Positions 1-64,000 of a stretch of 64,000 bases of DNA are shown here, one piece after another. Below the pieces are notes generated by a model. That model made no database searches. It had not been told where the DNA came from and was given only the letters and a program-made list of their open reading frames with translations. This stretch comes from a virus. The position numbers were made by a program, and so were the translations under genes. The stretch lies in the IMG/VR virus record IMGVR_UViG_3300028584_001238. One strand, 5' to 3'. Position 1 is the stretch's first letter, and every line of letters starts with the position of its first letter.

Positions 1-908
1 TCCATTGAATGAGTATGTTCTTTAATGAATGTATGATCATCATACGCATATTCAAAAATATTAAGCTTAGTGGTTTTATGTTTAAAATCGACCTCCCAGA
101 ATAGATGCAATGAAGTGTAGTTATACAATTCATCAACCTCGTCCATATGGGAGCCGTGGTAATCTTGTTGTGAAGTGATGACTCGATATAACAAGGCTGT
201 CTTTTTTTCTTCATTAAAGAAAACTTTGTCAGCATTACGCTCGTAAGTTTCCAATGTGAGTTTGCTGTTATCAAGTAGAGTGCTAATTTGAGCTGATATG
301 GTTTCTATTTGAGAGATTTGTACTTGATTTTGTCTTAAAAGATAACCAAACTCATTGGTATATAAACAATTGAAAACAGTATCATTGTAGGTGACTATTT
401 TAAATTTAGTCCATCCTTTATTACAATTTCTGTTAAGGTAGTCGTTATATGGTGCATCTTCCTGCATTAAGGCTACATTGTAAATACATCCCTGTAGATA
501 AGAATAGTCTAATCCGATTTCAAGACTTTTAGTGTGATGAAAAGCTTTGGTTTCAAAGAATGGTAAAATAACATTCAAATGATTTACGTCTAATTTCTGA
601 GAATAATCAATTGCTTTTTGAAAATACTTTTTCAAATAATCTTCTGGTGTTAACCCACTAATCGTTAAATTGTGGTGCTCTTTGCAAATAACGGTGTTTT
701 TGTAAGAGATGGTGCTCACACCTAACTGATTAATGACACCAGCATAATCATTGTAATCAAAAGAAATGATGTAATCCAAAAAAGAACAGGTATAGGTTAT
801 AACTCTGCCAAATTCAATTTCAACTTGCGACACAGTAACAGAGTGGTTTCCATAAGAGAATCCACTTAGTTTGTTTTTTTGTCGGAATTTTTTGAAGAAA
901 TTAAACAA
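1..908 (-). CDS. hypothetical protein, runs off window start
   Basis: Hand-translated open frame from TTG at 908 (AAGGAG RBS upstream) to the window edge, about 302 codons without a stop. Confidence 0.7.
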   Translation of the reverse strand, partial: MFNFFKKFRQKNKLSGFSYGNHSVTVSQVEIEFGRVITYTCSFLDYIISFDYNDYAGVINQLGVSTISYKNTVICKEHHNLTISGLTPEDYLKKYFQKAIDYSQKLDVNHLNVILPFFETKAFHHTKSLEIGLDYSYLQGCIYNVALMQEDAPYNDYLNRNCNKGWTKFKIVTYNDTVFNCLYTNEFGYLLRQNQVQISQIETISAQISTLLDNSKLTLETYERNADKVFFNEEKKTALLYRVITSQQDYHGSHMDEVDELYNYTSLHLFWEVDFKHKTTKLNIFEYAYDDHTFIKEHTHSM

Positions 909-963
909 GGTAGACTCCTTAATAATTTGCTGATTTTATTAAATCATCAACAAAATGTCAAAA

Positions 964-1419
964 TCATTTAAACAAAGAGTATATTTCTTTTTCGATATCA
1001 TGATTATATGGGTCAAAAACAGTAATGGGTGTATGAAATTTTTGATAACATAATAGTTGAAAAGATTCAATTTCTTTTTTATAGATCTCAGATCCAGCAA
1101 ATTGAACCCAGTTAGATACAGTATCTCCAATAAATTCAAAATCAAGATTACCTTCATCAAATAAAACAATATACTTATTGTTAAAAACACCTATAAATTT
1201 ATTATTTATATTCATGCAAAATTCCACATATTCATATATTTTAATAATTCTATATGCACGATCATTAACGTTTTGTGATTTTATCATTTTTTCTAATAGT
1301 TTTATATTTTTTTTTGAGAAAAAATTACCAAATTTTATAATATTTCCATAATCAAATGATTTAATTAATAATTTTTTATATTCATCACTTTTTAATATAT
1401 CAACAATACCAGTACTCAT
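964..1419 (-). CDS. probable immunity protein for upstream nuclease toxin
   Basis: 151 aa, start overlaps the toxin stop by 1 nt (TAATG), very AT-rich; position and size typical of cognate immunity genes. Confidence 0.55.
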   Translation of the reverse strand: MSTGIVDILKSDEYKKLLIKSFDYGNIIKFGNFFSKKNIKLLEKMIKSQNVNDRAYRIIKIYEYVEFCMNINNKFIGVFNNKYIVLFDEGNLDFEFIGDTVSNWVQFAGSEIYKKEIESFQLLCYQKFHTPITVFDPYNHDIEKEIYSLFK

Positions 1420-2303
1420 TATATTTCCTCATATAAACATAAATATTCATTTCTAGCATATACATTTGAAAAAGATTCTATCATTTTTCTTGATAATGTG
1501 AAACTACTCTTAAAATGATAAGCTAAATCTTTTATAGTTGCAACTTTAAGATTTAAAGAGTCTTTTTCAATTCTTGCTTCTGTATTTTTACCACCAAATG
1601 TCCGACCTGCTCTATGTACAGCTTGAGTAACTTCCAAGGTTGTAGCATTATCATTAATAATACGTCCAGTTCCAAACGCTCTATCATATAAAACACCATC
1701 TCGTTTATGAAGATAGCTTAATACGGCTCCTATTGATGGAATATGATCATGTTCTAGATGATCAGTAATTTTCTCAACAGATCTTAACTCTTTGAAAGAC
1801 CCATAATCCCATTCATGTACAGGCTTATTATAACTATTTAAAGGAATATAAACACCTTCTGTATATATTATTTTTTTACCAAAACATTCAAATTTTCTTG
1901 TTTTTGATAACATTTCACCAATTTTTGTAAGCGTCACTATGTGTGTTGCATAGTTTTCTTTATCGGCTGCTAATTTTTTCTTAAATATATCCGTATCTAA
2001 GTTTGCTCCAGAAATAATATTTCCTGCATTCGTTGCTGCAAAACTATGTGGATCAGTAATCAAGTTTTCTGATAACAGATTGTATAAATATTGACGCCCA
2101 AAAGATGATTTTGAAACCTGCCTTGCAATAGAAATAGCCCGTTCTATATTTTTACCTTCGAGTACAGCAGTAAGCATAGTTCTAGCAACGTATTGCTCAG
2201 CAAACCCAGCAATAACAACATTTTTCTTCCATCCAGCTTGAGCTTGAATACTAGAAAAAATAAGAATCAATACAATTAAAAATCGAACCATAATGTCCTC
2301 CAT
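1419..2303 (-). CDS. secreted polymorphic-type nuclease toxin (pyocin S3/Rhs-like C-terminal domain)
   Basis: Sec signal peptide (FLIVLILIFSSIQAQA; likely start Met at 2291 after GGAGG); C-terminal LEHDHIPS...NATTLEV...VH..GRTFGGKNT...D..NL pattern recalled from bacteriocin/Rhs DNase tips. Confidence 0.65.
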   Translation of the reverse strand: MEDIMVRFLIVLILIFSSIQAQAGWKKNVVIAGFAEQYVARTMLTAVLEGKNIERAISIARQVSKSSFGRQYLYNLLSENLITDPHSFAATNAGNIISGANLDTDIFKKKLAADKENYATHIVTLTKIGEMLSKTRKFECFGKKIIYTEGVYIPLNSYNKPVHEWDYGSFKELRSVEKITDHLEHDHIPSIGAVLSYLHKRDGVLYDRAFGTGRIINDNATTLEVTQAVHRAGRTFGGKNTEARIEKDSLNLKVATIKDLAYHFKSSFTLSRKMIESFSNVYARNEYLCLYEEI

Positions 2304-2320
2304 GATTTTAATGCCACTTG

Positions 2321-2349
2321 ATGATATCAGTCTGCTAGATAAAAGTCAA
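2321..2349 (-). promoter_or_regulatory. sigma70-type promoter for toxin-immunity pair
   Basis: TTGACT-17 nt-TATCAT. Confidence 0.6.
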
Positions 2350-2351
2350 TA

Positions 2352-3095
2352 TTAAATCAAACACATTTCAGTCAATAACAATCGGGATTTCAATAACTCC
2401 TTGTCATCTGTGTATTGCTTGTTAAATATAGACAATAATTGTACAGTGCCTTCAACCGTTGATATCAACTTATCATAGTTAGGGTATTCGGTGAATTCAT
2501 CATAAAATTGTTTTGGTGTCACTGAACAGCACGTTAAGAAGTCGATTAAGCAATCATCAAATTCTTTATTGGCTATAAAAAAGTTGGAACTAAGTCCAAA
2601 AGATTTCAAATCTTTTGAAACTGAATACTGCGTTTGATTAGAATAAGTGAATGTTTTAACAATACGCGATGATGGATTTAATACAGTCTTAATTTGTAAT
2701 AAACTATACTCATTACTATGAGAACGTGAAAATTCAAGACTAATATCAAAAGAAGACTGTATAAAATTCATATCATGATCAAGTTTTAAACTGCAAGATT
2801 TGGATTTGTAAGGCATTTTATTGCTAATAACACTATCAGTAATAGTGACATATACACAAATAGCAGTGTTTTCTTTGTGAGTAGATACAAGAATGCTGCC
2901 ATATTTAAATAGATAGAAAATATCAATATTACTGCCAATCATTTGAGAGACTTCCTGAAATGGATTGGGTTCGTTAGATAAATCAATATCAAATACTTGT
3001 TTGAATAAAAAAATAAATTTTGGATAAAATAATGAACCAACATCAAGGTTATCCAAGTATTTTAATTTCATCATGGACTCATGAATTGTTATCAT
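2352..3095 (-). CDS. family A (MxxI-tail) paralogue
   Basis: MITIHE start; FYxxFxEYP.Y and LLKSRLLLTEMCLI tail shared with the array. Confidence 0.85.
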   Translation of the reverse strand: MITIHESMMKLKYLDNLDVGSLFYPKFIFLFKQVFDIDLSNEPNPFQEVSQMIGSNIDIFYLFKYGSILVSTHKENTAICVYVTITDSVISNKMPYKSKSCSLKLDHDMNFIQSSFDISLEFSRSHSNEYSLLQIKTVLNPSSRIVKTFTYSNQTQYSVSKDLKSFGLSSNFFIANKEFDDCLIDFLTCCSVTPKQFYDEFTEYPNYDKLISTVEGTVQLLSIFNKQYTDDKELLKSRLLLTEMCLI

Positions 3096-3789
3096 TTAAA
3101 TAGTTCCTTAATGTTAAGTGGTTTTCAAATCCTGAATAACAAATATGTGGATATTTAGAATGTAAATCCATTAATTTAGTAAAAATTGATTGAACTAATA
3201 AATCATGCTTTATCAATAATGGATCTAACTCATATGACGTTAATTTATGTAAATAATTATAATAGATAACTTCATTAAGACTATCTTTTTCATCATCTAT
3301 TTTATGAACATCTTCTGGATTGATAAAATCCATGTCAAATATTCTTTTGGATTCAATATTGTTTAAAGTCACAGTTGAAAATAAAAAACCAACTTCAAAA
3401 TTGCAATCAATAAAATTCATGTTGTTATCTATCGTTACATTACAAGATTTTGAATTACTAGGAAGTATGAAATCTAAATGCTCATACTTAAAACTAAATG
3501 ACAACGTTAAAGTTTGTTTATCTGGATAAAGGTGTAGTGATGCCATTCCATGAATAAAATGAAAAGTTATGTAAAAGGTGCCATCAGGAGCAATACTAAA
3601 TAACGGCCAACTAAGCTCTGATAAATCAATAATAGCAGTTTGTTGAAAAGGATTCACCAGACCAGCCAAATCAATATTACAGGACTCTTTCAAAAGTTGA
3701 ACTAATTTCAAACTAATAGCCGAAGTCAATTCGTCACCTAAGCTTCTGGTCGTTTTCCTCTTAATTAACTCATTGTAAATAGTATCCAT
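3079..3789 (-). CDS. family A paralogue lacking the conserved tail
   Basis: MDTIYN start, LVQLL..SC.IDL and C.V.ID.NMNF core, but no LLLxMxxI end. Confidence 0.75.
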   Translation of the reverse strand: MDTIYNELIKRKTTRSLGDELTSAISLKLVQLLKESCNIDLAGLVNPFQQTAIIDLSELSWPLFSIAPDGTFYITFHFIHGMASLHLYPDKQTLTLSFSFKYEHLDFILPSNSKSCNVTIDNNMNFIDCNFEVGFLFSTVTLNNIESKRIFDMDFINPEDVHKIDDEKDSLNEVIYYNYLHKLTSYELDPLLIKHDLLVQSIFTKLMDLHSKYPHICYSGFENHLTLRNYLNDNNS

Positions 3790-3790
3790 T

Positions 3791-4603
3791 TTAAATAAGT
3801 CTCATTTCAAGCAATTCTATTTTACGCTGTAATAGATATTTATCAGCAGTGTATTGAGTAAAAAACAAATTTAAACATTGAATAATAGAATCAACTGACT
3901 TCATCAAAGAGTCGTAATTTGGATATTCAGGAAAAACCTCATAGAATTCGACAGAATCGAGACTATTAAAGTTTAAAAAACTAAATAGCAATTCATCGAA
4001 CTCATTAGGTGGTGATTTAAAAAAATGATTAATATTTTTATCAAATAAATTTATCAAATTGTTTTCGTCTACCGAATACAATATGTTGTTTTGATAATGT
4101 AACTTATGAGTTTTTTTTAAATCTTTGTCAATTGCAGTATAAATGATTAAAACTGACCAAACTGGCAAGGTGAAAGGTTTGCCAACAGTAGATTGAGAAT
4201 ATTGAATAACTCTTTTAAATGCACCTTCTTCAAACTGCATATCATGATTAACATTAAGATAACACACATTGCTTTTGTATGATTTTCTCGGAACTTCATT
4301 TGAAAAAGAAAATGACACATTCAAAGATTTAGACGTTGTGTCTACACTAATAAAAGAATTACCATAGGGGAATTTATAAGAAATCTCCAAATCATTGAAC
4401 TCATCAAATGAAATGTTGTGGGAACTAAAAGAATTCTCTACATCTGACAAATCAATGCCACATGAACTATTTAACAGATTAATCAAGTTTGAAGTGATCA
4501 TTGAATTTAACTCATTATCAAGTCTAAAAATAACTTCATCTCTATCATCTATATTGACAATATTGTTTTTTAACACTAAAAGTCTGTCATAAATCGTTGT
4601 CAT
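3791..4603 (-). CDS. family A paralogue
   Basis: MTTIYD start; EFYEVFPEYPNY; ends IELLEMRLI. Confidence 0.85.
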   Translation of the reverse strand: MTTIYDRLLVLKNNIVNIDDRDEVIFRLDNELNSMITSNLINLLNSSCGIDLSDVENSFSSHNISFDEFNDLEISYKFPYGNSFISVDTTSKSLNVSFSFSNEVPRKSYKSNVCYLNVNHDMQFEEGAFKRVIQYSQSTVGKPFTLPVWSVLIIYTAIDKDLKKTHKLHYQNNILYSVDENNLINLFDKNINHFFKSPPNEFDELLFSFLNFNSLDSVEFYEVFPEYPNYDSLMKSVDSIIQCLNLFFTQYTADKYLLQRKIELLEMRLI

Positions 4604-4656
4604 ATTGAAATAGCCTTCAAAAAAATAAGATTATCGCAAGTATAACACACAAGGTG

Positions 4657-5475
4657 CTATACTTTCAATTTTTCTTTATTTTCTTTAAACTGAGTTTTCA
4701 ACATATCAGCTTTAATAATTAACTGAGGCAACATCATTTCCAAACCTACCGATGCTTTTTCTTTCACATGAACATAGTTAGCATTGTATTTCATGAAGAC
4801 GGTGCTTGGATCAACCAAGATAAAATCCCTCAGACCAAAACCTTCTACCACCAATGAAGCGGCGGGTTCCACTTGAAGACTGCTGCCGACTACGACAAAA
4901 ACATCAGATTCTCTAATATGCTTTCTGGCGTCAGACAAAATGCTGTCATCTAACAGTTCGTCAAACAAAACAATATGAGGTCTAATTTGTGCTTTGGTCA
5001 ACATACATTTATCACCCAGTTTAATGTCTTTCTTCTGGTCATAGAACACTTTGGCATTACCGACTGGTCGTGAACGCATGATTTCGCCATGCAAATGATA
5101 GATAGATGAACTGCCAGCTCGTTCATGTAAGTCATCAACGTTCTGAGTGACAACGACAACATGAAAATACTTTTCAAGTTCTTTCAATATTTCATGAGAA
5201 CGATTAGGCTGAGCAGCCATCACTTCCTTACGTCTGTCATTGAAAAAATTGTTTACCTTTTTAAAGTCTTTTTGCAGAGCACGAGCCGTTGCAACTTCAT
5301 CCACACGATGATTTCTCCACAAGCCATCATCAGCCCTGAATGTTTCTAAACCGCTCTCCTGAGAGATGCCAGAACCTGTAAAGAAAGTGATCTTAGGCTT
5401 ATAATCATCAACAGAAACTTTTAACAGAGTGGCTTTATCGAAATCATCTTTTGCTTTAAATATGCGTTCTAACAT
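4657..5475 (-). CDS. cobB: NAD-dependent protein deacylase, sirtuin (CobB-like)
   Basis: TGSGISQESGLETFR, TQNVDDLHERAG, HLHGE, RPHIVLFDE, VVVGSSLQVEPAA motifs; only one Cys, so no canonical four-Cys Zn site. Confidence 0.9.
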   Translation of the reverse strand: MLERIFKAKDDFDKATLLKVSVDDYKPKITFFTGSGISQESGLETFRADDGLWRNHRVDEVATARALQKDFKKVNNFFNDRRKEVMAAQPNRSHEILKELEKYFHVVVVTQNVDDLHERAGSSSIYHLHGEIMRSRPVGNAKVFYDQKKDIKLGDKCMLTKAQIRPHIVLFDELLDDSILSDARKHIRESDVFVVVGSSLQVEPAASLVVEGFGLRDFILVDPSTVFMKYNANYVHVKEKASVGLEMMLPQLIIKADMLKTQFKENKEKLKV

Positions 5476-5586
5476 GTAACTATCCTCATATAAGTCTTGA
5501 AAGTTTAATTTAAAAATAACTGCATGTCAATTTAGTTGATTATATTGACTAGTAAAAATCTAGTGGATAGTAGACAGTAGTCATCT

Positions 5587-6336
5587 TTAAATTTTGCTCA
5601 TGCTAAGCAACAACATTCGAGACTTCAAAAGACGGTTGTCATCATTATATTGTTGAGCAAACAAGTTTAAAAATACAACAGCTTGATTAATGTCATCAAT
5701 AAATTGATTATCACTGGGATACTCTGTAAAGACATCATAAAAATCATCAGGAAACTTTTCACAAAACTGCATGAATTCCTTGAATAATAATTCAAATTCA
5801 AAGTTAGCTTTTAAATAAGTTGAATCAATACCATAATTCATTAGATCAATATAGTCTTCATTTTTGGTATTTTTGTTGTCATATCCGATTTGATTGAAGT
5901 CATTAATACCATTGAAAATGCGAATATAACGAATCAAAGCATAACCTGATGTATCCTTATTTCTCGTTTTTTTTGAAACCGATGTATAAAAGTTAAAATT
6001 AGCATCTATTAACTTCAAGTTATGGTCAGTCTTAATAATGCAACGACTGGAATGAAAAGGGATTCGAAATTTATCTGCATCTTTAATAAAGAAAGTAACT
6101 TCCATATCTTTTTCTTTTGCAGAGACATTAACTTGACCATAATTAAAATTGTAATTAAAGGTAATATCTATTCCAAAAGAAGCCCCATCAGGTTTAAATG
6201 GATTTACTTCATTGGAAAGATCAATTCCATAAACAAGTTTAAATAATGTAACCAGTGGTTCATTTACTTTTGGTGTGTAAGACCATCTAAAAGTGGGGCT
6301 TCTGCAATCAATAAAATTATCATAGAGTGTTGTCAT
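5587..6336 (-). CDS. family A paralogue
   Basis: True start MTTLYD at 6336; ends SRMLLLSMSKI. Confidence 0.85.
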   Translation of the reverse strand: MTTLYDNFIDCRSPTFRWSYTPKVNEPLVTLFKLVYGIDLSNEVNPFKPDGASFGIDITFNYNFNYGQVNVSAKEKDMEVTFFIKDADKFRIPFHSSRCIIKTDHNLKLIDANFNFYTSVSKKTRNKDTSGYALIRYIRIFNGINDFNQIGYDNKNTKNEDYIDLMNYGIDSTYLKANFEFELLFKEFMQFCEKFPDDFYDVFTEYPSDNQFIDDINQAVVFLNLFAQQYNDDNRLLKSRMLLLSMSKI

Positions 6337-6337
6337 A

Positions 6338-6425
6338 TTAAATCCCCTGCATATCAAGCAATAAAATATTCATCAGGAAAATGATTGTCTTTCAGTGCAG
6401 CCATATGTTCTAGTATTGTAGTCAT
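6338..6425 (-). pseudogene. collapsed family A relic (head plus tail)
   Basis: Begins MTTILE like the paralogues; in another frame ends LLLDMQGI-stop-T-ATG; only 88 bp. Confidence 0.75.
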
Positions 6426-6426
6426 A

Positions 6427-7188
6427 TCATATATTCTGCATATCAAGTAAAAGAAGTCGAGACTCTAATAAATAAAATTGATTAATGTATTGGAATTTAA
6501 ATAGGTTTAAAAATTCAACAGCTTTGTGAATATTTTCAATGAAATCAAGATAGCTCGGATACTCTGGAAATAGTTCATCGAATTTATGGGGTGATTTGGC
6601 ACAAGAATCCATAAAATTAGCAAAAAACAATTCAAAATTAATATCGTCAATAAAGAAATTAGCATCCAGACCTTTATCATGAAGTGATATATATTCTTTT
6701 GAAGTTGAATAGTTTTGATATTTAAAAGTAGTTTTTATTGAATCCTTATTAATAATTTTTTGAATCTTAATGTCCGCATACTCAGAACTGTTGTCATAAT
6801 TATTTAAAAGAGATTTTAAAAAAGTAACTTTATAATTAAAAACAGCAAATTTAAAATTAAAATCACGATCAATATAAACTCTGCATTGTTTGGCATTAAA
6901 TGGCGTTGTATAAACATTGTCATCTTTACCAAAAAAGTAAAAACCTACTTCTAACTCATTATCTTTCAAGCTCAAGGTAGCTGAGCCATATTTAAAGAAG
7001 TAATCCATAGCCACTTCTAAACCACATACGCTAATATTCTTAGTAAAATGAGTGGCATCCCCCTGCAGTTCTATGCCAGTTGCCTGTTGAAGCAAGGAGG
7101 CAAGTTTAGAACTAACCAAAGGCGTCATACCCCAGTTCGGTTCTTTTGTATTTTTAAAGTGTAACATCGCCTCATAAATATTCGTCAT
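6427..7188 (-). CDS. family A paralogue
   Basis: Start MTNIYE at 7188; ends SRLLLLDMQNI. Confidence 0.85.
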   Translation of the reverse strand: MTNIYEAMLHFKNTKEPNWGMTPLVSSKLASLLQQATGIELQGDATHFTKNISVCGLEVAMDYFFKYGSATLSLKDNELEVGFYFFGKDDNVYTTPFNAKQCRVYIDRDFNFKFAVFNYKVTFLKSLLNNYDNSSEYADIKIQKIINKDSIKTTFKYQNYSTSKEYISLHDKGLDANFFIDDINFELFFANFMDSCAKSPHKFDELFPEYPSYLDFIENIHKAVEFLNLFKFQYINQFYLLESRLLLLDMQNI

Positions 7189-7189
7189 A

Positions 7190-7990
7190 TTAAATTTCCA
7201 CCATATCAATTAGTAGCATATTTGATTGCAAAGTTTCAAAATTATTAAAATACTGTTCACTGAATAGGTTTAATAGTTCAACCGCATGTTTTTTATGATC
7301 GATAATATTTTGATAACTAGGATAATCAATGAAAACAGTATAAAATTGTTTTGGTTTGTTAGAACAAAGTAAAATGAATTTAACAAATAAATTTTCAAAA
7401 TCATTATCTGGTATAAAGTATTGGTTATTTAGTTCAACATTACCTAAATTAATATATTCTCCACGGTTACACTTAAAATTATCATAAGTAATAATATTAG
7501 AACTAATTTTATGTTCATTAATAATACGTTTAATATGAATAGATGCATACTTAGGATCAGTAACCAATACTGTTCCAACATATTTATTTGGATTTACTTG
7601 AAGTTCGATGTTGTTGTGAGAAAAGTTAACAAAAAAATTAAAAGTTGCCTGCTTAAAATTTAAGTCATTATCGACTTTAACTTCGCAACGAGTTGCTTTA
7701 AATGGAATGTATAGGGAATTACATGATTTTATGGTGAATAGAAAAATGACTTCCAACATTTTATTTTTAGTATATAATGATACTGTTCCATACTTGGACT
7801 TATATTCAATACTAACATCCTTCCCAAAACTAGCCATATTTTGAACAAAGAGTTCGGTTTCATCCGACAAGTCCACATTACAAGCCTGTTCTAGCAAAAC
7901 AACCAATTTAGACATAATTTGATTATTAAGGAAACTGTTAAAGCCATTCAATTTATTGCATAAAAATAGGTGATCATAAATAGTTGTCAA
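7190..7990 (-). CDS. family A paralogue
   Basis: TTG start TTIYD; ends SNMLLIDMVEI. Confidence 0.85.
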   Translation of the reverse strand: MTTIYDHLFLCNKLNGFNSFLNNQIMSKLVVLLEQACNVDLSDETELFVQNMASFGKDVSIEYKSKYGTVSLYTKNKMLEVIFLFTIKSCNSLYIPFKATRCEVKVDNDLNFKQATFNFFVNFSHNNIELQVNPNKYVGTVLVTDPKYASIHIKRIINEHKISSNIITYDNFKCNRGEYINLGNVELNNQYFIPDNDFENLFVKFILLCSNKPKQFYTVFIDYPSYQNIIDHKKHAVELLNLFSEQYFNNFETLQSNMLLIDMVEI

Positions 7991-8029
7991 TTAGATCACC
8001 TGCATATAATAATCATAAATTGTTTTCAT
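7991..8029 (-). pseudogene. collapsed family A relic, 12-aa in-frame head-tail fusion MKTIYDYYMQVI
   Basis: ATG AAA ACA ATT TAT GAT TAT TAT ATG CAG GTG ATC TAA between two full paralogues. Confidence 0.8.
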
Positions 8030-8030
8030 G

Positions 8031-8807
8031 TTATATGGCCTGCATATCAAGTAACAACATGTTTTGTTTTAATCTTTCGTCACTAAAATACTGATGAATA
8101 AACACATTAACGAAATCAATAATAGCGTCAGAATGTTCAACACAGTTAGAAAAACTTGGATATCCATCGAATACCGCATAAAATTCGTGTGGACGTTCAG
8201 TGACAAAATCGATCAATTTATAGAATGTTTCTTCCAAATCGGTATTTGGTTGAAAAAAGCGTTCATCCAGCTTACTTCGCTCAACATCAATAAATACATC
8301 ATCATCCGCATCATCTGAATGTCGGAAGGCAATAGAATTGTAAGCACCAGTCGAATCAATAACCTGCTGGATTTTCATTTGGTTATAACCACCATATCCA
8401 CCATTGTTATGGAGAACGCTGTTTAAAAATGAAAAATACATGCAATATTCAGCACGAACAAAGTTTAAATCATGGTCAACAGAAATAGTACAACGATTCG
8501 CTTCAAAAGGAGCTTTAAAGTTGTCCTTGTGATAAAACGTCACAACCAATTTATCCTGTTGAGTAGAAACATCAACAGAACCATATTCAAATTTGTAGCT
8601 AACACTTAGTTCTTGACCAATAGATGAAATGTCTCTTTTAAACATTAAAGACTTATCAGAGATATCAATGCCATAAGCTTTATGAAACAAAACTTTAAGT
8701 TTATGAATAATTAATGGATCATCCCTGACATCAGAATTAAGGTCTGTTTGGCATTCATAATTAAGTGATAATTTGCATGTCTTGAATTGTTCGTAAATTG
8801 TTTTCAT
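8031..8807 (-). CDS. family A paralogue
   Basis: MKTIYE start; ends MLLLDMQAI. Confidence 0.85.
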   Translation of the reverse strand: MKTIYEQFKTCKLSLNYECQTDLNSDVRDDPLIIHKLKVLFHKAYGIDISDKSLMFKRDISSIGQELSVSYKFEYGSVDVSTQQDKLVVTFYHKDNFKAPFEANRCTISVDHDLNFVRAEYCMYFSFLNSVLHNNGGYGGYNQMKIQQVIDSTGAYNSIAFRHSDDADDDVFIDVERSKLDERFFQPNTDLEETFYKLIDFVTERPHEFYAVFDGYPSFSNCVEHSDAIIDFVNVFIHQYFSDERLKQNMLLLDMQAI

Positions 8808-8808
8808 A

Positions 8809-9588
8809 TTAAATCGCCTGCATGTCTAATAGTAGAAGTCGTGATGTTAAAATTTCAGCATCGTCAGTATATTGTGAATAAAAAAGGTTCAAAAACGCAG
8901 TAGCCTTTGCAATGTTGGTCATAAACTCAACATAGGTTGGATATTCTGGAAAGACATTGTAGAATTCTTTCGGATTATACTCGCAAAAGGAGGTAGCGTC
9001 TACAAGTAATTGGTAAAATCTGTTATTTCCTTGAAAAAAAACTGGATTTAACTCATAGTCTTTTAAATCAATATAATCTGATGTCTCCGTTAATCCATTC
9101 AAATAGCTTACTGTGTTGGTTTGATTGAAATTTGAATCAATAGTACGAGAGATATTCAATGAACTATATACAGGCTCATCACAGTGCCGATCAATTTTTA
9201 ACTTTGAAAAGTTTGCATAATAATTAAAAACAGCTCGCTTGAAATCAAACTGATGATCAACATCAATAGCACATCTATCTGCATTTAAAGGTATTTTATA
9301 ATGATCTAAATTCTTCTTAAAAAAACTAAAATATACGGATAACTTATCATCTTTTAATGAGACGCTTGCTTCACAGTATTGACATCTATAAGTAATTTTA
9401 AGGCTATGATCAAAAATGGTAGAACCAGTATAGATCATATAAGGCTTAAAACATGTTCCTGTTGCATTCAAATCAATATCACACAACTGATTAAGTAGAT
9501 GAACTAATTTTGGAATAATGACAGAATTTAACTCTTCATTAAAAATACGAGCTTCTTTTTCTAACATACGTTCATAGATTGTTTTCAT
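8809..9588 (-). CDS. family A paralogue
   Basis: Start MKTIYE at 9588; ends SRLLLLDMQAI. Confidence 0.85.
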   Translation of the reverse strand: MKTIYERMLEKEARIFNEELNSVIIPKLVHLLNQLCDIDLNATGTCFKPYMIYTGSTIFDHSLKITYRCQYCEASVSLKDDKLSVYFSFFKKNLDHYKIPLNADRCAIDVDHQFDFKRAVFNYYANFSKLKIDRHCDEPVYSSLNISRTIDSNFNQTNTVSYLNGLTETSDYIDLKDYELNPVFFQGNNRFYQLLVDATSFCEYNPKEFYNVFPEYPTYVEFMTNIAKATAFLNLFYSQYTDDAEILTSRLLLLDMQAI

Positions 9589-9589
9589 A

Positions 9590-10336
9590 TTAAATTGCCT
9601 GCATGTCAATAAGCAGCATTCTTGACTTTAAAATATCTATATCATTAATATATTGATGGTGAAATAGATTTAAAAAGTCTTTTGCTTTCTCTATCTGTTC
9701 AATAACATGAACAAAAGAAGGATATTCAGTAAAAACACTGTAAAACATACGGGGATCTTGTTTAAAGCAATCAAGAAATTTGATTAAAAGTTGCTCAAAA
9801 TCATTATTAGGCGTTAAAAAATATGAATTTAACCCAATTGATGACATATCAGCATAAGTTCTGAATGTTGTTGAATGCAAATTGTTATACTCAACAGTAT
9901 TAAAGCGATTAAGATCTTTATCCAGCACATGGTTTATTTTAATGGCACAATACGCCGCTGAACTTTCATCACGGTTTAAGTTATATTTTGAAATGCTGAT
10001 ATAATATTCAAAACGTGCCTTTTCAAAATTCATTTCATGATCGACATCTATTTGACAATGCCATGCATTGAAAGGGAAGCTTTCTTTCATCTTTCTCAAA
10101 AATTTGAAGTCTGCCGTCAGTAAGCCTTTTTTAGATGTAACGGAAGCGACACCATTAGGGAAATGAAACTCAATGGTCACAAAACCACCTGTTATGATCG
10201 TATTACGTTTGAACTCAGCCTCTTGGCCTGACAAGTCAACACCTGAGACAATTTTCAGCAATACAATCAAACGAGCAATAATTGTAGGCTCAACAGAATA
10301 ATCCTTGTTGGTTAACTGTTCATAAATAGTGGTCAT
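9590..10336 (-). CDS. family A paralogue
   Basis: Start MTTIYE at 10336; ends SRMLLIDMQAI. Confidence 0.85.
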   Translation of the reverse strand: MTTIYEQLTNKDYSVEPTIIARLIVLLKIVSGVDLSGQEAEFKRNTIITGGFVTIEFHFPNGVASVTSKKGLLTADFKFLRKMKESFPFNAWHCQIDVDHEMNFEKARFEYYISISKYNLNRDESSAAYCAIKINHVLDKDLNRFNTVEYNNLHSTTFRTYADMSSIGLNSYFLTPNNDFEQLLIKFLDCFKQDPRMFYSVFTEYPSFVHVIEQIEKAKDFLNLFHHQYINDIDILKSRMLLIDMQAI

Positions 10337-10337
10337 A

Positions 10338-11069
10338 TTATATAGCCTGCATATCAAGCAATGAAAGTTTAGCTTTCAAGAGTTTTTTACCATTTTTATA
10401 GTCATTATTGTAAAGTCTCAAAAAATTTTTAAACTCATACTCATAAGTCAACATATCTTTATGTAATGGATAACCGTCAAAGACACTATAAAATATTTCT
10501 GGCTGGTTAAAACAATAATCAATCATTTTTAAAAATTGCTCATAAAAATTATTATTATCACTGAAATAAATTTTTGGTATTTTTTCATCTTTGAAATTAA
10601 CTCGGAGCATAAGAAAACCATACGATGAAATGCTATAAGACAATGCTGTTGTACTTTTAAAATGAGCATCAATTTTTCTGTCTAAGTTAATGGTTCCTTT
10701 TAAACCTTCTCCAACAAATGAGAAAACACTTTTAAAGATTGCTGATTTGTAGTTCATATCATCATCAGCAATAATAACAAGTTCTTGAGATCCTGCGGGA
10801 ACAATACTCCCGGTGTGCTCAATTCTTAAATGAAATTCCACCGCAATTTGATCTTCATTAATGATAATATCGACTACGGCATATTTAAATAAGGAAGTAA
10901 GTGAACAAACACCACAAACAATAGGTTCAAATTCATAATCCATTACAGAATCATCAATAGAACATGCTTGATTAAATAACGTAATCACTTTCGATTGAAT
11001 AATCGTTTGCAACGATTCAGATACAGGAGAAGCGTGTTTTAGCGATTTTATTGATTTTAATATAGACAT
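10338..11069 (-). CDS. family A paralogue
   Basis: Start MSILKS at 11069 after GGAG; ends LSLLDMQAI. Confidence 0.85.
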   Translation of the reverse strand: MSILKSIKSLKHASPVSESLQTIIQSKVITLFNQACSIDDSVMDYEFEPIVCGVCSLTSLFKYAVVDIIINEDQIAVEFHLRIEHTGSIVPAGSQELVIIADDDMNYKSAIFKSVFSFVGEGLKGTINLDRKIDAHFKSTTALSYSISSYGFLMLRVNFKDEKIPKIYFSDNNNFYEQFLKMIDYCFNQPEIFYSVFDGYPLHKDMLTYEYEFKNFLRLYNNDYKNGKKLLKAKLSLLDMQAI

Positions 11070-11127
11070 AAAACACTCCAATAATTTGCAATAACATATC
11101 ACAACGACGTGATTATATCAACAAAAA

Positions 11128-11871
11128 TTAAATATCCTGCATATCAAGTAAAAGAACCTTTGATTTTAAGTCTTTCTTACTTCTAGTATATTGTGTGTGA
11201 TACAGTCTTAAAAATGACTTAAACGCATCAGGATCATCAATCATGTTCTCATGACATGGATAATCTTCAAAAATATTATAGAAAATATCTGGTTTTGTAG
11301 AACAATACTCCAACATGTTCATCAAAGGAGCATGAAATTCATTGTTGTTTTCAAAAAAAACTTTTGGAAATCTAATTTGATTGAAGTTAATGCCACCACT
11401 GTGAAACCCGTTGATTGAATAAACAAGTTTTGATTCAAATGCTAATTGACTGTCAAAAGTCTTATCAATGTAAAAGGCACCTTTAGTATTGTCAGGATGG
11501 TGTTGGAGTTGTTCACCAAAGTTAAAACGAGATTGAAAGGTGGCCTTTTTATAGTTGAGCATGGCATCAACATCAATATGACACCATTGTGAACCTGCAG
11601 GAATCATAGGCACATTATAACTATTAAAGAAGATGCAAAGATGCAATTTGTTTGAATAGGTAGTCAACCTCAATTGTCCATATTTGAATTCATAATGGAA
11701 TTCTTCATCTATAAGAGTTTTTTTAGGAATAAAATAATCTGAGTGGTTGTTTGAAAGATCAAAAGGACAAAGATAATCAAATAATATAAGAAGTTTTTGA
11801 TTAATGAGTGCATTTAATTCTGGATTGATATTACGGTCAATAGATTTTTTTAGTTCTGAAAGAATTGTCAT
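11128..11871 (-). CDS. family A paralogue
   Basis: Ends KVLLLDMQDI. Confidence 0.85.
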   Translation of the reverse strand: MTILSELKKSIDRNINPELNALINQKLLILFDYLCPFDLSNNHSDYFIPKKTLIDEEFHYEFKYGQLRLTTYSNKLHLCIFFNSYNVPMIPAGSQWCHIDVDAMLNYKKATFQSRFNFGEQLQHHPDNTKGAFYIDKTFDSQLAFESKLVYSINGFHSGGINFNQIRFPKVFFENNNEFHAPLMNMLEYCSTKPDIFYNIFEDYPCHENMIDDPDAFKSFLRLYHTQYTRSKKDLKSKVLLLDMQDI

Positions 11872-11935
11872 AGAATAGCTCCAAAATATTTGTCATATAT
11901 TAACATATTCAGGCTATTAAAACAATGAAAATCTA

Positions 11936-12718
11936 TTAAATAGCCTGCATTTCAAGTAATAGAAGCCTTGATTCCACAATCGAAGAATCCTTGGTAAATT
12001 GATCATGGTATAAGGTCAGAAACTTTTTAACAGCTTCACTACTGGACGCTAGTTCTATATGGTCTGGGTATTCTGAAAATACGGGATAGAAAAGATTTGG
12101 TTGCATCTCGCAACACTCTAACATTTCTTTCAACGTATCATAAAAGTGGTGATTGTTTTCAAAAAACAAGGCTGGAAGATCTTTTGTTTTAAGCAAGGAA
12201 TGTGTTTTACGACTATTCCGATTGACGCAATTGATAACTGTGCTTAGTTTGAAATTTTTATCAAGAACTTTATAAAAGAAGATTGTCGCACGATGTTTAG
12301 GGCTACCCAATTTCCATCCAAAATCATAGCGGATTTCAAATTTAGCAAGCATATAATTCAAATGTTCATCTACATCAATATCGACACAATAGGCTCCTGC
12401 TGGAAGGCTTGGATGTTTTTCCTTTTTATAAAATTGAAATGAAACAAAAAAACGTTCGCCACTCAATATAACAAGAGCTTCCGCCTCACCAGCATCAGTG
12501 CCAGTATAGTTGAAATGATATTTTATTTTATAGTGCTGGTTGTAATCTTGATCAAAACTAAAATAATTTCCATCATCAGGAGACATGGTTGAGAGATCGA
12601 TGTTACATACACTTTTAAGAAGTGTAACCAGTTTCTTTTTGATAGCAACATGAAATTCGGCTGGAAACTGATTATCGCCATGATAGTTAAATGTTTTTAG
12701 ATCATCTTTAAAACTCAT
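11936..12718 (-). CDS. family A paralogue (first of array)
   Basis: Ends SRLLLLEMQAI; upstream TTGAAA-17-TAGAAT promoter near 12784-12812. Confidence 0.85.
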   Translation of the reverse strand: MSFKDDLKTFNYHGDNQFPAEFHVAIKKKLVTLLKSVCNIDLSTMSPDDGNYFSFDQDYNQHYKIKYHFNYTGTDAGEAEALVILSGERFFVSFQFYKKEKHPSLPAGAYCVDIDVDEHLNYMLAKFEIRYDFGWKLGSPKHRATIFFYKVLDKNFKLSTVINCVNRNSRKTHSLLKTKDLPALFFENNHHFYDTLKEMLECCEMQPNLFYPVFSEYPDHIELASSSEAVKKFLTLYHDQFTKDSSIVESRLLLLEMQAI

Positions 12719-12821
12719 TAGTTACTCCAAATATGTAATATTTGTTTTAAGGAATTAAGAAAAAACCTTTGAAATGTGTCAGGATTCTAGCATATATTTA
12801 ATTTTTTTTCAATCAAAAAAT

Positions 12822-12851
12822 AAAAAAGGCCACTAAATAAATAGTAGCCTT
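12822..12851 (-). terminator. intrinsic terminator ending candidate ncRNA
   Basis: aaggctacta-loop-tagtggcctt followed by a T run on the minus strand. Confidence 0.75.
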
Positions 12852-13228
12852 CTTTGTAAATAAGGAGTCAGGCGGCGATGAAAGCCATTTGGTAAAGACC
12901 TGACACACAACCTGCATGGTGGAAACAATTCAGTTGTATTATCCAGTTGAGGTTCCTTTTTAATTAGGAAAGCTCGGGGTAATGTCAGGAAGTTTATCTG
13001 AACTAAATTCACTTCGCCGGTCTTTTTTTGACTACACATCTTTTTGTGTGTAATCTCATTTTTAAGCTCATGTCCTCTGCAAAAGATCCCTTAGCAGAAC
13101 ACTACCTTTGATTTTTTTAAGCAAAACAACACAGAATTCAAGGCTAAACTGTTAGTTGTCGTCCGCTTTCCACATCCAGTAATAACACACGCAGGAGTTA
13201 TTACTGAAATCTTTTATAACCGTAATAA
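12825..13228 (-). ncRNA. candidate ~400-nt structured RNA of unknown class
   Basis: Bounded by a near-consensus promoter and a terminator; many stems whose G-U pairs work only on the minus strand; no convincing protein ORF. Confidence 0.55.
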
Positions 13229-13234
13229 TATGAG

Positions 13235-13263
13235 ATTATAACAAATAACACTTAAAAAGTCAA
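13235..13263 (-). promoter_or_regulatory. strong sigma70-type promoter
   Basis: TTGACT-17 nt-TATAAT. Confidence 0.8.
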
Positions 13264-13265
13264 TG

Positions 13266-13820
13266 TTAAATAGCCATGATTTCTTTTTCTTTCTGAGTTA
13301 ACAATCCATCAATAGTCGCCATCGTCTCATCAACGTCTTTCTGAATGGAATTACTCAATCGTTTTTCATCGTTTTCGTTGATTTCTTTATTCTTCAATTG
13401 TTTCTTATAGGCAGTAAAAGCATCTCTACGAAGATTACGTACTACAATGCGAGCACTTTCAATGTTTTGACGTAACTGCTTGATATACATTTTACGGGTT
13501 TCTTCGGTCAGTGCTGGTAACGGGACATAGATATTGATGCCAGTATTTGAAGGATTTAAGCCTAGTCCAGCGTTCAAGATAGACTTTGTGATGGCTCCTA
13601 CCGATTTGGGGTCAAATGCAAGCACTTTGAGTGTGCGAGCGTCTTCTACAACGATGGTTGCCATTTGTTTAAGTGGTGATTTTGCATTTTGGTATTCAAC
13701 AATGACTGAATCCAGTAAGCTGGGATGTGCTCGACCTGTTCGAATCTTAGCCAACGTAATCTTTAAAGACTCAATGGCTTTTGATAATTCTTTTTGTGTT
13801 TCTTTTTTAACATTAGTCAT
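13266..13820 (-). CDS. frr: ribosome recycling factor
   Basis: IRTGRAHPSLLD, LGLNP, P.LTEETRK, ARIVVRNLRRDA, KEKEIM motifs; 184 aa from ATG 13820. Confidence 0.95.
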   Translation of the reverse strand: MTNVKKETQKELSKAIESLKITLAKIRTGRAHPSLLDSVIVEYQNAKSPLKQMATIVVEDARTLKVLAFDPKSVGAITKSILNAGLGLNPSNTGINIYVPLPALTEETRKMYIKQLRQNIESARIVVRNLRRDAFTAYKKQLKNKEINENDEKRLSNSIQKDVDETMATIDGLLTQKEKEIMAI

Positions 13821-13847
13821 AATAAGTTCCTTTAAATTAAACAAATA

Positions 13848-13878
13848 AGAAAAGCACCGAATGGAAACCATTCAGTGC
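13848..13878 (-). terminator. terminator/attenuator hairpin between leader ORF and frr
   Basis: gcactgaatgg-ttt-ccattcggtgc 11-bp stem followed by TTTTCTT. Confidence 0.7.
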
Positions 13879-13906
13879 AGTTAACAAATATAAATGAAAC
13901 TATGAT

Positions 13907-13927
13907 TTAAGAAGCATCGCTACTCAT
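13907..13927 (-). other. 6-codon leader ORF MSSDAS upstream of frr
   Basis: AAGGAGG-ACTT-ATG AGT AGC GAT GCT TCT TAA, downstream of a TTGTGA-17-TATAAT promoter (13963-13991). Confidence 0.65.
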
Positions 13928-14005
13928 AAGTCCTCCTTATCTATAATTGGTTCAACTCGGTCATTATACGACAATCAATGATCTATCACAAGTTTTTTTT
14001 GAAAT

Positions 14006-14407
14006 TTATGCTATTTTAACAGCCAGTTTCGGATTAAAGAACACCTGATGGCCTACAACATCACAGTAGACATACTCATCTAGTTTTTCATCAATATGAA
14101 AAAGCTTTTGCTCGCCACAGAGTTTGTATTGAGATACCTCATAAGCAACTTTAAAATAGCCTAACGATTCAAAATAGGCCGCATGGTCATTAAGCCAGTT
14201 ATCGAAGTCCTCTTCCACACTCCAAGCACACCGCCAACCATTCTTAGCAAATTTTTTAAACATCCGAGGTTTCATGATCTCATAGTCAATCAGACAATTA
14301 CGAATGCCGAAATGACCTTTCAAGAGGTTAGCTTCATTCCTGTGTCCCCCTCTAAATGGCCCGAGATTATTGATATTTTCCAACCGATAAACCTTAATTT
14401 TCTTCAT
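14006..14407 (-). CDS. hypothetical protein
   Basis: 133-aa ORF with RBS. Confidence 0.7.
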   Translation of the reverse strand: MKKIKVYRLENINNLGPFRGGHRNEANLLKGHFGIRNCLIDYEIMKPRMFKKFAKNGWRCAWSVEEDFDNWLNDHAAYFESLGYFKVAYEVSQYKLCGEQKLFHIDEKLDEYVYCDVVGHQVFFNPKLAVKIA

Positions 14408-14426
14408 TTTATAAATCCTTAGAAAT

Positions 14427-14452
14427 AAAAAAGACCTTTCGGAAAAGGTCTT
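14427..14452 (-). terminator. intrinsic terminator
   Basis: aagacct...aggtctt stem plus T run. Confidence 0.7.
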
Positions 14453-14461
14453 AGTTTTTAA

Positions 14462-14797
14462 TCACATCCAGAAACGCCAATCGTTGCACAGCTTGTCGAT
14501 AGCTACGGCCTCGTAGTCATCGAGGTTGTTTAACTGCTCCCTGAGTTGCTGCTTGCTTTTCGCCCTGTATTCCTGACGGTAAGCTTTGCCGGGGCAGTAA
14601 TCGAAGCGTGGTCCACTGCAGGAGTGGAACCACTGCGTTTTCTTTTTGTTAGCCTGTTCTAAGGTCAAACCGATGAAGCCTTTGTTCCAATACCAATCGA
14701 TCAGTCCATTTTCATTCAAGTCATTCTCATCGAACAAGAAAGTTTTGACGAAATTATATTTTGATTTGTCGTTTTTGCGACGGATTGTTCTGCTCAT
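14462..14797 (-). CDS. basic phage-type hypothetical protein (MSRTIRRK start)
   Basis: 111-aa ORF, GAGG RBS, Arg/Lys-rich ends. Confidence 0.75.
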   Translation of the reverse strand: MSRTIRRKNDKSKYNFVKTFLFDENDLNENGLIDWYWNKGFIGLTLEQANKKKTQWFHSCSGPRFDYCPGKAYRQEYRAKSKQQLREQLNNLDDYEAVAIDKLCNDWRFWM

Positions 14798-14814
14798 TTT
14801 TAAAGTCCTCTAAA

Positions 14815-14835
14815 TTAACGTAAAAATTTAGACAT
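14815..14835 (-). other. 6-codon leader ORF MSKFLR
   Basis: AAGGAG-8 nt-ATG TCT AAA TTT TTA CGT TAA after a TTGCAT-17-TATTAT promoter (14892-14920). Confidence 0.6.
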
Positions 14836-14948
14836 AATGAGTTCTCCTTTAAGTAAGTTAATAAAATTGCGTTGTTTGCTTTAAGATATTCATAATACCT
14901 AATTTTGGACTTTAATGCAACATATTTTTTAATGTTGCTGTCAAAAAT

Positions 14949-15443
14949 TTAGAAATATTGAGATTTAAGTTTTTGAATTTCATCATGGGTTTCCAGAATT
15001 TTAGAGCAAAAGAAAATGATAAGCTCTTTGTTTTGGAATTTCTTATTGTTCAAGCTTCGACCCATGCTAACAAATTTTTCATAATGTTCAGGCACCATCA
15101 GCTTGTAACCATGATCTTTGAATTCATGATATTTAAGAATAGGTTTCAAATCAGAATTTGAATGGATAAGTTCGAAAAGGCTATCGAAATATTCTTGCTT
15201 CTGAACAATGCTTTTGTCAATGACCTGATTATGAATCATTTTGAGAAGCTGGATTTGATGGGTATCATCTGTCAGATTATTGTGGTCATGGTGATACTGG
15301 ATTTCTTTACGAATATGATGAGCCGCAAGACTGCAACTGTCAGTGGCAATCAACAACTGAAAATCGTCTACTGATGGCATTTCAGTGCGAACATTCAACT
15401 TCAAAGATTTCAATGTTTTCAGCAAAGACACTAGTTGATTCAT
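14949..15443 (-). CDS. hypothetical protein
   Basis: 164-aa ORF. Confidence 0.7.
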   Translation of the reverse strand: MNQLVSLLKTLKSLKLNVRTEMPSVDDFQLLIATDSCSLAAHHIRKEIQYHHDHNNLTDDTHQIQLLKMIHNQVIDKSIVQKQEYFDSLFELIHSNSDLKPILKYHEFKDHGYKLMVPEHYEKFVSMGRSLNNKKFQNKELIIFFCSKILETHDEIQKLKSQYF

Positions 15444-15556
15444 GATCTAACTCCATAAAATTGAGAAGCCTAGTATAACAAAAGTAAGCACAAAAAACAA
15501 CGTTATTTAAGGTGAAAAAAAGACCTATCGCTAGGTCTTTATTGTATTAACAAGAT

Positions 15557-15916
15557 TTACTTAGATTTTGACCAAGCTGCTTTGTGCTCAGCTTGAATTT
15601 TGTCAAATTCTACTTTTTGTTTATCATCTAGTTCATCTCTTATGTCTTTGTCGAGGTCTTTCTTACTTTCTTTCACAAGATCAGCAATTTTCGTTTTTTG
15701 CTCTGATGTTAGATTCAAACGAGCAGAATCGGCTTCCATCTGATCACGAACCATTTGACCAGTAGCATGGCTTTTAACCTTCTCAGCAGTTGTATTGACA
15801 CCGGGAGCATTGTTACTAGTAGGTGTTGTATCAGTAGCAAAAGAAGTAGCAGATACAGCCATTAATGATGCAAGAGCAGTTGTAAGTATTAATTTTTTCA
15901 TAAGTGTAGCCTCCAA
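15557..15916 (-). CDS. secreted Spy/CpxP-like LTXXQ-motif protein
   Basis: Signal peptide MKKLILTTALASLMAVSATSFA; LNLTSEQKTKI and LDDKQK motifs. Confidence 0.6.
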   Translation of the reverse strand: MEATLMKKLILTTALASLMAVSATSFATDTTPTSNNAPGVNTTAEKVKSHATGQMVRDQMEADSARLNLTSEQKTKIADLVKESKKDLDKDIRDELDDKQKVEFDKIQAEHKAAWSKSK

Positions 15917-15961
15917 AGTTAGTTTAGTTAATTAAATTTATTTAATGTGCTAAGTTAATAA

Positions 15962-16246
15962 TTAGTGTAGTTTATTACGAATTTTTTCGTATAGACTAAG
16001 CTGTGTATTATTAAGTATGTGTTTAATGTCATGATTGGCATCAGCAGCTTTATTTTTAAGAACTGAACAAATCTCTTTTCTTTGGTGGGAATTCAATTTC
16101 AAATTTCTATAATCATCCTTGAAATGATCCCCTAAAAGTTGATTCATCTCATTCTTTTCATGTACCTTAGTTTGAACGAGTCTTTTGACTCCATAAACCA
16201 CAGGTAATAATGCGGCAATAGCAATCGGAACTGTATTTTTTTTCAT
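15962..16246 (-). CDS. LTXXQ-like small protein
   Basis: N-terminal hydrophobic stretch; LKLNSHQRKEI and LNNTQ resemble the neighbour. Confidence 0.45.
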   Translation of the reverse strand: MKKNTVPIAIAALLPVVYGVKRLVQTKVHEKNEMNQLLGDHFKDDYRNLKLNSHQRKEICSVLKNKAADANHDIKHILNNTQLSLYEKIRNKLH

Positions 16247-16353
16247 ACACCCTCCTTACTGTTGGTCTTCATCATCTTACTATAAAAATACAAAAAGTAA
16301 AGAGCAGATCACAAATTTAAATATAACACAGGTCTTTTTTAGAACTTAAATAT

Positions 16354-16385
16354 AAAAAAAAAGACCTATTTCTAGGTCTTTTTTT
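16354..16385. terminator. bidirectional intrinsic terminator
   Basis: A run-agacct atttct aggtct-T run. Confidence 0.8.
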
Positions 16386-16459
16386 GTGTTGCTTTAATCA
16401 TTTGGTGGAGGGCGTTAAATTGCCACTTAAAAAAACCGCACCGCTTGATTTATTTCCAT

Positions 16460-16766
16460 TCTAATATCATCATCTATCATAAGTTTAATTATCTAATAGT
16501 TGTTGACTACGGCATGGGCAGCTCACCTCCGAGCACTTCATTTTAAACAATTTTAAAGTGAATGTTTATGTGTTTGTTATACTCTAATATTATATCATCA
16601 ATTTAATTATCTAATTTTAGTGTATTACGGCATTCCTAGTTCACCTCTGGCACTTATCTAATTATCAAGTGGTTAATGTTTATTTTAAAGCTAGTATCAT
16701 CATATTAAATAGTATCATTCTCTAATTTGATTACTTACTCCATCGGTAGTTCACCTCGGGCACTTA
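16460..16766 (-). repeat. three degenerate ~110-118-nt repeats, each with SD plus start-codon-stop minigene
   Basis: AAGTGC-N2-3-GAGGTGA-N7-ATG CCG TAG (16507-16515), ATG CCG TAA (16625-16633), ATG GAG TAA (16735-16743), each followed by ATTAGA(T/G)AAT and TGATGATA. Confidence 0.85.
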
Positions 16767-16820
16767 ATTAGTATAACTGGTTGTTTTCGTTAGGGTTCTT
16801 GTTCTTGTCTTGATGTGTCT

Positions 16821-16849
16821 ATAATACCGAAAACCGTTCCTTATGGCAA
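16821..16849 (-). promoter_or_regulatory. sigma70-type promoter for minigene transcript
   Basis: TTGCCA-17 nt-TATTAT. Confidence 0.65.
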
Positions 16850-16878
16850 GCACTTTTTTCACTATTTTTGAAAATATT

Positions 16879-17874
16879 TTAGAACTTGAAAAACCCAAAA
16901 GCGTCCTTAATTTCATTGACGTTCTGGTTCGTTTCTGTTAGTGCTTTCATTGTCCCCTGCTTCAAGACATCAAGCACAAAATCATGGTGGTTATTCAACA
17001 AGAGACGTTTCTCTCTGATAGGAGCAATGACAGTTTCTAAAACACCCACCAGACGCTTTTTTAATGTGCCATCACCTAACCCGCCACGTAGATAGAACTC
17101 TTTAAGGTTCGCCACCTCATCCACATCAGGATCGAAAGCATCAAGATAAGTGAACACTACGTTACCTTCTACTTGGCCGGGATCTTCAACTCGCAAGTGA
17201 TTGCTGTCTGTAAACATCAAATTGACGGCCTTTTGAATGTCTTTAATGCTTGCGTATAGATTAATCGTATTACCGAGCGATTTGCTCATTTTAGACTTAC
17301 CATCGAGGCTTGGCAGTCTTCCTACTGTCGAGGTAAGAGCTTTGATTGTAGGAACAATCTCAAAACCTATCTGGGAGTTAAGCTTGTGGACAATCTCGTT
17401 CGCTTGCTCAATCAACGGAAGCTGGTCTTCCCCGACTGGAACAAGGTCAGCTTTGAACGCTGTAATATCAGCAGCTTGTGCAACAGGATAGGCTAAGAAA
17501 CCTGCTGGAATGCTGCGTTCGAAATTTTTAGCTTTAATCTCATCACGAATGGTAGGATTCCGTTCTAAGCGAGAGACAGTGACAAGGTTTAGATACAACA
17601 AAGTCAGTTCTGCAATAGCTGGGAGATGTGATTGAACACAAATCGTAGTCTTGTTCGGGTCAATACCACAAGCCAGATAGTCTTTAGCGACTTCAATGAC
17701 GTTATCACGCACTTTGGTAGGATTACCCATATTGTCGGTCAACGCCTGATTGTCAGCAATCAAGACCGTTTGCTGGTGCAGGTGCTGCAGCTCTACTCGA
17801 TTTCGCAATGACCCTACGAAATGCCCAAGATGAAGTGAACCTGTTGGCCTATCGCCAGTTAAGATCTTTGACAT
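16879..17874 (-). CDS. trpS: tryptophan--tRNA ligase
   Basis: LTGDRPTGSLHLGH (HIGH-like), YPVAQAADI, VPVGEDQ, KMSKS motifs. Confidence 0.95.
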   Translation of the reverse strand: MSKILTGDRPTGSLHLGHFVGSLRNRVELQHLHQQTVLIADNQALTDNMGNPTKVRDNVIEVAKDYLACGIDPNKTTICVQSHLPAIAELTLLYLNLVTVSRLERNPTIRDEIKAKNFERSIPAGFLAYPVAQAADITAFKADLVPVGEDQLPLIEQANEIVHKLNSQIGFEIVPTIKALTSTVGRLPSLDGKSKMSKSLGNTINLYASIKDIQKAVNLMFTDSNHLRVEDPGQVEGNVVFTYLDAFDPDVDEVANLKEFYLRGGLGDGTLKKRLVGVLETVIAPIREKRLLLNNHHDFVLDVLKQGTMKALTETNQNVNEIKDAFGFFKF

Positions 17875-18014
17875 GACAAACTCCTAAAAATAATTAAATT
17901 AGTATAGTAAATAATGAGAATAAACGCAAGGATTAAATCTGAAAAAATATCCGCAGCTTTTCTTATTTAAGTTTAATGATAAAATGGAATAAATAAATAC
18001 ACACATAACTTATC

Positions 18015-18989
18015 ATGAACTATTATAGCACCAACAAAATCAGAAAAGCTTTCATCAATACAACCAAGAATCCAAAGTTTCAAAAACAAATTTTAGCATT
18101 TTATAGTGATATGAATATTTTTGATAAGCTTAATGTTGAAAATCTTTACCTTCCAAAAGGAACAGATGAAGTTCATATCTCGCAAGATGACTTTGAGAAA
18201 ATAATTTTATTAGGTTCCATTAAACTAGAAAGAGGATTCAAATTAAAAAGAGTGGGCGTAGCCAATCCATATATATACAAAGAAATGGAACACTTCAAAG
18301 TAAATAATTTAATTGATGTTAAACGAGCCATCGCACAAAAAATGAAAGATGGCAACAGTATTAGAGTGTTAGACAGGCTTAAAAAATCAAGACTGGCGTT
18401 AAAAGATAAACATCTCAGAGAAATGCCAGAAGACATAGAACAAAAAAGAATTGTATCCATTGATTTTGAATTCTCACACAAAAAGTCGTTGATTACTGAA
18501 ATGGGGATGACCGTTAAACAAGGCGATAACATGATATCCAAACATTACCTCATTGATACCGCTTACCAGACCAAGAGTGACAGCAGTTTACAAAAAAGGT
18601 TTAGATACGGCGAAACTGAAATTATCTCATTAGACAAGATGACAGAGATTGTTAAAAATCAACTGTCCATTGCTGATTATGCTTTATTTCATTCTCATCA
18701 AGAAGATATCAAATTATTCAACATTCATGGCATATGGCTTGATGATTACAGTCAATTAAACATTTTGGATACACAAACCTTTCATGGAAAACAAAGGCCA
18801 CTTCATGAACTCTTAACTGAATATGGAATAGAGTATACAAAGAAAGAACTGCATAACAGCGGTAATGATGCATACTACACAGTAAAGTTGTTAGAGAAGT
18901 TAAATAACAAACCAACGCCAGAAGTAGTTGTTGAAATAATAACTGCAGTAGAAAATAAAGCTAAACCAAAAATAAGTATTAAACCATGA
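18015..18989 (+). CDS. DEDDh 3'-5' exonuclease domain protein
   Basis: SIDFEF (DxE), FHSHQEDI, ILDTQ, LHNSGNDAYYT (HxxxxD) motifs. Confidence 0.7.
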   Translation: MNYYSTNKIRKAFINTTKNPKFQKQILAFYSDMNIFDKLNVENLYLPKGTDEVHISQDDFEKIILLGSIKLERGFKLKRVGVANPYIYKEMEHFKVNNLIDVKRAIAQKMKDGNSIRVLDRLKKSRLALKDKHLREMPEDIEQKRIVSIDFEFSHKKSLITEMGMTVKQGDNMISKHYLIDTAYQTKSDSSLQKRFRYGETEIISLDKMTEIVKNQLSIADYALFHSHQEDIKLFNIHGIWLDDYSQLNILDTQTFHGKQRPLHELLTEYGIEYTKKELHNSGNDAYYTVKLLEKLNNKPTPEVVVEIITAVENKAKPKISIKP

Positions 18990-19073
18990 TTAAGTATCAA
19001 CATTCTTGTAGTTTGCTATAAGTATTATTGTATGCTATATAATAATATATATAAGTAAATAATTTATTTTCTA

Positions 19074-19697
19074 ATGAACTATAAAGCCATAAAAAAAGTA
19101 TTTAAATTGCTAACAATAGCAACTATTATAACCAGTATAATTGGATGTTCAAGTTTACCAAAAGAACCATATACCTATAAAAATGAATTAAAAGAATTCG
19201 AAAGTATGGATGAACTACCAGAAGGGGTATTGGAAGCTACTGGAGAAGATGGTTCGAAAATTAAAATGATTATAAATAAAAGTCATAAAATAAAATTAAT
19301 TTCAAAAGATAGTCCATTATATGACGATATTGAACAATGCAAAATTAAGCTATCAACAGATTCTGAAAAAGTTAAAGATTTATTATACAGTAATGGTGGA
19401 AAATTCGATAAGAAAATAAATACAGTTCGCAGTGACTACACATATTCATATTCTTCAAACAAAGAGTTTAAAATAGTTGTTAAAAATTGTTATAAAAACA
19501 ATGATAAATACAAATATAATATTCAAATAACACCAGAGAACTCAAATAAAGACATACCAAAAAAAATTACACATTCTATATTAGATACTTTGGGTTTTGT
19601 AATTGCTGTTCCATTTATGATTGTCGGCTATGCTATTGCTTTCCTTCTAGCTGGAATAGTAGTGTTTTCATTTAAACTAGCTGGTGTAAAATTTTAA
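19074..19697 (+). CDS. lipoprotein, paralogue 1 of 3
   Basis: Lipobox IIGC; hydrophobic C-terminus; very AT-rich. Confidence 0.65.
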   Translation: MNYKAIKKVFKLLTIATIITSIIGCSSLPKEPYTYKNELKEFESMDELPEGVLEATGEDGSKIKMIINKSHKIKLISKDSPLYDDIEQCKIKLSTDSEKVKDLLYSNGGKFDKKINTVRSDYTYSYSSNKEFKIVVKNCYKNNDKYKYNIQITPENSNKDIPKKITHSILDTLGFVIAVPFMIVGYAIAFLLAGIVVFSFKLAGVKF

Positions 19698-19710
19698 TAA
19701 GGAGATTAAA

Positions 19711-20328
19711 ATGAATTCAAAAATAAAAAATATCTTCAAGATATCAACAGTAGCAATGACAATAATGAGTATAGTTGGATGTTCTATAACTAAACCACAA
19801 CCTGAGATATATGGATATAGATTACAAGATAAACTAGAAAAAAATGAAAAAATAGTGATAACAAACGGTCAAGTAAAAGATGTGACAGTTGACGAAAAAC
19901 ACAGAATAAAAACAATAAAATTAATAAGTCAATTAATGAATAAAACTGATTGTACCAATATGGAGTGGAAAACAGTAACAGAAACAAAAATAATAATTCA
20001 AGAAACCAGTGAACCACTTATTAGTCTTAAAACGAGTGAGTCATTAACAACTTATAGCAATAAAATTTTAAATATGAAAGTAAATAGTTGTAAGAAAGCT
20101 GATGATAGTAATGAAAATAGTTATTGGTTTGAAATTAATGTGGATTCATTAGGTGATAATGTTGAAGTGAATCAAACAATGAAATCCATCAAAAAGTCAT
20201 TTGCTAAACTTGCCATGGGTGCAATAGTTGTTGTTGGAGTTGTACTAATTATACCAGTATTAATCTTAGGATTTATTTTCATATCAATTCCAGCAATGAT
20301 TGTGGGATTATTTACTGGTGGAAAATGA
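19711..20328 (+). CDS. lipoprotein, paralogue 2 of 3
   Basis: Lipobox IVGC; hydrophobic C-terminus. Confidence 0.65.
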   Translation: MNSKIKNIFKISTVAMTIMSIVGCSITKPQPEIYGYRLQDKLEKNEKIVITNGQVKDVTVDEKHRIKTIKLISQLMNKTDCTNMEWKTVTETKIIIQETSEPLISLKTSESLTTYSNKILNMKVNSCKKADDSNENSYWFEINVDSLGDNVEVNQTMKSIKKSFAKLAMGAIVVVGVVLIIPVLILGFIFISIPAMIVGLFTGGK

Positions 20329-20891
20329 TGAACTTTAAAAATAAAATCATATCTTCACTATTAATTTTATCATTAACGGGATGTTCATCAGTGCCTCACA
20401 ATAAAGCTTTAATATACGATAAAACATTGAATGCAGAAGACACTACTGGGAGTAGTGATCCAACGATTAGTGTAACTAGAGATTATAAAAGTAAAGAAAT
20501 AGAAAGAATCATAAAGAACAGTGAAACTAAAACCATTGAAGAATGTGAAATAGAAAAAAATAAAGATTTAGAAAATGTATTAAAAATATTAAATAATGAA
20601 TCAATTGAAAAATTAATAAAAAAGGAGAACGAAAATTCAGTAATATATGAAAACAAACAATTTAAAGTGTATCAAAGTAAATGTTATGAAAAGAAAGACA
20701 AACTATATGCTTATCAAATGTTTATTGACTCAAAAACAAAAGCTAGTGTAGGAACAATGGAAAGAGTAAAAGATGTCTTAATCATTGTTGCATTATCACC
20801 AATTTTCCTAGTAATGGCTGTTGTTGGTGGTGTTGTATATGTAATTGTTAATAGTGTTTTGTACTTAGAAAAAGTTGCAAGCGAACCGTAA
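20325..20891 (+). CDS. lipoprotein, paralogue 3 of 3
   Basis: Lipobox LTGC; hydrophobic C-terminus. Confidence 0.65.
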   Translation: MMNFKNKIISSLLILSLTGCSSVPHNKALIYDKTLNAEDTTGSSDPTISVTRDYKSKEIERIIKNSETKTIEECEIEKNKDLENVLKILNNESIEKLIKKENENSVIYENKQFKVYQSKCYEKKDKLYAYQMFIDSKTKASVGTMERVKDVLIIVALSPIFLVMAVVGGVVYVIVNSVLYLEKVASEP

Positions 20892-20898
20892 AACTAAG

Positions 20899-20921
20899 AA
20901 AAGGTAGCCTCGGCTACCTTT
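20899..20921. terminator. terminator between convergent genes
   Basis: aaaggtagcc-tc-ggctaccttt; near-identical hairpin recurs at about 47678-47700. Confidence 0.7.
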
Positions 20922-20942
20922 CTTGTTCTCTTCAATCACTGC

Positions 20943-21164
20943 TTACTTTTTAAACTTCTGCAGTTTCACTTGTTGATCAGCTTTATAGCAGTCCATGTCC
21001 TGATAAATGGTTTCATTACTCAACGTGGTCGCTTTCTTGTCAATGATAACCACACATTCTTTATCACCAAACGTCTTTACACGGTAAGGAATGTCAACAT
21101 CAATACCTTCTTGCTTAACCTTTACAAACTGCACATTCTTATTCAGTGGCTTACTCATTGTCAA
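20943..21164 (-). CDS. hypothetical protein
   Basis: 73-aa ORF with GGAG RBS. Confidence 0.6.
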   Translation of the reverse strand: MTMSKPLNKNVQFVKVKQEGIDVDIPYRVKTFGDKECVVIIDKKATTLSNETIYQDMDCYKADQQVKLQKFKK

Positions 21165-21188
21165 AACTCCGTATTAAATACTACCAAA

Positions 21189-21770
21189 TCAACGTGGGCT
21201 TACATGAAGGCTAGCTTGTGGAATGCCCATCAGATCGGCAATCGTCTTATCATCACCTTTCTGAGCCGAAACACCAAGGCTCATGCTTTCACCGTAGCAG
21301 TGGACTTTGATTTTACCAGCCGCTGTAAAGATGAACTTGATGAAACCAGCACTCTCACAATCGGAGCTACCCAAGAAAGCGGCTTCGGCAACAGCTTTGT
21401 GTTCCAACTCGCCAGAGAAGACAACAGCCTTACCACGCCAGATGACATATTTAGCATGTTCAACTTCATCATTGTTCTCAACACCGATGGCATTCAAGAT
21501 ATGAGTGTGATCATCACGTCGAGTACCGACACGCAATGATTCGCTTTTACCCTCGCACTTTGCTTGAATTTTATCTTCATCAAGAACAAGCTTAATAAAG
21601 CCTGCACCATGAATCAACTTGTCATGACCGAAAAGACGATGGGCCATATCGCTATGAACAATCTTTTCGTGGAACACAACAAAGCGAGATTGATGACGAA
21701 TGTATTTAGTTGGCATTGTAAAAGCTCCTAAGCTCTTTGAAAGTAAGTTATTATACCAAAGAATGACCAC
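21189..21770 (-). CDS. hypothetical protein with internal tandem domain duplication
   Basis: Two copies of KY..VVF..H..(A)GFIK..C.G.S.SL..DD; likely start MPTKY at 21716. Confidence 0.75.
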   Translation of the reverse strand: MVILWYNNLLSKSLGAFTMPTKYIRHQSRFVVFHEKIVHSDMAHRLFGHDKLIHGAGFIKLVLDEDKIQAKCEGKSESLRVGTRRDDHTHILNAIGVENNDEVEHAKYVIWRGKAVVFSGELEHKAVAEAAFLGSSDCESAGFIKFIFTAAGKIKVHCYGESMSLGVSAQKGDDKTIADLMGIPQASLHVSPR

Positions 21771-21781
21771 GTAAACAAGGT

Positions 21782-22201
21782 TTAAATACCAAATGCGGCT
21801 TGAACTTCGTTCTTGATAGACATTGGAACACCATCCGCAAAAGACATCCCGATTAGGCTATTTTTGAAAGATACAATATCACCAACCACAAAACATTCGT
21901 CTGGAACATCGCTTTCATGCTGCCAAGCATGTGGATCAAAGTCTTTATTGATCATACCTTGCGTTCTGAGATAGGTTTGATTGCCATTAATATGATATTT
22001 TTCATTATTGATTTTGGAAGCGTCAAGCATGAAGCATACTTGATGGTCGCACTGCCATTTAGAATGCTCACCAGACCAACTAGTGCCTTTCACAATAGCA
22101 CCGACTTCGGGAATAAAATGACCCCAACGGCGTTTTGTGAGTTTATTTGTTTGAAGTGCTTTGAGTGCTTGTTTAACGGTTGTCCAATGGTAGATAATCA
22201 T
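21782..22201 (-). CDS. hypothetical protein, possible ADP-ribosyltransferase-like fold
   Basis: N-terminal YHxT, central SWS, late acidic DE strand; weak pattern only. Confidence 0.35.
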   Translation of the reverse strand: MIIYHWTTVKQALKALQTNKLTKRRWGHFIPEVGAIVKGTSWSGEHSKWQCDHQVCFMLDASKINNEKYHINGNQTYLRTQGMINKDFDPHAWQHESDVPDECFVVGDIVSFKNSLIGMSFADGVPMSIKNEVQAAFGI

Positions 22202-22273
22202 GCTGATTAACTCTGTGGTTTGTGTGGATAAATTATAACAAAATTGCCAAATTTAGGCAATAAAAAAGACGCC

Positions 22274-22636
22274 TCACGACGCCATTTTTATTTGAACCTT
22301 ATCTTCTGCACCTTCCAGAAAGTTCCATACTGCGTTACGCACTGATTTTGGCAGTAGTGGCGAAGTATCTGGACGTTTCTCTTGGTCGTAAGGAATTGAA
22401 TACAATGTTTGGTCTGGCATAGCAATCATACCATCATAGTAATCAATCTTGGCCGACTGAACACCATCCGCTTCTTTTCCAACAATTTTGAGGTCATCGG
22501 TAACATAAGTGGATAGATGAGAACCGCGTTCCAAGTTCTTCTCATTGAAAATTAATACTTTACCATCATTGAAAACAACAGCGAGCACACGTTTTTCTGT
22601 GCTGAACAGTCTACTTAGCGTCTTTAACATGATCAT
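22274..22636 (-). CDS. hypothetical protein
   Basis: 120-aa ORF. Confidence 0.65.
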   Translation of the reverse strand: MIMLKTLSRLFSTEKRVLAVVFNDGKVLIFNEKNLERGSHLSTYVTDDLKIVGKEADGVQSAKIDYYDGMIAMPDQTLYSIPYDQEKRPDTSPLLPKSVRNAVWNFLEGAEDKVQIKMAS

Positions 22637-22672
22637 CTCCGAATTTTTCTCAATTATAGCATGAAGTGTTAC

Positions 22673-23254
22673 TTATTTCAACAGCATTGATAAAATATTC
22701 GTGTTTCTTTTATTCACACCACCAGAAGGAAAGATACTTTCTGTTGGAGTGACAAGCAGTAAATCATAAGCTGGGAATTGATAATTGTCTGATTTGCCAT
22801 CATTTTTGTATACAATGATAGACTGCTCATTATCAAGCTTTATTGTCAACGGTAAATTTTTTGAAATATCCATTTCAACGATTGAAAACGACACACCAGA
22901 TCGAAGGGTAAACGCTGCACCAGCATAAACTGCAGCAAGATCGAAAGGCTGTGTACCAAGTCCTCTTAACCATAAAGAACTTTCATCAATGGTGAAAGCA
23001 ACGAAGCTGCCATTAGATTTTACCAGAACAGAACCATCTTTGAAAAGGTATCCTTCTTGGTTTCTTGTGTTTATTTTTCTTTTTGCAAAAGAATCGACAG
23101 ACTCAATCAAATTTAAGCCTTCAATTTTAGAAAGGCTTAGTATTATTTGTGAATGTGTTTTTTTGTGATGCTTGGCAAGACTAATTACTTGTCCTTGTGT
23201 AATGCCATCTTCTTGATAGGTTTGCTTTGTAAATAACTCTGCTAATTGATCCAT
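22673..23254 (-). CDS. hypothetical protein
   Basis: ORF, likely start MDQLAE at 23254. Confidence 0.6.
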   Translation of the reverse strand: MDQLAELFTKQTYQEDGITQGQVISLAKHHKKTHSQIILSLSKIEGLNLIESVDSFAKRKINTRNQEGYLFKDGSVLVKSNGSFVAFTIDESSLWLRGLGTQPFDLAAVYAGAAFTLRSGVSFSIVEMDISKNLPLTIKLDNEQSIIVYKNDGKSDNYQFPAYDLLLVTPTESIFPSGGVNKRNTNILSMLLK

Positions 23255-23405
23255 AATATTATAATAGTTACGTTTGCTTATTTTCACGATAACACTAAAA
23301 ATACTTTTTTCAATAAGAAATACTCGAAATAATAAGGTTTTTAAAAGAATATTCATTATAAAAAAGAAAATCCCCACAAAAGTGAGGATTCTAAAAGATT
23401 CGTGT

Positions 23406-23648
23406 TCAAGCTGTTTGGTTAGATCCTATTCGACCATGACGAAGTGGTGTAGGAGATCCATTAAGATCCTGACTAAGATAGAACTTTCGGTATTGGATAA
23501 CTTGTTCGGCTGGATAACGCATAATACCTTCATTGACAAGGTGTTCAACAACGAAATCGTCAGTAATATCGAGTTGTGTTGTAGATAGGATGTTTTCGAT
23601 AAGAGCAAGTTGCTGGTCATTCAAATGAAGGGTATTGCGAGTGTGCAT
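23406..23648 (-). CDS. hypothetical protein
   Basis: 80-aa ORF. Confidence 0.55.
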   Translation of the reverse strand: MHTRNTLHLNDQQLALIENILSTTQLDITDDFVVEHLVNEGIMRYPAEQVIQYRKFYLSQDLNGSPTPLRHGRIGSNQTA

Positions 23649-23742
23649 TTTTTTTCCGAGGTTGATTAAGTAGTTCTCATTATAATATAAGTTTACTCAT
23701 ATTTCAAGGATACAAAAAAGCCCATCGAAATGGGCGTTGTTG

Positions 23743-24420
23743 TTAAGCAATGAATATTCCTTTTTTATTACTAGGTTCACTTGGTTTAATGTTGTTTTTA
23801 GACACTTGTGCTTCAAGTAAAAGACCTTCTTGAATTCTGCGAGATATTAGGTTATTAACGCTAACAGAAGTAGCTATTGGAAACTTATCAATCTGTTTAG
23901 CCGCTTTAATGATACCTTTGTTAGCTTCATAGTTAGTGGTTACACCGTGTTTGTTGAATAACTTAGAAAGATCCTTTTGAACAGCCTCGTAAGCTTCTAC
24001 AAACATATTATCTTTCATTTTACCCATAACACTTTCTTTTGGTATTTTCTTGATATCTTTAAAGTCAGCTTGATAGACGGCCAACCTTTTTAAGATATCT
24101 TCTTTCAATACAGCAGAAGACGAACCATCAGTAATAGGTTGAAAGCTAAGGAGTTCAGGAGGACTGTTGAGATTATTATAATGACCATCACTAATGGTTA
24201 CCGTGTTAACAACCATGCCTTCTGCCATCATAGGAAACATGTGTACTTTATGATACATATTGAAAAGCTCATACTGACCGTCATCAACAACCAACCCAAA
24301 TTTATGAAAAGTTTGTTTAAATTCATCTAAGCTGACATCTCTGTTTAAGTTCAATAAATCACTTTTTAATGCGGTTGCAGTTTCTACAAATTTATTCATG
24401 GTAACTAGCTTGTGGTTCAT
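23743..24420 (-). CDS. hypothetical protein
   Basis: 225-aa ORF. Confidence 0.7.
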   Translation of the reverse strand: MNHKLVTMNKFVETATALKSDLLNLNRDVSLDEFKQTFHKFGLVVDDGQYELFNMYHKVHMFPMMAEGMVVNTVTISDGHYNNLNSPPELLSFQPITDGSSSAVLKEDILKRLAVYQADFKDIKKIPKESVMGKMKDNMFVEAYEAVQKDLSKLFNKHGVTTNYEANKGIIKAAKQIDKFPIATSVSVNNLISRRIQEGLLLEAQVSKNNIKPSEPSNKKGIFIA

Positions 24421-24470
24421 AATAGTTCTCTTTGTTATTTTAATCTATTGTAACATATTAAAATACTATT

Positions 24471-25007
24471 TCAAAAAGAGTAATCAACACTGGCAAAGAA
24501 CTCTTTCGCTCGATTAACTGCTTCAAGCACTGTGCCATCAAAATCTTCCTCATGACTAACCACATCATCAGTGATTGATTTCTTATACTTAATTTTGATT
24601 ATCCTGAATGGACTATCAGCAGAAAAGTAAATTTTAATTGATTGAAAGTCTACGCTCACGCCGTCATGAGTTGAGAATAAAGTAAGACCACCGGAAGGTT
24701 TAAATGATTCATCAATGCTTACCTCAAAGTTTGATTTCATTCCAAGATCTAACTGAGCTTTAAATGGTACAGGATTATCAAAAGTCATCTGGTATGTCCA
24801 TGTCATCTTTGGCACATTGACATCTTTTTTAACAGCAACCGGTTTAACAACTGGTTTTAGGTCATCAAAATTCATATCGAAAGATTGACCAACAATGTCA
24901 AAAATAGAAGGCTTTGCTTTTTCAAATACACCATGCATATGGGCTTTAAAATCTTCCGCCGTTGGAAATAAATTGGCATCTGCTGATATAATTAAGTCTC
25001 TATTCAC
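24471..25007 (-). CDS. hypothetical protein, paralogue of neighbour
   Basis: Shares an N-terminal E(D/E)FK motif and C-terminal G(T/S)(V/L)xEAV..A..(F/L)F with 25004-25270. Confidence 0.7.
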   Translation of the reverse strand: MNRDLIISADANLFPTAEDFKAHMHGVFEKAKPSIFDIVGQSFDMNFDDLKPVVKPVAVKKDVNVPKMTWTYQMTFDNPVPFKAQLDLGMKSNFEVSIDESFKPSGGLTLFSTHDGVSVDFQSIKIYFSADSPFRIIKIKYKKSITDDVVSHEEDFDGTVLEAVNRAKEFFASVDYSF

Positions 25008-25270
25008 ACTGATTTCTCCATTAGGTTAGTTTTAACTTTTTGAAATAAAATAACAGCCTGATCGACAGCTTCTTTCAATGAGCCATTATAAACTGTCTCG
25101 GTTTTAAATAAAGGTTTGAAATTGTCTACATCAATATGTCTATCGACATGAAAAATAGCTGACAATTCTGTCAAAATGGTTGTAAAATTAGCAAGTACAT
25201 CTTTTTTAAATTCTTCGATTGAGCTATATGTATCAGTACTGAAATAAACTTTAATGGATTCTTCTGACAT
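25004..25270 (-). CDS. shorter paralogue of 24471-25007
   Basis: Same head (to F.D.KP) and tail, lacks about 90 internal residues. Confidence 0.65.
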   Translation of the reverse strand: MSEESIKVYFSTDTYSSIEEFKKDVLANFTTILTELSAIFHVDRHIDVDNFKPLFKTETVYNGSLKEAVDQAVILFQKVKTNLMEKSV

Positions 25271-25330
25271 AGATCACCTCGTAGTTGAAGTAGCTCGTTA
25301 TTGTATACCACCTAATAAAAACAGTCAATA

Positions 25331-25969
25331 TTAAAGTGTCAACATACTGTACACTTTCAGACGGTCTGCAAATTCTACCGAATTAAAATCATAAGCTGAT
25401 GGGATATAATATTCTGGCAACAGTTCTTTAACGTCTTCATTTGTGTTGTAAGACAGTCGAAACAAAATAACCTCATCTGAAAATGGACACATCAATTCTG
25501 ATGTTTTTAAACTATAACTGCTTTTGCCACCACCACTTGGAATATAACTATTTTCGATAAGACCTAACTCAAGGGATTTGTCAAAAAAAATCTTTAGACC
25601 AGTGATATTACCTTTCTTAGTTAAAAAAGAAGTCCTAAATTGAGCTTGTTCAATATCAAAATCATCATTAAACCTAATAAAAAAAATCGTCTTATGACTA
25701 TTAGGAAGGACAAAAGGAAATCCTGCACAATTAAATTTCAATAAATTACAAGGATTGATCTTTGACTGAAACCATTTTGAAACAGTAAAAGAATACTCAT
25801 CAACACCTTTAATAATAATATCATTACCAACGTCTGTTACATCATAATCTAGTTTAATATTGAAGTGCTGCTCTATCTTTAAAATAGAATTATAGATTTT
25901 TTCTTTAATATCTTTCTTTCTGGATTGGATATAATGTTCAAGTTCAGTCATAGGTGTGTGGTCTGTCAT
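25331..25969 (-). CDS. family B (LPE..AYDF) paralogue
   Basis: Ends ELLPEYYIPSAYDFNSVEFADRLKVYSMLTL. Confidence 0.8.
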   Translation of the reverse strand: MTDHTPMTELEHYIQSRKKDIKEKIYNSILKIEQHFNIKLDYDVTDVGNDIIIKGVDEYSFTVSKWFQSKINPCNLLKFNCAGFPFVLPNSHKTIFFIRFNDDFDIEQAQFRTSFLTKKGNITGLKIFFDKSLELGLIENSYIPSGGGKSSYSLKTSELMCPFSDEVILFRLSYNTNEDVKELLPEYYIPSAYDFNSVEFADRLKVYSMLTL

Positions 25970-25983
25970 AGTTTTTCCTTAAT

Positions 25984-26652
25984 TTAACAAATTAGCATTG
26001 AGAAGACACTCAATCGATCTGAGAAGTCTTGTGTAGTGAAATCATACGCTGATGGAATATAGTATTCTGGTAATAATTGTTTAATTTCATCATTTTGATT
26101 AAGATAAAGTTGAAAAACAACAACTTCATCAGCAAGTGGTGATATAAGGTTGCCTTTTTTTGTTTCAATTAAACTAACATCAGATCTATATGTTGATGGC
26201 TTAAATTTGATGGATTCTAATGCGAGATCTTTATTGAAAACCAATTCAATTTTCGTATAACCAGTACAATCTTTAGCCATAGACTTAAATTCGACATAGT
26301 TAATATTGAAATATCTATCAAATACTACGGTCAATACAGATTTTGAAGGTTGTGGTAAAATAAACGGAAACTGAGAGCATCTAAATTCGATTTTGATATC
26401 GGTTGTTTTATTAAAGGTTTCATAAGTTAAAGGAGTAAATATAGCATCACGTACCGCATGAATAGTAAATTTATTATCAACTAGTGTATATGTATTTTCA
26501 ATTGCTAAATTTAATAAATTTTCTATTTTCGCTAAACTTGCATGAAATTTATCTTTCACAGCTTCAAGATGATAGCGATTATAACCCCAAACAGTAACAC
26601 CAGTGGCCGGATCTAGTTCTAAAGTGGTTGACATAATATTCTCCGTAATCAA
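25984..26652 (-). CDS. family B paralogue
   Basis: Ends QLLPEYYIPSAYDFTTQDFSDRLSVFSMLIC. Confidence 0.8.
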   Translation of the reverse strand: MITENIMSTTLELDPATGVTVWGYNRYHLEAVKDKFHASLAKIENLLNLAIENTYTLVDNKFTIHAVRDAIFTPLTYETFNKTTDIKIEFRCSQFPFILPQPSKSVLTVVFDRYFNINYVEFKSMAKDCTGYTKIELVFNKDLALESIKFKPSTYRSDVSLIETKKGNLISPLADEVVVFQLYLNQNDEIKQLLPEYYIPSAYDFTTQDFSDRLSVFSMLIC

Positions 26653-27353
26653 ATTAATGACATTTGAAATAAAGTTAGTTTACGTTTAAATTCAGGTGAC
26701 GAAAAATCATAGACACCTATTACAGACAACTCAGGAAAAAGCTCATCCATCAGGGGTGTTCGGTGTGCAATTGAATTATGTAGAAACAACTCATCAGCAT
26801 AAGGGCACAACATGTTTTTACTCTTTAAACGCTCAACAGACCATCCAAAAAAATTAGAATCAACTTTATATAAATATTCAGTAAGGTTCGATTCCTGATC
26901 GAATTTTAAGTTAACTCGTTTGTTAACATTTTGATTGTCATAGACGACAGATGAATATTCGAAAGCAATTAATTCTAGATCTTCATTCACTACAACATGA
27001 AAATAAGAATGGGATCGATTAAATTTGAAATCAAATGCTCCACACTCAAATGATAAAATTCCATTGAAAGTGGCAACACAAAAAGTCTGTTCATCAACAA
27101 CTTCCTTTTTAAAACAGATTTTCATTAAAGCTATGACAAGAAAATCATTAAGTCCATCTAAAATTGAATGCGAGCCAAATTTTAATCGAGCGTTCATTTT
27201 AATACTAAGATCATCCATGATAGATTGAACTTTTATAGTAATCTCATTGATGCAGTGATCAATAAACTGGTCATAAGATGAATAGTCGTGTGGCATCAAG
27301 AATTTTTTAACAAGAGATTGCTCATTGATGTCAGTTTTCGTAACAGTTAACAT
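26649..27353 (-). CDS. family B paralogue
   Basis: Ends ELFPELSVIGVYDFSSPEFKRKLTLFQMSLI. Confidence 0.8.
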   Translation of the reverse strand: MLTVTKTDINEQSLVKKFLMPHDYSSYDQFIDHCINEITIKVQSIMDDLSIKMNARLKFGSHSILDGLNDFLVIALMKICFKKEVVDEQTFCVATFNGILSFECGAFDFKFNRSHSYFHVVVNEDLELIAFEYSSVVYDNQNVNKRVNLKFDQESNLTEYLYKVDSNFFGWSVERLKSKNMLCPYADELFLHNSIAHRTPLMDELFPELSVIGVYDFSSPEFKRKLTLFQMSLI

Positions 27354-27546
27354 ATTGATTCACCATCAGGCACAAGAAGCCCCTATAAAATTATACGAAA
27401 TTATAGCACACTTTTTAGACAAACAGAAGTAAAATTAAAAGCGAGTGAAAGATTTTTCTAGGAAAATAGAAAATAATTATAAATGTCTGTACATGTTCCT
27501 TAATTTTGTTTATAATAGACCCATCAAAACCAACGGAGATACAAAA

Positions 27547-28263
27547 ATGGGTAATCAAGTTCTAATCGCCATTCGTCATGACATTGATCGTGACAATATC
27601 CCTTTGTTTCAAGAACAACGTCGTCTTGGTCTGCATACTGCTGAGCGAGTGCCTAAGAGCTACAGCCTGACTGATAAGATTATCGTGTCCAACTATCACC
27701 ACTCTTCTGATCATGTCTGCTTGGGTGTGACCAACAAGATGATGAAGAACCTACCGGCTTATCTGGAACTCTTCCAAGGTCACATGGATGGTAAGCCACC
27801 AGATGCCTACAAAAACATGATTGATGGTTATCGCAAATATCGTTATGGCAGCGTTGCAAAATCGCGTAAGAAAGTAACGTTGGTTCCCAACGAAGGTGAA
27901 AAGGTATCTCTGTTTGGCTACCTGACAGATGAAACAAGCTCTATGCCAGAAAATGCGTTTGCTCTGATGGTTGCCGCTATTGATTCGATGTCTGGATTGG
28001 TGAACGGTCAAACTAATATTATTGGTTGGGAACAAAAACTCGATCCAACGCCTATTCACATGATCGGTACCATTGATGCGAATCAAATGGCACTTGTTGA
28101 ACTGTATGGTAATATCTTCAGTGCAACGTCAATTCCAGCCAACAAAATTGAAGAGCCTGAACATTTCACTGAAAACCGCGATCAAATCATTGCATTTGAT
28201 AAGGAATTTTTGAAATCCTATGGTTATGAGCTGACTCCGAAAAGTGCTGCTCACTTCCTGTAA
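27547..28263 (+). CDS. hypothetical protein
   Basis: Start MGNQV at 27547 after GGAG; followed by a terminator. Confidence 0.7.
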   Translation: MGNQVLIAIRHDIDRDNIPLFQEQRRLGLHTAERVPKSYSLTDKIIVSNYHHSSDHVCLGVTNKMMKNLPAYLELFQGHMDGKPPDAYKNMIDGYRKYRYGSVAKSRKKVTLVPNEGEKVSLFGYLTDETSSMPENAFALMVAAIDSMSGLVNGQTNIIGWEQKLDPTPIHMIGTIDANQMALVELYGNIFSATSIPANKIEEPEHFTENRDQIIAFDKEFLKSYGYELTPKSAAHFL

Positions 28264-28403
28264 TCAAATCACCTAAAACAGAAAGCCTCACAGTAGTGAG
28301 GCTTTTTTTTAGGCATAAAAAAACAAAAAAAAGAATTGCTATACAATATTTGTGAGTTAACATGTAATAAAACTTATGAATTGTTAAAAATTAAGGTGAT
28401 ATC

Positions 28404-28973
28404 ATGGGCAAAAAATTGATTTACGGTGTTGGTGTCAATGATGCTGACTATACAACAAGAACATCAGCATGGACTTGTCCATACTTTCGTAAATGGAAAG
28501 ATATGCTATGTCGGTGCTACAGTGATTATGAAATAGCTAGACATCCAGCCTACGCAAACTGTTATGTAATTGAAGATTGGAAATACTTTACACAATTTAA
28601 GATGTGGATGGAAACACAAGATTGGGATGGAAAGCAATTGGATAAAGATTTACTCTTTCCTAACAACAAAGAATATGGGCCTGAAACTTGCGTATTTGTG
28701 AGTAGTGTTGTTAATGTTTTTATTACTGAAAAAACTGGGCAAAACCTTCCTGTTGGTGTGTCTAAACATGGTAATCAATATCAATCAAGGTGTGGAACGC
28801 TTGGAAATGGTCAAAAGTATTTAGGAATCTATGATACAGCCGATCAAGCTCACAGTGTATGGCTTAGTTTCAAATTAGATCAAGCTAAGATCTTGGCTGC
28901 ACAACAAACTGATAATCGTGTAGCCAAAGCTTTAATTGATAGGTATGAGAGATACAAGGATTATTTTGGATGA
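28404..28973 (+). CDS. HNH-type homing endonuclease with AP2-like C-terminal domain
   Basis: GVGVND..W..ML.RC..Y..C...W..F..F..W, LDKDLL..Y.PETCVFV..VN, LP.GV..YLG.Y.T...AH. Confidence 0.75.
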   Translation: MGKKLIYGVGVNDADYTTRTSAWTCPYFRKWKDMLCRCYSDYEIARHPAYANCYVIEDWKYFTQFKMWMETQDWDGKQLDKDLLFPNNKEYGPETCVFVSSVVNVFITEKTGQNLPVGVSKHGNQYQSRCGTLGNGQKYLGIYDTADQAHSVWLSFKLDQAKILAAQQTDNRVAKALIDRYERYKDYFG

Positions 28974-28982
28974 AATAATCTA

Positions 28983-30512
28983 TTAACGACCATACTTCTT
29001 CAAGAATGCTTTATAGATTTCAATCTTATCCCGATATCCCTTTGGGTCATGTCCTATTTCATCAATTTTAGCCTGAACTACTTCAAAGACTGTCTTATTA
29101 CCAAAAGTGCAAGAACTACCCGCTAAAAGCTCTAAAATAGGTGTAATAATAAAGCCATAATCAAGTCTATCCAACAACTCTTTACTGGTTGATACACTGG
29201 CAGGGAATTCATTTATTGCTTTTTTGACAAACTCTTTAAAGACAGGGTACGCCCTATCATGAGTTAATGTAGCCTCAAGACAAGCTACTGAGAAAAGTTC
29301 AATGTTGACTATTTTAGCCATTCTGTCGAAATATGAAGTATGATGAACTAATGTCGTCACCAAATGACGATGTGCATTCTTGTTGGAATCTGTAAAGTTA
29401 TAAGCAGCATTTGCCATAAAGTAACGAGAACAGTCATTAGGCCACCAAGCATTTTCCCATACCTGATCAACAGCACCATTGCCAGTATTAGCCGTGTTGG
29501 GATAGAGTGTTAAAAGATACTTAAAACATTCCAGTTTATTCTCATGCATGGTTTTACCTAATAGCGATTGACCACCCACTTTGAAATTAAGTGGCATACC
29601 TGAATCAGTTAAAGCTTTCATTTTGATAACGTCATCTTTTTTAAGTGAAGACAAAAAACCTTTTTTGTATTCTGCAGTCTTGTCATTTAAATCAATAACA
29701 GGTTCAGTCGGTACCATGTGATATTGAGTAAACAAGTTTTTCAAAGCACAACCATCTGGATTATAAACAAAGCCTGATTTGCAGAGGTCTTCAAATACAT
29801 CAGTAACACTGATGGGTGTATCACAATCATTAATTTTAAAAGACATCTCTTCGACTTCATACAGTGGAAGTGTTAGAAACGAATCTATCAGAGGTGAAAT
29901 ATGGTCACAGAAAGATTTCACGGTGCTGGGCATAAAAAAGACAGCAATATCTCTCATTGGAGCCTGAAAATTCATCTCTGCAGCAATTTCTTCCAAATAT
30001 TCGGATTCATCTGGATTGGCATCTTCTAGAAAAGAGAAATAGATAAGGTTGGGAATCGCTTGAAAGCCTTTTGCACTCGAATCCGGTTCAACTGGATCTT
30101 CTTTGGGTTTTACGAAAGCATTCACTAATCGTTTAGCTGATTTTTGTTGAGTCTCATCAAATAGCGTAAATACTGTTTTTTTTGAGTGTTCTTTATCACT
30201 TTCATCAACAAATGATAGTATTGAAACATTCTTAGATTTTTCGGTATTTACAGTTGTTTGGCTGGACAATAATACTGGGTAATCCGGCTGGATTAAAACG
30301 GATAATTGACCATTTTTTTCGATCAAAGTAACCGATGTGCCATCAGAGTGCTTAAGTTCTCTACAAATCTCACCATTTTCGTCTTTAAATTTACGAATTC
30401 GTTTCCAATTGACGACTTTTTTGTCTTTGTATAGATCCAAAAGGAATGACTTACAATCTTCTGTGGTGATTTTTGACATAAAGGAACTCCCAATAGTATT
30501 TAACTTTAACAC
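28983..30512 (-). CDS. hypothetical protein, possible ankyrin-like segment
   Basis: 509 aa; GMPLNFKVGGQSLLGKTMHENKLECFKYLL resembles one ankyrin repeat. Confidence 0.55.
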   Translation of the reverse strand: MLKLNTIGSSFMSKITTEDCKSFLLDLYKDKKVVNWKRIRKFKDENGEICRELKHSDGTSVTLIEKNGQLSVLIQPDYPVLLSSQTTVNTEKSKNVSILSFVDESDKEHSKKTVFTLFDETQQKSAKRLVNAFVKPKEDPVEPDSSAKGFQAIPNLIYFSFLEDANPDESEYLEEIAAEMNFQAPMRDIAVFFMPSTVKSFCDHISPLIDSFLTLPLYEVEEMSFKINDCDTPISVTDVFEDLCKSGFVYNPDGCALKNLFTQYHMVPTEPVIDLNDKTAEYKKGFLSSLKKDDVIKMKALTDSGMPLNFKVGGQSLLGKTMHENKLECFKYLLTLYPNTANTGNGAVDQVWENAWWPNDCSRYFMANAAYNFTDSNKNAHRHLVTTLVHHTSYFDRMAKIVNIELFSVACLEATLTHDRAYPVFKEFVKKAINEFPASVSTSKELLDRLDYGFIITPILELLAGSSCTFGNKTVFEVVQAKIDEIGHDPKGYRDKIEIYKAFLKKYGR

Positions 30513-30615
30513 AAAATGTAAAAAAAATCAACCACAAAGGCATAATAGATCAATTTTCAATAAATTTAGTTAATAAAAAAGCCACCGAAGTGGCTTCAAA
30601 AAGTAAGCAATAAAA

Positions 30616-31179
30616 TCAAACAACAACCACAGGCTTTTTGTATTCTTCTTTTTTAGTTTTAATGTAATCTTGACCATAAGTGAAAACTAAGGTTTTTTTC
30701 TGTTTAAGTTCTTTAATCTTTTTAAGGTATTTAAACTTCAACAAATGAACAATTGAAGAAATAGCTACGAAAGCGAGAAAGACTCCAAAAAATGGGACTA
30801 ACTCGGGAATTCTACCGTTCACACTAAAGAGCAATCCAAAAACAACAAGAGAGAGAAGTAAAGCACAAGAAAACGAACACACCAGCCCCAAAAAACTGTT
30901 TTGTAGTGACAGGATTTCTTTTTCAATTGCTTTCACAGCTCTTGTGAAAGAATAAATATAATTGCGTTCGCCATTAGAAACAGAAAGCAAAGGTTCTTTA
31001 CCATCCAAATTTTCTAATTCAGCATAGCATTCACGATCTAGTTCCCCGAGCAACTGAATGTTATAACCAACAAACGAATGAATTTCTGGGGTAGGCTCTG
31101 GAATAACTTGTTCAATTGACTGTTCGGTAACTGCTTTCATGGTTATAAACCTCAATAAGATTCGTGGAGTGCTAAACAT
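30616..31179 (-). CDS. two-TM membrane protein, family C
   Basis: YIYSF..EI motif, two hydrophobic helices, ends KPVVVV. Confidence 0.7.
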   Translation of the reverse strand: MFSTPRILLRFITMKAVTEQSIEQVIPEPTPEIHSFVGYNIQLLGELDRECYAELENLDGKEPLLSVSNGERNYIYSFTRAVKAIEKEILSLQNSFLGLVCSFSCALLLSLVVFGLLFSVNGRIPELVPFFGVFLAFVAISSIVHLLKFKYLKKIKELKQKKTLVFTYGQDYIKTKKEEYKKPVVVV

Positions 31180-31201
31180 TTAAGCTATTTTAACACATCG
31201 G

Positions 31202-31714
31202 CTAGATAATTAGTACTGGTTTTTGAGCTTCTTCTTTGAGTTGTTGCAGATAATGCTGACTTTCTGAAATAACATAAGTCTTTTTATCTTCAAGAGAACA
31301 GATAAACTTTTTAAATCTAGTCACAGACAATTCATAAAGGCTCCACAAGAAAAAAATTAACGAAGCGGCGGCAACCAGTCGTAATTGTGGCTGACCACCT
31401 GTATGTACAGAATAAGCAATAAGACCAACCCAAACAAAAAATCCCATAATAGTATAGAAAATAAGGTTCATACGACGATCTTTAAGCTTAGTAATTTCAG
31501 TATTAATGGATTCAAAAATTTTAGAAAAAGAATAAATGAATCGGCCATCACCTTCACTAACCGCAAACAATGGTTCGCTCACATTTGCCAGTTTGCTAGA
31601 AAAGATAGAAAATTCATCCTTGTTCATGAATACAACTTTTGAATTAATGAAAGAATTTACATGAGCTGGTTTAACTGGAATGTCTTTTTCAGTAATCGTT
31701 TTTTTCATCAGCAA
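31202..31714 (-). CDS. two-TM membrane protein, family C
   Basis: FIYSF..EI; ends KPVLII. Confidence 0.7.
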   Translation of the reverse strand: MLMKKTITEKDIPVKPAHVNSFINSKVVFMNKDEFSIFSSKLANVSEPLFAVSEGDGRFIYSFSKIFESINTEITKLKDRRMNLIFYTIMGFFVWVGLIAYSVHTGGQPQLRLVAAASLIFFLWSLYELSVTRFKKFICSLEDKKTYVISESQHYLQQLKEEAQKPVLII

Positions 31715-31765
31715 ATCCTCAAACAGTAAGGTTATAACAACAAGGATTACGATCCTTATAGAACG

Positions 31766-32290
31766 TTAAATATTAATAACTGGTTTCTTAGCCGCTTCTT
31801 CAAGTTCAGCAAGATATTCTGGACTGCTATCAAATACCCTTTTTTTGATAGCTTTCAGTTCCTTAATGGCTTTGAATGGATGGCGATAAATCGTTTGTGC
31901 AGTGCAGTATACACCAACACCAAAGAGAAGCCCAAGCATAAAATTAAAGGTGTCGGTAGATTCAATAGTTTGACCAAAATAATTCATCACCTTAACAAAG
32001 ACAGCAATCAAAATAGGGATGACAAAAATCATCAGTTGTTTGTCAAAAAAGGCTTTCCGTGACTTAATCTCAGCATTAATCTGTGAAACAATGCGATTGA
32101 AAGAGTAAATGTAATTGTGATCACCTTCTGTGACCCAAAAAAAAGGCATTGTAGAAGATTGCATGTCAACAGATTCATATTGCTGACGTTCGTCTGCAGT
32201 TAAAGGCTTAATAACTGTATCGACAAAAGTAGAAACCTGTTTTTGACGTTTTGGAATTTTTTGTTCAACCTGAGAAGCGGTAAGTTCCAT
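31766..32290 (-). CDS. two-TM membrane protein, family C
   Basis: YIYSF..EI; ends KPVINI. Confidence 0.7.
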   Translation of the reverse strand: MELTASQVEQKIPKRQKQVSTFVDTVIKPLTADERQQYESVDMQSSTMPFFWVTEGDHNYIYSFNRIVSQINAEIKSRKAFFDKQLMIFVIPILIAVFVKVMNYFGQTIESTDTFNFMLGLLFGVGVYCTAQTIYRHPFKAIKELKAIKKRVFDSSPEYLAELEEAAKKPVINI

Positions 32291-32348
32291 AAAGAAAACC
32301 TCAATAAAATAATAATGGGAAAAAGAACAAGGCCAGAAAGCCTTGTAT

Positions 32349-32543
32349 TTAGAAGGACTCTTTCAACATGCGTTTCATTTCAGCGGCTTTGACAGAACGC
32401 TTGTCATTACGCATATTGCGAGCAGTCGAGTTACGGTTGCGAGTGCGTTTAACACGACCTGCTTTGTGCTTACCAGCGACATAAGTAAAGCCATCATCGT
32501 CGCTTTCGCGTTGACCATGCAGGATACGTTGTTCTGGAGTCAT
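32349..32543 (-). CDS. small Arg/Lys-rich hypothetical protein
   Basis: Start MTPEQ at 32543 with AAGGAAG RBS. Confidence 0.6.
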   Translation of the reverse strand: MTPEQRILHGQRESDDDGFTYVAGKHKAGRVKRTRNRNSTARNMRNDKRSVKAAEMKRMLKESF

Positions 32544-32556
32544 AATATATTCCTTC

Positions 32557-32871
32557 TTAGCGTTTGTTTTTTTCAGCTTTCTCAGCTTTCCGAGCATTAG
32601 CTTCAAGTTGAGAAAAGTAGTTATTCATGCTGTCCAAGCTGGTGCCATCACTCAAAAGATCTTTTTCACCATCAAGTTCGGAAATGTGCTTCCAACGAAG
32701 AACAGTTACCGAATCAGCCACAAAGTTGAAAACATTCAAACTTTGAAAGTTAACAGTTTCGATTTCTTGGTTGCTATTAAATTGAAGACGCACTTCAAGA
32801 TACACGTCTGGTTGTGGAGTAGGTGTGTCAAAGAGTGCCGATGTTAGATCAAAAACATGGAAACCGTTCAT
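32557..32871 (-). CDS. hypothetical protein
   Basis: Start MNGFHV at 32871. Confidence 0.6.
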   Translation of the reverse strand: MNGFHVFDLTSALFDTPTPQPDVYLEVRLQFNSNQEIETVNFQSLNVFNFVADSVTVLRWKHISELDGEKDLLSDGTSLDSMNNYFSQLEANARKAEKAEKNKR

Positions 32872-32958
32872 AGTAAACTCTCTTTTCTGTTTGATTGAGT
32901 GTATTATAGCAAAAAAACCATAAACAGACAATAGCATTCATCACTTTTTTAGAAAAAA

Positions 32959-33507
32959 TTAAGAGATTTTGGTATCACGGCAAACAAAAACCTCTAAATT
33001 GTCAGTCATACGGCCATAACCACCATAAGCATTGACCCTTTGAACCTTTAATTCTTTGCCTTCATAGCACTTCCAAGGGGTTCTTGTTTCATGATTTTCA
33101 AAGAAGTAATCCGATTGAACAACAGAGCTTTCAACCGCAAACGCTTTCTGAACCATCTTGTTAAGATTAGAGACATCAACTTTAAACCAATCCCCATGAA
33201 CATCAAGAATCATCGAAGCGTCATCCGGCTTGATATGCGTCCAGATGACACCACCAATCGCATGAAATTCTTTACGAACACCAGCATTAAACTCAGTTTT
33301 TTTAGTCGAACTGATAAGGAATAAATCAATGAATGGAAATAAGAAAGCATAAAATCCATAACGTTCTGGTGCCGCATGGAATGTATCTCTACCATAGTTG
33401 CCTTTCTGGCGAACCATCGTTAAACCACCCCAGCGAACAAGGGATACACCATTGCTTGCTAGTGGTTTATTCATCTGTCTTTTTATTTTCTCAATATTTT
33501 TATTCAT
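32959..33507 (-). CDS. hypothetical protein
   Basis: Likely start MNKNIE at 33507, coupled to upstream stop. Confidence 0.65.
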   Translation of the reverse strand: MNKNIEKIKRQMNKPLASNGVSLVRWGGLTMVRQKGNYGRDTFHAAPERYGFYAFLFPFIDLFLISSTKKTEFNAGVRKEFHAIGGVIWTHIKPDDASMILDVHGDWFKVDVSNLNKMVQKAFAVESSVVQSDYFFENHETRTPWKCYEGKELKVQRVNAYGGYGRMTDNLEVFVCRDTKIS

Positions 33508-33949
33508 TTTTTGCCATGTAATGTTCTTTAATAATATCAACAATGTCTTTAAACACAAATGTAATTCGACTGACTTCTGTGGAAACACTGAAAGATACCA
33601 TATTGTCAGTGCTGTAACGCATTAAGTCATCTTTGGCTTTATTCATGGAATCAATTTTAATCTGAAACAACTGTTCCATGTTTTTAATGTCTTCTGGTGT
33701 AAACGGCTCAATATCAATATCATCCAGAAACTGAGCTTCAAAATGGTCAAAGAATTTTTCATAGACGGCATTAAACTTTGAACACTCTGCATTGTTGGCC
33801 GCAATCATCCGATTCATTTCAACCCGATTAGATCCCGCATAAAAACAAATATTTGCTGTTCGTTCTTTTGCAATATTTTCAGCAATCACAAGAGCTTCAT
33901 TGAAACTCTTAAGATGTTGTGCTTTAAGTTTTTGTGTGGTGATATCCAT
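33500..33949 (-). CDS. hypothetical protein
   Basis: 149-aa ORF. Confidence 0.65.
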   Translation of the reverse strand: MDITTQKLKAQHLKSFNEALVIAENIAKERTANICFYAGSNRVEMNRMIAANNAECSKFNAVYEKFFDHFEAQFLDDIDIEPFTPEDIKNMEQLFQIKIDSMNKAKDDLMRYSTDNMVSFSVSTEVSRITFVFKDIVDIIKEHYMAKNE

Positions 33950-33950
33950 T

Positions 33951-34439
33951 TTACAGATCCTTCAAATAATTTTGCATCAAATTATGATTAAGAGCAATTT
34001 CTTTAAGAATGCGAGAAATAACGGGATCAAATTCTTCTTTACGGTTGTCATAAAAGCTAATTGCGTCTTCTAGTTTTTCCAAATGCAACACTGTCTTACT
34101 GTTGTAGCCGATGACAGGAGAAAGAATAGCAGTATCTACATTGAAACACACAGTCTCAAAAATGAAATCAATGCGTTTAGCAACTTCTTGATGATAATGT
34201 TCTTTACCAAGTGCCATCAATTCAAGCTTAATCGCTTTACAAAAAGCAATATGCTCACGATATTCTTCTGGATAGAAGTGTCGAGCAGACGCCACGTTTT
34301 TAAGGCTGTAGGAAGCACCCGCAAAATTCTTACGGGCCACCATATCCAAGACAATGCCTAAGCTTTCAATGTCACTGGGAGCAAGATCAGGAATATTTTG
34401 AAAGGCATTAATAACGACTTCAAGACGTACAGTATTCAT
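33951..34439 (-). CDS. hypothetical protein
   Basis: Likely start MNTVRL at 34439. Confidence 0.6.
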   Translation of the reverse strand: MNTVRLEVVINAFQNIPDLAPSDIESLGIVLDMVARKNFAGASYSLKNVASARHFYPEEYREHIAFCKAIKLELMALGKEHYHQEVAKRIDFIFETVCFNVDTAILSPVIGYNSKTVLHLEKLEDAISFYDNRKEEFDPVISRILKEIALNHNLMQNYLKDL

Positions 34440-34555
34440 GGGTAAAGCCTCATGTGATTTAATGAATTGATTATAACAGAAACGCAAAAAATCGGCAAGG
34501 TGATTTGAGGAATATTTTAAATATGCTATAATGATAAAAAACAAGAGATTGAAAA

Positions 34556-34903
34556 ATGAAAGAGACTGACGTTAAAAAGAAGGCTTCATTTGTCGAAACA
34601 AGAGCCGATGGCAAAAACATCCAGAAAGAATGCTTGGTTGACCTTCAAACAGGTGCTATCGAGGTAGGTAAAGTAAAAATTGACGGCTTGAAATACGATG
34701 AAAAAAGTCCAGTAGTTGCTGCAAGAGTTGAGTTCAGAGGACAAGAATATAAAGTTGACGCTGAAAAAGTAGCGAATAAAATTAATTACAAACTTGACGG
34801 TAAAGAAATTGGTGTATTCATCACTGAGTCTTACAAGCCTAAAACTATCACTGAAAGCAAGCTTGAAGATGTAAACCCAAGATGGAAACCAGCAAAACCT
34901 TAA
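34556..34903 (+). CDS. hypothetical protein
   Basis: 115-aa ORF followed by a terminator. Confidence 0.65.
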   Translation: MKETDVKKKASFVETRADGKNIQKECLVDLQTGAIEVGKVKIDGLKYDEKSPVVAARVEFRGQEYKVDAEKVANKINYKLDGKEIGVFITESYKPKTITESKLEDVNPRWKPAKP

Positions 34904-35002
34904 AAGTCGCCTAATGGCGATTTTTTGTTTATTATTCACTGGCTTTACGACCAGTTTTTTGTTATAATTGTTTAAATTGAACAAATTAAAGGAACACAAT
35001 TC

Positions 35003-35449
35003 ATGGCTACTAACTATGTTCGACTGAAAAAATGCGATATTGAAAAAACGCTTAAAGCTATCCGAGAACACAATGATGGTTCTACTGGGATTGATTACAA
35101 AGAGCGTGATAAACGTATTTCTTTTGATGGCGAACAAATTAAACTGTCATCACTTCGTCTTCGCACATTTGCAACACATGGTATCGAATGTGTTGATTGT
35201 GGTGTTAAGGCGGTATTCTTTGCAATGGAACGACATCATATGGATGTAAAGTATCATATTAACTTGTGGGCTGTTCGTGATAATGGTCAACAAGTGCTAA
35301 TGACTCATGATCATATTTTAGCTCGTTCTCTGGGTGGGGCTGACAATATCGCCAATACACAGACGATGTGCATGGATTGCAACTTCGAAAAAGGTAAGAT
35401 TGAACATAAACTGAAAGAAATTCGCAAGGCTCAAAAACTCGCTAGTTAA
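35003..35449 (+). CDS. HNH endonuclease
   Basis: CVDC, THDHILARSLGGADNIANTQTMCMDCNFEKG. Confidence 0.85.
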   Translation: MATNYVRLKKCDIEKTLKAIREHNDGSTGIDYKERDKRISFDGEQIKLSSLRLRTFATHGIECVDCGVKAVFFAMERHHMDVKYHINLWAVRDNGQQVLMTHDHILARSLGGADNIANTQTMCMDCNFEKGKIEHKLKEIRKAQKLAS

Positions 35450-35558
35450 AGACTTTTATAGTGTTATCTTATTGAAAAAGTTCATTAAAACTCCCTATAG
35501 TGGTTGACTTAAATCTTTATTTGTAATATAAGATTGTTAACGACTAAAAGGAGTTTTA

Positions 35559-35816
35559 ATGAATAAGTTAATGTATGGAGTTTTGATTGCAGGCAGTATT
35601 TTGTTGACAGGATGTGCTAATGCAATTAACGACAGCAGTTTCAGTGATACCAAGCTTGAAAAAACAGGATATGGTTTCAGCTACAAGAAATTCCAGATAG
35701 AAAATTGTGAATACATCGGAACACAAGACGACGAAAAAGTTTGGCATTTAGCTGGCCCACATCGTTGCTTCGATGGTAAAACATTGCCAGTACCAGTCTA
35801 TATTCCAAAAAAATAA
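35559..35816 (+). CDS. small lipoprotein
   Basis: Lipobox LLTGC. Confidence 0.7.
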   Translation: MNKLMYGVLIAGSILLTGCANAINDSSFSDTKLEKTGYGFSYKKFQIENCEYIGTQDDEKVWHLAGPHRCFDGKTLPVPVYIPKK

Positions 35817-35875
35817 GCGGAATCTTCAATTAAATAGAGGATTAAGAAATCCTCTATTATTCGTCTCATAATATA

Positions 35876-36556
35876 TTATTTACAAACTGCATATAATGGC
35901 TTGCCATTGGTAGTGCCTTCAACAGTTGTGCCTTTTTTGTAAGTCTTTCCACCATAATAAATACTAGTAAGACCTGCCCCATATGCAATTGGAAGAGTTA
36001 CACCATTTACAGTTGCCAAATGAGAATTATTAATACCTGCTAGCCAGTAAGTTCGTGGATAACTGTATAAACAACTTGCTGTCCCCAACGAAGTTTTCAC
36101 ATAATTGGCAACACTATTTGTCTTAGTTTCTGTTATTGGAGCATCTACGTTTCGATAAACAAGTGTAGTTGTTTCCTGTTCTCTTTTTTGTACAGTTCTA
36201 ATTTGATCTTGTTTGCAACCAGAAAAACTTTGTGTAAACTCATCATCTTTCAATACTGTTGTTTCATTTGGTGTGCCAACGCATCCGTGAACAGCACCAT
36301 TGTTTACCCATGCACTAATAATTGATTCTACTGGTTGCCAATTCTCAATTGGTGCTGGTGGTGTTGGCGTTACAAAATTTATTGATCCACTAGGCAGGCT
36401 ACCACCTTGCCCTTGTTCAAATGGAATTTTTATTATATAGTCAGCGTATGCTGTATTGAGGGCTAATAAAGTGAGTGAAGTTAATATTATTTTTTTCATG
36501 ATGGTTTTAATTATTATTATTTGATATAATTTACCATGTAGTTTCAAATAATACAA
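35876..36556 (-). CDS. secreted protein, family D
   Basis: Signal peptide then ADY.I.IP.EQ..GG.LP.GSI.F. Confidence 0.65.
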   Translation of the reverse strand: MYYLKLHGKLYQIIIIKTIMKKIILTSLTLLALNTAYADYIIKIPFEQGQGGSLPSGSINFVTPTPPAPIENWQPVESIISAWVNNGAVHGCVGTPNETTVLKDDEFTQSFSGCKQDQIRTVQKREQETTTLVYRNVDAPITETKTNSVANYVKTSLGTASCLYSYPRTYWLAGINNSHLATVNGVTLPIAYGAGLTSIYYGGKTYKKGTTVEGTTNGKPLYAVCK

Positions 36557-36684
36557 TATTATAAAAAAAAAATGGTGAATGTTAAGTTCTTTTTTATTAA
36601 AAAATAGTATTATATAAATAGAAATATATTGACATTATAATGATTATATGGTCTTATTTTAAAGAGCACATATAGGAATTTAAG

Positions 36685-37587
36685 ATGGCAAAGAAGGACG
36701 TGTTAATATGGGTACCAGTAATAATTGTAGCTGCAGTTTTATATTACAGCATAAGCAAAGAGAAAGAAGTTGAAATTGAAGGCATCAATCATGCAAAACC
36801 AGTTGAAACCGTTGAAACAGTAAAGAAAGATTCTTTTGTGGGGATTGAAGATGAAGTACTCAGTACCGCTATAGACAAAATTGACCCTGAGTTATATAGA
36901 CAAAAGGAACAGAAACTATTACAAGGTAGACGTTATACCATTGATGACAGTTTCACACCACCACTCAGAAGAGTGATTATATCCGACATGGAAAAAACAA
37001 AAACCAGCATGGCGTTAAAATCATTATTACCTAATGAAAACTATGAAATGGTCGAAAATAAGCCATCATACGCTGTACCAATGATATCAATTGAATTGAA
37101 AACCAACCCACATTTGATAGAAAGTGGAAACCATAAAAGATATTCAGTTGAATATACAGGTGTGAATAAAAATAAAGATATCACAATGTTGACAAACACA
37201 ACAGAATTAGCAAGCTCAGTAGGTAATTTGAACATTTCAATTGATTTTGATTACAGTGATGATGTGTATAAATCACAAAGAGACATCTATAAAGGCAATG
37301 GTTCAACAAGAAGTCAAGAAAACGATGTTTATCCAGAAAACTATATTATTGAAAGCTTAACACAAACCTTGAAATTTAGGATGGATGGCGTACATTCTAC
37401 GACCTTGCTTAATGTGCCTAATGTAGTCATGATAAGAACAACCAAATCACCAAAAGATTATGAGTGTGTAATGGAAAAAAGATACTTCTCAAACATTGGC
37501 AGTAGTTTCAATGCTGATTACAATTGTGATGGGTTGCCTAACATCAATGATTATGAAGGTCAATTAGATTTAATCTTCAAAAAATAA
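36685..37587 (+). CDS. membrane-anchored hypothetical protein
   Basis: N-terminal TM helix, 300 aa. Confidence 0.65.
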   Translation: MAKKDVLIWVPVIIVAAVLYYSISKEKEVEIEGINHAKPVETVETVKKDSFVGIEDEVLSTAIDKIDPELYRQKEQKLLQGRRYTIDDSFTPPLRRVIISDMEKTKTSMALKSLLPNENYEMVENKPSYAVPMISIELKTNPHLIESGNHKRYSVEYTGVNKNKDITMLTNTTELASSVGNLNISIDFDYSDDVYKSQRDIYKGNGSTRSQENDVYPENYIIESLTQTLKFRMDGVHSTTLLNVPNVVMIRTTKSPKDYECVMEKRYFSNIGSSFNADYNCDGLPNINDYEGQLDLIFKK

Positions 37588-37621
37588 AGCCTCCGAAGAG
37601 GCTTTTTTTTCGAGTTCTATT

Positions 37622-37954
37622 TTATTTGAGAACCATATGGGTGCAAACAGCATCCCAAAAGTTTTCAAACTTACTATTAAACAGCTCTCGAATGTTTTCT
37701 GGCAGAGAGTGAACAAACACCGCATACGCCTTGGATTTTTGCATGATGTCAACTTCGGTCACAACAATGGAAACATCGCCATTAACCAGCACATCACAGT
37801 TGTTTCGGAACATATTCCACAAATTCATAGACTCTTCACGAACTTTCATTTTTGAATAAATGCTTTCGTTTGGAATGGTTTCAATAGCATCAAGCCATTC
37901 TGCTGCCAGAGTAGAGATTTCTTTGTTATCAATTTTAATAGTAGCGTTAGTCAT
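37622..37954 (-). CDS. hypothetical protein
   Basis: 110-aa ORF with GGAG RBS. Confidence 0.65.
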   Translation of the reverse strand: MTNATIKIDNKEISTLAAEWLDAIETIPNESIYSKMKVREESMNLWNMFRNNCDVLVNGDVSIVVTEVDIMQKSKAYAVFVHSLPENIRELFNSKFENFWDAVCTHMVLK

Positions 37955-38047
37955 TTAATAAACTCCAAGATGTTGCAGGCTGTTAAGTGTTAAACAGATT
38001 TATCTGTCTAATTGAGGTATTTAGTATATCAATAAAAAATAAAAAGG

Positions 38048-38326
38048 TCAATTTTTTTGATCATTTTCATCTTTTTGATGCTGTTCTTTTAATTTTTTTT
38101 CGGCTTCTTTATCACGAATAATCTGAAATAGAGGCCATACACAAACGGTCAGAATAATAAAACCAAGGATGGTGACGGACAGCGGGAGCCAGTCGTTATT
38201 CACATTGATCTGGGCAACGGAATAGGCCAGTAAATAGCCAAATTTAAGGATAACAATGGGAATGAGAACATAAAGAATGCGGATGGGATGGGTATTCCAG
38301 TCAAACAAGTATTTCAAAGGTTTCAT
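38048..38326 (-). CDS. small two-TM membrane protein
   Basis: Two hydrophobic helices, charged tail. Confidence 0.6.
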   Translation of the reverse strand: MKPLKYLFDWNTHPIRILYVLIPIVILKFGYLLAYSVAQINVNNDWLPLSVTILGFIILTVCVWPLFQIIRDKEAEKKLKEQHQKDENDQKN

Positions 38327-38391
38327 GTTAAAAGTCCGTTATTGAGAATATAGCGATTATATCACAAACAACGGACAGTGAGAAGCATTAT

Positions 38392-39390
38392 TTAATGAGC
38401 GTGATGGTTATCGTCAACTTTATCAGATTTTTCTGCTACTTCCTTTTTATGCACTTCGGGCTGCAAGGTGATATGGTTAATCTGAAACTTTTCAGACAAC
38501 ATCAATTGAATATCAGCTAACACTGTTTCCCATTCATTCATGCTAGAAATTTCAACGTGTGCAGACAATGAAATGTGTTCCGAAGTCATAGACCAAATAT
38601 GGAGGTCATGTACAGAGATAACATTAGGAATTTCATTCAAATTCTTACCGACTTCGACATAATCAATATGTTCTGGAACACCTTCTAAGATAATTCTGGC
38701 TGTTTGTTTCAATAAATTGTAAGTAGGTACAACCAAGATAAGAGCAACCACAATAGAAATAATCGGATCAAAGACGGTCATGCCAGTGAAATAAATAATC
38801 ACACCTGCTGCAATAGCGGCCACGCTACCCAGTAAATCACCAAGCACATGGAGAAATGCACCTCGGGTGTTTAACGAATGGCTGTGTGAGTGCAATAACC
38901 ATGCTGCAAAGATATTAATAGCCAATCCGATGGAAGCAATCCAAATAATTGTAGTTGATTCAACGGGCCTTGGATTAATAATACGCTCAATACCTTCATA
39001 GACCAAGAAGACAATCACCGCAATCATGAACAAACCGTTCAGTAATGCACCAATAATCTCCCAACGGCCATGTCCATAGGAATATCTATCATCGGCGGGC
39101 TTTTGGGCAAGAATTGCCATAATTAAAGCCAACATCAATGAAGATGAGTCGGTTAACATATGGAATGCATCAGAAATCAAAGCCAATGAGCCAGAAAACC
39201 AACCACCAATCATTTCAACAATAGCAAAAGCAAAGGTAATTCCCATAATAATGGCAAGCTTTTTGCGGCCACTGGATTTTTGTTTATTGATTTCATGAAT
39301 GTGAAGACTAGGACAATGATCATGATTTGCCACGTTAACCGTGTCATGAGCATGTTCGTCGTGAGAGTGATGAGAATGGAAGCTATGCAT
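38392..39390 (-). CDS. zitB: cation diffusion facilitator Zn/Co/Cd exporter (ZitB/CzcD-like)
   Basis: SLALISDAFHMLTD, YSYGHGRWEI..AL.NG, AFLHVLGDLLGS, VHDLHIWSMT, HITLQPE; His-rich N-terminus. Confidence 0.9.
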   Translation of the reverse strand: MHSFHSHHSHDEHAHDTVNVANHDHCPSLHIHEINKQKSSGRKKLAIIMGITFAFAIVEMIGGWFSGSLALISDAFHMLTDSSSLMLALIMAILAQKPADDRYSYGHGRWEIIGALLNGLFMIAVIVFLVYEGIERIINPRPVESTTIIWIASIGLAINIFAAWLLHSHSHSLNTRGAFLHVLGDLLGSVAAIAAGVIIYFTGMTVFDPIISIVVALILVVPTYNLLKQTARIILEGVPEHIDYVEVGKNLNEIPNVISVHDLHIWSMTSEHISLSAHVEISSMNEWETVLADIQLMLSEKFQINHITLQPEVHKKEVAEKSDKVDDNHHAH

Positions 39391-39563
39391 AATTTAGGTA
39401 CCTTAATGATATTAGAATTATACACTATTTATTGATATAGTTCAAAGGAAATTTAAGTTAATATAATATAACATCATGGTATGTGTCTAAAACGGGTTTA
39501 TGTAATAGATGAAAAAAAGGACATCCGTAGACATCCTATTTTTGTTCGTGAAATGAATGATTA

Positions 39564-40118
39564 TTAAGTGTAACGATACTTAACGTAAGTTTCGACATTC
39601 ATGATTTTACTATCATGCATAAGGAAGTTAACAAAGCCTTCATAAACGAACTCGTCCAAGTCATCTTTACCAGTAGGCGAATGTTCATTCAACAGTTGAC
39701 GAAACTTTTCCATGATTTCTTTGGCTTTTGCTGTATCATGAATTTCAACAGTTGTCATACCACCTACACCTGTGTTAGCAATAGCAAAGACAGGTTTTTT
39801 GTTAAGCCCAACTACGGTATTGAAAGCAACGCCACGATGGGTTTCATGTTCATCGTTCTTCAAAATGACACAATCAGCAAAATCGCCTTTGATGTCAGCC
39901 GCTGTGGCTGGACGAAGATATTTCATGAAGTGTGCAGTGGCTTCTTTCTTGTAAGAAACCGTTTTACTAGTAACCTCATCGAAGCGTGCCATAATCGGAT
40001 TAGCACCACCTTTATGCACAAAGACAATATGACCAGCCTTGATAGCCGAACCAGCGATGTCAGTGGTCACCACGAAAAGGTCATCTTTTTTAAGCTTCAT
40101 AACAGGGGGCATTTTCAT
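39564..40118 (-). CDS. hypothetical protein
   Basis: 184-aa ORF. Confidence 0.7.
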   Translation of the reverse strand: MKMPPVMKLKKDDLFVVTTDIAGSAIKAGHIVFVHKGGANPIMARFDEVTSKTVSYKKEATAHFMKYLRPATAADIKGDFADCVILKNDEHETHRGVAFNTVVGLNKKPVFAIANTGVGGMTTVEIHDTAKAKEIMEKFRQLLNEHSPTGKDDLDEFVYEGFVNFLMHDSKIMNVETYVKYRYT

Positions 40119-40305
40119 TATCCTTCATAATTTAAGATGACTCATTATAATGCTTTTATGAAAGGCTCGCAAGCGTTATTTAAAGAGAATACTCAATGAA
40201 GACTATGCGGATATTCTTATCATAGGTGAAATCTAACTTATTGCCTATTGATAATGCTTGATTATCTTTAGTTAATTGTGATAAACTGACGATTAATATT
40301 AAAAG

Positions 40306-40827
40306 GTGTTATCTATGGCAAATGCTCCCGTTATTTCAAATTTCCTGACCGCCAATAAAACTGGATTGGTGGATATTCTTGAGGCATTGGCGAAAGAAAT
40401 AATTACACCTGATCACAAATATAAAGAAATAAGAAAACTTGATATTAAGACAGGCTTTTCATTTAATGGTTTAACTGAGTTATGTGTTGCATCATTTTCT
40501 GACGAACTTGAATTTAAAGCACTTAAATTTTATTTTCACAATAAACATTTTACACATAAACTAACTATCTTGTTTGATAAAGAACTAAATTTTGTGAAAA
40601 CATTATTTGGTTGCAGTAAAACAGGTGGACGCATTCAAGAGGCTGACAAGCACCAATTTGGAGCCATTCTAGAAGAGGACTTACTAAAAGTACTGATGGC
40701 AATCCATACTGGACATAAAGACATAATGGAAGAACTATTACCAGAACTACACATCATGGGAGTCTATGACTTTGCCAGTGAATCTTTTAAACAACGAGTG
40801 TCCCTCGCTAATATGGTATTAATCTAA
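40306..40827 (+). CDS. family B paralogue
   Basis: Ends ELLPELHIMGVYDFASESFKQRVSLANMVLI. Confidence 0.8.
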   Translation: MLSMANAPVISNFLTANKTGLVDILEALAKEIITPDHKYKEIRKLDIKTGFSFNGLTELCVASFSDELEFKALKFYFHNKHFTHKLTILFDKELNFVKTLFGCSKTGGRIQEADKHQFGAILEEDLLKVLMAIHTGHKDIMEELLPELHIMGVYDFASESFKQRVSLANMVLI

Positions 40828-41339
40828 TGTACGAAAAATTTACACTCACTGATTTTGAAGATAAAAATAAATGGGGTCTTCCCGGTTATTTTGAAGTCCT
40901 GTGTAATCAGGATGCTAATGGTATGCCTTTAAAAGAAACATTGAATTTTAACACAATTAAGTTAAAGCTGTCTTTTGAAGGGATGTCTAAGGACTGTGAT
41001 GCTCTTTTTGATGATGGAAAATTTAAAAGTCTAAGGTTTTCCTTTTATAATAAATTCAATGGTGATATGTTATGGATTTTTTATGCGGATGTTAAAAAAG
41101 AAAATCATCTAGAACTGTCTAAGGTCATTTATCATTATGTAAGAGATGGAAATGGCTATATCAATCATTTTTATCCAAGTGTTGACAAGAATTTGTTAAA
41201 TATTTACATGCGGTCAAAACAACCAGAAGGACAAGACATGAGAGATCTGCTACCAGAACTGGATGTCATTGGGGTGTATGATTTCAACAGTGTTGATTTT
41301 AATCAAAGGTTAATGCTAGCCAACATGTTAGTGATATAA
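40827..41339 (+). CDS. family B paralogue
   Basis: Ends DLLPELDVIGVYDFNSVDFNQRLMLANMLVI. Confidence 0.8.
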   Translation: MYEKFTLTDFEDKNKWGLPGYFEVLCNQDANGMPLKETLNFNTIKLKLSFEGMSKDCDALFDDGKFKSLRFSFYNKFNGDMLWIFYADVKKENHLELSKVIYHYVRDGNGYINHFYPSVDKNLLNIYMRSKQPEGQDMRDLLPELDVIGVYDFNSVDFNQRLMLANMLVI

Positions 41340-41410
41340 TACATTGTTATAATCTATTGCAATAAGTGTTTATATTTGATACAATTGCAGTATTTAACGA
41401 GGACCGAAAA

Positions 41411-41857
41411 ATGAGTATAGACATGAAATCAAAAATACCGGAGTGGATGTTGGTAGACAATTCCGTCAAAAGCACTGTCTTCTGTCTGTCAATGGCAATG
41501 ATGGTGATTGGCTTCATGCTCCAATTCATTATCCGTATCAGCTTTGTGGCTGAGTCTGCTTTCTTTTTTCCACTCTACTTCCTTGCATCTATGGTGCTGT
41601 TTACATTGGGTTGCGTGGGTGCAGGTGTAATGACCTTAGTGTTCATTTGGAAGTCTATTAAGGCTGTCAGACATGGTGTATTCATCCCTTGGATTACCGA
41701 TTGCATTCAAGACCTCAATGAAAGACCAAAATTAAAACTTGATCAACACATCATTGATGAACAAAATCGTAAGAAACTTGAAGATGAAATGAATATTGCC
41801 ATCAATAAATTCAAAAAGTTTGAAGCGAAAATTCAAAAAGACACCACACAAAAATAA
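41411..41857 (+). CDS. two-TM membrane protein
   Basis: Start MSIDMK at 41411; hydrophobic helices. Confidence 0.6.
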   Translation: MSIDMKSKIPEWMLVDNSVKSTVFCLSMAMMVIGFMLQFIIRISFVAESAFFFPLYFLASMVLFTLGCVGAGVMTLVFIWKSIKAVRHGVFIPWITDCIQDLNERPKLKLDQHIIDEQNRKKLEDEMNIAINKFKKFEAKIQKDTTQK

Positions 41858-41935
41858 GTTCTTCCATTCAAAAGAAAACCCCTTCCTGCAGGTCGGGGTT
41901 ATTTCATCATCACAAGATCGCTCATTATATTACAT

Positions 41936-42547
41936 CTACTTCAAAGGTGGCATAATGAGTGAAAAATCTTTACTCGTATAAACTTTTTCTATAAATTTGT
42001 TACTTGCTTTGTCTTTTACAATATATTTATCTTTGTTAGCTAAATGACTTTTAAATTGATTAAGTGTATATGTGCTCCAAAGATATGTTAGAACCTTTTC
42101 GTATAATTCAGCACTAAACCTATATAAAATTGGAGCATACTCACGCAAAGAGCTTGAGTCTGTCGAAGCAACAACCTTAACATTATTTAAAATAGGATAA
42201 AAGTATAACTCTATACCATAATCTTTATTATAAGACAAAGAAAAATGATAAATACAATCTTCATATTCATACTTTAAAGCATAATGCTTAAACCTAACAC
42301 CAGAATTAACAGTAAAGCTAGTTGTCGTTAATTCAAATGTAGAAAGAAAATCTTGATACATATAACATTGCAAGTAAAACATAAGATAATAAGAAGGTTT
42401 CGAAGCAGAACCATTATAACTAAGATTTTTAAATAATGGTGACAGAAGATGCCAACTTTTTAGAGAGACGACAGCATATGACTCATCAGATTCACAAGCT
42501 ATTTTCATCTTTTTCAATATTTTTTTATCTGTTTCTAATTCAACCAT
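41936..42547 (-). CDS. hypothetical protein
   Basis: 203-aa ORF. Confidence 0.65.
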   Translation of the reverse strand: MVELETDKKILKKMKIACESDESYAVVSLKSWHLLSPLFKNLSYNGSASKPSYYLMFYLQCYMYQDFLSTFELTTTSFTVNSGVRFKHYALKYEYEDCIYHFSLSYNKDYGIELYFYPILNNVKVVASTDSSSLREYAPILYRFSAELYEKVLTYLWSTYTLNQFKSHLANKDKYIVKDKASNKFIEKVYTSKDFSLIMPPLK

Positions 42548-42741
42548 TTAATTTCTCCATTATCCAAAAACAATTGTTGATATTACAGCAAATCACAACC
42601 AATTAGGTATCATAACAAAATTGACAGATTAAAGCAAGTTTTTTAAGATACAGATGCATGCAAACAACTAATAAGCACATCTCAAATTGAAAAGAATAAA
42701 AAATATGTTATTGTTAGTTAAGATATTGAGGATTACTAACA

Positions 42742-43248
42742 ATGACAATTATTCTACGTGAAGAAGATATATCGCCAGATAATGATGGGATTTTATTCAT
42801 CAATGCGGCTTCCAAAGGAAAAACCAAATTAGGCAAAGCACTAAGCAACTTTGCACACTATCCATTTAATCATCCAAAACATGGTCACTTCGAATCAATG
42901 GAAGGCTACTGGGCATGGATTTGGACAGGTCAACAACATGATGAATTGCGTTTGCTGTATGGCTATGATGCTAAGACACGCGGAGATGAACTGGATAAGC
43001 TGAATCCAAGAACTACTGGACTGATAACAGAGGAAGTTGAAGACATCTTAGAAGGTTTGAGATGTAAGCTTAGACAAAACAAAGAACTTCTCGACTTATT
43101 GGTTCATTCTACTTTACCATTTATTCATTTTAACTGGTATGGCAAGAACGGTAAATACAAGATCTATCTAGCCACAGACTATCAATGGTTCTTAGATGAA
43201 ATCGAAAGAATAAGGCATGTTTGTCGAGAAAAATGGAATATAAAATAA
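42742..43248 (+). CDS. NADAR-like (phage gp30.3-type) protein
   Basis: LGKALSNFAHYPF..GHFESMEGYW..LYGYDAK.RG..KLRQN.ELL..L pattern. Confidence 0.6.
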   Translation: MTIILREEDISPDNDGILFINAASKGKTKLGKALSNFAHYPFNHPKHGHFESMEGYWAWIWTGQQHDELRLLYGYDAKTRGDELDKLNPRTTGLITEEVEDILEGLRCKLRQNKELLDLLVHSTLPFIHFNWYGKNGKYKIYLATDYQWFLDEIERIRHVCREKWNIK

Positions 43249-43307
43249 ACACAAATAAAAACCCAGCAATAGCCGGGTTTTTTATTTCCTATAATTATAA
43301 GATTGAA

Positions 43308-43643
43308 TTAGTCATCAATATTGAGAACCAAAAGACCTTGTTCTTTCACCCATTCTACCGCCTGTTCTAATGTTGTATAAGGTTTGAATTGTGGAGAACG
43401 AACAGTGAAACCACTTACCGATGAAACAATCCGCCAACCATCAGTAGCGTCATAGCTCAAATCAACTTCATCTTGATTATGAGCAGTAACGGCCATTGCC
43501 CAACCAAGAAAAACAGTATTAATATTGGCATCAGCAAAACCATCATCTTCCCAAGTGTAATCACAAACGACAGGCGAGATTTTTTTGTGATGACGTTCAA
43601 AGCGTTTACGTTGCTGGTCGAAACTGAGTGCAAGATTCATCAT
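43308..43643 (-). CDS. hypothetical protein
   Basis: 111-aa ORF. Confidence 0.65.
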   Translation of the reverse strand: MMNLALSFDQQRKRFERHHKKISPVVCDYTWEDDGFADANINTVFLGWAMAVTAHNQDEVDLSYDATDGWRIVSSVSGFTVRSPQFKPYTTLEQAVEWVKEQGLLVLNIDD

Positions 43644-43757
43644 TGTTAAGTGCTCATTGTCTGTTTAAGTGACTGCATTATAGCATAAATAAAAATAAAA
43701 GACCATGCAATTAACAAAAAAGAACCTCGAAAGGTTCTTTGAATGTAATCATTTAAA

Positions 43758-44294
43758 TTAAGGTGCTTCTGAATATAATTGAGCATGACTTTTATTAACC
43801 AATGTAAATGGTGTGCCACTAGCACAAACAGTACCTTCTTGCATATCATAAACAAGCGGTGTAACAACAACGTTAATAGTTTGACCTGTTTTAACTACCC
43901 ATGCTTGAGGTGTTCCAGCATAAAGACCACCATTTGCAGCATAGTCAACACCAGTAACATAAGTAGTTAACATTTTAACAAAACGTTGACCAGAAGTCAC
44001 TTCTGCATAAGTTGCATAACCACCAGCCCCTGTTATTTGTACACTGTATGTAACGTTAGCACCATTTTTTTGAATAGATGGAAAACCACTAGCAAATGTT
44101 GGCATTGGGAGATTTGTTGGACAAGCATCAACAGGATCTACTGGTTCTACTGGTGTTTCTTCACCGGGATTGGATACTGATCCGAAAGAAATTGAGCTAG
44201 GGTCAGAAAATTTAACATTCATTCTATATTCAGCAAAAGATGATATAGGTAAGAAGCCAATAAGAGCAAATAAAAAGAGTTGTTTAGTGTCCAT
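43758..44294 (-). CDS. secreted protein, family D (divergent)
   Basis: Signal peptide then AEYRMNV..SISF, Pro-rich linker. Confidence 0.6.
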   Translation of the reverse strand: MDTKQLFLFALIGFLPISSFAEYRMNVKFSDPSSISFGSVSNPGEETPVEPVDPVDACPTNLPMPTFASGFPSIQKNGANVTYSVQITGAGGYATYAEVTSGQRFVKMLTTYVTGVDYAANGGLYAGTPQAWVVKTGQTINVVVTPLVYDMQEGTVCASGTPFTLVNKSHAQLYSEAP

Positions 44295-44413
44295 AATAGG
44301 TTACGGTAGTTGTTATATTAACATTATAATACACTTCTATTGCATATCAATTAGTGTTAATGACAAAAGAAAAAAGACCAGATGGTCTTTTTATTTATAT
44401 ATCTTTATTGTTA

Positions 44414-44674
44414 TTATTTTACAAAATAGTGATGTACAAGTGTCAATGTCTTATCATTTATCTCTTTTACCATAAGGTTTCTGGCAACTTGACCAGCTCC
44501 TTCCTGAATATCTAATTTATCAATATTTTGTCCAACTGATAATCCTGCCAACTGTTCTGCATTATCGGTCTGTAGAACATATCCATTACCACGATTATCA
44601 TACATATTAAAATTTACTAAATTAAACACATGCATCTTACCATCTGCTTCAATTTTAAACACACTCATATACAT
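44414..44674 (-). CDS. hypothetical protein
   Basis: 86-aa ORF with AAGGAG RBS. Confidence 0.6.
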   Translation of the reverse strand: MYMSVFKIEADGKMHVFNLVNFNMYDNRGNGYVLQTDNAEQLAGLSVGQNIDKLDIQEGAGQVARNLMVKEINDKTLTLVHHYFVK

Positions 44675-44687
44675 CTCCTTAAAAAAA

Positions 44688-45032
44688 TTATTCCATTGGG
44701 CCTAATTCTGTAACGGCTACAAACATAACTGAACCTAATATAACCTCATCCTTTTCTATTAATCCAACTTTAATAGCTATCTCAGTGGCAAACTTATTGA
44801 CTCGCAAGCCTTTCGAATCAGCTTCATTATCAATCAGAAGTAATGAATACGCTTCACCTTGATAATTAATAACTGCTTCTGGGTCTTCAAAAAATAATGC
44901 CCCAATATTCGATGTTTCTAAAATACTTTGCATGAACATTTGATTAGGTCTGCCAAGTTCATCATAAAACTCTGGTTGTTCTACTGCATTAGCACTATTC
45001 GCTGTGCCGTCTTCAAAAATGACTAAAGCCAT
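44688..45032 (-). CDS. DUF3846-like protein, paralogue 1
   Basis: LIDNEA..K.L.VN.FAT.IA...ILG.V. Confidence 0.6.
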   Translation of the reverse strand: MALVIFEDGTANSANAVEQPEFYDELGRPNQMFMQSILETSNIGALFFEDPEAVINYQGEAYSLLLIDNEADSKGLRVNKFATEIAIKVGLIEKDEVILGSVMFVAVTELGPME

Positions 45033-45105
45033 TGCTCAACTCCATGTTGTTACTTAAATAATAACATAACATAACATAATGGAAATTCAATAAATGTCAG
45101 TCAAA

Positions 45106-45468
45106 TTATAAAGGTAATGGAATTCCCAGCTCATCAATCTCTAAACAGATAACGGTGCCTTTAATATCAGTGTTAGGCGGAATCATACCCACTTGCAAGG
45201 CTACATCGGTCATGAACTGATTAACAGGTAGGAACTTGAAGTCAGCTTCATTGTCAAAAAGAAACATCGTGTAATGGCCTTCCATTTCACCTTCACCAAT
45301 AGTCAACACGGTTTCAGGGTCATCTATAAAAATTGTGTTGATGTCTTCTGCTTCAAGCGTTGCTTGAAGGAATACAAGATTTAATCTGCCATCGTCTTCA
45401 AAATATTCTGGGTTAATACTCTTTTTGATGAATGAAGCTTCACCGTTGCTGTATAAAATCAAAGCCAT
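45106..45468 (-). CDS. DUF3846-like protein, paralogue 2
   Basis: LFDNEADFKFLPVNQFMT..I.G.V; same MAL start. Confidence 0.6.
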   Translation of the reverse strand: MALILYSNGEASFIKKSINPEYFEDDGRLNLVFLQATLEAEDINTIFIDDPETVLTIGEGEMEGHYTMFLFDNEADFKFLPVNQFMTDVALQVGMIPPNTDIKGTVICLEIDELGIPLPL

Positions 45469-45660
45469 AAAAAATCCTCATTTGAAATGAATAAATTATC
45501 ATAAAATTTAAGTTTTTCAACCACCAGAAATAAAAAACAAGTATAAAGTATAGGCCAATAGCTTTTATACAATTTTCATTAATATGTTTACGAATTTATC
45601 GTGCAAAAGGAGCGTACACACTGTATAATAGCGATACATTTAATCTCAATGGAAAATACC

Positions 45661-46200
45661 ATGACTCAAAACACCTACAAGCATTTGATTGATAAAAGTC
45701 TTAAAATCTACTTGAACCTTCGCTCAGTCAATGAACGATTAAAAAATATTGCTACAAAAAAAGAACTAGAAGAAAATCTGATTGGCTTTATCAATTCAAA
45801 AAGTGACCATAACTTAATGTTCTCAAAAGAAATATCAAGAATGTTTGTTTCAAACCTTGATATTGGAATTGGTTCGCTCAACGCTCATTCATTCAAACTT
45901 AATTACAATCTGGTTGAACAGGATCTCGAGTCTCTGCACAAAGACACATCAGAACTGGCTGATTCATTAGGTTATTTCGAGCATAAATGGTATCAAAAAC
46001 TCAAAACAAATGATCCATTTATTCGCGGTCAAATAGAAAAAGATTTGTTAAGTAACAGCGTCCTAGTAATGACAGTAAACGAATCCTTGCTAAAAACTCA
46101 TGCTATGTTGACTGTTGAAATGAATTCCCATGAACTCACGATTGAAGATGTTCAAAAAATGCAAGAAAACATCTCTATCAATAAGAAAATTGGAGTGTGA
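45661..46200 (+). CDS. hypothetical coiled-coil protein
   Basis: Likely start MTQNTY at 45661. Confidence 0.6.
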   Translation: MTQNTYKHLIDKSLKIYLNLRSVNERLKNIATKKELEENLIGFINSKSDHNLMFSKEISRMFVSNLDIGIGSLNAHSFKLNYNLVEQDLESLHKDTSELADSLGYFEHKWYQKLKTNDPFIRGQIEKDLLSNSVLVMTVNESLLKTHAMLTVEMNSHELTIEDVQKMQENISINKKIGV

Positions 46201-46203
46201 AAT

Positions 46204-46806
46204 ATGAGAACTCTTAAAATTAAACCTATCAAGAATGAAAAAGGTCGCATTGTTGAATATGAGATCTTTGAAAATGAAGAATACATGAATACAGCTTACA
46301 ATTTGAAGAAATTAATTAAATCGATCAAGGATGGCATGTTTAATGACTTGACAGTAGAAGAAGCTGAAGGAACCTATACCGTTATTTTTTACGGAACAAT
46401 TGTTGAAGGCATCACTGATAGAATGACCTATATCTCTGATGAGTTTGCCAGTAGGAAGGCGGCGTTTGATTACATTGAGACAAACAATGAACCGTATAAA
46501 AATCATCCTGACTATGCACAGGCTTACAAAGGTTTGATGGAGCCTGAATTTATCATTGAGATTGAAGGTGGTGAAACCATTTACACCAAAAAAGAAAAAG
46601 TAAAAGAAAATCTGAACTCCGAGACAGAAGTTGAAGATTACGAAGAATATCAAATGATTGAATACAGAGATGGTTTTTTTATGAAAGAAGAAGACGGAAC
46701 ATACTCAGTAATGATGTATGTTGTGGAAGATGTTTATTCTTTTGGTGAAAAAAGCCCCGCTGATGCACGAGCAACAATTGATCAATTAATGATTACGGGT
46801 GTTTAA
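46204..46806 (+). CDS. acidic hypothetical protein
   Basis: 200 aa; internal repeat E.GTY(T/S)V..Y. Confidence 0.65.
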   Translation: MRTLKIKPIKNEKGRIVEYEIFENEEYMNTAYNLKKLIKSIKDGMFNDLTVEEAEGTYTVIFYGTIVEGITDRMTYISDEFASRKAAFDYIETNNEPYKNHPDYAQAYKGLMEPEFIIEIEGGETIYTKKEKVKENLNSETEVEDYEEYQMIEYRDGFFMKEEDGTYSVMMYVVEDVYSFGEKSPADARATIDQLMITGV

Positions 46807-46867
46807 AAACAAAGAAAAGAAAAACCGCCTCACGGCGGTTTCTTTTTGTCTTCAATAATTACATTGA

Positions 46868-47191
46868 TTAATCTGGCGTTGCACTCCAAACGAAGTCACA
46901 AGAATATTGTTTCACAACTTGACCATCTTTAACACGGCAACGAACTACTTCATTCATTTCACACGCAATGATGTCACAATGAATGCTAGCAACACCTTCT
47001 GGTGACAACGACCCCATCACTTGAGTGATTGCATCTTCAGTTTGACCATCTTGAATATCAAAAAGAGTGACTTTACCACAAGGCTCTACCGAAATAAAAT
47101 CTTGTAGCCAGTCAAACTCTTTAAACGAATCTGTCAGTTCGGAAACGAATTCAGGTTTGATGGTGAAGGCGTATTTCAAGAAGCTGACCAT
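46868..47191 (-). CDS. hypothetical protein
   Basis: Likely start MVSFLK at 47191. Confidence 0.6.
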   Translation of the reverse strand: MVSFLKYAFTIKPEFVSELTDSFKEFDWLQDFISVEPCGKVTLFDIQDGQTEDAITQVMGSLSPEGVASIHCDIIACEMNEVVRCRVKDGQVVKQYSCDFVWSATPD

Positions 47192-47361
47192 AATATTTTT
47201 CTCCGATTTGTTGAGTGTTTGTATTATACCAAAAAATAAGGAAAAGTTCAATGTTTTTGCCTCTAACATAGGAAATAGAGCCACCTAAATGCGAATGGTT
47301 GCTATTGACTTTTGTTTTTTCTATGCTAATATTAGTTAGACCAATAATTAGGAGGACGTTT

Positions 47362-47667
47362 ATGAATAAATCACTCATCGCTATTATGGGAGCAGCATTA
47401 CTTACATCATCAGTTGCTTTCGCTGGAACAAACAACACTGAAAACAACTGGTTTGACGGATTTATAGGTAAGTATTATCAAGATTTAAATCTAACTGATT
47501 CACAAAAAACTCAGTTAAGAGATATACACCAGAAACATCGTCTTGCAGAAGATAAAGAAATCCAAGGCGTTTTAAACGCTGAACAGAATAAAAAGTGGGA
47601 AGAATTAAAGGCTAGTAGAAAAGAATCATACCTAAGAGATAACGTGGATGATCTGAAAAAAGAGTAA
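47362..47667 (+). CDS. secreted Spy/CpxP-like LTXXQ-motif protein
   Basis: AGGAGG RBS; signal peptide; LNLTDSQKTQL and VLNAEQ..KW motifs. Confidence 0.65.
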   Translation: MNKSLIAIMGAALLTSSVAFAGTNNTENNWFDGFIGKYYQDLNLTDSQKTQLRDIHQKHRLAEDKEIQGVLNAEQNKKWEELKASRKESYLRDNVDDLKKE

Positions 47668-47706
47668 GTTAAATAAATAAGGTAGCCTAGGCTACCTTTT
47701 TTAATG

Positions 47707-47853
47707 TTAACGAGAATATTCTTGATTTTTCTCTCTGTTACAAACTGTGCATTTATAAACTGACATAACAACACTCCCATCAAGTCCACCGCCCACAATG
47801 GTATCTTTAAAATAAACAAAGTTGCAGTTCAAACCAAACAGACATTTCAACAT
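47707..47853 (-). CDS. 48-aa Cys-rich (Zn-ribbon-like) protein, not in ORF track
   Basis: Hand translation MLKCLFGLNCNF...YKCTVCNREKNQEYSR; GAGG RBS. Confidence 0.55.
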   Translation of the reverse strand: MLKCLFGLNCNFVYFKDTIVGGGLDGSVVMSVYKCTVCNREKNQEYSR

Positions 47854-47910
47854 GATATTAATCCTCTGTGTGTGGCCTTATTATATCACAAAAGTGCGAA
47901 CATTTTCAAA

Positions 47911-48504
47911 TTATTTTAAACAATTTCGCTGAGCTGCATAATTATCCCATTCAGAAATATCAATAAGCATAAAAGCCTCATCTAGTGTATTCCAGCAACT
48001 AGCTTTATAAGATGTTGTAATTTTAGTAATACCATCATCAAAAGGCATTTCGTAGATGTTTCGAACATAATAGGCAGCTTCGCCTAATCTAATAAGATTG
48101 TAGCCTTCATTATGTAATGCAATCATATTATTTAAAGTGAGGTCAGTATTAAAAGTATAAGCACCCATAAGACCATAACCATAGCCGAAATCTTGTAATT
48201 GTTTATATTCATTTAAATTATAACCGGCATTAAAAATATCCGTAACATTCTGATAAGTAACTACAGTGACTGAGTTATTATTATTGACAATAGCTCTCGC
48301 AACTGCCTCATAACTCCCAAAGATAGAGTAATCATCTGCAGGCGTTTCTACAGGTGGTGTAGAAGCTGTTTTAAACACAATAGAATCATTAGCAAGCCCA
48401 CCACCAGAATTTTGCTCTAACCCAACAACCATTCTGTATTCTGCGTTTACGGGTGCCGCTGTCATTAAAACAATCAAAGCCGGTATACATAATAACTTGT
48501 TCAT
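47911..48504 (-). CDS. secreted protein, family D
   Basis: Signal peptide then AEYRMVVGLEQNSGGGLANDSIVF. Confidence 0.65.
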   Translation of the reverse strand: MNKLLCIPALIVLMTAAPVNAEYRMVVGLEQNSGGGLANDSIVFKTASTPPVETPADDYSIFGSYEAVARAIVNNNNSVTVVTYQNVTDIFNAGYNLNEYKQLQDFGYGYGLMGAYTFNTDLTLNNMIALHNEGYNLIRLGEAAYYVRNIYEMPFDDGITKITTSYKASCWNTLDEAFMLIDISEWDNYAAQRNCLK

Positions 48505-48668
48505 AATTATACTTCTAATGTTATATTGATATCATGCTACCACCACTTAAAAATGCTGTCAAATAGAGGTTATCTAGTAAAAAATTTATTATTTTGTTAA
48601 TGTCACTATTGTTAAATTTGATATTGTTATAGAAGATGTTAATCTATAAGCTTTAAAAGGACTCTTTA

Positions 48669-49547
48669 ATGATAACAAAAACAAATATGGTAATATTATT
48701 TCTATTTGGAATATTTTCAACATTAATTATAAAAAACTATCCAATCAATCCAGTGGCGATAGATCTTAAAATTGTCAGTATCAAGTGGTATGGTCTTTTG
48801 TTTTTGACAACAATTATAATTGCTAGAATAAAGTTAGTTAAAGATATAACAAAAATAGACAATAAATTAAAAGAAGACGATGCTTACATGCTTGTTTTAT
48901 ATGCTGTATTTGGGATGATTATTGGTGCAAGAATTTTATATCTAATCGTATACCAAGGATACCCACTGGAACATTATTTTAGTCATCCTCTCGACATTAT
49001 TGCTTTATGGAAAGGAGGCGTCTCTTTTCATGGCGGGTTAATTGGTTTAGTTATGGGCGTCTGGTTCTATGCTAGAAAATATAAAATACAGTTTTTGAAA
49101 TGTATGGACATTATAGCATTAACAGCTCCAATAGGTTTAGCAGAGGGTCGATTAGGAAACTTTATCAATGGAGAATTATGGGGGAAAGTGACGGACGGGC
49201 CATTTGGAATAGTCTTTCAAAATGCAGGGGCATTGCCAAGACATCCATCACAAATTTATGAAGCCATATTAGAAGGTGTTGTTTTATTCTTCATATTGAA
49301 AGCGTATTCGATGAAAGAAAGAACAAAAGGATCTATATGTGGATTGTTCATGGTTATGTATGCGATATTCAGATTTTCAGTTGAATTTGTTAGAGAACCC
49401 GATGCAAATCTAGGCTATATTGCTTTTGGTTGGTTAACAACCGGTCAACTATTATGTGTTCCAATGTTGGTGATTGGAATAATGGTAATGAATTATGATT
49501 CAATTTCGAAACAATTGTGTCGTCACCAAATAATAAAAGGAGCTTAG
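48669..49547 (+). CDS. lgt: prolipoprotein diacylglyceryl transferase
   Basis: WYGL, GAR..Y, W.GG.SFHGGLIG, GRLGNFINGELWG, RHPSQ.YE, RF.VEF.REPD motifs. Confidence 0.93.
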   Translation: MITKTNMVILFLFGIFSTLIIKNYPINPVAIDLKIVSIKWYGLLFLTTIIIARIKLVKDITKIDNKLKEDDAYMLVLYAVFGMIIGARILYLIVYQGYPLEHYFSHPLDIIALWKGGVSFHGGLIGLVMGVWFYARKYKIQFLKCMDIIALTAPIGLAEGRLGNFINGELWGKVTDGPFGIVFQNAGALPRHPSQIYEAILEGVVLFFILKAYSMKERTKGSICGLFMVMYAIFRFSVEFVREPDANLGYIAFGWLTTGQLLCVPMLVIGIMVMNYDSISKQLCRHQIIKGA

Positions 49548-49566
49548 GCTCCTTCTTGTTTTGTCG

Positions 49567-50106
49567 TCACTTTGAAAAAATTGCCAAGAAATCTTTAATG
49601 CCAGTCACAGTTACCAACGCTCGGTATGTAGTGCCTGAGAAGTGGCTGTCATCTACAATAAGCCCGCGACCTTCTGGTAAGTCAAGCTTATCAAAAATAA
49701 CCTCTTCATATTTAATACGTTGAGTTGACTTCATCTGGTTGATTTTGAACTTTGGCCCCATCAAGGCAAAACGTTCTTCATGGCTTTCGCGTTCTTTCTT
49801 CTGCAGATTAAGTGTGTTTGAAAACACTCTGACGTTCTCAATAGAGTTTTTCACCACTTGATAGGTCGGAATATCAATCTGATTCAACACATCACTGATA
49901 AACGATGCACTGCTTTCTGGGTATACCACAAAGTCATATTGCAATACAAAATCACGAATGTCATCAGCAATGGTTTTGACGACTTCCTCACGATTCTCAA
50001 CAGTATATTCAAACCTGTTCTTTAAACCGTAGTAAAGGTGCATAGCCTCTCGTGATTTCAAATCAATAAGATGATGCACTGAACCATTGCTAGCGATCTT
50101 ACTCAT
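49567..50106 (-). CDS. type I phosphoribosyltransferase-fold protein
   Basis: PRPP-binding loop LIVDDSHFSGTT. Confidence 0.6.
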   Translation of the reverse strand: MSKIASNGSVHHLIDLKSREAMHLYYGLKNRFEYTVENREEVVKTIADDIRDFVLQYDFVVYPESSASFISDVLNQIDIPTYQVVKNSIENVRVFSNTLNLQKKERESHEERFALMGPKFKINQMKSTQRIKYEEVIFDKLDLPEGRGLIVDDSHFSGTTYRALVTVTGIKDFLAIFSK

Positions 50107-50635
50107 ATTTGAAAGCGTCCTTGAAACTCTGAGCTGAAATGTCTTTGAGATTAAACCGAGTATTCACATAACCCATGTTGATTTTTGGGTCATTCATGCA
50201 AGAAACGTTAACAAAAATTGATCCATTAGTAGTGGGAATGTTACCACCTACATCATTACTGGTCATGTGCATTCCCAAGAAAGTGCTGTCTTGACTTACA
50301 TATTCAAAATTATAGGTATCTGTCAAAAACTTTTTAATTTCACGTTGGTTAACTGAACAATCAATATGATTGTTATAGCGAGTTCTTGCATCAATAATTT
50401 GAATTCTATCATCCGTAAACACAACATCAATGTTGGTATCTTTTTCTTTACGTTTGCACGACATTGCATTGCATTCAAAACGCTTAGCAACGAGGTCAGT
50501 CTTGCTGTCTTTAAAACCAATGCTCTGATAACTAAATTTTTCAAGGCTAAGTTCTTTATCAACATGTTCTTCTGCAAGAGCCATTGTCGAGGTGATAGCC
50601 AAAACAGCCACAAGAAGGCGAAAACTGGTTTTCAT
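50099..50635 (-). CDS. secreted hypothetical protein
   Basis: Signal peptide ending MALA. Confidence 0.65.
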   Translation of the reverse strand: MKTSFRLLVAVLAITSTMALAEEHVDKELSLEKFSYQSIGFKDSKTDLVAKRFECNAMSCKRKEKDTNIDVVFTDDRIQIIDARTRYNNHIDCSVNQREIKKFLTDTYNFEYVSQDSTFLGMHMTSNDVGGNIPTTNGSIFVNVSCMNDPKINMGYVNTRFNLKDISAQSFKDAFKYE

Positions 50636-50709
50636 GATATTATGACCTTAGTTAATTTAATAGCCTAGATTATACCTTGTTTTTTGGATTTGAGCAACGA
50701 AATACAGTA

Positions 50710-51492
50710 TTAAATCAAAACCATATCTCGAACTAAATTATCAGAAATGAATTTATAATTTAATTCCTTATGGTTTGTCTTGTAAACTTCTTCAATAGTC
50801 ATATCTTCAATAGGTAAAGTGCCATTTTGATCATCGGCAATAAAATGAATGAAATTTTGATGAATAATGTCTAAAATGAAATCATAAGTGGCTTCATTAC
50901 GTTCCAATTCTTTACGGCCATGACCCTGAAAGGCAAGTATACGTCGCATATGAGGGTAATGCACATTTTGAACCAAGTAAGAATCCCGAACAGTAATGAG
51001 GCTATCATCGTTCCATTCAAGAAAAAGATTAATTTTAAGTCGATGATCAGATGCAGAATTTTTATTCAATCCGTTAACAGAAAAAATATGTAATTTAAAT
51101 TCATGAGCAACTGACGCTGTATTATTTTTGACAGTCTGTTTTATGACAATAGGAGACTCACATTCGTCAAGTCGATACTGTTTGTACTTATGGTTTAAAT
51201 TATAACAGCTTCTGATTTTTCCATATAATTCATGTTTTTCAATTAAACTGGTGAAGTAATCAGTATGATACAAAGCAGCATCAGGTGGAATAATTAAAGT
51301 AGTTGTAAATTCATTTTCATTTTCTGGGGTTGTCATGAATTTATGTTTTAATTTTTTGTTGTCACCATAATAAACATTACCCACAAAAAGTTCAGGATTA
51401 TGTTTATCTTTCAAGAAAATAATCTTATTAACTGCTAGGTTAAAAGTTTCTTCAAATAGTTGCTTTAAATGTCGTTTGATAATGTTTTTCAC
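50710..51492 (-). CDS. hypothetical protein with MxxI tail
   Basis: 260 aa; ends LVRDMVLI. Confidence 0.65.
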   Translation of the reverse strand: MKNIIKRHLKQLFEETFNLAVNKIIFLKDKHNPELFVGNVYYGDNKKLKHKFMTTPENENEFTTTLIIPPDAALYHTDYFTSLIEKHELYGKIRSCYNLNHKYKQYRLDECESPIVIKQTVKNNTASVAHEFKLHIFSVNGLNKNSASDHRLKINLFLEWNDDSLITVRDSYLVQNVHYPHMRRILAFQGHGRKELERNEATYDFILDIIHQNFIHFIADDQNGTLPIEDMTIEEVYKTNHKELNYKFISDNLVRDMVLI

Positions 51493-51524
51493 GATAAAAA
51501 CCTTTTAATTAAAATTTTTTAATA

Positions 51525-51734
51525 TTAAGCGAGTTCACTAGCTTGAAGGCGTTTTGGAAGTCCATTCACTTTGAAAGTGATATAATCATTGCCTACAAAC
51601 AAATTGGAAATAGTATGCAGTGTCCAGTTGTAGCCTTTATTTTTACCAACAGTCTGGATTGCTTTCAAAATTTCCAATTCGAGCACTCTGGAACGTTCAC
51701 TAATTTCCTGAAATTCTTTAAGTTTATCGTACAT
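51525..51734 (-). CDS. hypothetical protein
   Basis: 69 aa, AGGAG RBS. Confidence 0.55.
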   Translation of the reverse strand: MYDKLKEFQEISERSRVLELEILKAIQTVGKNKGYNWTLHTISNLFVGNDYITFKVNGLPKRLQASELA

Positions 51735-51759
51735 TATTATCTCCTAGTTAAAAACACTA

Positions 51760-52485
51760 TTAATGTTCCTGTTGAAATTTGTCCCACTCTTTTTTAATGT
51801 CATCATAAGACAGATAAACAGAAAGACGTTCACCGCGACCAGATAAGTTTTGATTGGTAGCATTACGAAGATTACTGACCTCTGTGGAGCCTGTCAAGAT
51901 CCCGACAACTTTGCCATCCAAACCATAAGCAGGGCCACCTGACATGCTATTCACAATCTGGTTATCTGCGACGTTCACCAGCATATCGGTATTTGATTCG
52001 CTGTATGTTTTGACATTTAAATCCATACCAAACTCAGCACGAAAGCGAGCTTCACTTTCAATACCTACGAACGTAATTCGTTCATTAGCAACATGAGAAC
52101 GCCAATCAGGAATAGGGGTTGTTGCTTTTCGTTTGACGAACTGAATGTCACACCCTTTTGGGCATTGATAAACAGATCCGTCAATAAACTTAACATTCTT
52201 CGCTGTGATGGCATAATCTTCATTCCATTGAACACCACTGGCATATTGTGATTGAGAGTTTTTAATCATCTTTCCATTTTGATTAACCACAACTTCAACA
52301 GTTTTTTCAAAGGCGATGAAACTCAGTTCTCGACCGCCCATATTAACACTGGCATCTTGCACAACATTGTAGTTTTTAAGTCCATCAATGGGCTGTTTTG
52401 CTCGTTCAGCTTCTGAATTGAAGGGATTAAACGAACAACCAACAATCAAGCTGGTAATCGCAGCAATAACGATATGTCTGAACAT
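51760..52485 (-). CDS. lipoprotein with trypsin-like fold, catalytic His replaced
   Basis: Lipobox IVGC; SGVQWN..AITAKNV; SMSGGP..G.VVGI. Confidence 0.65.
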   Translation of the reverse strand: MFRHIVIAAITSLIVGCSFNPFNSEAERAKQPIDGLKNYNVVQDASVNMGGRELSFIAFEKTVEVVVNQNGKMIKNSQSQYASGVQWNEDYAITAKNVKFIDGSVYQCPKGCDIQFVKRKATTPIPDWRSHVANERITFVGIESEARFRAEFGMDLNVKTYSESNTDMLVNVADNQIVNSMSGGPAYGLDGKVVGILTGSTEVSNLRNATNQNLSGRGERLSVYLSYDDIKKEWDKFQQEH

Positions 52486-52589
52486 GATTACTCTCTATGT
52501 TGGTTTATGAGGTTGTTATTATATCAAAAAACTAAAATATAAGCAACAAAAAAGGACTTCCCAGTCCTTTCAAATGTAACAAGATCAAA

Positions 52590-53231
52590 TTATTTCTTAG
52601 TCGATTTCAGCTTATATTTCTTTGTCCTAACGAGTTCCACATGCTCTTTCATTTGGAAATACGTCTTTTTAGAAACATTGCAAGACCAAACAGCCGCCTC
52701 ACTATCATCACCATTGGCATAACGATTTTTGATAAGCCCTAACATAATGGTGCCCACTTCAACTAACGCATCTCGCCAATCCTTATCCATTGTCTCAGGT
52801 GGATGCCAAAACAAACTGTTGCCACCATCAATATCAATGTTTTTTGGAAGCTGCGAATCATCTATTGCAATGTTATTATCAACAAGTTCATCAATATGTT
52901 CAATTAAGAAACCTGAATGAAAAGAAAGAAACTTTCGATTCAAAGCAATCACAGCATCATCTTTTTTCAAAAAGTATTGATGTGGGTTGTTTTTTATTTT
53001 GCTTTGTTCTTCATCAAAATGAACCAAAAAATCGCGAACAGACAGTGGTGCTTTACGATCTGCTTTCCAGCGGCGGTCTGGATTTTTTGCTGTGCAGTAG
53101 ATAGAACCACCAGACCACTGATAACCCGTGCCAATGCAAAAGAAAACATGACGAAGAACTCTCCAACGAGTATCAAAAGCAGAGTTATAGTTAACCATCG
53201 TATCTTTAACACAATCATGTACAGTTGTCAT
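52590..53231 (-). CDS. hypothetical protein, distant paralogue of neighbour
   Basis: LFW.PP...D.DW...L and late W motif shared with 53237-53821. Confidence 0.65.
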   Translation of the reverse strand: MTTVHDCVKDTMVNYNSAFDTRWRVLRHVFFCIGTGYQWSGGSIYCTAKNPDRRWKADRKAPLSVRDFLVHFDEEQSKIKNNPHQYFLKKDDAVIALNRKFLSFHSGFLIEHIDELVDNNIAIDDSQLPKNIDIDGGNSLFWHPPETMDKDWRDALVEVGTIMLGLIKNRYANGDDSEAAVWSCNVSKKTYFQMKEHVELVRTKKYKLKSTKK

Positions 53232-53236
53232 AATAA

Positions 53237-53821
53237 TTATGCCTTCTCAAGTTGTTTAACAATTGACCAAATTTTCCGGTGCAGATCATGAGCTTCTTGA
53301 TTTTTCCAAATAGTATCATCATTAGCCGACCCATACTCACCACAAAACTCTCTCCATAACGCAGACGATCCATCATGGGCAATAAATTTTAGTTCTTCAA
53401 TCCAAACAGGGTCAACCTTTTTAGGCAAATTGAAAAATAACGAATCTTTTGTAATTACACTGGCCGGGTAGTTATTTGAATAGCTTTTATGACTGCCACT
53501 GAAGTGAGCTGGAGATTGTGAAATCTCATCAATGTTGGCTTCAAGGAAAAGACAAAGCTTTTGTTCATACTCTTTACGAATAGCAATCTCTTTTTTAGAC
53601 AGCTTCGAACCTTTCAAGCTTTTCGCATAAGGTTTGGGATCATGGTTCATGTTTTGGCTAAGATTCAAATCAAAAGCTGGCACGATATGTCCATCTGCTG
53701 AGAACGAAAAGGGTGATTTCGAATCAAAGAAAATAGTAAACAAACAATCCATACGCCACTTATGAATGGAAGGATTGCTAAGGATCATGGATTTGTAGAT
53801 ATCGGATGGAATTGGGTTCAT
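53237..53821 (-). CDS. hypothetical protein
   Basis: LFF.LP..VD.VW...L. Confidence 0.65.
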   Translation of the reverse strand: MNPIPSDIYKSMILSNPSIHKWRMDCLFTIFFDSKSPFSFSADGHIVPAFDLNLSQNMNHDPKPYAKSLKGSKLSKKEIAIRKEYEQKLCLFLEANIDEISQSPAHFSGSHKSYSNNYPASVITKDSLFFNLPKKVDPVWIEELKFIAHDGSSALWREFCGEYGSANDDTIWKNQEAHDLHRKIWSIVKQLEKA

Positions 53822-53951
53822 TTGCTCGATTACCTAGTGATTTAGATGGCTTATCATATCATAAAGCACTCAACAAGTAAATCAAAAACAAAATTTAAGC
53901 AATAAAAAAGGACTGATAAGTCCTTTTCTAAATACAAATAAGACCAATTAA

Positions 53952-54656
53952 TTATTTAACAGGTTTGACTAAATTCCATGCTCTAATCAATTCACTGTAT
54001 GGAATATACAAAGCAAAATAACCAGAATCAAAACCATCCAGATAGGTTAATCGTTCCCCTGAATCATCTACTGTGTTGACGAAGCCAGATATAATACCAA
54101 TCACTTTACCATCCGTTCCATAAACAGGGCCACCTTCTGCATTATTCTCAACAATCGTTGTAGGCACTGCATAAACGGGATAAGGTGTAATGTCAGCACT
54201 GATAGCCGAAACGTCAATGTCCATTGACTTAAAGACAAACGTTTCGTCAACTTCATCAGAAGCCCCTAACAGAATAACAGGCTCGTTACTGATACGATGA
54301 CGCCATTCAGGCACTTGTGATGTTTTATGTTTCTTGATAAAGACAACACCACATGCATCAAGACAGGCAAATTTATCATTTTCGCTTTCAGTCGTTTTTA
54401 ACGTAACCACATAGTCATCGTTCCACTGAACGCCACTGGAAACAGTAAAATAGGTGTCTGTTCCATCTGTTTTACGACTTTCAAACCTGACATAGTTCAA
54501 ATTGTTTTGTGGCTCATGAACAGTTTCAAGAATAGAATAGTTATCTTTCTTTCTGTCCAATGTTTTACCGATGTCATGAACGGCACAACCAGTAAGGAAT
54601 AATCCCGAGAAAAGAACCGCCATCAATTTAAACATAATACACTCCTTAGTTTGCAA
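53952..54656 (-). CDS. lipoprotein with degenerate trypsin-like fold
   Basis: Lipobox LTGC; SGVQWNDDYVVTLKT; NAEGGP in place of G.SGGP. Confidence 0.65.
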   Translation of the reverse strand: MQTKECIMFKLMAVLFSGLFLTGCAVHDIGKTLDRKKDNYSILETVHEPQNNLNYVRFESRKTDGTDTYFTVSSGVQWNDDYVVTLKTTESENDKFACLDACGVVFIKKHKTSQVPEWRHRISNEPVILLGASDEVDETFVFKSMDIDVSAISADITPYPVYAVPTTIVENNAEGGPVYGTDGKVIGIISGFVNTVDDSGERLTYLDGFDSGYFALYIPYSELIRAWNLVKPVK

Positions 54657-54751
54657 CTATTATATATCAATTCCTAATAAATGAAAGGTCTAGATGAAAA
54701 AAAGAGCCTTTCGTCGGCTCTTTTAATTAACATATTTGCTTTTGTTTTGTA

Positions 54752-54973
54752 TCAATCAAACGTATTGCAATTAATACAAGCATCATGAGCTTCACCTGTG
54801 CTATAAGTCTGCAAAACAGCTTCGGCACACGCATGGCGGGTATCACGATCTTGTTCTTTCAGAATACGTCGAAGAACAGCTTTAAAAGCAGCATCAGGTG
54901 TAAATCCCGCTTCCATCTTCGCCATAAAGCTTGCCATTTCTTCATCAATTTTTTTATTAAGTTTGCTGGTCAT
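54752..54973 (-). CDS. hypothetical protein
   Basis: Start MTSKL at 54973. Confidence 0.6.
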   Translation of the reverse strand: MTSKLNKKIDEEMASFMAKMEAGFTPDAAFKAVLRRILKEQDRDTRHACAEAVLQTYSTGEAHDACINCNTFD

Positions 54974-55133
54974 ACTCGTTACTCCAAATAAATTAGTGTG
55001 GGTGCAGTATACCAAAGATGTTTTTAAATGTCATTACTTATTTACAGGCAACAAAAAACCCCGGACATTCACATGTGCGAGGTTCTTACAACAGCTCCTA
55101 ATGGTCTTACTTCCGCTCCCCAGCGGGTCTTAC

Positions 55134-55400
55134 TTAGACAACAGTGAGTTCAGCAACGAACTCAGTCATCCAAAGCTTTACCTGACCATCATTTTCTTGC
55201 GAACGCTGACTGAAAATGACGCCTGTGGTGTCAATCAATTCTGGATGTTCAGCATCCTTGTCAGGAGTGATAACAAAACGGTTATCCTGACCATACTGGC
55301 ATACTTGCATGTGTTCGTATTTTGCAGCATCACGGGCATCTTCTACTTTGGTGTAGAAACGAACTACATAGTTATCAACAGAAACTCGTTCACTGATCAT
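55134..55400 (-). CDS. hypothetical protein
   Basis: Likely start MISERV at 55400. Confidence 0.55.
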   Translation of the reverse strand: MISERVSVDNYVVRFYTKVEDARDAAKYEHMQVCQYGQDNRFVITPDKDAEHPELIDTTGVIFSQRSQENDGQVKLWMTEFVAELTVV

Positions 55401-55506
55401 GGTAAAGCACCTTTGTGTGTTTGTATGCGTAGAGTATAGCACTTCTCACAACTTTAAACAATAAAAAAATGTGGTACAATGTAAATAATCAACAATAAAG
55501 ATAATT

Positions 55507-56139
55507 ATGAATAAAGAGACAATAGATTACTACAATAAGAATGCTGATGAGTATGCTCAAAGCACTATCAACTTGGACATATCCGATCTCCATAAAGAGT
55601 TTACCAAGAATATGCCTGCTGGTGCAAAGATCTTAGACGCTGGCTGTGGTTCAGGACGTGACTTAATTGCTTTCAAAAACCTTGGATTCAATGCTCAAGG
55701 TATGGATGCTTCCAAAGAATTAGTCGAAATCGCAAAAAGCAATTCTGGTGTAAAGGTTGAGCACAAAGACTTCTCAGAAATAAACTGGAAAGGTGAATTT
55801 GATGGTGTGTGGTGTATGGCTTCGTTGCTTCATTTGAACAAAGAAGAATTGAAAAGCACATTACTGAAAATTGCTGATAGTATGAAAGAAGGCGGAAAGA
55901 TTTATGCCAGCTTCAAAAGTGGTGAAGGTGAATCAAGTGATCCAAAAGGAAGATTTTTCAGCTACTACACGATACCAGAATTATCAAAAATCCTTGAAGA
56001 TTCGAAATTGTTCGGTGATGTGAAGTTATATCATGGTGCTGACAAACAAGGTCGTGAAGACACTCAGTGGATCAACCTGTTAGCCAACAGAGAAACGCCA
56101 AAACCAAAAAGTGAAAACAAACGAAAATTCAAAATGTAA
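55507..56139 (+). CDS. class I SAM-dependent methyltransferase
   Basis: KILDAGCGSGRD motif I; FDGVWCMASLLH. Confidence 0.85.
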   Translation: MNKETIDYYNKNADEYAQSTINLDISDLHKEFTKNMPAGAKILDAGCGSGRDLIAFKNLGFNAQGMDASKELVEIAKSNSGVKVEHKDFSEINWKGEFDGVWCMASLLHLNKEELKSTLLKIADSMKEGGKIYASFKSGEGESSDPKGRFFSYYTIPELSKILEDSKLFGDVKLYHGADKQGREDTQWINLLANRETPKPKSENKRKFKM

Positions 56140-56333
56140 ACAAACAAAAAAGACTTCAGAAGAAGTCTTTTTTTTGTACTATGTGGTTGCTATTTCCACC
56201 ACCAAGTCACCGATTATCACTGCTTCTACGGTCAAGGATTGCTCCTATCGCTCTGCTAAACCGCTGGGCCGGTATAATTCCCGTATCAAGCTGCCAGTCT
56301 TAACTTAATGCAGGTCTTGCTCTGTTTGAACGA

Positions 56334-56504
56334 TTAAAGATCGTGACAATCTTTAAGTTCAGATCTAATCAAATCTTTGTCTTGCTGTCTTTCAATGCGA
56401 TGGCACTTCTGTTTGGCCCAACGACCGGGAGAAGAATAGCACATAGGACGCTTAGACCAATATTCATAACCACAACCTTTACTACCTTTTACACTTCTGG
56501 ACAT
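56334..56504 (-). CDS. 56-aa basic phage-type protein, not in ORF track
   Basis: AGGAGG RBS; MSRSVKGSKGCGYEYWSKRP...RWAKQKCHRIERQQDK. Confidence 0.7.
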   Translation of the reverse strand: MSRSVKGSKGCGYEYWSKRPMCYSSPGRWAKQKCHRIERQQDKDLIRSELKDCHDL

Positions 56505-56529
56505 AATTTACCCTCCTAGGGTTAACATT

Positions 56530-56565
56530 TTATAATCGTGTCCAGATTCTCTCGTATGTAGGCAT
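56530..56565 (-). other. 11-codon small ORF MPTYERIWTRL
   Basis: TAAGGA upstream; directly precedes 56334-56504. Confidence 0.35.
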
Positions 56566-56580
56566 GTTCAATTTTCCTTA

Positions 56581-56688
56581 TTAACGTTTATTTAAAGTTG
56601 CAAGTAGGAACGTAAGCCTTTCCTCTTTCTTCGCACGGTTCAAGCCGCTTGCAATTTTACATTTTTTTCTTCGTCTTATTTTCATCAT
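56581..56688 (-). CDS. 35-aa basic small ORF
   Basis: Hand translation MMKIRRRKKCKIASGLNRAKKEERLTFLLATLNKR. Confidence 0.35.
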   Translation of the reverse strand: MMKIRRRKKCKIASGLNRAKKEERLTFLLATLNKR

Positions 56689-56699
56689 CTTACTAAAAA

Positions 56700-56890
56700 T
56701 TCATTGCTGCAATAGGAACCGATTACCTATGCCTTATCGACTCCACCACGAAGGTGGGAACCGTCTGGTTCTGCCCGGTCACAATCCGGTCGGACAGGCT
56801 ACAAGAGCCTACAGCAAATCTGGCCGCCGAAGTAGGGACTAGCCTACGACATCATAGATTACACAGTCACCTGAATCCCCTATGATTATT
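56700..56890 (-). ncRNA. GC-rich multi-hairpin non-coding segment
   Basis: Stems atcatag/ctatgat, gtagg/cctac, aggct/agcct, ccgg/ccgg, ccac/gtgg, atagg/cctat. Confidence 0.4.
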
Positions 56891-56910
56891 CGGCAATAAA
56901 AAGGTGTAGC

Positions 56911-57123
56911 TTATACTGCTGTTTTTGCGTCCATTTCAGCAAGACGACGATCCATATCCGCACGCATTTCAACAATCTGCTGAGCGTCAGCCTTCATACA
57001 AGCAATGGCAGATTTATCAAACAACGTTTCAATATGAGCAAAGACAGCTTGGCGTTGTTCGGCAGTCAGGTAAGAAACAAGTTGACTAGCATACTCAGTT
57101 GCAAATTCGTTATTCTCAATCAT
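56911..57123 (-). CDS. hypothetical protein
   Basis: Start MIENNE at 57123 after GGAGAG; the longer ORF-track version runs through structured RNA. Confidence 0.6.
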   Translation of the reverse strand: MIENNEFATEYASQLVSYLTAEQRQAVFAHIETLFDKSAIACMKADAQQIVEMRADMDRRLAEMDAKTAV

Positions 57124-57148
57124 GACACTCTCCATCACTGTTAAAAAG

Positions 57149-57354
57149 AAAAAAGCTGTCATCGACAACTCTTTGAAATAGGGTTTGCAACAAGAGCCGG
57201 TTCGCCCAACCGTTTTAATCGAGGAAAACAGCACCCTCAATGCCCTTGTTGCTAAGAGAGGGACTAAGAAATCACCTCTCCTTCTTACAATGGCTCGCCC
57301 GACCACCGCTACCATTCAGAACCATTTAAGTGGTTCTCCGTATTCGTTTAACTG
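57149..57354 (-). ncRNA. structured RNA 2 (5' module plus one 3-way-junction motif, ends in terminator)
   Basis: TTGTTA-17-TATAAT promoter 57361-57389; junction 57187-57252; terminator 57149-57170. Confidence 0.6.
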
Positions 57355-57399
57355 GTCGCTATTATACATCAACCACCTGTAAATAACAACCTTTTAATT

Positions 57400-57647
57400 T
57401 GGTCTTAACGAAGGCCAGTCCACCTAACCGTTTTAATCATAGCCACTAGGACTATAATTCCTTCGCTAATTGACAATCAAGTTCGTAACAAAGGCCGCTT
57501 CACCCAAGCGTTTTAATCAAGAGAAACACTCATCTCTGATGCACTTCATTACTATGAAAGGGAGTTTATTCTCACCTTTCGTGATAGCTTGCCCGCGACA
57601 CCGCTGCTATCCAACCCTCTATGGCGAAGGCTCCGAATTCATTTGAT
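57400..57647 (-). ncRNA. structured RNA 1 (5' module plus two 3-way-junction motifs)
   Basis: TTGATT-17-TATAAT promoter 57654-57682; junctions 57485-57552 and 57406-57468. Confidence 0.6.
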
Positions 57648-57688
57648 GGAATGATTATACCACAAGTCATCACAACAATCAAGCAATT

Positions 57689-57762
57689 TGGCCGGTGAAG
57701 TAGGACTTGAACCCACGAGTATGGTTACAACACCATTTGCTCACCATTTGAGCGTTTCACCG
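57689..57762 (-). tRNA. tRNA-like gene with aberrant anticodon arm (identity unresolved)
   Basis: Perfect 7-bp acceptor CGGTGAA/TTCACCG, G73, encoded CCA, D and T arms; anticodon stem ATGGT/ACCAT closes only a 6-nt loop GTTGTA. Confidence 0.7.
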
Positions 57763-57893
57763 ATTTGTTCAGAGTAAGAGAAGAAGCTAGGTCTACCTGA
57801 ATCACCTATTTTTAATGGAAATGGTCCAGCATTTCGATTAATTCTCAACTTAAATCATTGTAGCATAAAACAAGTTTCAACACAACAACAATT

Positions 57894-58015
57894 TGGTGCA
57901 GATGGCAGGATTTGAACCTACGTTACCGATGTTGCAAGGCACTCACGCCTTAACGGTAGAGCAACCTTTATTCAAGGACGGAAGGCCAACTCTCCTATTA
58001 CACTCACACACCCGC
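57894..58015 (-). tRNA. 122-nt tRNA-like RNA (Leu-like ends, expanded interior)
   Basis: T arm GTAGG-TTCAAAT-CCTGC, acceptor GCGGGTG/CATCTGC, A73, CCA; own promoter TTGAAC-17-TAGAAT at 58064-58092. Confidence 0.55.
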
Positions 58016-58122
58016 GTTACAATCCTGAGTGACTTTGAAGCTGTCGTCTCATTCAATGTAGCCATTCTAGCAAACCTTTCAGCCTTGTTCAAGACCTTTT
58101 TTCATCTTTTTTTAAGTAGATC

Positions 58123-59061
58123 TCAAAATATCGAGAACTCAGATGGTAATGTCACTTTTAAGCGTTCAGCTAAGTTAGCAGCAATGTATTCCATATCATC
58201 AAGCAGGTAGGTTTGAGTGTTTTTAATCACTTTTGTATTACCTTCTGAGGAAATAAAGCAAGGTGTTTTATTTTCCAAATAATCATGAACAATTTTTGGA
58301 TGATTCCCGACCACACACGTTGAAAACTTAAATTTTGTTTTATCAACATTACTCATGAAATCAAAGAAGACTCGAATATTTTTTGTATGGATATCTCGTT
58401 CAAAAATAAAGAAGTAGTCATCAGAAGCATCATTGGAATAAGAAAACACTTCCTTATCTGCAACATCATATTTGATATAATGATAGCTATCATTTAACAT
58501 CATTTTTTTACTAAACTTTTTATGGCTATACATATCACAAATAAAGCTGAGCTTGCTCAGAAATTCGTCATCATATTTACTGTAATCATCAATAAGTTTA
58601 TCAAAATTATTGACACCTAACTCATAGTTGGCATCAATAAAAAATTGTTTCATACCATCCATATCACTGACTGAAAGAACATTGGGGACTTCATGTGATT
58701 CTTCAATCCCTAATTTCTTAAACACATCATTCACCGCAAAACTTTTGGAAATTTCAATGACTCGCATGTCAATCGAAAATAATCGACTAAGACTAGATCC
58801 ACTTTCACTTTTAGACGTAAAATAATCAGATTTACCTGTATAAATAGTCAATGGACTAGAGAACGGTGTATTTCTCAATTGAATAATATAGGAGACACCA
58901 TTATATTCTTTGTTAGAAATATAAGATTTCAAATCCTTGTTATTGTATTTCTTGCTTTTAATTTCTTTATAAAATTTTGTGTCTTTTAAATGTTGAATAA
59001 AATTTTCATGATCATCACAGAATATTTTACCAAATTGTTCGAAATAGGCTTCTTTCATCAA
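58123..59061 (-). CDS. hypothetical protein
   Basis: 312-aa ORF. Confidence 0.7.
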   Translation of the reverse strand: MMKEAYFEQFGKIFCDDHENFIQHLKDTKFYKEIKSKKYNNKDLKSYISNKEYNGVSYIIQLRNTPFSSPLTIYTGKSDYFTSKSESGSSLSRLFSIDMRVIEISKSFAVNDVFKKLGIEESHEVPNVLSVSDMDGMKQFFIDANYELGVNNFDKLIDDYSKYDDEFLSKLSFICDMYSHKKFSKKMMLNDSYHYIKYDVADKEVFSYSNDASDDYFFIFERDIHTKNIRVFFDFMSNVDKTKFKFSTCVVGNHPKIVHDYLENKTPCFISSEGNTKVIKNTQTYLLDDMEYIAANLAERLKVTLPSEFSIF

Positions 59062-59140
59062 TTCATCCTCATGCAGTTTAATTCTAATGGCTAATCAAGA
59101 CATCAGAAGATGCCTTGAAAAATAATAACTGATGTAAGTG

Positions 59141-59479
59141 TTAACGCTTAAAGAGACTTGCCACTGAATATTGTTGGTTGGTAGCACTGGAAGCCATCTC
59201 AGCAAAGTAAAGATGAACAGCATCACACAGCGGGCCAAATGAAGGATTGTTTTTGGACTGTTCTTCAATATACTCACGAAGATCTTGAATGTCATCAGTC
59301 AGGTTGCCATCCAATTCTTCATTGAGATTGCCATCAGCGTCAAAAAGAATGTGATGCAATGCCATCTGAGATGGATTGTCCACTTGACAATAATGAGGGT
59401 CATAACCAAGAACCACGAAATTACCTTCGGCATTAAAAATAGATTCGAAAACTTTTTGCTTGGTCATAGTGACCTCCAC
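59141..59479 (-). CDS. hypothetical protein
   Basis: 112-aa ORF; likely start MTKQKV after GGAGG. Confidence 0.65.
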   Translation of the reverse strand: MEVTMTKQKVFESIFNAEGNFVVLGYDPHYCQVDNPSQMALHHILFDADGNLNEELDGNLTDDIQDLREYIEEQSKNNPSFGPLCDAVHLYFAEMASSATNQQYSVASLFKR

Positions 59480-59629
59480 TTAGTGAGATATTGAATAGAA
59501 AGCTTTCTTTAACATCTCATTGATGTCTTGTTTGGAAAGCTTTTCTGAATAGGGTTTAACATCATAAGCCTTACCTGTGATGAGTTTTTGGTTAGCAGTT
59601 CTAATCTGCTCGATAGAAATTTTGGGCAT
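59480..59629 (-). CDS. 49-aa hypothetical protein, not in ORF track
   Basis: Hand translation MPKISIEQIRTANQKLITGK...AFYSISH, abutting the next gene. Confidence 0.55.
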   Translation of the reverse strand: MPKISIEQIRTANQKLITGKAYDVKPYSEKLSKQDINEMLKKAFYSISH

Positions 59630-59681
59630 TATACTTACCTATGAAGCTTGTTTAATGCCTTATTTTAACACATACACAAAA

Positions 59682-60242
59682 TTATGACAACCAGTTTCTT
59701 TTTCTAGCCAGTCTTTTCATGAAATCGTATTCAAATTTTCTAACATCACGTCCTTGATTTAAGATGTTTTGATACATAGTAACATTATCAGGATGTCTAT
59801 TTATTATTTTTTGATCCAATTTCTTTGCCGGTTGAATGTCTTTTGACATCAACATTATGTTTTCGCCATCAATAGAAAAGTTAACTGATTTAACAAACAA
59901 TCTGTCAATTCCCATCAATAATAGAAATGAAATACCTGTTGCAAAAAGAAAATAGATAATAGACCAGCTCATTCTGGTTTTAGTAATTCGATAATCAAAA
60001 GCCACCAATTCTAGACCACTAGTGGGCATGATACGATCTCCTAGTTGAAGATTAACAAGAAAATCAGAAGTCCATATGAAATTTAAACCAATATAAATAA
60101 TAACCATAAAAAATAAAAAAGAAATTTTTGCCACTCGCTTGGAATGGATGTCAATTGTAGATAATTTATGTTTTAAATCATTAATAGCTGCTAATGATAA
60201 TGGTGTTTCAACCATCTCTTCTTTTGTTAAATTGATGTGCAT
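59682..60242 (-). CDS. two-TM membrane protein
   Basis: Two hydrophobic helices. Confidence 0.65.
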   Translation of the reverse strand: MHINLTKEEMVETPLSLAAINDLKHKLSTIDIHSKRVAKISFLFFMVIIYIGLNFIWTSDFLVNLQLGDRIMPTSGLELVAFDYRITKTRMSWSIIYFLFATGISFLLLMGIDRLFVKSVNFSIDGENIMLMSKDIQPAKKLDQKIINRHPDNVTMYQNILNQGRDVRKFEYDFMKRLARKRNWLS

Positions 60243-60356
60243 TCACGTCTCCATTAAAAAAAATATACATTCTGAATAATATATATTATTTTAAGCCATC
60301 TGCAAATGAATGTATTGTTGACATTTTTCTATAAGGTAATAGGATAATTTAAAAGA

Positions 60357-60899
60357 ATGGGAGATAAAATGAAAGAGAAGTTAGCAAAAAAGGAATTTAT
60401 TAAAAATTTCGAATATTTCAAAAGAAATCGAGACGAATATAACAAAAAAAAGAAACCTTTAGGTGATAAAGTGTGGATGTGGGTAGTGGTACCATTTATT
60501 GTATCCTATATTCCATTGGTCGTGTTACCATTTTTCTTAATTCCTATCTGGTATTTTTACATTATTAGTGGACTTTTCATAATTGTTGTAATTGGACTTA
60601 TTTCAATGGGACTTGCTCATGATTTCAAAAACATGAAGGCCATTACCTTTGATAATATGGTGTATACTGGAAAGTTATCTGATTTGTTTGAAGATGTAAC
60701 CCATCCAGTCATAGTAAACGCAAAACATTTACTTGAATTAGATTTCAAAAGAAAAGGCGGAATCACCGGAAGCACAGTATTTTATCTCTATGAAAAAATC
60801 AACAACCCCGAATATGCAGTAGCGACTGTTAATCTTAAAAGTAGTGATGAGAAAGTAACAATGGCGTCTGAAACCCCAGAAGAAATTGAAAACAAGTGA
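60357..60899 (+). CDS. two-TM membrane protein
   Basis: Long hydrophobic segment. Confidence 0.65.
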   Translation: MGDKMKEKLAKKEFIKNFEYFKRNRDEYNKKKKPLGDKVWMWVVVPFIVSYIPLVVLPFFLIPIWYFYIISGLFIIVVIGLISMGLAHDFKNMKAITFDNMVYTGKLSDLFEDVTHPVIVNAKHLLELDFKRKGGITGSTVFYLYEKINNPEYAVATVNLKSSDEKVTMASETPEEIENK

Positions 60900-60953
60900 C
60901 GAATTGAAGGCAATAAAAAAGACATCAGAAGATGTCTTTTTTTGCTTTAAAGT

Positions 60954-61027
60954 TGGAGGCTGATGAGGGAATCGAACCCCCATACTCGGATTTGCAATCC
61001 GGTACATGACCATTCTGCCAATCAGCC
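60954..61027 (-). tRNA. tRNA-Cys(GCA)
   Basis: 74-nt cloverleaf, loop TT-GCA-AA, U73, encoded CCA. Confidence 0.92.
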
Positions 61028-61122
61028 ATTTTACAACATTGAGAGCGTGTCGCTTTGCTGTTTCAATGTAGATATTCTATCAAAACTTTTTCCATAAGGC
61101 AACCTTTTTTTTAATATTTTGA

Positions 61123-62034
61123 TTAAATATTTAACATTTTTAAAATTTCGCATTCATCACAAGAAAGATCAAAAAATTCTTTATTAAAGAGCTTTCGAGC
61201 ATTTTTGATGGCCTCAAAGGAAATGATGATATTATCAAAATAAAAGTAATGTAAAATACAATCATAAGAAATAGTGTTTTTTGATGAACTACTTTTAAAT
61301 GTAATACATTTATTATTAGTATTAGAATTAATAGAAAATGAATAAAGTGGGATTTCTGAAAAACTATTAAGATTAAATGAAAAAGACCCATTGTTTGAAA
61401 ATTCTTTTAATAGGCACTCGAATCCATTAGAAAAATTAACAAATACTTTACGACCAATAAGCGTTTTAAAGAAGATAAACAAATCTTTATGATTAAAAAT
61501 TTCCATGTTGCTGTTTATTATAGAGTTGTTTATTTTTATATCATCGTGATTTCTTAAGTTAAATATAGATGAAGCTGATATATAATCAATATTTGTAAAG
61601 GATGCTGCTTGAAAAAGATATAAATTGTCATTTAATATTTTATTGGTAATGTCAGTAAAGACCTCATCTTTAGTTAAAAAAAATGTATCAACAATTAACG
61701 TTTCATGTTGTATGAAATTAGATTCTAAAAAATGTAAAGTGCCAAGATAATTACTATCCCCAAGTATGTTCAGTTTAACAGTGTCTCTGTGATCTAAGTT
61801 TAAAGTGTAATGAAATTTAGGTTCACCATTAATAGAGAGTTCAATTTCAAACAAAATATTTATATAAAACTCTTTACAGTGTAAATGATTTGCAATTGGG
61901 AGTAACATTCGTTTAATATTTAGACTTATTGGTGGGTGAATTATATTGAAAAGAGTTTCAAAATGTTCATTATCATTATAATCATTTTTTTTAGTATATC
62001 TGATAGATATAACTAAATCATCTTCGATAAACAT
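61123..62034 (-). CDS. AT-rich hypothetical protein with MxxI tail
   Basis: 303 aa; ends EILKMLNI. Confidence 0.6.
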   Translation of the reverse strand: MFIEDDLVISIRYTKKNDYNDNEHFETLFNIIHPPISLNIKRMLLPIANHLHCKEFYINILFEIELSINGEPKFHYTLNLDHRDTVKLNILGDSNYLGTLHFLESNFIQHETLIVDTFFLTKDEVFTDITNKILNDNLYLFQAASFTNIDYISASSIFNLRNHDDIKINNSIINSNMEIFNHKDLFIFFKTLIGRKVFVNFSNGFECLLKEFSNNGSFSFNLNSFSEIPLYSFSINSNTNNKCITFKSSSSKNTISYDCILHYFYFDNIIISFEAIKNARKLFNKEFFDLSCDECEILKMLNI

Positions 62035-63041
62035 TATATATTTACAAACAAAGCAGTTTTTAAATCAAGATAGACACCTTTTGACAAATTGAAATCAACA
62101 TTGCCAACTTGAATTTTAAAAATAGAATCATGGAACACAATATGGTTATTTTCAATTTTAATGTTGAATACATTACCATTCACTACAAACACAATCGAAA
62201 TCACACCATCAAAATTAAACAGCAAGTAATCATCAATGATACGGATAAGACTAGACTTGTAGCGTGAGTATTCGTTAATCAATTCTCGCTTAGAAATACT
62301 TGGATTACCTGCCGTATTAAACTTGATAGATGACCAGTCAATGACTTTTAAGATTTTCGCCACATCAGGTTTGGTTGTAGTAATAAACAAATGAGAGGCA
62401 TCAGCAATGTCTGGAAACGCAGCACACCCTTTAATCGTTCCTGCTTTTACTCCGACTCGTTGAAATGCAATGTCTGCCGTCTTTCTATTAGTGAAGATGA
62501 AATCTTCCGCCAGAGAGCTTTTATTAGTGTCATGGCGTAACTCATCTTGTTTAATCCATACTTGAAAAACACAAGGAACGTCAACAACTTCTTTTTTGAT
62601 ATTGAATGAATTACTCGGAACATCCCATTCAAAAACAAGGTGCATATTTTTATGCAGCTTCTTTTTCACACTATCTTTCTTGAAAGTCTTTGGAACAATG
62701 AAAGCAACCACTTTGGAGACTTCTGCACATTTGTTGAAGAACTTAATGGCTAAGCTGGAATTCTTCCCAAATGGTGGGTTTCCGATAGTGATATAGCCTT
62801 CATCTTTTAATGGGTATTCTAAAAAGTCAGCTTTCACCACCTTATCAATCTTCGGATCAATATCAATGCCCAATTTACTACCAGACACAATAGAAAAGAA
62901 CGCACCCGATCCGGCTGATGGTTCTAACCAGATGGTATGTTTGATATTGTGTTGGGTAAGAATCCCTTGCAACAAGTCATAGCATTTAAGAGCTATATCA
63001 TTGTTGGTGTAGAATTGGTCAAGATCGCGTTCCGAAGTCAT
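62034..63041 (-). CDS. probable N6-adenine DNA methyltransferase
   Basis: DQFYT, EPSAGSGAF (motif I), IGNPPFG (motif IV). Confidence 0.8.
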   Translation of the reverse strand: MTSERDLDQFYTNNDIALKCYDLLQGILTQHNIKHTIWLEPSAGSGAFFSIVSGSKLGIDIDPKIDKVVKADFLEYPLKDEGYITIGNPPFGKNSSLAIKFFNKCAEVSKVVAFIVPKTFKKDSVKKKLHKNMHLVFEWDVPSNSFNIKKEVVDVPCVFQVWIKQDELRHDTNKSSLAEDFIFTNRKTADIAFQRVGVKAGTIKGCAAFPDIADASHLFITTTKPDVAKILKVIDWSSIKFNTAGNPSISKRELINEYSRYKSSLIRIIDDYLLFNFDGVISIVFVVNGNVFNIKIENNHIVFHDSIFKIQVGNVDFNLSKGVYLDLKTALFVNI

Positions 63042-63057
63042 TGTGTGTGCCTATTGT

Positions 63058-63819
63058 TTAATTGTCAAAAAAGTTAACTTGTCTATTCTGAATACTTGTT
63101 GCACCGTCACCATAAATAGAGTCAAGTAGCTCAACAATTTCTTTTGCTTCTTTTAACTGTTTAAAATCTGTCAAATTTTCATCTACTTCCTTATTAACAT
63201 CAAATGGACGTTCAAATGATGTAAAAGCATGCTTATCTGAGTAGCTGTTTAACAGTCTAGCAGTGTCCTTAGTAAAATTAGAATCGTATTTTTCATCGAC
63301 CTGACATTCAGCCTTAACACCACAACCAGAACAGAAAACATGGTCGAAGTTAATATCATAATCTAAATTATTACAATCTTGATTCTGACATTTTCTAACA
63401 AGATACTTGAAAATAATATGTTGTTTTGTGAGCGGTGTCAACCAGCCTTCATTCGAAAACTTTGGAATAAAAATTAAATCCCCATCTGGAATATCATTAA
63501 AAGGGTAAATAAGAATATCATCCATTTCTTTACTGACATCACTCACAAATAAATTACGCTTTTTCTCAATGTTAAATGTGCTGCACTGAGAACCACAATG
63601 CGGACAAAATGAATCAAATAAGCCCCTATCACCATAAGCTTTACACAATTTATTGCCACAAGTTTCATAAACTTTTTCAGTCACCGTAATTTTCATACGT
63701 GTTGGCAATTGTTTTACAACAAAGGTAGGGCCAAAGTATTCATTAATGTAATACATGTAATTCTCCAAAATGTCATCCAGTATACCATCGTACAAATGAA
63801 TATTCAATAAAAAACCCAA
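63058..63819 (-). CDS. protein with two CxxxxC..CxxCG Zn-ribbon modules
   Basis: CGNKLC..CPHCG and CQNQDC..CSGCG; start may be the later Met. Confidence 0.65.
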   Translation of the reverse strand: MGFLLNIHLYDGILDDILENYMYYINEYFGPTFVVKQLPTRMKITVTEKVYETCGNKLCKAYGDRGLFDSFCPHCGSQCSTFNIEKKRNLFVSDVSKEMDDILIYPFNDIPDGDLIFIPKFSNEGWLTPLTKQHIIFKYLVRKCQNQDCNNLDYDINFDHVFCSGCGVKAECQVDEKYDSNFTKDTARLLNSYSDKHAFTSFERPFDVNKEVDENLTDFKQLKEAKEIVELLDSIYGDGATSIQNRQVNFFDN

Positions 63820-63851
63820 AGCTCGGCTGGGTTTCTTTTATTACACTTAAT

Positions 63852-64000
63852 TTAAGTCAGGTGAATAGTTCTTGACTCAGTGACGTGTTCAATCAAATCA
63901 ACACCCACAATTTGAAAGTTCTTAGGGTCTGCAAGGACTTCCTCAATCGTTTCAGTATAATAACACTGATTAGCCATATCAGTCACAAGCATTAGTTGGT
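63852..64000 (-). CDS. 3' end of a gene entering from beyond the window
   Basis: Open frame ending ...EHVTESRTIHLT-stop. Confidence 0.5.
   Translation of the reverse strand, partial: QLMLVTDMANQCYYTETIEEVLADPKNFQIVGVDLIEHVTESRTIHLT

What the first reader, a model, noticed from the sequence alone, without database searches (positions are those of the whole stretch)
12822..13263. Stand-alone ~400-nt structured RNA beside frr with a 6S-like stem-bubble-stem domain
Seen: a near-consensus TTGACT-17-TATAAT promoter and a terminator enclose no credible protein gene. Stems include agtaataac/gttattact, gattacaca/tgtgtagtc, cctgacat/gtgtcagg, cggcga/tcgccg plus tgaa/ttca, aacct/aggtt and ttcct/aggaa; the G-U pairs favour the minus strand. 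The 3' ~160 nt form a closing stem, a two-sided bubble of 16-18 nt per strand and a branched upper stem. Established: 6S RNA has this architecture and sequesters sigma70 RNA polymerase. Inference: a possible polymerase decoy or a new large ornate phage RNA. A 20-codon basic ORF (MSLKMRLHTKRCVVKKRPAK) inside it cannot be excluded.
Basis: partly seen in the sequence, partly recalled or inferred. Interest (0 to 1): 0.68.

Follow-up and report, generated by a model that had tools for sequence, protein, structure and literature searches.

The report
New folded RNA gene beside frr
The flagged stretch is a real gene for a roughly 410-nucleotide folded RNA that makes no protein, belongs to no catalogued RNA family and occurs only in a small group of giant phage-like elements; it does not have the shape of 6S RNA, and what it does is still unknown.

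Summary
Real and new as a family, but not 6S-like. A near-consensus host-type promoter (TTGACT-17-TATAAT with TG) and a strong intrinsic terminator bracket about 410 nt on the minus strand, directly behind an orphan frr. Both signals recur in all three clades of relatives (11 distinct sequences, always frr, then the RNA, then a paralogue array).

- **Structure:** my comparative model has 79 base pairs. They are 97% canonical, and 20 show compensatory changes, against 1-4 in shifted controls. G-U pairs make up 14.5%, so only the minus strand can fold this way.
- **Coding:** no ORF is conserved. An invariant 17-mer is read in different frames in different clades.
- **Known families:** Rfam gives nothing, either at gathering scores or at E up to 10 (6S, tmRNA, RNase P, SRP, GOLLD, ROOL, OLE).
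- **Fold:** a 5' hairpin, a long-range helix closing a multi-hairpin core, an invariant 3' hairpin, and the terminator. The ends do not pair.
three of its stems fail in the other clades.

Function is inferred only. Most likely it is a stable RNA that binds a partner within the element's translation module. The scan has found other new large phage RNAs, but not this one.

The parts
13235..13263 (-). Sigma-70-type promoter, TTGACT-17-TATAAT with an extended -10 TG. It starts 3 nt after the frr stop codon.
   Evidence: The same architecture occurs in clade B (L137, TTGACT-17-TATAAT with TG) and clade C (L003, TTGATC-17-TATAAT with TG). Alignment.
12816..13229 (-). Predicted RNA of about 410 nt. 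The start near 13229 is inferred from the -10 box, and the end lies in the U run after the terminator.
   Evidence: In the report, RNA index i corresponds to window position 13235 - i.
13175..13208 (-). H1, the 5' hairpin (RNA 27-60).
   Evidence: It forms in all 11 sequences even though the stem sequence is almost wholly replaced between clades A/B and C. Compensatory pairs.
13164..13173 (-). H2, 5' strand of the long-range helix (RNA 62-71, GUGGAAAGCG).
   Evidence: Pairs with RNA 308-316. 99 of 99 cells are canonical, and the three variable pairs change only by wobble-compatible steps.
13125..13163 (-). H3 hairpin (RNA 72-110), with an almost invariant 14-nt loop.
   Evidence: 10 pairs, 100% canonical, 4 with compensatory changes.
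13107..13124 (-). A-rich junction (RNA 111-128). Its 3' part, AAAAAUCAAA, is invariant, and the invariant block runs on as GGU into H4.
12978..13106 (-). Inner domain closed by H4 (RNA 129-132 with 254-257). It holds H5/H6 (133-165, loop with GGGAUCUUUUG), H7 (180-205) and H8 (218-248).
   Evidence: Compensatory pairs: H4 1, H6 2, H7 5, H8 3.
12949..12975 (-). H9 hairpin (RNA 260-286).
   Evidence: Forms in all 11 sequences. GAG/CUC becomes GAC/GUC, and U-A becomes C-G.
12932..12948 (-). Invariant 17-mer AACUGGAUAAUACAACU (RNA 287-303), at most weakly paired (H10).
   Evidence: Identical in all 11 sequences. Left unpaired when the segment is folded alone. Unique in the window.
12919..12927 (-). 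H2, 3' strand (RNA 308-316, UGUUUCCAC), followed by the invariant CAUG.
12867..12904 (-). H11, the nearly invariant 3' hairpin (RNA 331-368): a 7-bp stem, an 11-nt one-sided internal loop, and a GGC/GCC tip.
   Evidence: 109 of 110 cells are canonical. Only the closing pair varies (G-C to G-U).
12822..12855 (-). Intrinsic terminator, preceded by a U-rich linker that contains an invariant UUAUU.
   Evidence: Kept with compensatory changes in clades B and C.
13266..13820 (-). frr (ribosome recycling factor, 184 aa) directly upstream. It has no terminator of its own, so frr transcripts should run through the RNA to the same terminator.
   Evidence: Pfam RRF, E 1.8e-52. Only one minus-strand terminator lies in 12500-13500.
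12784..12812 (-). Separate promoter (TTGAAA-17-TAGAAT with TG) for the downstream paralogue array, which starts at 12718.
   Evidence: An equivalent promoter was scored in L137 and is seen by eye in L001, L002 and L004. None was scored in L003.

Best explanation
This is an independently transcribed gene for a structured non-coding RNA of about 410 nt. It represents a new family confined, as far as I could find, to one small group of giant, ORFan-rich, phage-like elements.

Proposed sequence of events:
- Host sigma-70 RNA polymerase starts at a consensus extended -10 promoter placed right after the frr stop codon, and stops at a strong intrinsic terminator.
- frr transcripts, which have no terminator of their own, should also carry the RNA as their 3' end.
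- The RNA folds into a 5' hairpin, a long-range helix (GUGGAAAGCG with UGUUUCCAC) that closes a core of about seven hairpins joined by A-rich junctions, an almost invariant 3' hairpin, a U-rich linker and the terminator.

Shown here: the signals, the strand, the fold, the lack of coding capacity and the lack of any catalogued relative.

Inferred, at about 30% odds: it acts as a stable RNA whose folded core displays invariant loops and an invariant, largely unpaired 17-mer to a conserved partner. That partner most plausibly belongs to the translation apparatus that this island (frr, minigene RNA, trpS) manipulates. It is not a 6S RNA.
For: - **Signals:** the promoter and terminator are present and conserved in three clades.
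- **Folding energy:** z -3.9 on the minus strand against -1.5 on the plus strand.
- **RNAalifold:** 19 of 106 predicted pairs (5 sequences) and 16 of 80 (10 sequences) have compensatory changes.
- **My model:** 79 pairs, 97% canonical, 20 compensatory, against 37-51% canonical and 1-4 compensatory when the partners are shifted.
- **Unbiased test:** I took the fold predicted from the window sequence alone. Double changes keep pairing in 12 of 18, 15 of 21 and 8 of 9 pairs. Shifted controls give 15 of 46, 15 of 45 and 2 of 7 (Fisher p = 0.014, 0.004, 0.024).
- **Strand:** 14.5% of paired cells are G-U.
- **Individual hairpins:** H1 and H9 form in every sequence despite sequence turnover.
- **Coding:** ORFs are not conserved, and variable columns show no 3-nt periodicity (35/43/37).
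- **Selection:** identity between clades A and C is 69% in the RNA and 76% in frr, but 33% in the spacer after the terminator.
- **Known families:** no Rfam match at gathering scores or at E up to 10.
- **Copy number:** one copy per related record.
- **Context:** RRF, TrpRS and another RNA-only unit lie within 5 kb.
Against:
- Diversity is shallow. There are 11 distinct sequences in three clades, so most compensatory changes trace to two or three branches, and the invariant helices (H2 core, H10b, H11) cannot be tested by covariation.
- The link to translation rests only on neighbourhood in closely related elements, which is weak evidence.
- I found no complementarity beyond chance to E. coli rRNA or tRNAs, and no target for the invariant 17-mer in the window or in four related records.
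- The pairing around H9/H10 is ambiguous. Two mutually exclusive 3-bp stems both look supported.
- The nature of the host element (phage, provirus or something else) is unsettled.
Confidence: 0.65

Rival explanations
1. 6S-like decoy of RNA polymerase. Part of the RNA would mimic an open promoter, sequester the sigma-70 holoenzyme and be released by pRNA synthesis.
For: It is abundant-looking, stand-alone and promoter-driven. In the window sequence alone, an 8-bp stem (cctgacat/gtgtcagg) can close a region with large unpaired strands.
Against: - No RF00013 match in the window, even at E up to 10, nor in four related records.
- The ends do not pair, and the molecule is branched and twice the size of a 6S RNA (definition in PMC8876501).
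- The closing stem is broken in 10 of 11 sequences and overlaps the supported helices H8, H4 and H11.
Confidence: 0.05
2. Self-assembling ornate RNA. Like ROOL, GOLLD or OLE, it would form RNA-only homo-oligomers through kissing loops and A-minor contacts, with function tied to the assembly.
For: - It has a large conserved multi-helix fold with A-rich junctions and invariant loops.
- It sits on a phage-like element, as many ROOL and GOLLD copies do.
- One invariant loop carries a quasi-palindrome (GGGAUCUUU) that could pair with itself between molecules (sequence inspection).
- ROOL, GOLLD and OLE form such complexes (PMC12286853).
Against: - No Rfam match to any of these families.
- At about 410 nt it is smaller than the roughly 580-800 nt I recall for ROOL, OLE and GOLLD (sizes from my own knowledge, not checked here).
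- The palindrome can equally fold back on itself within the molecule.
- No intermolecular covariation can be tested, because the loops are invariant.
Confidence: 0.12
3. Base-pairing regulator or sponge. The invariant, largely unpaired 17-mer, or the block before H11, would be a seed that pairs with host or element RNAs. The 3' end (hairpin, U-rich linker, terminator, U tail) would serve as an Hfq-type binding module.
For: - A 17-nt stretch is identical in all sequences and unpaired when folded locally.
- The 3' architecture, with an invariant UUAUU before the terminator, resembles the Hfq-binding modules of enterobacterial sRNAs (my own knowledge, by inspection).
Against: - No complementary site with up to 2-3 mismatches beyond control level in the window or in four 150-190 kb related records.
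- Nothing beyond chance against E. coli rRNA or tRNA.
- Base-pairing sRNAs do not usually need a 300-nt covarying core.
- The host genome is unknown, so host targets were not searched.
Confidence: 0.13
4. Cis-acting element. It would be a structured 3' UTR that stabilises or tunes frr mRNA, or a leader that modifies RNA polymerase or termination to control read-through into the paralogue array.
For: - frr has no terminator of its own, so its mRNA should end with this RNA.
- In L003 no promoter was scored between the terminator and the array.
Against: - The RNA has its own near-consensus promoter in all clades.
- The array has its own promoter in the window, L137, L001, L002 and L004.
- No sequence complementary to the terminator's 5' arm exists upstream that could form an antiterminator (inspection).
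- No riboswitch or leader family matched.
Confidence: 0.08
5. mRNA for a small protein (the 20-codon basic ORF, the 68-codon ORF or the 34-codon ORF), possibly a type I toxin-like transcript.
For: ORFs of 20, 34 and 68 codons exist in the window. Type I toxin mRNAs are also long and highly folded.
Against: - Each ORF is truncated, frameshifted or lacks its start in other clades.
- Invariant nucleotides are read in different frames in different clades.
- Variable columns show no codon periodicity.
- Pfam finds nothing for the 68-aa product.
Confidence: 0.02

Closest known systems
Large 'ornate' non-coding RNAs of bacteria and phages (GOLLD RF02032, ROOL, OLE, raiA)
   Same: A stand-alone gene. 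A large multi-helix fold supported by covariation. Long invariant loops and A-rich junctions. Carried by a phage-like element. No known biochemical function for most members of the class.
   Different: No sequence or structure match to any of these Rfam models. At about 410 nt it is shorter than ROOL, OLE and GOLLD (sizes from my own knowledge). The helix layout is different. Homo-oligomerisation (PMC12286853) is untested here.
6S RNA (RF00013)
   Same: A promoter-driven, protein-less, presumably abundant RNA. The window sequence alone can draw a stem closing a region with large unpaired strands.
   Different: A 6S RNA is a rod of about 200 nt whose 5' and 3' ends form the closing stem around one central bubble (PMC8876501). 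Here the ends do not pair, the fold is branched, the proposed closing stem is not conserved, and the covariance model finds nothing.
3'-UTR-embedded sRNAs with their own internal promoter (for example DapZ or MicL of enterobacteria; my own knowledge)
   Same: The promoter sits at the very end of the upstream coding gene. The RNA shares that gene's terminator, so it exists both alone and as the 3' end of the mRNA. It ends in a U-rich linker, terminator and U tail.
   Different: Those sRNAs are 80-300 nt with a short seed and little conserved structure. This RNA has a covarying core of about 300 nt and no identified target.
Undescribed large structured RNAs of RaK2-like jumbo phages noted earlier in this scan (e1-306744, e1-209182)
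   Same: ORF-free promoter-to-terminator units of 450-610 nt in giant phages. Absent from Rfam. Function unknown.
   Different: Those occur in 3-6 copies per genome in enterobacterial phages. This RNA is single-copy and has no blastn match in 50,697 phage records. Homology was not otherwise tested.

Membership tests
6S RNA | Match to the family covariance model (RF00013) | tested here: not met
   No hit at the gathering score in the whole window. No hit at E up to 10 in 12600-13400. No hit in four related records, while the control genomes rang.
6S RNA | Rod of about 200 nt whose 5'- and 3'-proximal sequences form the closing stem (PMC8876501) | tested here: not met
   The RNA is about 410 nt. 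Its 3' end is the terminator hairpin, and its 5' 26 nt are unpaired and variable. The consensus fold is branched.
6S RNA | One conserved central bubble flanked by two helical arms | tested here: not met
   The proposed closing stem has mismatches in 10 of 11 sequences. The proposed cggcga/tcgccg stem has A-C mismatches. The region resolves into separate hairpins H8, H9, H10 and H11.
6S RNA | Binds the sigma-70 holoenzyme and templates pRNA | not testable with these tools
   Needs a gel shift and in vitro transcription.
tmRNA | tRNA-like domain formed by the two ends, plus a tag reading frame | tested here: not met
   ARAGORN finds no tmRNA in the window. Rfam gives no hit. In relatives the tmRNA model hits only a different RNA of about 100-125 nt elsewhere.
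RNase P RNA | Match to the bacterial RNase P models, with the conserved P4 regions | tested here: not met
   No hit at E up to 10. RF00010 finds nothing in four related records. The shared GGAAAG is paired differently here.
GOLLD / ROOL / OLE / raiA (ornate RNAs) | Match to the family covariance models | tested here: not met
   All 4227 Rfam families were searched and gave no such hit.
GOLLD / ROOL / OLE (ornate RNAs) | RNA-only homo-oligomer (PMC12286853) | not testable with these tools
   Needs mass photometry or cryo-EM.
Riboswitch or attenuator leader of the downstream array | Shares a transcript with the regulated gene, and has an alternative pairing that masks the terminator | tested here: inconclusive
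   A separate promoter follows the terminator in the window and L137, and by eye in L001, L002 and L004, but none was scored in L003. No antiterminator complement was seen upstream.
Small-protein or type I toxin mRNA | An ORF conserved in frame and length among relatives | tested here: not met
Hfq-dependent sRNA | 3' module of hairpin, U-rich stretch, terminator and U tail, plus an accessible seed with targets | tested here: inconclusive
   A module-like 3' end and an unpaired invariant 17-mer are present. No target was found, and the host is unknown.

The most novel reading that the evidence does not exclude
The RNA is a dedicated partner of the element's own ribosome recycling factor. It would be co-transcribed with frr and use its invariant loops to engage post-termination ribosomes, or RRF itself. 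That would make it an RNA cofactor or decoy that redirects ribosome recycling during takeover, a type of translation-control RNA with no known precedent.
Probability: 0.08. Interest if true: 0.9.

Novelty: new member of a known kind. Interest (0 to 1): 0.55.

Why it matters
Large, intricately folded RNAs with no protein product are rare, and they have repeatedly turned out to be ribozymes, machines or self-assembling cages. This one is well defined: clear ends, a testable secondary structure, and long invariant loops. It is small enough for probing and cryo-EM.

It sits in a translation-related island (frr, trpS, a minigene RNA) of elements whose contigs reach 0.8-1.9 Mb. It offers a concrete handle on how such giant elements use RNA, and not only proteins, to handle the host. 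If it binds the ribosome, RRF or RNA polymerase, it would be a new regulatory principle. If it does none of these, it is still a clean new family for the RNA catalogues.

Tried and rejected
- **Rfam:** searched at gathering scores and at E up to 10. Only tRNAs and chance hits came back.
- **tmRNA:** ARAGORN found none.
- **Related IMG/VR records:** RF00010 and RF00013 found nothing. RF00023 hit only a different small tRNA-like RNA.
- **Phage records:** blastn and megablast against 50,697 records gave no match.
- **More relatives:**
  - Five motif scans of IMG/VR gave the same four contigs plus chance hits (chance hits sorted out).
  - An RRF-profile scan of IMG/VR gave the same four contigs.
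  - One metagenome scan gave only the known 1.86-Mb contig.
  - One scan of GTDB species genomes gave nothing real.
  - The next RRF relative (68% identity, L135) has no copy in its 8.5 kb.
- **Paralogues:** none in the window or in related records.
- **Targets:** complements of the invariant blocks in the window and of the 17-mer in four related records did not exceed control levels. Complementarity to E. coli 16S, 23S, 5S and three tRNAs was no more than shuffles gave. A first version of that test timed out.
- **Pseudoknots:** a scan for further stacked, fully compatible column pairs found nothing with more than one compensatory pair outside the model.
- **The count of structure pairs:** not used, to avoid typing a long structure string. 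I did the counts in scripts instead.
- **Nature of the element:** TerL (PF03354) found no match. Gp23 (PF07068) rang in no control genome either, so that result is uninformative. The 1.86-Mb record is not held for whole-record searches.

Full report
**What is at the coordinates**

On the minus strand, frr (Pfam RRF, E 1.8e-52) ends at 13266. Three bases later a promoter begins: TTGACT, 17 bp, TATAAT, with TG before the -10 box (13263..13235; 11 of 12 matches).

The only minus-strand terminator in 12500-13500 is a 14-bp hairpin followed by a U run, at 12855..12822. The unit is therefore about 410 nt, from about 13229 to 12816.

A second promoter (12812..12784) follows the terminator and serves the next gene, which starts at 12718. 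Because frr has no terminator of its own, frr transcripts should also end at the RNA's terminator.

As single-stranded RNA, the minus strand folds at -107.6 kcal/mol (z -3.9; no shuffle out of 100 folds as well). The plus strand gives z -1.5. GC content is only slightly above the surroundings (0.37 against about 0.32).

**Relatives**

No whole genome is held for this window, and no phage record matches it. I found relatives in two ways:
- The RRF protein led to four IMG/VR contigs.
- The protein database and the look-up of encoding contigs led to further metagenome contigs.

In all of them the order is frr, then a gap of about 500 bp, then a tandem array of paralogues of about 255 aa. The gap always aligns with the flagged stretch.

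After removing duplicates there are 11 distinct sequences in three clades (L154 added):
- Clade A: window, L001, L002
- Clade B: L137, L154 (about 82% identical to clade A)
- Clade C: L003, L004, L138, L139, L141, L144 (about 68% identical to clade A)

The promoter (TTGACT or TTGATC, 17 bp, TATAAT, with TG) and the terminator are present in every clade.

Between clades A and C, the RNA is 69% identical and frr 76%. The spacer after the terminator is only 33% identical, and the downstream gene 61%.

Searches for anything more distant all failed. These comprised five motif scans and one RRF-profile scan of IMG/VR, one metagenome scan and one scan of GTDB species genomes. The next-closest RRF (68% identity, L135) sits in a different context without the RNA.

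**It is an RNA, not a protein gene**

- The 68-codon ORF listed by the ORF listing is cut to 26-52 codons in five sequences.
- In the sequences where a long frame does survive, the invariant 17-mer AACUGGAUAAUACAACU is read as QLDNTT in clade A and as NWIIQL in clade C. It is the nucleotides, not the amino acids, that are kept.
- The 34-codon ORF is frameshifted in clade C.
- Variable columns fall 35/43/37 over the three codon phases.

**The fold**

RNAalifold on 5 and on 10 sequences gave 19 of 106 and 16 of 80 pairs with compensatory changes. I combined these results with per-clade folds to build a model. RNA index 1 corresponds to window position 13234.

| Helix | RNA positions |
|---|---|
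| H1 | 27-38 with 49-60 |
| H2 | 62-67 and 69-71 with 308-316 |
| H3 | 72-78 with 104-110, and 84-86 with 101-103 |
| H4 | 129-132 with 254-257 |
| H5 | 133-137 with 161-165 |
| H6 | 138-141 with 155-158 |
| H7 | 180-188 with 197-205 |
| H8 | 218-224 with 242-248 |
| H9 | 260-262 with 284-286, and 264-267 with 279-282 |
| H10 (weak) | 285-287 with 303-305, and 290-291 with 299-300 |
| H11 | 331-337 with 362-368, and 349-351 with 359-361 |
| Terminator | 382-393 with 400-411 |

H1 and the outer stem of H9 (260-262 with 284-286) were assessed separately, because the alignment shifts there. The remaining 79 pairs are 97% canonical, and 20 carry compensatory changes. Sliding the 3' partner by 1-3 columns gives 37-51% canonical and 1-4 compensatory.

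H1 forms in all 11 sequences, although its stem is almost completely rewritten between clades.

As a test that does not depend on the alignment-derived model, I took the fold predicted from the window sequence alone. I then asked what happens where both partners differ in a relative. Pairing is kept in 12 of 18 (L003), 15 of 21 (L144) and 8 of 9 (L137) cases. Shifted controls give 15 of 46, 15 of 45 and 2 of 7 (Fisher p = 0.014, 0.004, 0.024).

G-U pairs make up 14.5% of paired cells, and three pairs are G-U in every sequence. So the structure exists only in the minus-strand transcript.

Caveats:
- With three clades, the independent events are few.
- H2's core, H10b and H11 are invariant and therefore untestable. 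H2's three variable pairs change only in wobble-compatible ways.
- Two exclusive 3-bp stems compete around position 285.

**Anatomy in words**

The RNA starts with a variable 26-nt 5' tail and a hairpin. A long-range helix then closes a core that holds, in order:
- a hairpin with an almost invariant 14-nt loop;
- an 18-nt A-rich junction;
- an inner three-hairpin domain closed by GGUA/UACC;
- a further hairpin;
- the invariant, mostly unpaired 17-mer.

After the closing strand comes an invariant CAUG and UUGUGU. Then follow an almost invariant hairpin with an 11-nt one-sided loop, a U-rich linker with an invariant UUAUU, and the terminator.

**The 6S reading**

As described in PMC8876501, 6S RNAs are rods of about 200 nt. 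Their 5'- and 3'-proximal sequences form the closing stem, and a central bubble separates that stem from an apical stem. None of this holds here:
- The ends do not pair, the molecule is branched, and it is about 410 nt long.
- The stem that would close the proposed bubble (cctgacat/gtgtcagg) is perfect only in the window. It has a G-G mismatch in 9 of 11 sequences and another mismatch in 6 of 11. Its two strands belong to the covarying H8/H4 and to the invariant H11.
- cggcga/tcgccg acquires uncompensated A-C mismatches.
- aacct/aggtt contains a column that drifts within clade C.
- RF00013 finds nothing in the window or in four related records.

RNA polymerase binding could not be tested, so I leave the decoy idea at about 5%.

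**Other known families**

All of Rfam 15 is negative around the locus at E up to 10. ARAGORN finds no tmRNA. RNase P models find nothing in the window or in relatives. The shared GGAAAG is paired with UUUCC here, unlike the arrangement I recall for the P4 region of RNase P.

No paralogue exists in the window or in the four related 150-190 kb records.

**What it may do**

All of this is inference. The strong host-type promoter points to transcription by unmodified host polymerase. The mixture of covarying helices with long invariant loops and junctions is typical of RNAs with a defined tertiary fold that present fixed surfaces to a partner.

Searches for a base-pairing partner found nothing above control levels. 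These covered complements of the invariant blocks in the window, the 17-mer in the related records, and the whole RNA against E. coli rRNA and three tRNAs. The host is unknown, however.

The neighbourhood is translation-related. It includes frr, with which the RNA should be co-transcribed, trpS, and a separate minigene RNA noted earlier in this scan. Huge phages are known to carry RRF, tmRNA and similar factors (PMC7162821).

My best guess, at about 30%, is a stable partner-binding RNA of that translation module. The alternatives:
- a self-assembling ornate RNA like ROOL or GOLLD (PMC12286853; about 12%);
- a base-pairing or Hfq-type regulator (about 13%);
- a cis element of the frr mRNA or of the downstream array (about 8%);
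- 6S-like (about 5%);
- coding (about 2%).

**Context**

The contigs that carry the locus reach 0.83, 1.28 and 1.86 Mb. IMG/VR lists 150-190 kb pieces of them as 'provirus', 50-59% complete.

Most proteins in the window have no Pfam or PHROG match. Besides RRF, the few hits are TrpRS/TyrRS-type synthetase, Lgt, a cation-efflux protein, a DEDDh-like domain, a methyltransferase-like protein and a protease.

I could not decide whether the element is a phage, a provirus or another replicon. That uncertainty limits the interpretation.

**Verdict**

The '6S-like' shape is an artefact of reading one sequence. The RNA is a new family within the loosely defined class of large structured phage-borne RNAs. 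Its function is open, and its expression is still to be shown.

Noticed in passing
L133 (JGI Ga0308158_10000001, 1,859,102 bp), L132 (ENA, 1,281,823 bp), L155 (JGI Ga0370511_0000001, 834,842 bp): The contigs carrying this locus are far larger than any described phage genome (735 kb in PMC7162821). IMG/VR lists only 150-190 kb pieces of them as 'provirus'. Whether the rest is host chromosome or more of the same ORFan-rich element is unknown.
   Followed up: partly
window 13266-13871 and 12822-12855: frr has no terminator of its own. Its transcript should read through the RNA gene and end at the RNA's terminator, so the RNA would also be the 3' UTR of frr mRNA.
   Followed up: partly
L158 (G001:57102-57204), L159, L160, L161; probably the equivalent of window about 57894-58092: The tmRNA covariance model gives weak, below-threshold, end-to-end hits (E 5e-9 to 8e-5) to an RNA of about 85-125 nt in all four related records. 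That suggests a tRNA-like-domain-only relative of tmRNA. At least the G004 hit (L161) is also called as a tRNA by the tRNA model.
   Followed up: no
window 57692-57762 (-): Rfam's tRNA model scores 34 bits here (gathering score 29), but ARAGORN does not call a tRNA. It may be an aberrant or degenerate tRNA.
   Followed up: no
window 1419-12718 (-); L132 7059-12510: A tandem array of a dozen or more paralogous genes of about 250-270 aa with no Pfam or PHROG match follows the RNA in every relative. The first member differs strongly between clades (42-61% nucleotide identity).
   Followed up: no
L003 4043-4110: In this clade C member, the scan scores no promoter between the RNA's terminator and the first array gene, unlike the window and L137 (and, by eye, L001, L002 and L004). 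The array may depend there on a weak extended -10 promoter or on read-through.
   Followed up: partly
window 13081-13093 (-): An invariant hairpin loop carries the quasi-palindrome GGGAUCUUU. Between two molecules it could form up to 8 base pairs (4 Watson-Crick and 4 G-U), making it a candidate kissing-loop dimerisation site.
   Followed up: no
L135 (Logan SRR22103699 contig, 8,517 bp): The next-closest RRF (68% identity) lies in a different gene context, next to a DUF305 protein and without the RNA. It marks a more distant lineage of frr-carrying elements.
   Followed up: partly

Follow-up and report, generated by a model that had tools for sequence, protein, structure and literature searches.

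A conserved short leader ORF and a predicted terminator precede the ribosome recycling factor gene of a possibly phage-borne element

The frr locus and the element that carries it

Ribosome recycling factor (RRF) is essential in bacteria. The window, by which we mean the whole 64-kb stretch of DNA that was analyzed, carries on its minus strand a gene for this factor (frr, 13820-13266), and its 184 aa product was matched to Pfam PF01765 over the full length of the family (1.2e-52, profile positions 2-164 of 164) and was collinear with the E. coli RRF structure 1ek8 (3e-47). The ribosome-binding arginines are kept, with the VRN.RRDA motif present here as VRNLRRDA. Together with its relatives (P0001-P0017, 99-68% identity) the product forms an RRF clade of its own. 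The next matches outside this clade were ordinary gammaproteobacterial RRFs of at most 54% identity, one of which is encoded in a canonical rpsB-tsf-pyrH-frr-uppS cluster. An RRF scan of metagenome contigs returned, among the matches listed, distant bacterial-type genes only, and neither the frr clade nor the leader described below was found in the GTDB species genomes. With respect to phage genomes, a DNA search of INPHARED with frr gave no match, and the protein matches to RRF in this database mostly look like host DNA inside phage records. The only clearly phage-borne frr in INPHARED was that of Sinorhizobium phage Phosso, which has no MSSDAS-type leader.

Huge phages are known to carry RRF genes (PMC7162821). 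For the element studied here the phage-borne status of frr is unproven. Four related contigs are classed in IMG/VR as provirus, with an estimated completeness of approximately 50-59%, and the same frr was found on metagenome contigs of 0.83, 1.28 and 1.86 Mb. Four related pieces of 150-190 kb gave no match to Terminase_6N, matches to T4 Y00F and to PHROG were weak only, and a search for the T4-type capsid protein Gp23 matched no genome, controls included. Most ORFs have no family; the window carries an lgt gene and a cation-efflux gene. The interest of the finding would increase rather than diminish if the replicon were cellular and had no frr besides the leader-bearing one.

The preliminary description of this locus had reported a promoter, an AAGGAGG sequence, an MSSDAS ORF, a 28-nt spacer, an 11-bp hairpin with a U-tract and a separate ribosome-binding site for frr, and all of these elements were found, on the minus strand. 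The predicted leader promoter (13991-13963) consists of a -35 element TTGTGA (13991-13986), a 17-nt spacer and a -10 element TATAAT (13968-13963), with 10 of 12 matches to a sigma-70-type consensus. It is followed by the Shine-Dalgarno (SD) sequence AAGGAGG (13938-13932), 4 nt 5' of the ATG of the leader ORF (13927-13907), which reads ATG AGT AGC GAT GCT TCT TAA and encodes MSSDAS. Only two AAGGAGG-N3-9-ATG sites occur in the 64-kb window, the leader being one of them. With a ribosome-binding site of its own (AAGGAGG-N4-ATG), six codons and coding-type substitutions, this reading frame is a probable leader ORF.

Immediately after the stop codon is the motif N-TCA-TAR (13906-13900; A TCA TAG in the window), the first part of an AT-rich stop-to-hairpin spacer of 28 nt (13906-13879) whose variable part comprises 13899-13879. 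The predicted terminator hairpin (13878-13854) has an 11-bp stem, GCACTGAATGG / CCATTCGGTGC, with a 3-nt loop and a folding energy of -15.6 kcal/mol, and the U-tract TTTTCTTATTT (13853-13843) lies directly 3' of it. The frr ribosome-binding site AAAGGA (13833-13828) is located 9 nt past the U-tract, and the frr start codon ATG (13820-13818) is 33 nt past the hairpin. No further copies of the leader were found within the 64-kb window, in which trpS has a plain promoter and no leader. The arrangement in front of frr is far beyond chance: all related loci whose upstream sequence is long enough show it, with conservation confined to sharply bounded islands.

Conservation of the leader among frr loci

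Upstream DNA of members of the frr clade was taken from IMG/VR and from metagenome assemblies, and leader loci were counted where RRF identity was at least 80% and enough upstream sequence was present. The leader device was found in 21/21 qualifying frr loci, which represent 14 distinct sequences in three lineages: A (the window, L001, L002, L024, L036 and L038), B (L003, L004, L013, L015, L025, L026 and L029) and C (L037 only). A search of IMG/VR for the leader returned none beyond four frr loci. The alignment of the 14 distinct leaders (A5) covers three lineages, so few of the substitutions in it are independent. Conservation of the leader among frr genes had been put forward in the preliminary description as a check; it holds within the clade at RRF identities of at least 80% and does not extend to L009 or to Phosso. 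L009, the most distant member of the clade (68% RRF identity), is without the leader and has a terminator followed by a promoter, TTGCTT-17-TATAAT, directly 5' of frr. Since L009 places a promoter directly before frr and has no leader, the leader and a direct promoter are alternative solutions for frr.

Comparison of lineages A and B separated the leader into fixed and free parts. The segments TAAGGAGG, ATG, TAA and TCATA, the 11-nt U-tract and the frr SD sequence are 100% identical between them; identity falls to 38-53% in the 5'UTR, in the spacer from SD to ATG, in the variable spacer, in the loop and in the frr 5'UTR. The AGGAGG core was invariant across the 14 distinct leaders, as was the post-stop TCATA, after which R is G or A, the N before it being free. 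The variable spacer has an identity of approximately 38% between lineages, and the stop-to-hairpin length is 27-29 nt in 14/14 leaders. The U-tract was invariant in 13 of the 14, L037 having TTTTATTATTT. A TTG..-17-TAT..T promoter pair is present in all three lineages with 24-25 nt from the -10 element to the SD sequence, and despite this fixed position identity in the promoter spacer and the 5'UTR is no more than about 44%.

A separate promoter downstream of the hairpin, which the preliminary description had regarded as evidence against control by the leader, was not found in the gap between the end of the hairpin and the frr ATG, which measures 24-34 nt across the 14 leaders. We also considered a promoter concealed in, or extending over, the stretch from the hairpin to frr, and no promoter-like site was found. 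Because the gap is 24-34 nt and contains no such site, frr appears to need read-through of the hairpin. In lineage B a bidirectional terminator is located approximately 230 nt upstream of the leader promoter (TTGCAA-17-TATTAT), which leaves this promoter as the only visible source of frr transcripts. In the window, compared with lineage B, a deletion has placed another, homologous promoter at that position, and a promoter 24-25 nt from the SD sequence has thus been retained by different means. The upstream context varies between loci and the leader always stays attached to frr. This, together with the arrangement in L009, indicates that the unit is most probably the control region of frr and not the tail of an upstream operon or an independent gene. 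The comparative evidence supports the leader as a likely dedicated, conserved cis-acting element of frr.

The leader encodes MS[S/G]DAS in all relatives that have it. Codons 2-6 are 76% identical between lineages A and B, and the five variable columns alter one residue: Ser2 is encoded by AGT or TCT, which is a switch of codon family, residue 3 is Ser or Gly (AGC, AGT, GGA or GGC), and Ala5 is GCT or GCG. When columns were permuted, at most one amino-acid-variable position with no stop codon was obtained in 0.99% of trials (P = 0.0099), which supports the view that the leader ORF evolves as a coding sequence would. Lineage C is nucleotide-identical to L001 over the ORF and TCATAG; since silent positions are kept here too, constraint at the RNA or DNA level may add to the ORF conservation signal. 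An internal control was provided by a second strong-SD mini-ORF (14849-14815), which lies approximately 900 nt away and 5' of a neighbouring 111-aa gene. Its position is kept in the relatives and its peptide is not (MSKFLR, MSIL, MSII), and the frr leader peptide therefore seems to be specifically constrained. MS[S/G]DAS contains small residues only and does not resemble known arrest peptides or motifs.

The post-stop TCA-TAR provides a second Ser codon and a second stop codon in the +1 frame, and it falls within the footprint of a ribosome halted at the leader stop. As a speculation, a sliding ribosome could come to rest on TCATAR with its P-site tRNA-Ser, and the stop codon there would keep elongation from resuming. 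An overlapping +1-frame ORF, M[L/R]L[K/N]S-stop, was considered as a second peptide and rejected: no usable SD sequence precedes it (14-15 nt spacing), and residue 2 alternates between L and R.

With respect to the hairpin, 98.7% of cells of the A5 alignment were paired over its 11 pairs. Two pairs show compensatory changes, the closing G-C becoming A-U and pair 10 occurring as G-C, G-U and A-U; a further pair has a change in one of its two bases and remains standard, and the loop varies without constraint. The hairpin is apparently under structural selection, with the signature of a terminator stem and not of a loop-specific protein site. It formed in every minimum-energy structure, both in the folds of single sequences and by RNAalifold, and it is among the most stable terminator-like hairpins of the window. 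An intrinsic terminator, consisting of this 11-bp hairpin and the U-tract, is predicted between the leader ORF and frr. It would be unidirectional, because the opposite strand has no T-tract at the hairpin. The usual terminators of the window are bidirectional A-tract/T-tract hairpins (AAAAAGNCC...GGNCTTTTT), unlike the frr leader hairpin, whose interrupted U-tract (UUUUCUUA) has no A-tract partner of the sort usual among the terminators of this genome.

Other structures were sought and rejected. RNAalifold and the per-sequence folds gave no conserved antiterminator or alternative pairing linking the ORF to the hairpin, and the predicted folds upstream of the hairpin differ between lineages. 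Classical attenuation of the trp type by alternative hairpins was set aside, no conserved pairing being in competition with the terminator. A pairing of the SD sequence with the U-tract (UAAGGAGG with UUUUCUUA, 8 bp) was proposed by RNAalifold; it is invariant in A and B, which makes it uninformative, and it is broken at three pairs in L037, the only lineage that varies. A stem between the start codon and the post-stop motif (UAUG with CAUA) would have 4 pairs only, all of them invariant, enclosing a loop of 20 nt, and we do not find it credible. A boxA/nut-like reading of GAUGCNUCUUAA with the hairpin was dismissed, as the loop is not conserved. By eye, GAUGCNUCUUAA matches the rrn boxA at 7-8/10 positions, and by hand estimate this is about the chance level in a 150-nt AT-rich stretch. 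Pairing in trans between the leader and either the adjacent 410-nt RNA or the minigene array was no better than that of shuffled sequence.

A steric attenuation model and its alternatives

The device is probably a translated-leader/terminator gate for frr. We commit to an attenuator that would act sterically, through the position of the ribosome, and not by alternative hairpins. The promoter would start a transcript whose first feature is the very strongly initiated six-codon ORF, MS[S/G]DAS. With the ribosome promptly removed at the UAA, the 27-29 nt spacer would be free and the hairpin would form, and transcription would end as a leader RNA of approximately 110 nt. A ribosome which had moved beyond the stop codon would enter the spacer and hinder closure of the base of the hairpin, and the polymerase would run into frr. 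This forward-moving ribosome would be an unrecycled post-termination 70S, and since this is the best documented such species in bacteria, recycling capacity would be the likeliest single input. The outcome would be negative feedback, with little RRF activity leading to more frr mRNA. We infer translation of the ORF, termination at the hairpin, the effect of ribosome position on termination and the RRF signal; the functional claims rest on E. coli precedents.

The spacing of the leader can be compared with measurements in E. coli. At tR2 a translating ribosome almost fully represses termination if its stop codon lies a few bp upstream; termination increases as the distance grows, up to a maximum that is not attained before approximately 30 bp, with values of less than 10% for a stop codon at 5 bp and about 90% at 28 bp (PMC4824070). 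Because 27-29 nt matches these stop-to-terminator data, the leader stop would sit at the shortest distance that puts a correctly halted ribosome out of the way of the terminator. The footprint of a ribosome at the leader stop ends approximately 18 nt short of the hairpin, and 33-35 nt separate the P-site codon from the first hairpin base. A collided ribosome-RNAP complex spans 34 nt (bioRxiv 10.1101/2020.03.01.971028), and the P-site-to-hairpin distance would thus equal this span. With a defective release factor the ribosome would remain at the stop codon, still 18 nt away from the hairpin, and for this reason the geometry may fit an RRF-specific sensor better than a generic stall sensor.

Upon RRF depletion, post-termination 70S ribosomes slide past stop codons into 3'UTRs; Saito et al. 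described sliding 'over time', and downstream expression in E. coli was little affected (PMC7538156). RRF also clears ribosomes carrying very short (di- to tetrapeptide) peptides, and bulky residues stabilise short-peptide ribosomes (PMC10192219); MS[S/G]DAS has no bulky residues. As the ribosome at the stop codon is approximately 18 nt short of the hairpin, the model needs either sliding or a polymerase pause, within approximately 1 s, before the polymerase reaches the U-tract. The preliminary description had suggested that slow recycling at the leader stop alters termination. As an alternative fold this did not survive, the ribosome being 28 nt away and no conserved antiterminator having been found, and the idea of a recycling sensor is retained here in a modified, steric form which rests on the E. 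coli data. The full steric mechanism including the RRF input is put forward tentatively as possible, and it is doubtful that the sensed quantity is specifically recycling (RRF) activity. A natural recycling sensor in which unsplit ribosomes slide, UCA-UAR may catch tRNA-Ser, the terminator is blocked and frr is turned on is rather unlikely.

Other readings account for part of these observations. The hairpin could be a full terminator overridden by an antiterminator of the element or by a modified RNA polymerase or one of its own, as with lambda PR'-tR', so that frr would be timed by a factor and the ORF would load ribosomes, protect the RNA or block Rho. The layout of promoter, short RNA, strong terminator and gene is what this would require, the hairpin is highly stable with no alternative structure, and the elements use strong-SD mini-ORFs elsewhere with no conserved peptide. 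However, across the three lineages the 5'UTR contains no conserved candidate loading site (44% identity; L037), the free hairpin loop is not a specific protein-binding site, and the peptide conservation, the TCATAR motif and the fixed spacer length are left unexplained; we consider such antitermination improbable. About as improbable, if not a little more so, is a ribosome-mediated attenuator with another input, whose hexapeptide would arrest the ribosome or slow termination as MsrDL, TnaC and PepNL do. The signal could be a small molecule or an antibiotic, a host defence toxin or general translation stress, and RRF would be raised when translation is disturbed rather than when RRF is low. Here the peptide with its stop context is accounted for, the whole being conserved sequence-specifically, and there are precedents in the hexapeptide MsrDL, which stalls at UAA and relieves an intrinsic terminator (PMC10314930), and in PepNL, which arrests at its own stop codon (PMC11890864). 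A ribosome arrested at the stop codon would nevertheless be 28 nt from the hairpin with no structure to transmit the stall; moreover the small residues of the peptide are unlike known arrest motifs, and the switch of Ser codon family speaks against sensing of a single tRNA isoacceptor.

Two further readings were considered. The unit could be a stand-alone minigene RNA of approximately 110 nt that engages ribosomes or tRNA-Ser/Asp/Ala, or that encodes a bioactive hexapeptide, with frr expressed by leakage; this would liken it to the lambda bar minigenes or to the minigene array at 16390-16849. That the unit has a promoter and a terminator of its own, that no SD type in the window is stronger, the conserved peptide, a minigene RNA family 2.5 kb away and the finding that RRF drives peptidyl-tRNA drop-off on short ORFs (PMC10192219) are all in keeping with such an RNA. 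Yet the unit occurs once per element and always abuts frr, with none elsewhere in IMG/VR or GTDB; it has no sequence relationship to the minigenes nearby; no promoter-like site for frr was found, so that the unit is not independent of it; and precisely in L009, where a promoter of its own serves frr, the unit is missing. We regard a stand-alone RNA as quite improbable. A constitutive leaky terminator, giving a low fixed level of frr with no sensing and an ORF kept for mRNA stability or by nucleotide constraint, is very improbable. Partial read-through is plausible with the interruption in UUUUCUUA and no A-tract partner, and silent sites of the ORF are conserved as well. Against this, promoter strength alone could set a fixed level, as in L009, and the conserved peptide, the stop context and the 27-29 nt ruler would have no explanation.

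In the literature searched, no leader, feedback control or autoregulation of frr was found, and we rate the frr leader as a variant of leader-peptide attenuation not described before for frr. If the steric mechanism is true, RRF would have its first described autoregulatory circuit, and no earlier attenuator would have read ribosome sliding in place of stalling. The device would also provide a portable cassette of approximately 150 nt that turns recycling capacity into transcription, and a genetic read-out in vivo for recycling and post-termination sliding, which are now visible by ribosome profiling only. Such a circuit would further illustrate the way in which giant phage-like elements adjust the translation factors encoded on them. 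Even with another input the leader would be a minimal attenuator with no antiterminator, and its stop-to-hairpin ruler is directly testable.

Comparison with known leaders and minigenes

The trpL, ivbL and hisL leaders have in common with the frr leader a translated ORF and an intrinsic terminator upstream of the regulated genes. They use competing 1:2 / 2:3 / 3:4 hairpins and cognate regulatory codons, and in the frr leader neither a conserved alternative pairing nor an informative codon run of the trpL type was found. Among genes for translation factors, prfB is autoregulated by a +1 frameshift at an in-frame UGA and infC through its AUU start codon. The logic would be alike, in that the mRNA carries a miniature substrate of the encoded factor and low activity raises synthesis. 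These two act translationally inside the coding sequence, whereas the frr device would act on termination in a separate leader.

The lambda bar minigenes resemble the frr leader in combining a strong SD sequence with a very short ORF, and RRF, EF-G and RF3 are known to clear ribosomes from very short ORFs (PMC10192219). The bar ORFs have two codons, act in trans by sequestration of tRNA as peptidyl-tRNA and are not gene leaders. In contrast, the frr leader has six codons and a conserved peptide and is physically tied to frr.

Steric attenuation of the pyrBI type (Roland et al., cited in Li et al. 2016, PMC4824070) needs no antiterminator hairpin. A close leading ribosome blocks closure of the terminator stem, an effect which declines steeply as the distance grows and is gone at approximately 30 nt (PMC4824070). 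In pyrBI the ORF runs through the attenuator and the signal is UTP-dependent pausing of the polymerase. The frr leader differs in that its ORF ends before the terminator, and a ribosome would have to pass the stop codon to interfere. Ribosome dwell at a leader stop codon is known to change attenuation in E. coli (Baggett et al. 2017, PMC5373646).

Of the systems described so far, msrDL-msrD of streptococcal mefA/msrD (Fostier et al. 2023, PMC10314930) comes closest. The two leaders have no sequence similarity, and the gated protein MsrD is an ABC-F protein, in place of RRF. MsrDL (MYLIFM) is a hydrophobic peptide that depends on a macrolide in the exit tunnel, whereas the frr peptide is small and polar and no ligand is implied. 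The MsrDL ribosome stalls at the stop codon and obstructs the terminator directly; in the frr leader the hairpin is 28 nt from the stop. Common to both are a strong ribosome-binding site, a six-codon leader ending in UAA and an intrinsic terminator before the gene. The residues of the msrDL leader matter (PMC10314930), and the frr leader peptide is conserved. MsrD is a translation factor that acts on ribosomes and exerts negative feedback on its own leader (PMC10314930), and the frr leader would gate a translation factor too.

Leader stop codon and terminator hairpin

The motif N-TCA-TAR lies immediately 3' of the stop codon of the MSSDAS leader mini-ORF (minus strand, 13900-13906) and was invariant in all 14 distinct leader sequences, which come from frr-clade loci of three lineages. 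When read in the +1 frame, TCA-TAR supplies a serine codon and then a stop, with which M[L/R]L[K/N]S, an overlapping ORF, is closed. A ribosome that slides or hops might possibly use the motif as a landing site for its tRNA-Ser. With respect to the leader hairpin, it differs from the majority of the terminator-like sites on both strands of the whole window, which are of a stereotyped bidirectional type, AAAAAG(A/C)CC...GG(T/G)CTTTTT. The leader hairpin has no A-tract, and its stem is longer and of mixed sequence.

Transcription beyond frr

A near-consensus promoter with a TG element, TTGACT-17-TATAAT, was located on the minus strand at 13235-13266, directly after the frr stop codon. This promoter was assigned to an RNA gene of approximately 410 nt (12822-13263), which ends at a terminator (12855-12822). 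As frr lacks its own terminator, transcripts reading through the leader would extend through frr and into the RNA gene up to the 12855-12822 terminator.

Mini-ORF and non-coding units upstream of frr

A second mini-ORF with a strong SD (AAGGAG-N8-ATG, encoding MSKFLR-stop) was found on the minus strand at 14815-14849. Its end is 19 nt short of the start ATG of a 111-aa gene (14797-14462) and a short way upstream of that gene's own SD. Counterparts are present in related loci from IMG/VR or metagenome assemblies, at 1976 in L001, 1772 in L002, 1199 in L003, 1344 in L004 and 3199 in L010; the position is kept in these relatives but the peptide is not, with MSKFLR in the window and MSIL or MSII elsewhere. 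On this sequence comparison the mini-ORF looks like a position-dependent uORF, serving ribosome delivery or unfolding, and a peptide-dependent role is not favoured.

In lineage-B relatives an extra unit of approximately 550 nt with no called gene separates a Y00F-like gene from the frr leader (L010, 4047-4599), starting with a TTGTGA-17-TATAAT promoter and ending in a bidirectional terminator. L003 and L004 also contain the region, and in L002 and L024 it has a different length. This unit is missing from the window, whose leader promoter shows homology to the promoter of the unit. No Rfam match to the unit was obtained; it is probably another non-coding RNA. In L009, an RRF relative at 68% identity without the leader, the 960 nt preceding frr (2040-2900) contain no called gene and close with a terminator (about 2868-2905), after which comes the promoter of frr. 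This stretch has the appearance of a structured RNA; an Rfam search of the region gave no match at E <= 0.01.

The replicon

The contigs behind L010, L011 and L033 measure 0.83, 1.28 and 1.86 Mb, indicating a very large replicon. It has a GC content of approximately 33%, most of its ORFs are ORFans, and it bears trpS and frr together with lgt (48669-49547 in the window) and a CDF cation-efflux gene (38392-39390 in the window). Pieces of it are labeled 'provirus' in IMG/VR, and comparison with GTDB species genomes gave no match. Candidate identities are a giant phage, another element or an unbinned cell.

Follow-up and report, generated by a model that had tools for sequence, protein, structure and literature searches.

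The lambda bar minigene consists of two codons behind a Shine–Dalgarno (SD) sequence (AUG-AUA-stop) and causes peptidyl-tRNA drop-off and tRNA starvation. To our knowledge, minigenes had been met with only as curiosities of the laboratory, in lambda bar and in synthetic constructs, and start-stops, in which AUG is followed directly by a stop, have been known only as minor cis elements within genes. Among repeated RNAs, the ToxI-type repeats of type III toxin–antitoxin systems are 36-45 nt long, nearly identical and pseudoknotted, and we know of none that is not paired with a ToxN-like endoribonuclease gene; the Csr/Rsm sponges have a hairpin loop exposing GGA once every 10-30 nt; and the rtT/tpr repeats of E. 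coli tyrT and RNA C and D of T4 are non-tRNA repeats that are co-transcribed with tRNAs and released by processing. Bar-type toxicity is mainly known in Pth-deficient cells (PMC2490762), and a passage of the same paper, citing Hernandez-Sanchez 1998, gives the shortest minigenes as the strongest inhibitors. Start-stop sites in E. coli, such as those of yecJ and hslR, are bound by ribosomes and yield no product (bioRxiv 10.1101/520783). The window analysed here (the whole stretch of DNA, 64,000 nt) carries three minigene-like units on its minus strand. An earlier note on this DNA had described a promoter, a terminator, repeats with SD, start and stop codons, and tail motifs, all of which were confirmed on that strand where it had placed them. 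The features are as follows.

16879-17874, minus strand: trpS.
16850-16857: A-tract, just before the promoter.
16821..16849, minus strand: sigma-70-type promoter, TTGCCA-17-TATTAT, matching the consensus at 10/12 positions.
16766..16814, minus strand: 5' leader of the transcript; its start, ACACATCAAGAC.AGAA, is kept in the arrays of two relatives (G001 and G005).
16656..16765, minus strand: unit 1, with AAGTGCCC, SD GAGGTGA (16757-16751), 7-nt spacer, minigene ATG (16743-16741), GAG, TAA (16737-16735), and an AU-rich tail.
16539..16655, minus strand: unit 2, with AAGTGCCA, SD (16647-16641), minigene ATG (16633-16631), CCG, TAA (16627-16625), and an AU-rich tail.
16445..16538, minus strand: unit 3, with AAGTGCTCG, SD (16529-16523), minigene ATG (16515-16513), CCG, TAG (16509-16507), and an AU-rich tail.
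16404..16444, minus strand: 3' module, a small conserved hairpin domain (GGTGCGG ... GGC-loop-GCC ... CTCCACC).
16356..16385, minus strand: Rho-independent terminator with a 13-bp stem, a 4-nt loop and T-runs on both strands.
13266-13871, minus strand: frr.

The promoter and terminator bracket the three units and no protein gene, which bears out the proposal of a dedicated non-coding transcription unit. No ORF inside the transcript exceeds 33 aa, a 50-aa frame (16916-16764) overlaps just the end of trpS, the promoter and the leader, and the next ORF after the array (94 aa) had no Pfam or PHROG match. The window-type promoter and the leader start AGACACAT were also found before arrays of relatives (L052, L024), and terminators equivalent to that of the window, which could be active in both directions (16356-16385), close every related array on the same strand. 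The hairpin of the 3' module is common to five loci (L009, L053, L054, L055 and L052), and in two relatives its GGC/GCC is replaced by GAC/GTC, with both sides changed. Its CCTCC is not conserved (CTCCC in G005), so we rejected the module as a dedicated anti-SD. Within the units, AAGTGC-N2-3-GAGGTGA occurs at 16765-16751, 16655-16641 and 16538-16523 (units 1 to 3); these three matches compare with 0 in 100 dinucleotide-preserving shuffles, and the motif is not in the window by chance. The SD complementarity of unit 3 reaches 8 nt if the preceding G is counted. Every tail contains ATTAGA(T/G)AAT and (A)TGATGATA. The units are spaced 110 and 118 nt apart with a mean column identity of 73%, a divergence between copies that is too great for Tandem Repeats Finder, which made no call here.

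Sequence comparison indicates that the array is one member of an RNA family, conserved but so far undescribed, that is carried by phage-like elements of very large size, rich in AT and in tRNAs. We collected 36 non-redundant homologous units from the window, five IMG/VR giant-element contigs and several metagenome contigs (at least 10 contigs), which form 34 clusters below 70% identity; units are 100-118 nt long with a family-wide mean column identity of 60%, and unit 1 of the window matches the family profile with an nhmmer E of 8e-13. The earlier note had named, as grounds for refutation, homologous loci with the repeats but without the ATG/stop or the 7-nt spacing; instead, 36/36 homologues retain SD and ATG at a spacing of 7 nt and reach a stop after 0-4 sense codons. 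All 36 keep GAGGTGA-R-C-Y-N4-ATG while the four spacer bases and the tails vary, a constancy of the core that is partly built in, since the search patterns demanded SD-7-ATG and the profile relies on the same core; the profile search gave one extra copy, whose spacer is 1 nt shorter and which is still a start-stop. The tandem signature was absent from ~185,000 bacterial and archaeal species genomes, in which all 10 matches were unrelated tandem or direct repeats carrying the pattern by chance, mostly in GC-rich DNA. Many metagenome matches were likewise unrelated repeats (e.g. MSIA, MLTPAI, MIKKVI). Against Rfam, the window gave only two tRNA matches at the gathering score, and at a permissive threshold the best match in 16200-17000 reached 23.6 bits against a gathering score of 56; we found no paper describing this RNA family.

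The reading frame opened by the ATG differs from its neighbours. The in-frame ORF has 1, 2, 3 or 5 codons (2-3 in 31/36 units), and sense codons after ATG number 1.5 on average and 4 at most, compared with means of 8.9 and 8.6 for the two remaining frames (Mann–Whitney p ~2e-12 and ~3e-13 over 36 units which, being homologous, are not independent events). The stop lies at codon 2, 3, 4 or 6 and is TAA in 30 units, TGA in 4 and TAG in 2; since both position and type vary, it is the stop itself that is maintained and not one fixed sequence. Codon 2 is NNG in all 32 units with a sense codon (CAG 22, CCG 6) and a stop in the other 4/36 and in the variant copy, but in none of the window units. In the element's own genes, third-position G amounts to only 12-14%, CCG to 6-7% of Pro codons and CAG to 24-27% of Gln codons. 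The CCG and GAG second codons that had first drawn attention are therefore present in the window but are not typical of the family, where CAG dominates. A drain of tRNA-Pro/tRNA-Glu and slow termination after Pro, as proposed before, would concern peculiarities of the window. The last sense codon of three-codon units varies as well (His, Asn, Tyr, Ile and others), and start-stop units, having no sense codon, cannot trap an elongator tRNA; on these two grounds we argue that peptidyl-tRNA release with tRNA starvation is probably not the common denominator. The units are not the remnant initiation region of a real gene either: every ORF behind a GAGGTGA-7-ATG ends within 5 codons, in the 64-kb window as in the 290-kb G001, and SD runs of the element's real genes are mostly 4-5 nt.

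Compared with lambda bar, the units share the layout of an SD at initiation distance, AUG, few sense codons (often one or two) and a stop, usually UAA (36/36 units, ORFs of 1-5 codons), the AU-rich composition and a phage or phage-like carrier, although there is no sequence homology. Their ORF lengths fall within the range in which, according to the passage cited above, the shortest minigenes inhibit most (PMC2490762). Bar sites sit in larger lambda transcripts and are known by their toxicity in Pth-deficient cells, whereas the arrays of this family are RNA genes in their own right, are kept in different genomes and often share a transcript with tRNAs; some of the units are start-stops, and the last sense codon is not fixed. 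Four or five members have the SD and AUG-stop of the E. coli start-stop sites (Ribo-RET, yecJ, hslR), but those lie in protein genes and tune the surrounding ORF in cis, while the units are stand-alone RNAs and most hold 1-2 sense codons. Strong SDs with a non-protein purpose are also found in the cryIIIA STAB-SD of B. thuringiensis and the hbs leader of B. subtilis (PMC5737220, PMC3997798); such stabilisers protect a downstream coding region, whereas the units here have no cargo and conserve AUG and stop too.

Other repeated RNAs are less similar. ToxI and CptI arrays also run from promoter through tandem RNA repeats and terminator to a gene, but the present units are 100-118 nt long, share ~60-70% identity, lack structure and have no constant gene behind them; with this repeat length and identity, and no adjacent ToxN/AbiQ-type gene, a ToxI-like array was rejected. 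CsrB and RsmY/Z likewise carry several SD-like motifs per RNA and act as decoys, yet most units have GAGGUGA without GGA, no hairpin presentation and an AUG at a fixed distance. GGA occurs only in GGAGGUGA variants and no hairpin is conserved, unlike in a CsrB/RsmZ-type sponge. The tyrT rtT/tpr repeats and T4 RNA C/D may be comparable as non-tRNA repeat units co-transcribed with tRNAs, but the units here are defined by the SD-AUG-stop core, and none matches rtT or any other family in Rfam.

In roughly half of the loci, units lie directly beside tRNA-Leu(UAA) or tRNA-Arg(UCU) in one transcription unit, and compact promoter-tRNA-Leu(UAA)-unit-unit-terminator operons recur; stand-alone arrays are those of the window, of G002-G005 and the 5-unit array of G001. 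Units are always on the same strand as the flanking promoter, tRNAs and terminator. A small basic ORF, reminiscent of tpr, adjoins some of the tRNA-unit modules. The suggested link to frr holds: in two relatives (G002 and G003) frr comes immediately downstream of the array, within ~400 nt, and the distance is ~2.5-3.6 kb in the window and G004, while frr is absent from the two most complete unit-bearing relatives. Neighbours differ by locus (frr, tRNAs or small ORFs), with no conserved neighbouring protein gene seen across loci; a pth gene was not present and no anti-Pth function was evident. Three studies yielded assembled metatranscriptome contigs that fall within the array (those of X16 and X17 cover unit 2, one of X20 covers unit 3); strand, ends and level are not given with them, and they came from runs chosen for holding this stretch, with DNA carry-over possible.

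That the carrier is a phage, and that the RNA acts during infection, are both putative. Five relatives have no Terminase_6N, tail sheath or 16S. About 90% of proteins have no Pfam match, and an exact look-up of the TrpRS gave no match. There was no DNA match in the plasmid collection and only trpS-level matches in the phage collection. The record 'Acinetobacter phage MD-2021a' resembles a bacterial chromosome.

Neither a structured RNA nor the opposite strand accounts for the units. Single-unit folds, the whole-transcript fold and base-pair probabilities showed no excess structure over shuffles (mean pairing probability 0.52 vs 0.51, most z-scores -1.4 to +1.5), and AU-rich hairpins recur after the stop without reaching significance, so the structured-RNA reading was rejected. 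Plus-strand sRNAs with anti-SD and anti-AUG sequences, like streptococcal csRNAs, were rejected because all loci have their promoters, tRNAs and terminators on the strand that carries the SD.

The conservation pattern supports the proposal that selection acts on ribosome engagement in each unit, and the array probably works by engaging ribosomes and not by making a product. The layout of the units, their pattern of conservation, the lack of a coding or structural alternative and the arrangement for co-transcription are shown by the sequences, from which we infer that ribosomes would actually bind the units and that this would have a physiological effect. Our main reading, to which we give a probability of roughly 0.55, is that the array encodes a non-coding RNA of three mini-cistrons that would act in trans by keeping ribosomes at the stage of an initiation complex whose A site is vacant. 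The 7-8-nt SD match (GAGGUGA), placed 7 nt before AUG, would assemble the initiation complex; a mismatch, conserved as a purine, comes next, and the C-Y behind it could extend the pairing to the 16S 3' tail. The A site would display a G-ending codon rare in the element (CAG/CCG; CCG/GAG in the window) or a stop, and the in-frame stop 0-4 codons on would free any ribosome that proceeds. The RNA may work in step with the element's tRNA and translation-factor genes.

What such engagement would achieve can be proposed only tentatively. One possibility, which we hold to be speculative, is a new trans-acting 'ribosome-parking' class of RNA, made in bulk with the element's tRNAs and serving as a decoy for ribosome-dependent A-site endonucleases (RelE/HigB/YoeB-type defence toxins) or as a tunable ribosome sponge for translation takeover. 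Taken singly, each effect is more doubtful. Ribosome sequestration or translation takeover and a decoy substrate for A-site (RelE-type) mRNA interferases may be equally plausible, and bar-type peptidyl-tRNA drop-off somewhat less so. A ribosome sponge would come at the expense of translation of the element itself, whose genes use SD sequences too. RelE has a preference for Py-Pu-G codons and for cleavage after C, before G, with CAG and CCG reported as its best substrates (PMC2807027, PMC5224514). Codon 2 of the units, always NNG or stop and mostly CAG/CCG, fits these reported substrates, which is a correlation only.

The alternative that survives best, though unlikely, is that the units are cis-acting accessories of tRNA operons, where a parked ribosome would shield the RNA from 5'-end RNases or Rho, or guide processing. 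Its appeal lies in the loci where units share a transcript with tRNA-Leu(UAA) or tRNA-Arg(UCU), and in the finding that an initiating ribosome at a strong SD blocks RNase J1 (PMC5737220; STAB-SD review PMC3997798). In most modules, however, the units are 3' of the tRNA and would give no shielding from 5' attack, the stand-alone arrays (window, G002-G005, G001 5-unit) hold nothing else to protect, and AT-rich RNA would be expected to offer few Rho loading sites.

It is quite improbable that the likeness to SD and AUG is incidental and that the core is an RNA or DNA site for a protein of the element, such as an operator, a promoter for an element-specific polymerase, or partition or replication repeats. 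The unit spacing is near 10-11 helical turns, TAGATAAT-like boxes recur on both sides of each core, and -10-like hexamers lie internally, before units 2 and 3; yet promoter-like sites are not above chance (5 found vs 5.4 expected), and no conserved protein gene adjoins the loci. A protein site also leaves unexplained the in-frame stop maintained at shifting positions, the frame-specific difference, the strict co-orientation with transcription and the match of the core to the universal 16S 3' end.

That last match could instead point to an antisense RNA, not an mRNA-like ribosome substrate, that pairs with the 16S 3' tail and reaches beyond the anti-SD into the 3' strand of helix 45, for example on precursor or damaged 30S, which we consider very unlikely. 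There is a resemblance between the core and the universal 16S 3' end taken as reverse complement, which GAGGUGA-G-CCA-R variants match at 12/13 positions; with AUG bulged out, pairing of ACCG...CAG with 1521-1526 would be possible. The predicted duplex is -21.8 vs -19.1 kcal/mol for tail-shuffled controls, but this effect is small (under 1 sd per unit, with 10-13/36 units beating 90% of their own shuffles), so that the extended pairing amounts to a weak signal only. Conservation is lowest at the four spacer bases on which this pairing would depend, the conserved purine mismatch breaks the helix, helix 45 is folded in mature subunits, and the maintained stop is left unexplained.

Least probable are two further alternatives. 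A leader acting in cis, which would gauge the capacity for translation or ribosome recycling and set the read-through into frr or small ORFs accordingly, would fit the two arrays with frr close behind and the common use of leader ORFs by attenuators, but a strong terminator and a fresh promoter stand between array and next gene, many units precede a tRNA or end at a terminator with no gene behind, and G001 and G005 carry units without frr. Selfish or neutral repeats spreading with tRNA modules, with no function of their own, would account for unit number differing between close relatives (one unit lost via a b/c hybrid in L016) and for an array at the trpS site that is present in some and absent in other 94-98% identical relatives, but not for a core and nearby stop that stay invariant below 70% overall identity across 34 clusters, nor for dedicated promoters, leaders, 3' modules and terminators.

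In summary, our data describe a natural, conserved, multi-copy RNA gene family whose sole conserved content would amount to 'bind a ribosome, then let it go'; its neighbours are tRNA, trpS and frr genes, and its carriers are phage-like elements of very large size. Imported translation proteins and tRNAs of huge mobile elements have already been catalogued (PMC7162821); if ribosome engagement is true, these elements would manipulate translation by RNA as well as by proteins and tRNAs, and the family would offer a natural system for studying drop-off, ribosome sequestration and A-site toxin decoying in real conflicts. The motif is simple enough for searches of other genomes. Should the decoy or sponge be true, the family would represent an RNA-based principle of counter-defence or host control without described precedent.

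On the minus strand of the window, a promoter and a terminator enclose about 460 nt free of protein genes, as the earlier note had proposed. Internal ORFs of the transcript, counted on both strands, do not exceed 33 aa; a single frame of 50 aa overlaps just the end of trpS, the promoter and the leader. The position beside trpS was also borne out, and frr, put at about 3 kb, lies slightly nearer on the same strand.

Features of the array and its neighbourhood in the window
16879-17874, minus strand: trpS, immediately upstream of the array
16849-16821, minus strand: promoter TTGCCA-17-TATTAT (10 of 12 matches; A-tract upstream)
16444-16404, minus strand: 3′ module, a small conserved hairpin domain
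16385-16356, minus strand: terminator hairpin of 13 bp, with T-runs on either side
13266-13871, minus strand: frr, about 2.5 kb downstream of the array

Three successive units, spaced 110 and 118 nt apart, correspond to the diverged repeats described before. Each consists of AAGTGC-N2-3-GAGGTGA, in which GAGGTGA is the Shine–Dalgarno (SD) sequence, a 7-nt spacer, ATG, one sense codon (GAG, CCG and CCG) and a stop (TAA, TAA and TAG, respectively), with an AU-rich tail containing ATTAGA(G/T)AAT and (A)TGATGATA. The prefix-plus-SD motif has three matches in the window and none in 100 shuffles. The copies share an average identity of 73%, and are thus too diverged for a Tandem Repeats Finder call.

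TrpRS proteins 94–98% identical to that of the window are encoded on five IMG/VR contigs of 152–437 kb (G001–G005). The same array follows trpS in two of these relatives, while the other three have different DNA there and diverged arrays elsewhere. Further members were recovered from metagenome contigs by scanning for two SD-R-C-N5-ATG cores 78–108 nt apart. Applied to roughly 185,000 bacterial and archaeal genomes, one per species, the same scan gave no family member; what it matched were unrelated tandem or direct repeats, mainly in GC-rich DNA, that fit the pattern by chance. After copies at least 90% identical were collapsed, this search of relatives, which the earlier note had called for, left 36 units, forming 34 clusters at <70% identity. 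All 36 keep the ATG, the stop and the 7-nt spacing, the last of which the search patterns demanded, and the decayed homologues that would have spoken against the proposal were not seen. As an added check, the window, the whole of G001 and the remaining family loci were searched with an unfiltered nhmmer profile; all significant matches were canonical save one G005 copy, which has lost one base (GAGGTG-GCTAAAA-ATG-TAA) and remains a start-stop; the profile leans on the core, and fully decayed copies could escape detection. Unit number differs between close relatives, and in one locus (L016) a unit is a hybrid between those named b and c in another (L012).

Every one of the 36 units has GAGGTGA followed by a purine, C, a pyrimidine, four bases that vary and then ATG; the GTGCC prefix is almost invariant, and tails and inter-unit DNA are poorly conserved. 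The in-frame ORF, ATG included, has one codon in 4 units, two in 11, three in 20 and five in one. Sense codons after the ATG average 1.5 in frame (maximum 4), compared with 8.9 and 8.6 for the two remaining frames, where they reach 32 (Mann–Whitney p ~2e-12 and 3e-13). The stops (TAA 30, TGA 4, TAG 2) vary in codon position and are most often followed by T or G. Codon 2, the A-site codon of an initiation complex, is CAG in 22 units, CCG in 6, GAG, AAG, CGG and GTG in one each and a stop in 4, so that NNG occupies it in 32 of 32 units with a sense codon there. In the element's own ORFs third-position G amounts to only 12–14%, with CCG at 6–7% of Pro codons and CAG at 24–27% of Gln codons. Codon 3 of the three-codon units (His, Asn, Tyr, Ile, Ser, Phe, Leu) is free of such constraint.

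Several other readings were rejected. A structured RNA is not suggested by the unit folds, with z-scores mostly of −1.4 to +1.5 and a mean pairing probability of 0.52 (shuffles, 0.51), and these folds do not consistently occlude the SD and AUG. The units are not leftover gene starts: no GAGGTGA-7-ATG heads an ORF of more than 5 codons in the window or the complete 290-kb G001 record, and the SD complementarity of real genes is mostly 4–5 nt. Nor are they a plus-strand or DNA-only feature, every unit being co-stranded with its promoter, neighbouring tRNAs and terminator, including 10 of 10 in G001 with the 35 tRNA genes. The 3′ module shows a two-sided change (GGC/GCC to GAC/GUC) in two relatives; a role as anti-SD fails because CCUCC is not conserved. 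In one locus (L019, ~5480-5545, plus strand; compare window 16425-16395) it contains a tandem duplication of about 31 nt (TTAACGCCCTCCACCAACTGATTAAAGCAAC twice).

The units occur in two settings. Stand-alone arrays (the window, G002–G005 and a 5-unit array of G001) have 2–5 units, their own promoter, a conserved leader start, the 3′ domain and a terminator. Compact tRNA operons, about half of the independent loci, comprise a promoter, sometimes a small basic ORF, tRNA-Leu(UAA) and/or tRNA-Arg(UCU), two units and a terminator, with the units 5′ of the tRNA in some. The very basic ORF of about 42 aa, ending RRNRHSDE or similar, lies directly upstream of the tRNAs (L085, 1740-1612, minus strand; L002, ~11700-11615, minus strand) and recalls the protamine-like tpr ORF of the E. 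coli tyrT operon. Between the units of one tRNA-Arg operon (L032, 2459-2392, minus strand), MKEEFDDI and MKDEHDDL, two ORFs of 8 codons that each have an SD, could be further micro-cistrons of another type.

RNA-library contigs from three different studies fall inside the array.

Library contigs at the array (window coordinates)
16588-16738: library X16, 1 difference
16613-16795: library X17
16421-16592: library X20, 2 differences
16482-16915: a fourth library, of uncertain type

Because the runs were picked via the array stretch itself, the contigs are assembled and DNA carry-over is possible, they are compatible with transcription of the array and do not give its strand, ends or level.

The carrier was called a giant phage-like element; it may be a giant phage, some other replicon outside the chromosome or an island within a small genome, and any action of the array RNA during 'infection' is something we infer. 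The window (GC 29–38%) has 71 predicted proteins, ~90% without a Pfam match; the matches include Lgt, a cation-efflux protein, Sir2 and a methyltransferase, and PHROGs adds three HNH endonucleases. About 15 consecutive same-strand ORFs of 236–294 aa (1419-12718, minus strand) are apparently a tandem paralogue family, and one of them (4657-5475) matches Sir2 (PHROG 2162, E = 2e-40; Pfam SIR2). The window also has a canonical tRNA-Cys(GCA) (60954-61027, minus strand) and a weak tRNA-model match of 34 bits (57692-57762, minus strand) that has no ARAGORN call and may be a tRNA-like RNA. The 35 tRNA genes of G001 (L137–L151, e.g. 179840-179914 and 180849-180923; GC ~32%), all on one strand, include tRNA-Leu(UAA) ×11, tRNA-Met(CAU) ×7 and tRNA-Arg(UCU) ×4. 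Two amber-suppressor-like tRNAs with CUA anticodons hint at TAG read-through or recoding in this element. G001 also encodes a T4-type RNA ligase and TnpB-like genes, and its largest ORF is at most 633 aa. The five IMG/VR records are mostly ORFans, and none matched Terminase_6N, tail sheath or 16S rRNA or carries a pth gene. IMG/VR labels four of the five 'provirus', and at least G001 and G002 form part of larger metagenome contigs (1.54 and 1.86 Mb).

Metagenome contigs and the loci on them
Ga0308158_10000001: 1.86 Mb; L085, L126, L127
Ga0247725_1000001: 1.54 Mb; L104, L116

TrpRS and RRF are bacterial in type, with RRF at most 48% identical to gammaproteobacterial RRFs. One record of the phage collection (L136, CAKLQF020000003.1, 'Acinetobacter phage MD-2021a') carries sucABCD, lpdG, trpS and other housekeeping genes and resembles a contig from the chromosome of a bacterium, entered as a phage.

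Conserved in the units are an AUG at a fixed, optimal distance from an SD of unusual length, a constraint on the A-site codon, an unstructured context and a stop close by, whose type and position vary. The simplest account of this set is selection for ribosome engagement with minimal translation (probability about 0.55). Most rivals leave the frame-specific upkeep of the stop unexplained. A cis role in the stability or processing of the tRNA operons is unlikely, and a protein or DNA binding site that merely resembles an initiation region somewhat more so. Pairing of the core with the 16S 3′ end beyond the anti-SD is improbable, with duplex energies only 2.7 kcal/mol better than those of shuffles. 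A leader controlling frr is very improbable, and neutral repeats are just as improbable. The array terminator lies ~400 nt upstream of frr in G002 and G003, small ORFs intervene in the window and G004, and frr was not found in G001 and G005, though both carry units.

Ribosome engagement by the units would be compatible with three effects. In sequestration, element-rare G-ending codons or stops in the A site would give a longer-lived complex, and the long SD would favour rebinding. The classical RelE substrate is an initiation complex whose A site is vacant, and such a complex formed on a unit could act as a decoy for A-site mRNA interferases of this kind. This putative role would explain a constraint that falls on codon 2 and spares codon 3 and ORF length. 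The codon-2 CAG, CCG and stops match the preferences reported for RelE: Py-Pu-G (CAG, UCG, UAG), a higher kcat/KM for G-ending codons, and cuts made 3′ of C and 5′ of G (PMC2807027, PMC5224514). Third, the unit ORFs, whose lengths are within the range where minigenes inhibit most (PMC2490762), could cause peptidyl-tRNA drop-off as in the bar minigenes of phage lambda. The units agree with the definition of a minigene by sequence; its definition by function is peptidyl-tRNA release. Start-stop members and variable last codons speak against drop-off as the common function. A cost common to all three putative effects is that SD sequences also serve the genes of the element itself.

The nearest known systems are the bar minigenes, E. 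coli start-stops (bioRxiv 10.1101/520783) and ribosome-binding stabilisers (PMC5737220, PMC3997798). ToxI arrays, Csr/Rsm sponges and the repeat RNAs of tRNA operons are alike in architecture only, and tests of the array for features that define ToxI-type or Csr-type RNAs came out negative. The impression that no named family resembles the array held up: Rfam gave no match to it, and in our literature searches we came upon no account of minigene RNA genes that are dedicated, conserved and linked to tRNAs. A survey of huge phages reports translation proteins and tRNAs, RRF included, and no such minigene RNA (PMC7162821). We would rate the array as joining the natural minigenes, a kind already known, and a new class of ribosome-parking or decoy RNA is a tentative proposal. 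Since many units are the sole cargo of their transcript, their effect is probably exerted in trans.

Follow-up and report, generated by a model that had tools for sequence, protein, structure and literature searches.

Orphan RNAs in phage tRNA clusters are already known. In bacteriophage T4, species 1 and 2 (rnaC and rnaD) are structured non-tRNA RNAs of ~120–140 nt that are encoded in tandem beside the phage tRNA genes, and to our knowledge no function has been assigned to them for decades. ROOL and GOLLD are orphan structured RNAs of phages and prophages that are often located near tRNA genes; they are roughly 500–800 nt in length and are represented by Rfam models.

Here, we describe a stretch of viral DNA of 64,000 nucleotides (IMG/VR record IMGVR_UViG_3300028584_001238), referred to as the window, whose minus strand contains two homologous RNA units at 57149–57682. 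As in T4, the two RNAs are arranged in tandem beside tRNA genes, and by position they are non-tRNA RNAs within a phage tRNA cluster, their stability being a prediction. They differ from rnaC and rnaD, however, in having their own promoters and a modular build, and they lack the tRNA-like T arm in which rnaC ends. A covariance model of their three-way junction (3WJ), called R1, was searched with filters off against T4 positions 66000–78000; the best score was 10.1 bits (E = 1.8) and did not fall at rnaC or rnaD, indicating no homology. The tRNA-adjacent setting is also similar to that of ROOL and GOLLD, but the present units measure only 70–230 nt and have no Rfam match. The RNA family and its fold are without a described relative.

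Architecture of the RNA units and their tRNA island

From 57682 to 57141 on the minus strand, the locus consists of a promoter, unit 1 (5′ domain, hairpin H3, and 3WJ copies A and B), a second promoter, unit 2 (5′ domain, H3, and 3WJ copy C), a terminator, and a gene (Table 1). A near-consensus match to a sigma-70-type promoter precedes each unit, whose 5′ domain comprises two hairpins (module X, with hairpins H1 and H2), and the two units contain a total of three copies of the 68-nt 3WJ (module Y). Units 1 and 2 can be aligned from end to end, including the promoters, with compensatory differences in every hairpin, and GAAU(U/A)CGGAG is common to both. In unit 1, the conserved apical part of H2 reads A-GC-GGUGUCGCGG-GC-AA. 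Hairpin H3 is optional between the 5′ module and the 3WJ; it is present in most units and absent from units a and b of the related locus L009.

A preliminary description of the region had listed these minus-strand elements, i.e., the three junction copies, the 5′ modules, and the shared decamer, and all of them lie where it placed them. The same is true of its two separate promoters, of the terminator ahead of the small gene, which was recovered by a terminator scan, and of the invariant junction nonamer (GAUUAAAAC), which is identical in 3/3 window copies. Its structural account concerned real elements but missed the tRNA-island context and the separability of the 5′ module from the 3WJ.

Table 1. 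Features of the RNA locus on the minus strand of the window, in the order of transcription.
Feature	Position	Strand	Description
Weak tRNA-like gene, adjoining unit 1 upstream	57692..57762	-	Rfam tRNA model 34.2 bits; no ARAGORN call
Promoter, unit 1	57654..57682	-	TTGATT, 17 nt, TG-TATAAT; 10/12 consensus matches; same boxes in L008, L147, and L013
5′ domain (module X), unit 1	57575..57643	-	Single-stranded AAAUGAAUUCGG, H1 (57613-57632), H2 (57583-57611); R2 84.3 bits
Hairpin H3, unit 1	57557..57579	-	AAAGGUGAG...CUCCCUUU; compensatory changes relative to unit 2
3WJ copy A (module Y)	57484..57553	-	P1, AUC, P2, U-GAUUAAAA, P3 with loop GGGUG, P1′; R1 67.6 bits; z = -2.9
3WJ copy B	57404..57471	-	No 5′ domain of its own; P3 loop AGGUG; R1 71.9 bits; z = -3.7
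Promoter, unit 2	57361..57389	-	TTGTTA, 17 nt, TATAAT; 10/12 consensus matches; kept in L008, L013, and L147
5′ domain (module X), unit 2	57281..57348	-	AAACGAAUACGG, H1, H2 (H2 ~57289-57316); R2 77.7 bits
Hairpin H3, unit 2	57254..57282	-	AGGAGAGG...CCUCUCUU
3WJ copy C	57186..57254	-	P3 loop GGGCG; R1 83.9 bits; MFE -31.9 kcal/mol; z = -5.3
Conserved tail 3′ of P1′	57175..57185	-	AAACCCUAUUU in the window, AACCUAAUUU in relatives; candidate processing site
Intrinsic terminator, unit 2	57141..57174	-	11-bp stem (57174..57150) and U tract; terminator scan
Small gene, 74 aa	56911..57135	-	No Pfam family; start ~20 nt past the terminator; no own promoter in the gap

A 134-aa open reading frame (ORF) that spans 56911–57315 on the minus strand is an artefact. 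Its first 60 codons cross unit 2 and the terminator, and the same frame in L008 stops after 10 codons. The true product over this ORF is 74 aa, starting at 57135, or 70 aa, starting at 57123.

In the window as well as in its relatives, the RNA units are always located within islands of RNA genes. The order in the window is a 122-nt tRNA-like RNA, the weak tRNA-like gene of Table 1, and units 1 and 2. In G001, two tandem units are followed 11 nt on by tRNA-Cys, and the stretch holds seven tRNAs. Unit b of L009 ends 11 nt ahead of tRNA-Cys, the junction of L148 ends 7 nt ahead of tRNA-Met, and the copy of L180 lies ~85 nt ahead of tRNA-Met. In L165, a junction with its own promoter stands between tRNA-Met and tRNA-Asn inside an array of seven tRNAs. 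In G006, the junction stands between two copies of X, the second of which precedes an initiator-like tRNA-Met or a tRNA-like gene; at 163181 of the same record, X and a simple hairpin lead into the tail ACCUAAUUU, and a tRNA starts 2 nt further on. The conserved tail is found 2 nt before a tRNA 5′ end in both L009 and G006.

These arrangements reveal two separable modules. The junction is autonomous, since it stands alone in the window (copy B), L014, L155, and L165. The 5′ domain is a second module, which usually starts the transcript and can precede either a junction or a tRNA. Promoter-like boxes are located before the units in the window, L008, L147, L148, L158, L160, L161, L165, and L180, and a terminator follows the 3WJ in the window, L014, L155, and L160. 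The 3′ boundary of a unit is an intrinsic terminator, the following unit, or a point a few bases upstream of a tRNA.

Several tRNA genes of these islands are unusual in themselves. The tRNA-like gene at 57692–57762 has a non-canonical anticodon loop of 6 or 8 nt, depending on the stem register (UGUUGUAA), and is kept in L006 with the same score of 34.2 bits. A metatranscriptome contig from run X17 joins 57685 to 57890, skipping the 204 nt that comprise this gene and its flank, and some relatives may lack it. At ~2700–2790 (minus strand) of L182, a tRNA-like gene without an ARAGORN call ends in CCACCA, has a good T arm and an irregular anticodon arm, and is followed by a terminator; it resembles the 122-nt tRNA-like RNA of the window in being non-canonical. 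ARAGORN also reported tRNAs with four-base anticodons in L009 (7866–7941, agaa) and G006 (163041–163117, tttg), as well as tRNAs with a CUA anticodon (amber suppressors, labelled 'Pyl') in L165 (3096–3171) and G006 (179840–179914 and 180849–180923). The presence of CUA tRNAs in two junction-carrying contigs may point to stop-codon recoding.

Covariation and distribution of the two modules

R1 comprises 68 positions and 19 pairs. When it was searched against the window with filters off, the three copies scored 67.6–83.9 bits, while the next best match in the 64 kb reached 17.5 bits. The minimum free energy (MFE) folds of copies A, B, and C are the 3WJ, and 0/200 shuffles fold as well. The bare nonamer GAUUAAAAC is commoner in the window than expected (6 occurrences vs 1.75); since it is not rare on its own, the signal resides in the whole motif.

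In an alignment of the 3WJ copies made with R1 (A5), 89.3% of the paired cells can pair, compared with 69.7% in shuffles. Double compensatory changes, i.e., changes on both sides, occur in 16 of 18 pairs, and the covariation score is 0.62 vs 0.25, a value reached by 0/500 shuffles; slid registers gave 0.05–0.14. All intact copies adopt the same junction fold when the junction strand alone is held unpaired. The many G.U pairs fit the minus strand only, which identifies it as the RNA strand. For module X, an alignment of 17 sequences (A7) has 100% of its cells paired, with double changes in 11 of 15 pairs and a covariation score of 0.62 vs 0.27; hairpin H1 covaries in each unit. The proposal of two homologous structured RNAs with covarying stems is thus borne out in both modules.

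The 3WJ is closed by a P1 of 10–11 bp and alone folds at −22 to −32 kcal/mol. Its conserved unpaired or invariant parts are (C/A)-AUY after P1, the (U)GAUUAAAA strand that links P2 to P3, the RGGYG loop together with the upper portion of P3, and the G-C/U where P1′ begins. P3 is unbroken in all copies; the invariant C and G on either side of it form its closing pair and bring its length to 5 bp. The G that precedes P1′ pairs with C in 16/25 copies and faces A in 8/25. AUY may also pair with the GAU of the junction (A-U, U-A, and U.G or C-G); this would extend P2 and leave UAAAA as the sole junction strand, but the pairing is not proven, as the change from U.G to C-G is one-sided. Inspection by hand and an all-against-all column scan revealed no consistent covariation for long-range pairing of the 5′ leader with the 3′ tail, for an L2-L3 kissing contact, or for an L3-tail pseudoknot. 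A contact between L3 and the tail was discarded as sterically implausible, the two being ~15 bp apart.

Module X consists of a single-stranded AAAYGAAUNNGG, H1 (7 bp), and H2. The latter has a 6-bp stem, an A, two invariant G-C pairs around a G-rich apex GGYG...CGG, and then RA. In most units, X starts 5–10 nt past the predicted transcription start. Matches of R2, the covariance model of X, always have a Y downstream in G001–G005. Divergent two-hairpin versions were found in L180 (6216–6282 and 6358–6430), L182 (2801–2866), and G006 (~163130–163240, minus strand); they precede tRNAs or tRNA-like genes and not only the junction, and they were not detected by R2. X might be a leader common to the RNA genes of such elements, if a broader model agrees.

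A search of the window with Rfam 15 (4227 models) at gathering thresholds returned only two tRNA matches. With E values up to 10, region 56800–58100 gave only chance snoRNA-like matches of at most 20 bits, and five homologous loci gave no match overlapping the RNAs. Neither ARAGORN nor the Rfam tRNA model called the 3WJ or X; the P1 of 10–11 bp, the P3 loop of 5 nt, and the absence of CCA distinguish the 3WJ from tRNA and tmRNA. A literature search yielded no description of this RNA family. The preliminary description had been unable to place the motif in a riboswitch or ribozyme class and had suspected a new RNA family; covariation together with the absence of any Rfam 15 match agrees with both statements.

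Relatives were found by pattern scans and then scored with R1. To date, 24 intact distinct copies of the 3WJ from ~10 contig lineages and one decayed copy have been collected, and their conservation is partly due to shared ancestry, many of them coming from close relatives. The carriers are giant phage-like records of 150–437 kb, metagenome contigs, and one contig of a Flavobacteriaceae metagenome-assembled genome (MAG). Among the IMG/VR records, G001 (437 kb, 98% complete, 27 tRNAs) has four copies; G002–G005 (150–190 kb), which are close relatives of the window, have three copies each; and G006 (290 kb, 96% complete, 35 tRNAs) has two variant copies with the junction GAAUAAAAC or AAAUAAAAC. 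Metagenome contigs L147, L148, L155, L158, L160, and L161 also contain copies, as does the 1.86-Mb contig L150, which has three. The MAG contig, L165, shows a strong match to PHROG and encodes seven tRNAs, one of them a CUA suppressor. A third unit of L147 (1238–1308) combines an intact 5′ domain (83 bits) with a decayed junction (31 bits), in which the 3′ strand of P1 is lost, the junction sequence is GAUUAACAC, and the P3 loop has changed; it appears to be a pseudogene copy.

No match was obtained by blastn of the region (queries of 700, 68, and 1201 nt) against INPHARED (50,697 phage records) and PLSDB (72,556 plasmid records). A loose pattern for the 5′ module hit 115 loci in IMG/VR, nearly all of them chance GC-rich matches, and L167 (within a phosphorylase-like gene), L146, L184, and L185 were rejected as false positives. 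Terminase_6N was not found in G001–G005. Since the relatives are classed as proviruses in IMG/VR and a 1.86-Mb contig contains one of them, the element could be a free giant phage, a provirus, a plasmid, or something else. Sequencing runs labelled with single organisms contain most of the sequence, with 80% of the sampled words present in run X1; if these runs are of isolates, the RNA would be experimentally accessible. Among its orphan genes, the window carries cellular-type genes for TrpRS (16879–17874, minus strand), Lgt (48669–49547, plus strand), and a CDF cation-efflux protein (38392–39390, minus strand). The TrpRS is 69% identical to trpS of Acinetobacter-named records, which is only a host hint.

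Short contigs from three metatranscriptome runs (two studies), 88–97% alike, and one from a probable RNA library align to 57090–58084. In runs X16 and X17, the RNA island is covered and the 74-aa gene is uncovered, a difference to which no weight is given. These contigs are a weak hint of expression, since DNA carry-over could explain them.

Proposed function and alternative explanations

The units are probably stand-alone, stable RNAs that act in trans by binding a macromolecule, encoded in the tRNA island of a giant phage-like element. Host RNA polymerase would transcribe them from the strong promoter-like sites, and the RNAs would be cut from common precursors together with tRNAs. RNase E type cleavage follows the motif RN|WUU; the tail AACCUAAUUU, which recurs at module borders, fits this motif and is therefore a putative processing site. 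A rigid binding surface for a macromolecule could be formed jointly by the P3 loop, the invariant junction, and the G-rich H2 apex; this macromolecule would most likely be a host or phage protein and less likely the single-stranded RCCA end of a tRNA or the 3′ end of 16S rRNA. Given the variable number and order of modules, the RNAs might target the translation or tRNA apparatus as multivalent scaffolds or decoys while the host is being taken over. The complementarity of the loops to RCCA or to the anti-Shine-Dalgarno sequence involves motifs of only 3–5 nt and may be due to chance, and pairing with the 16S tail would not survive the change between U and C seen in the P3 loop.

One observation runs counter to an action in trans: unit 2 has the layout of a cis leader, with a promoter, a structured RNA, a terminator, and a promoterless gene. 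A cis-acting riboswitch or attenuator, in which the 3WJ is the aptamer (in tandem in unit 1) and controls the terminator at 57174–57150 and hence the 74-aa gene, would explain why promoter, leader, terminator, ribosome-binding site, and gene follow one another without space for a second promoter, and why L014 and L160 share this layout. Like an aptamer, the RNA combines a highly conserved junction and P3 with variable surrounding stems, and GCUCUU of P1′ could form 6 bp with AAGAGU of the terminator. Even so, we regard a riboswitch as unlikely. P1 and the 3WJ as a whole are very stable by the values given above, the 3WJ stays intact when the 3′ arm of the terminator is removed, and no antiterminator is present in the window, L014, L155, or L160, where the elements fold independently. 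Moreover, copies lie 7–11 nt before tRNAs (L148 and L009 unit b), before a promoter (copy B), after a stop codon (L155), and in a tRNA array (L165), several of them without room for an expression platform, and no gene family recurs downstream. A similarly low probability is assigned to an explanation that treats module X as a put-like cis antitermination or leader element of stable-RNA operons and Y as a separate cargo RNA. The hairpins of X would then modify RNA polymerase so that transcription continues past structured RNAs, past tRNAs, and past the terminator and enters the genes downstream, and the 74-aa gene can indeed be transcribed only through the terminator. X consists of two hairpins over ~60–70 nt, in which it may be similar to the put RNA of phage HK022; it is promoter-proximal in most units, and it also precedes tRNAs in G006. 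On the other hand, X is not visibly promoter-proximal in unit b of L009 or at its second occurrence in G006, and a put-like role accounts for X only, leaving the 3WJ aside.

The compact junction with its invariant unpaired nucleotides and its position between RNA genes would also suit a ribozyme of the small self-cleaving type, or a signal dedicated to separating the RNAs of a polycistronic RNA/tRNA precursor. This we consider very unlikely: at E values up to 10, none of the Rfam ribozyme models (hammerhead, twister, twister-sister, pistol, hatchet, and HDV-like classes) matched, the junction strand lengths (3, 8, and 0) misfit the hammerhead core, and the stand-alone copies of L165 and L155, which have their own promoter and terminator, need no processing. 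That there is no RNA at all, and that the region is protein-coding, a DNA-level repeat (binding sites, an att or a pac site), or a chance repeat, is hardly conceivable. The 134-aa ORF and two plus-strand ORFs do overlap the region, but the former is broken in L008, the stem substitutions are compensatory with G.U pairs on one strand only, the covariance model scores are far above background, and the covariation already contradicts such a reading. Of the functions offered in the preliminary description, i.e., a protein sponge, a riboswitch, or a ribozyme, the second is disfavoured by the stable P1, the lack of a platform, and the copies beside tRNAs, and the third has no support from the class models; binding of a macromolecule fits best.

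Giant phages carry large tRNA islands, and the partner of the junction and P3 loop would reveal what share non-tRNA RNAs have in the takeover of translation. Its identification could uncover a new mode of RNA-protein or RNA-tRNA recognition. With two small, separable, covarying modules, strong promoter-like sites, and clear boundaries, the family is a clean case for study.

Relation to other RNA systems

Some known RNAs pair with tRNA 3′ ends, including RNase P through the GGU of L15, T-box RNAs through their UGGN bulge, and 23S rRNA through the P loop. A GGU or GGC, the complement of R73-C74-C75 of tRNA as in RNase P L15 and T-boxes, occurs both in the P3 loop (RGGYG) and in the H2 apex (GGYG), and the RNAs lie among tRNA genes; the likeness is only 3 nt long. 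By analogy, the 3WJ and the H2 apex could conceivably represent a new class of receptor for the RCCA 3′ ends of tRNAs, or the junction a new class of small-molecule aptamer or ribozyme, although such a role appears doubtful. A tRNA-end receptor would mean that a giant phage captures, shields, or sorts tRNAs, e.g., against host toxins that attack tRNA 3′ ends.

Several other resemblances were considered and rejected. A K-turn, 5S rRNA, the SRP Alu domain, a T-box sequence, and a mimic of a CRISPR repeat are likenesses that gain no support from Rfam or from the conservation pattern. Mimicry of the Shine-Dalgarno sequence (GGAG, GGUG, AGGUGA) is likewise unsupported, as GGGCG loops would mismatch the 16S tail. 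A system of the Y RNA (YrlA) type is disfavoured, since TROVE/Rsr (PF05731) and RtcB (PF01139) are absent from G001–G005. Type III antitoxin repeats are near-identical tandem repeats of ~36–45 nt beside a ToxN-type locus. The present copies, in contrast, are 68 nt long, 64–76% identical, and spaced by 80 and 218 nt, with no adjoining toxin gene.

Junction riboswitches, such as the purine riboswitch, resemble the 3WJ in architecture. Both have three helices, the 5′ and 3′ ends of the RNA come together to close P1, and conserved junction strands connect stems that vary in sequence and covary. Yet P1 is long in the 3WJ and not a short, switchable helix, there is no conserved L2-L3 complementarity, the search for an expression platform was negative, 5′ UTRs are not the consistent location of the copies, and no Rfam model matches.

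The comparison with sponges such as CsrB and RsmZ and with phage decoys (pseudo-ToxI and RNA anti-CRISPRs) concerns the macromolecule-binding function that we favour. The loops differ, being GGYG here and GGA in CsrA sites, and the copies are diverged and covarying instead of near-identical; no toxin gene or CRISPR repeat lies next to them. What these RNAs and the present units have in common is their construction from short repeated modules with conserved apical loops, present in a variable number per transcript.
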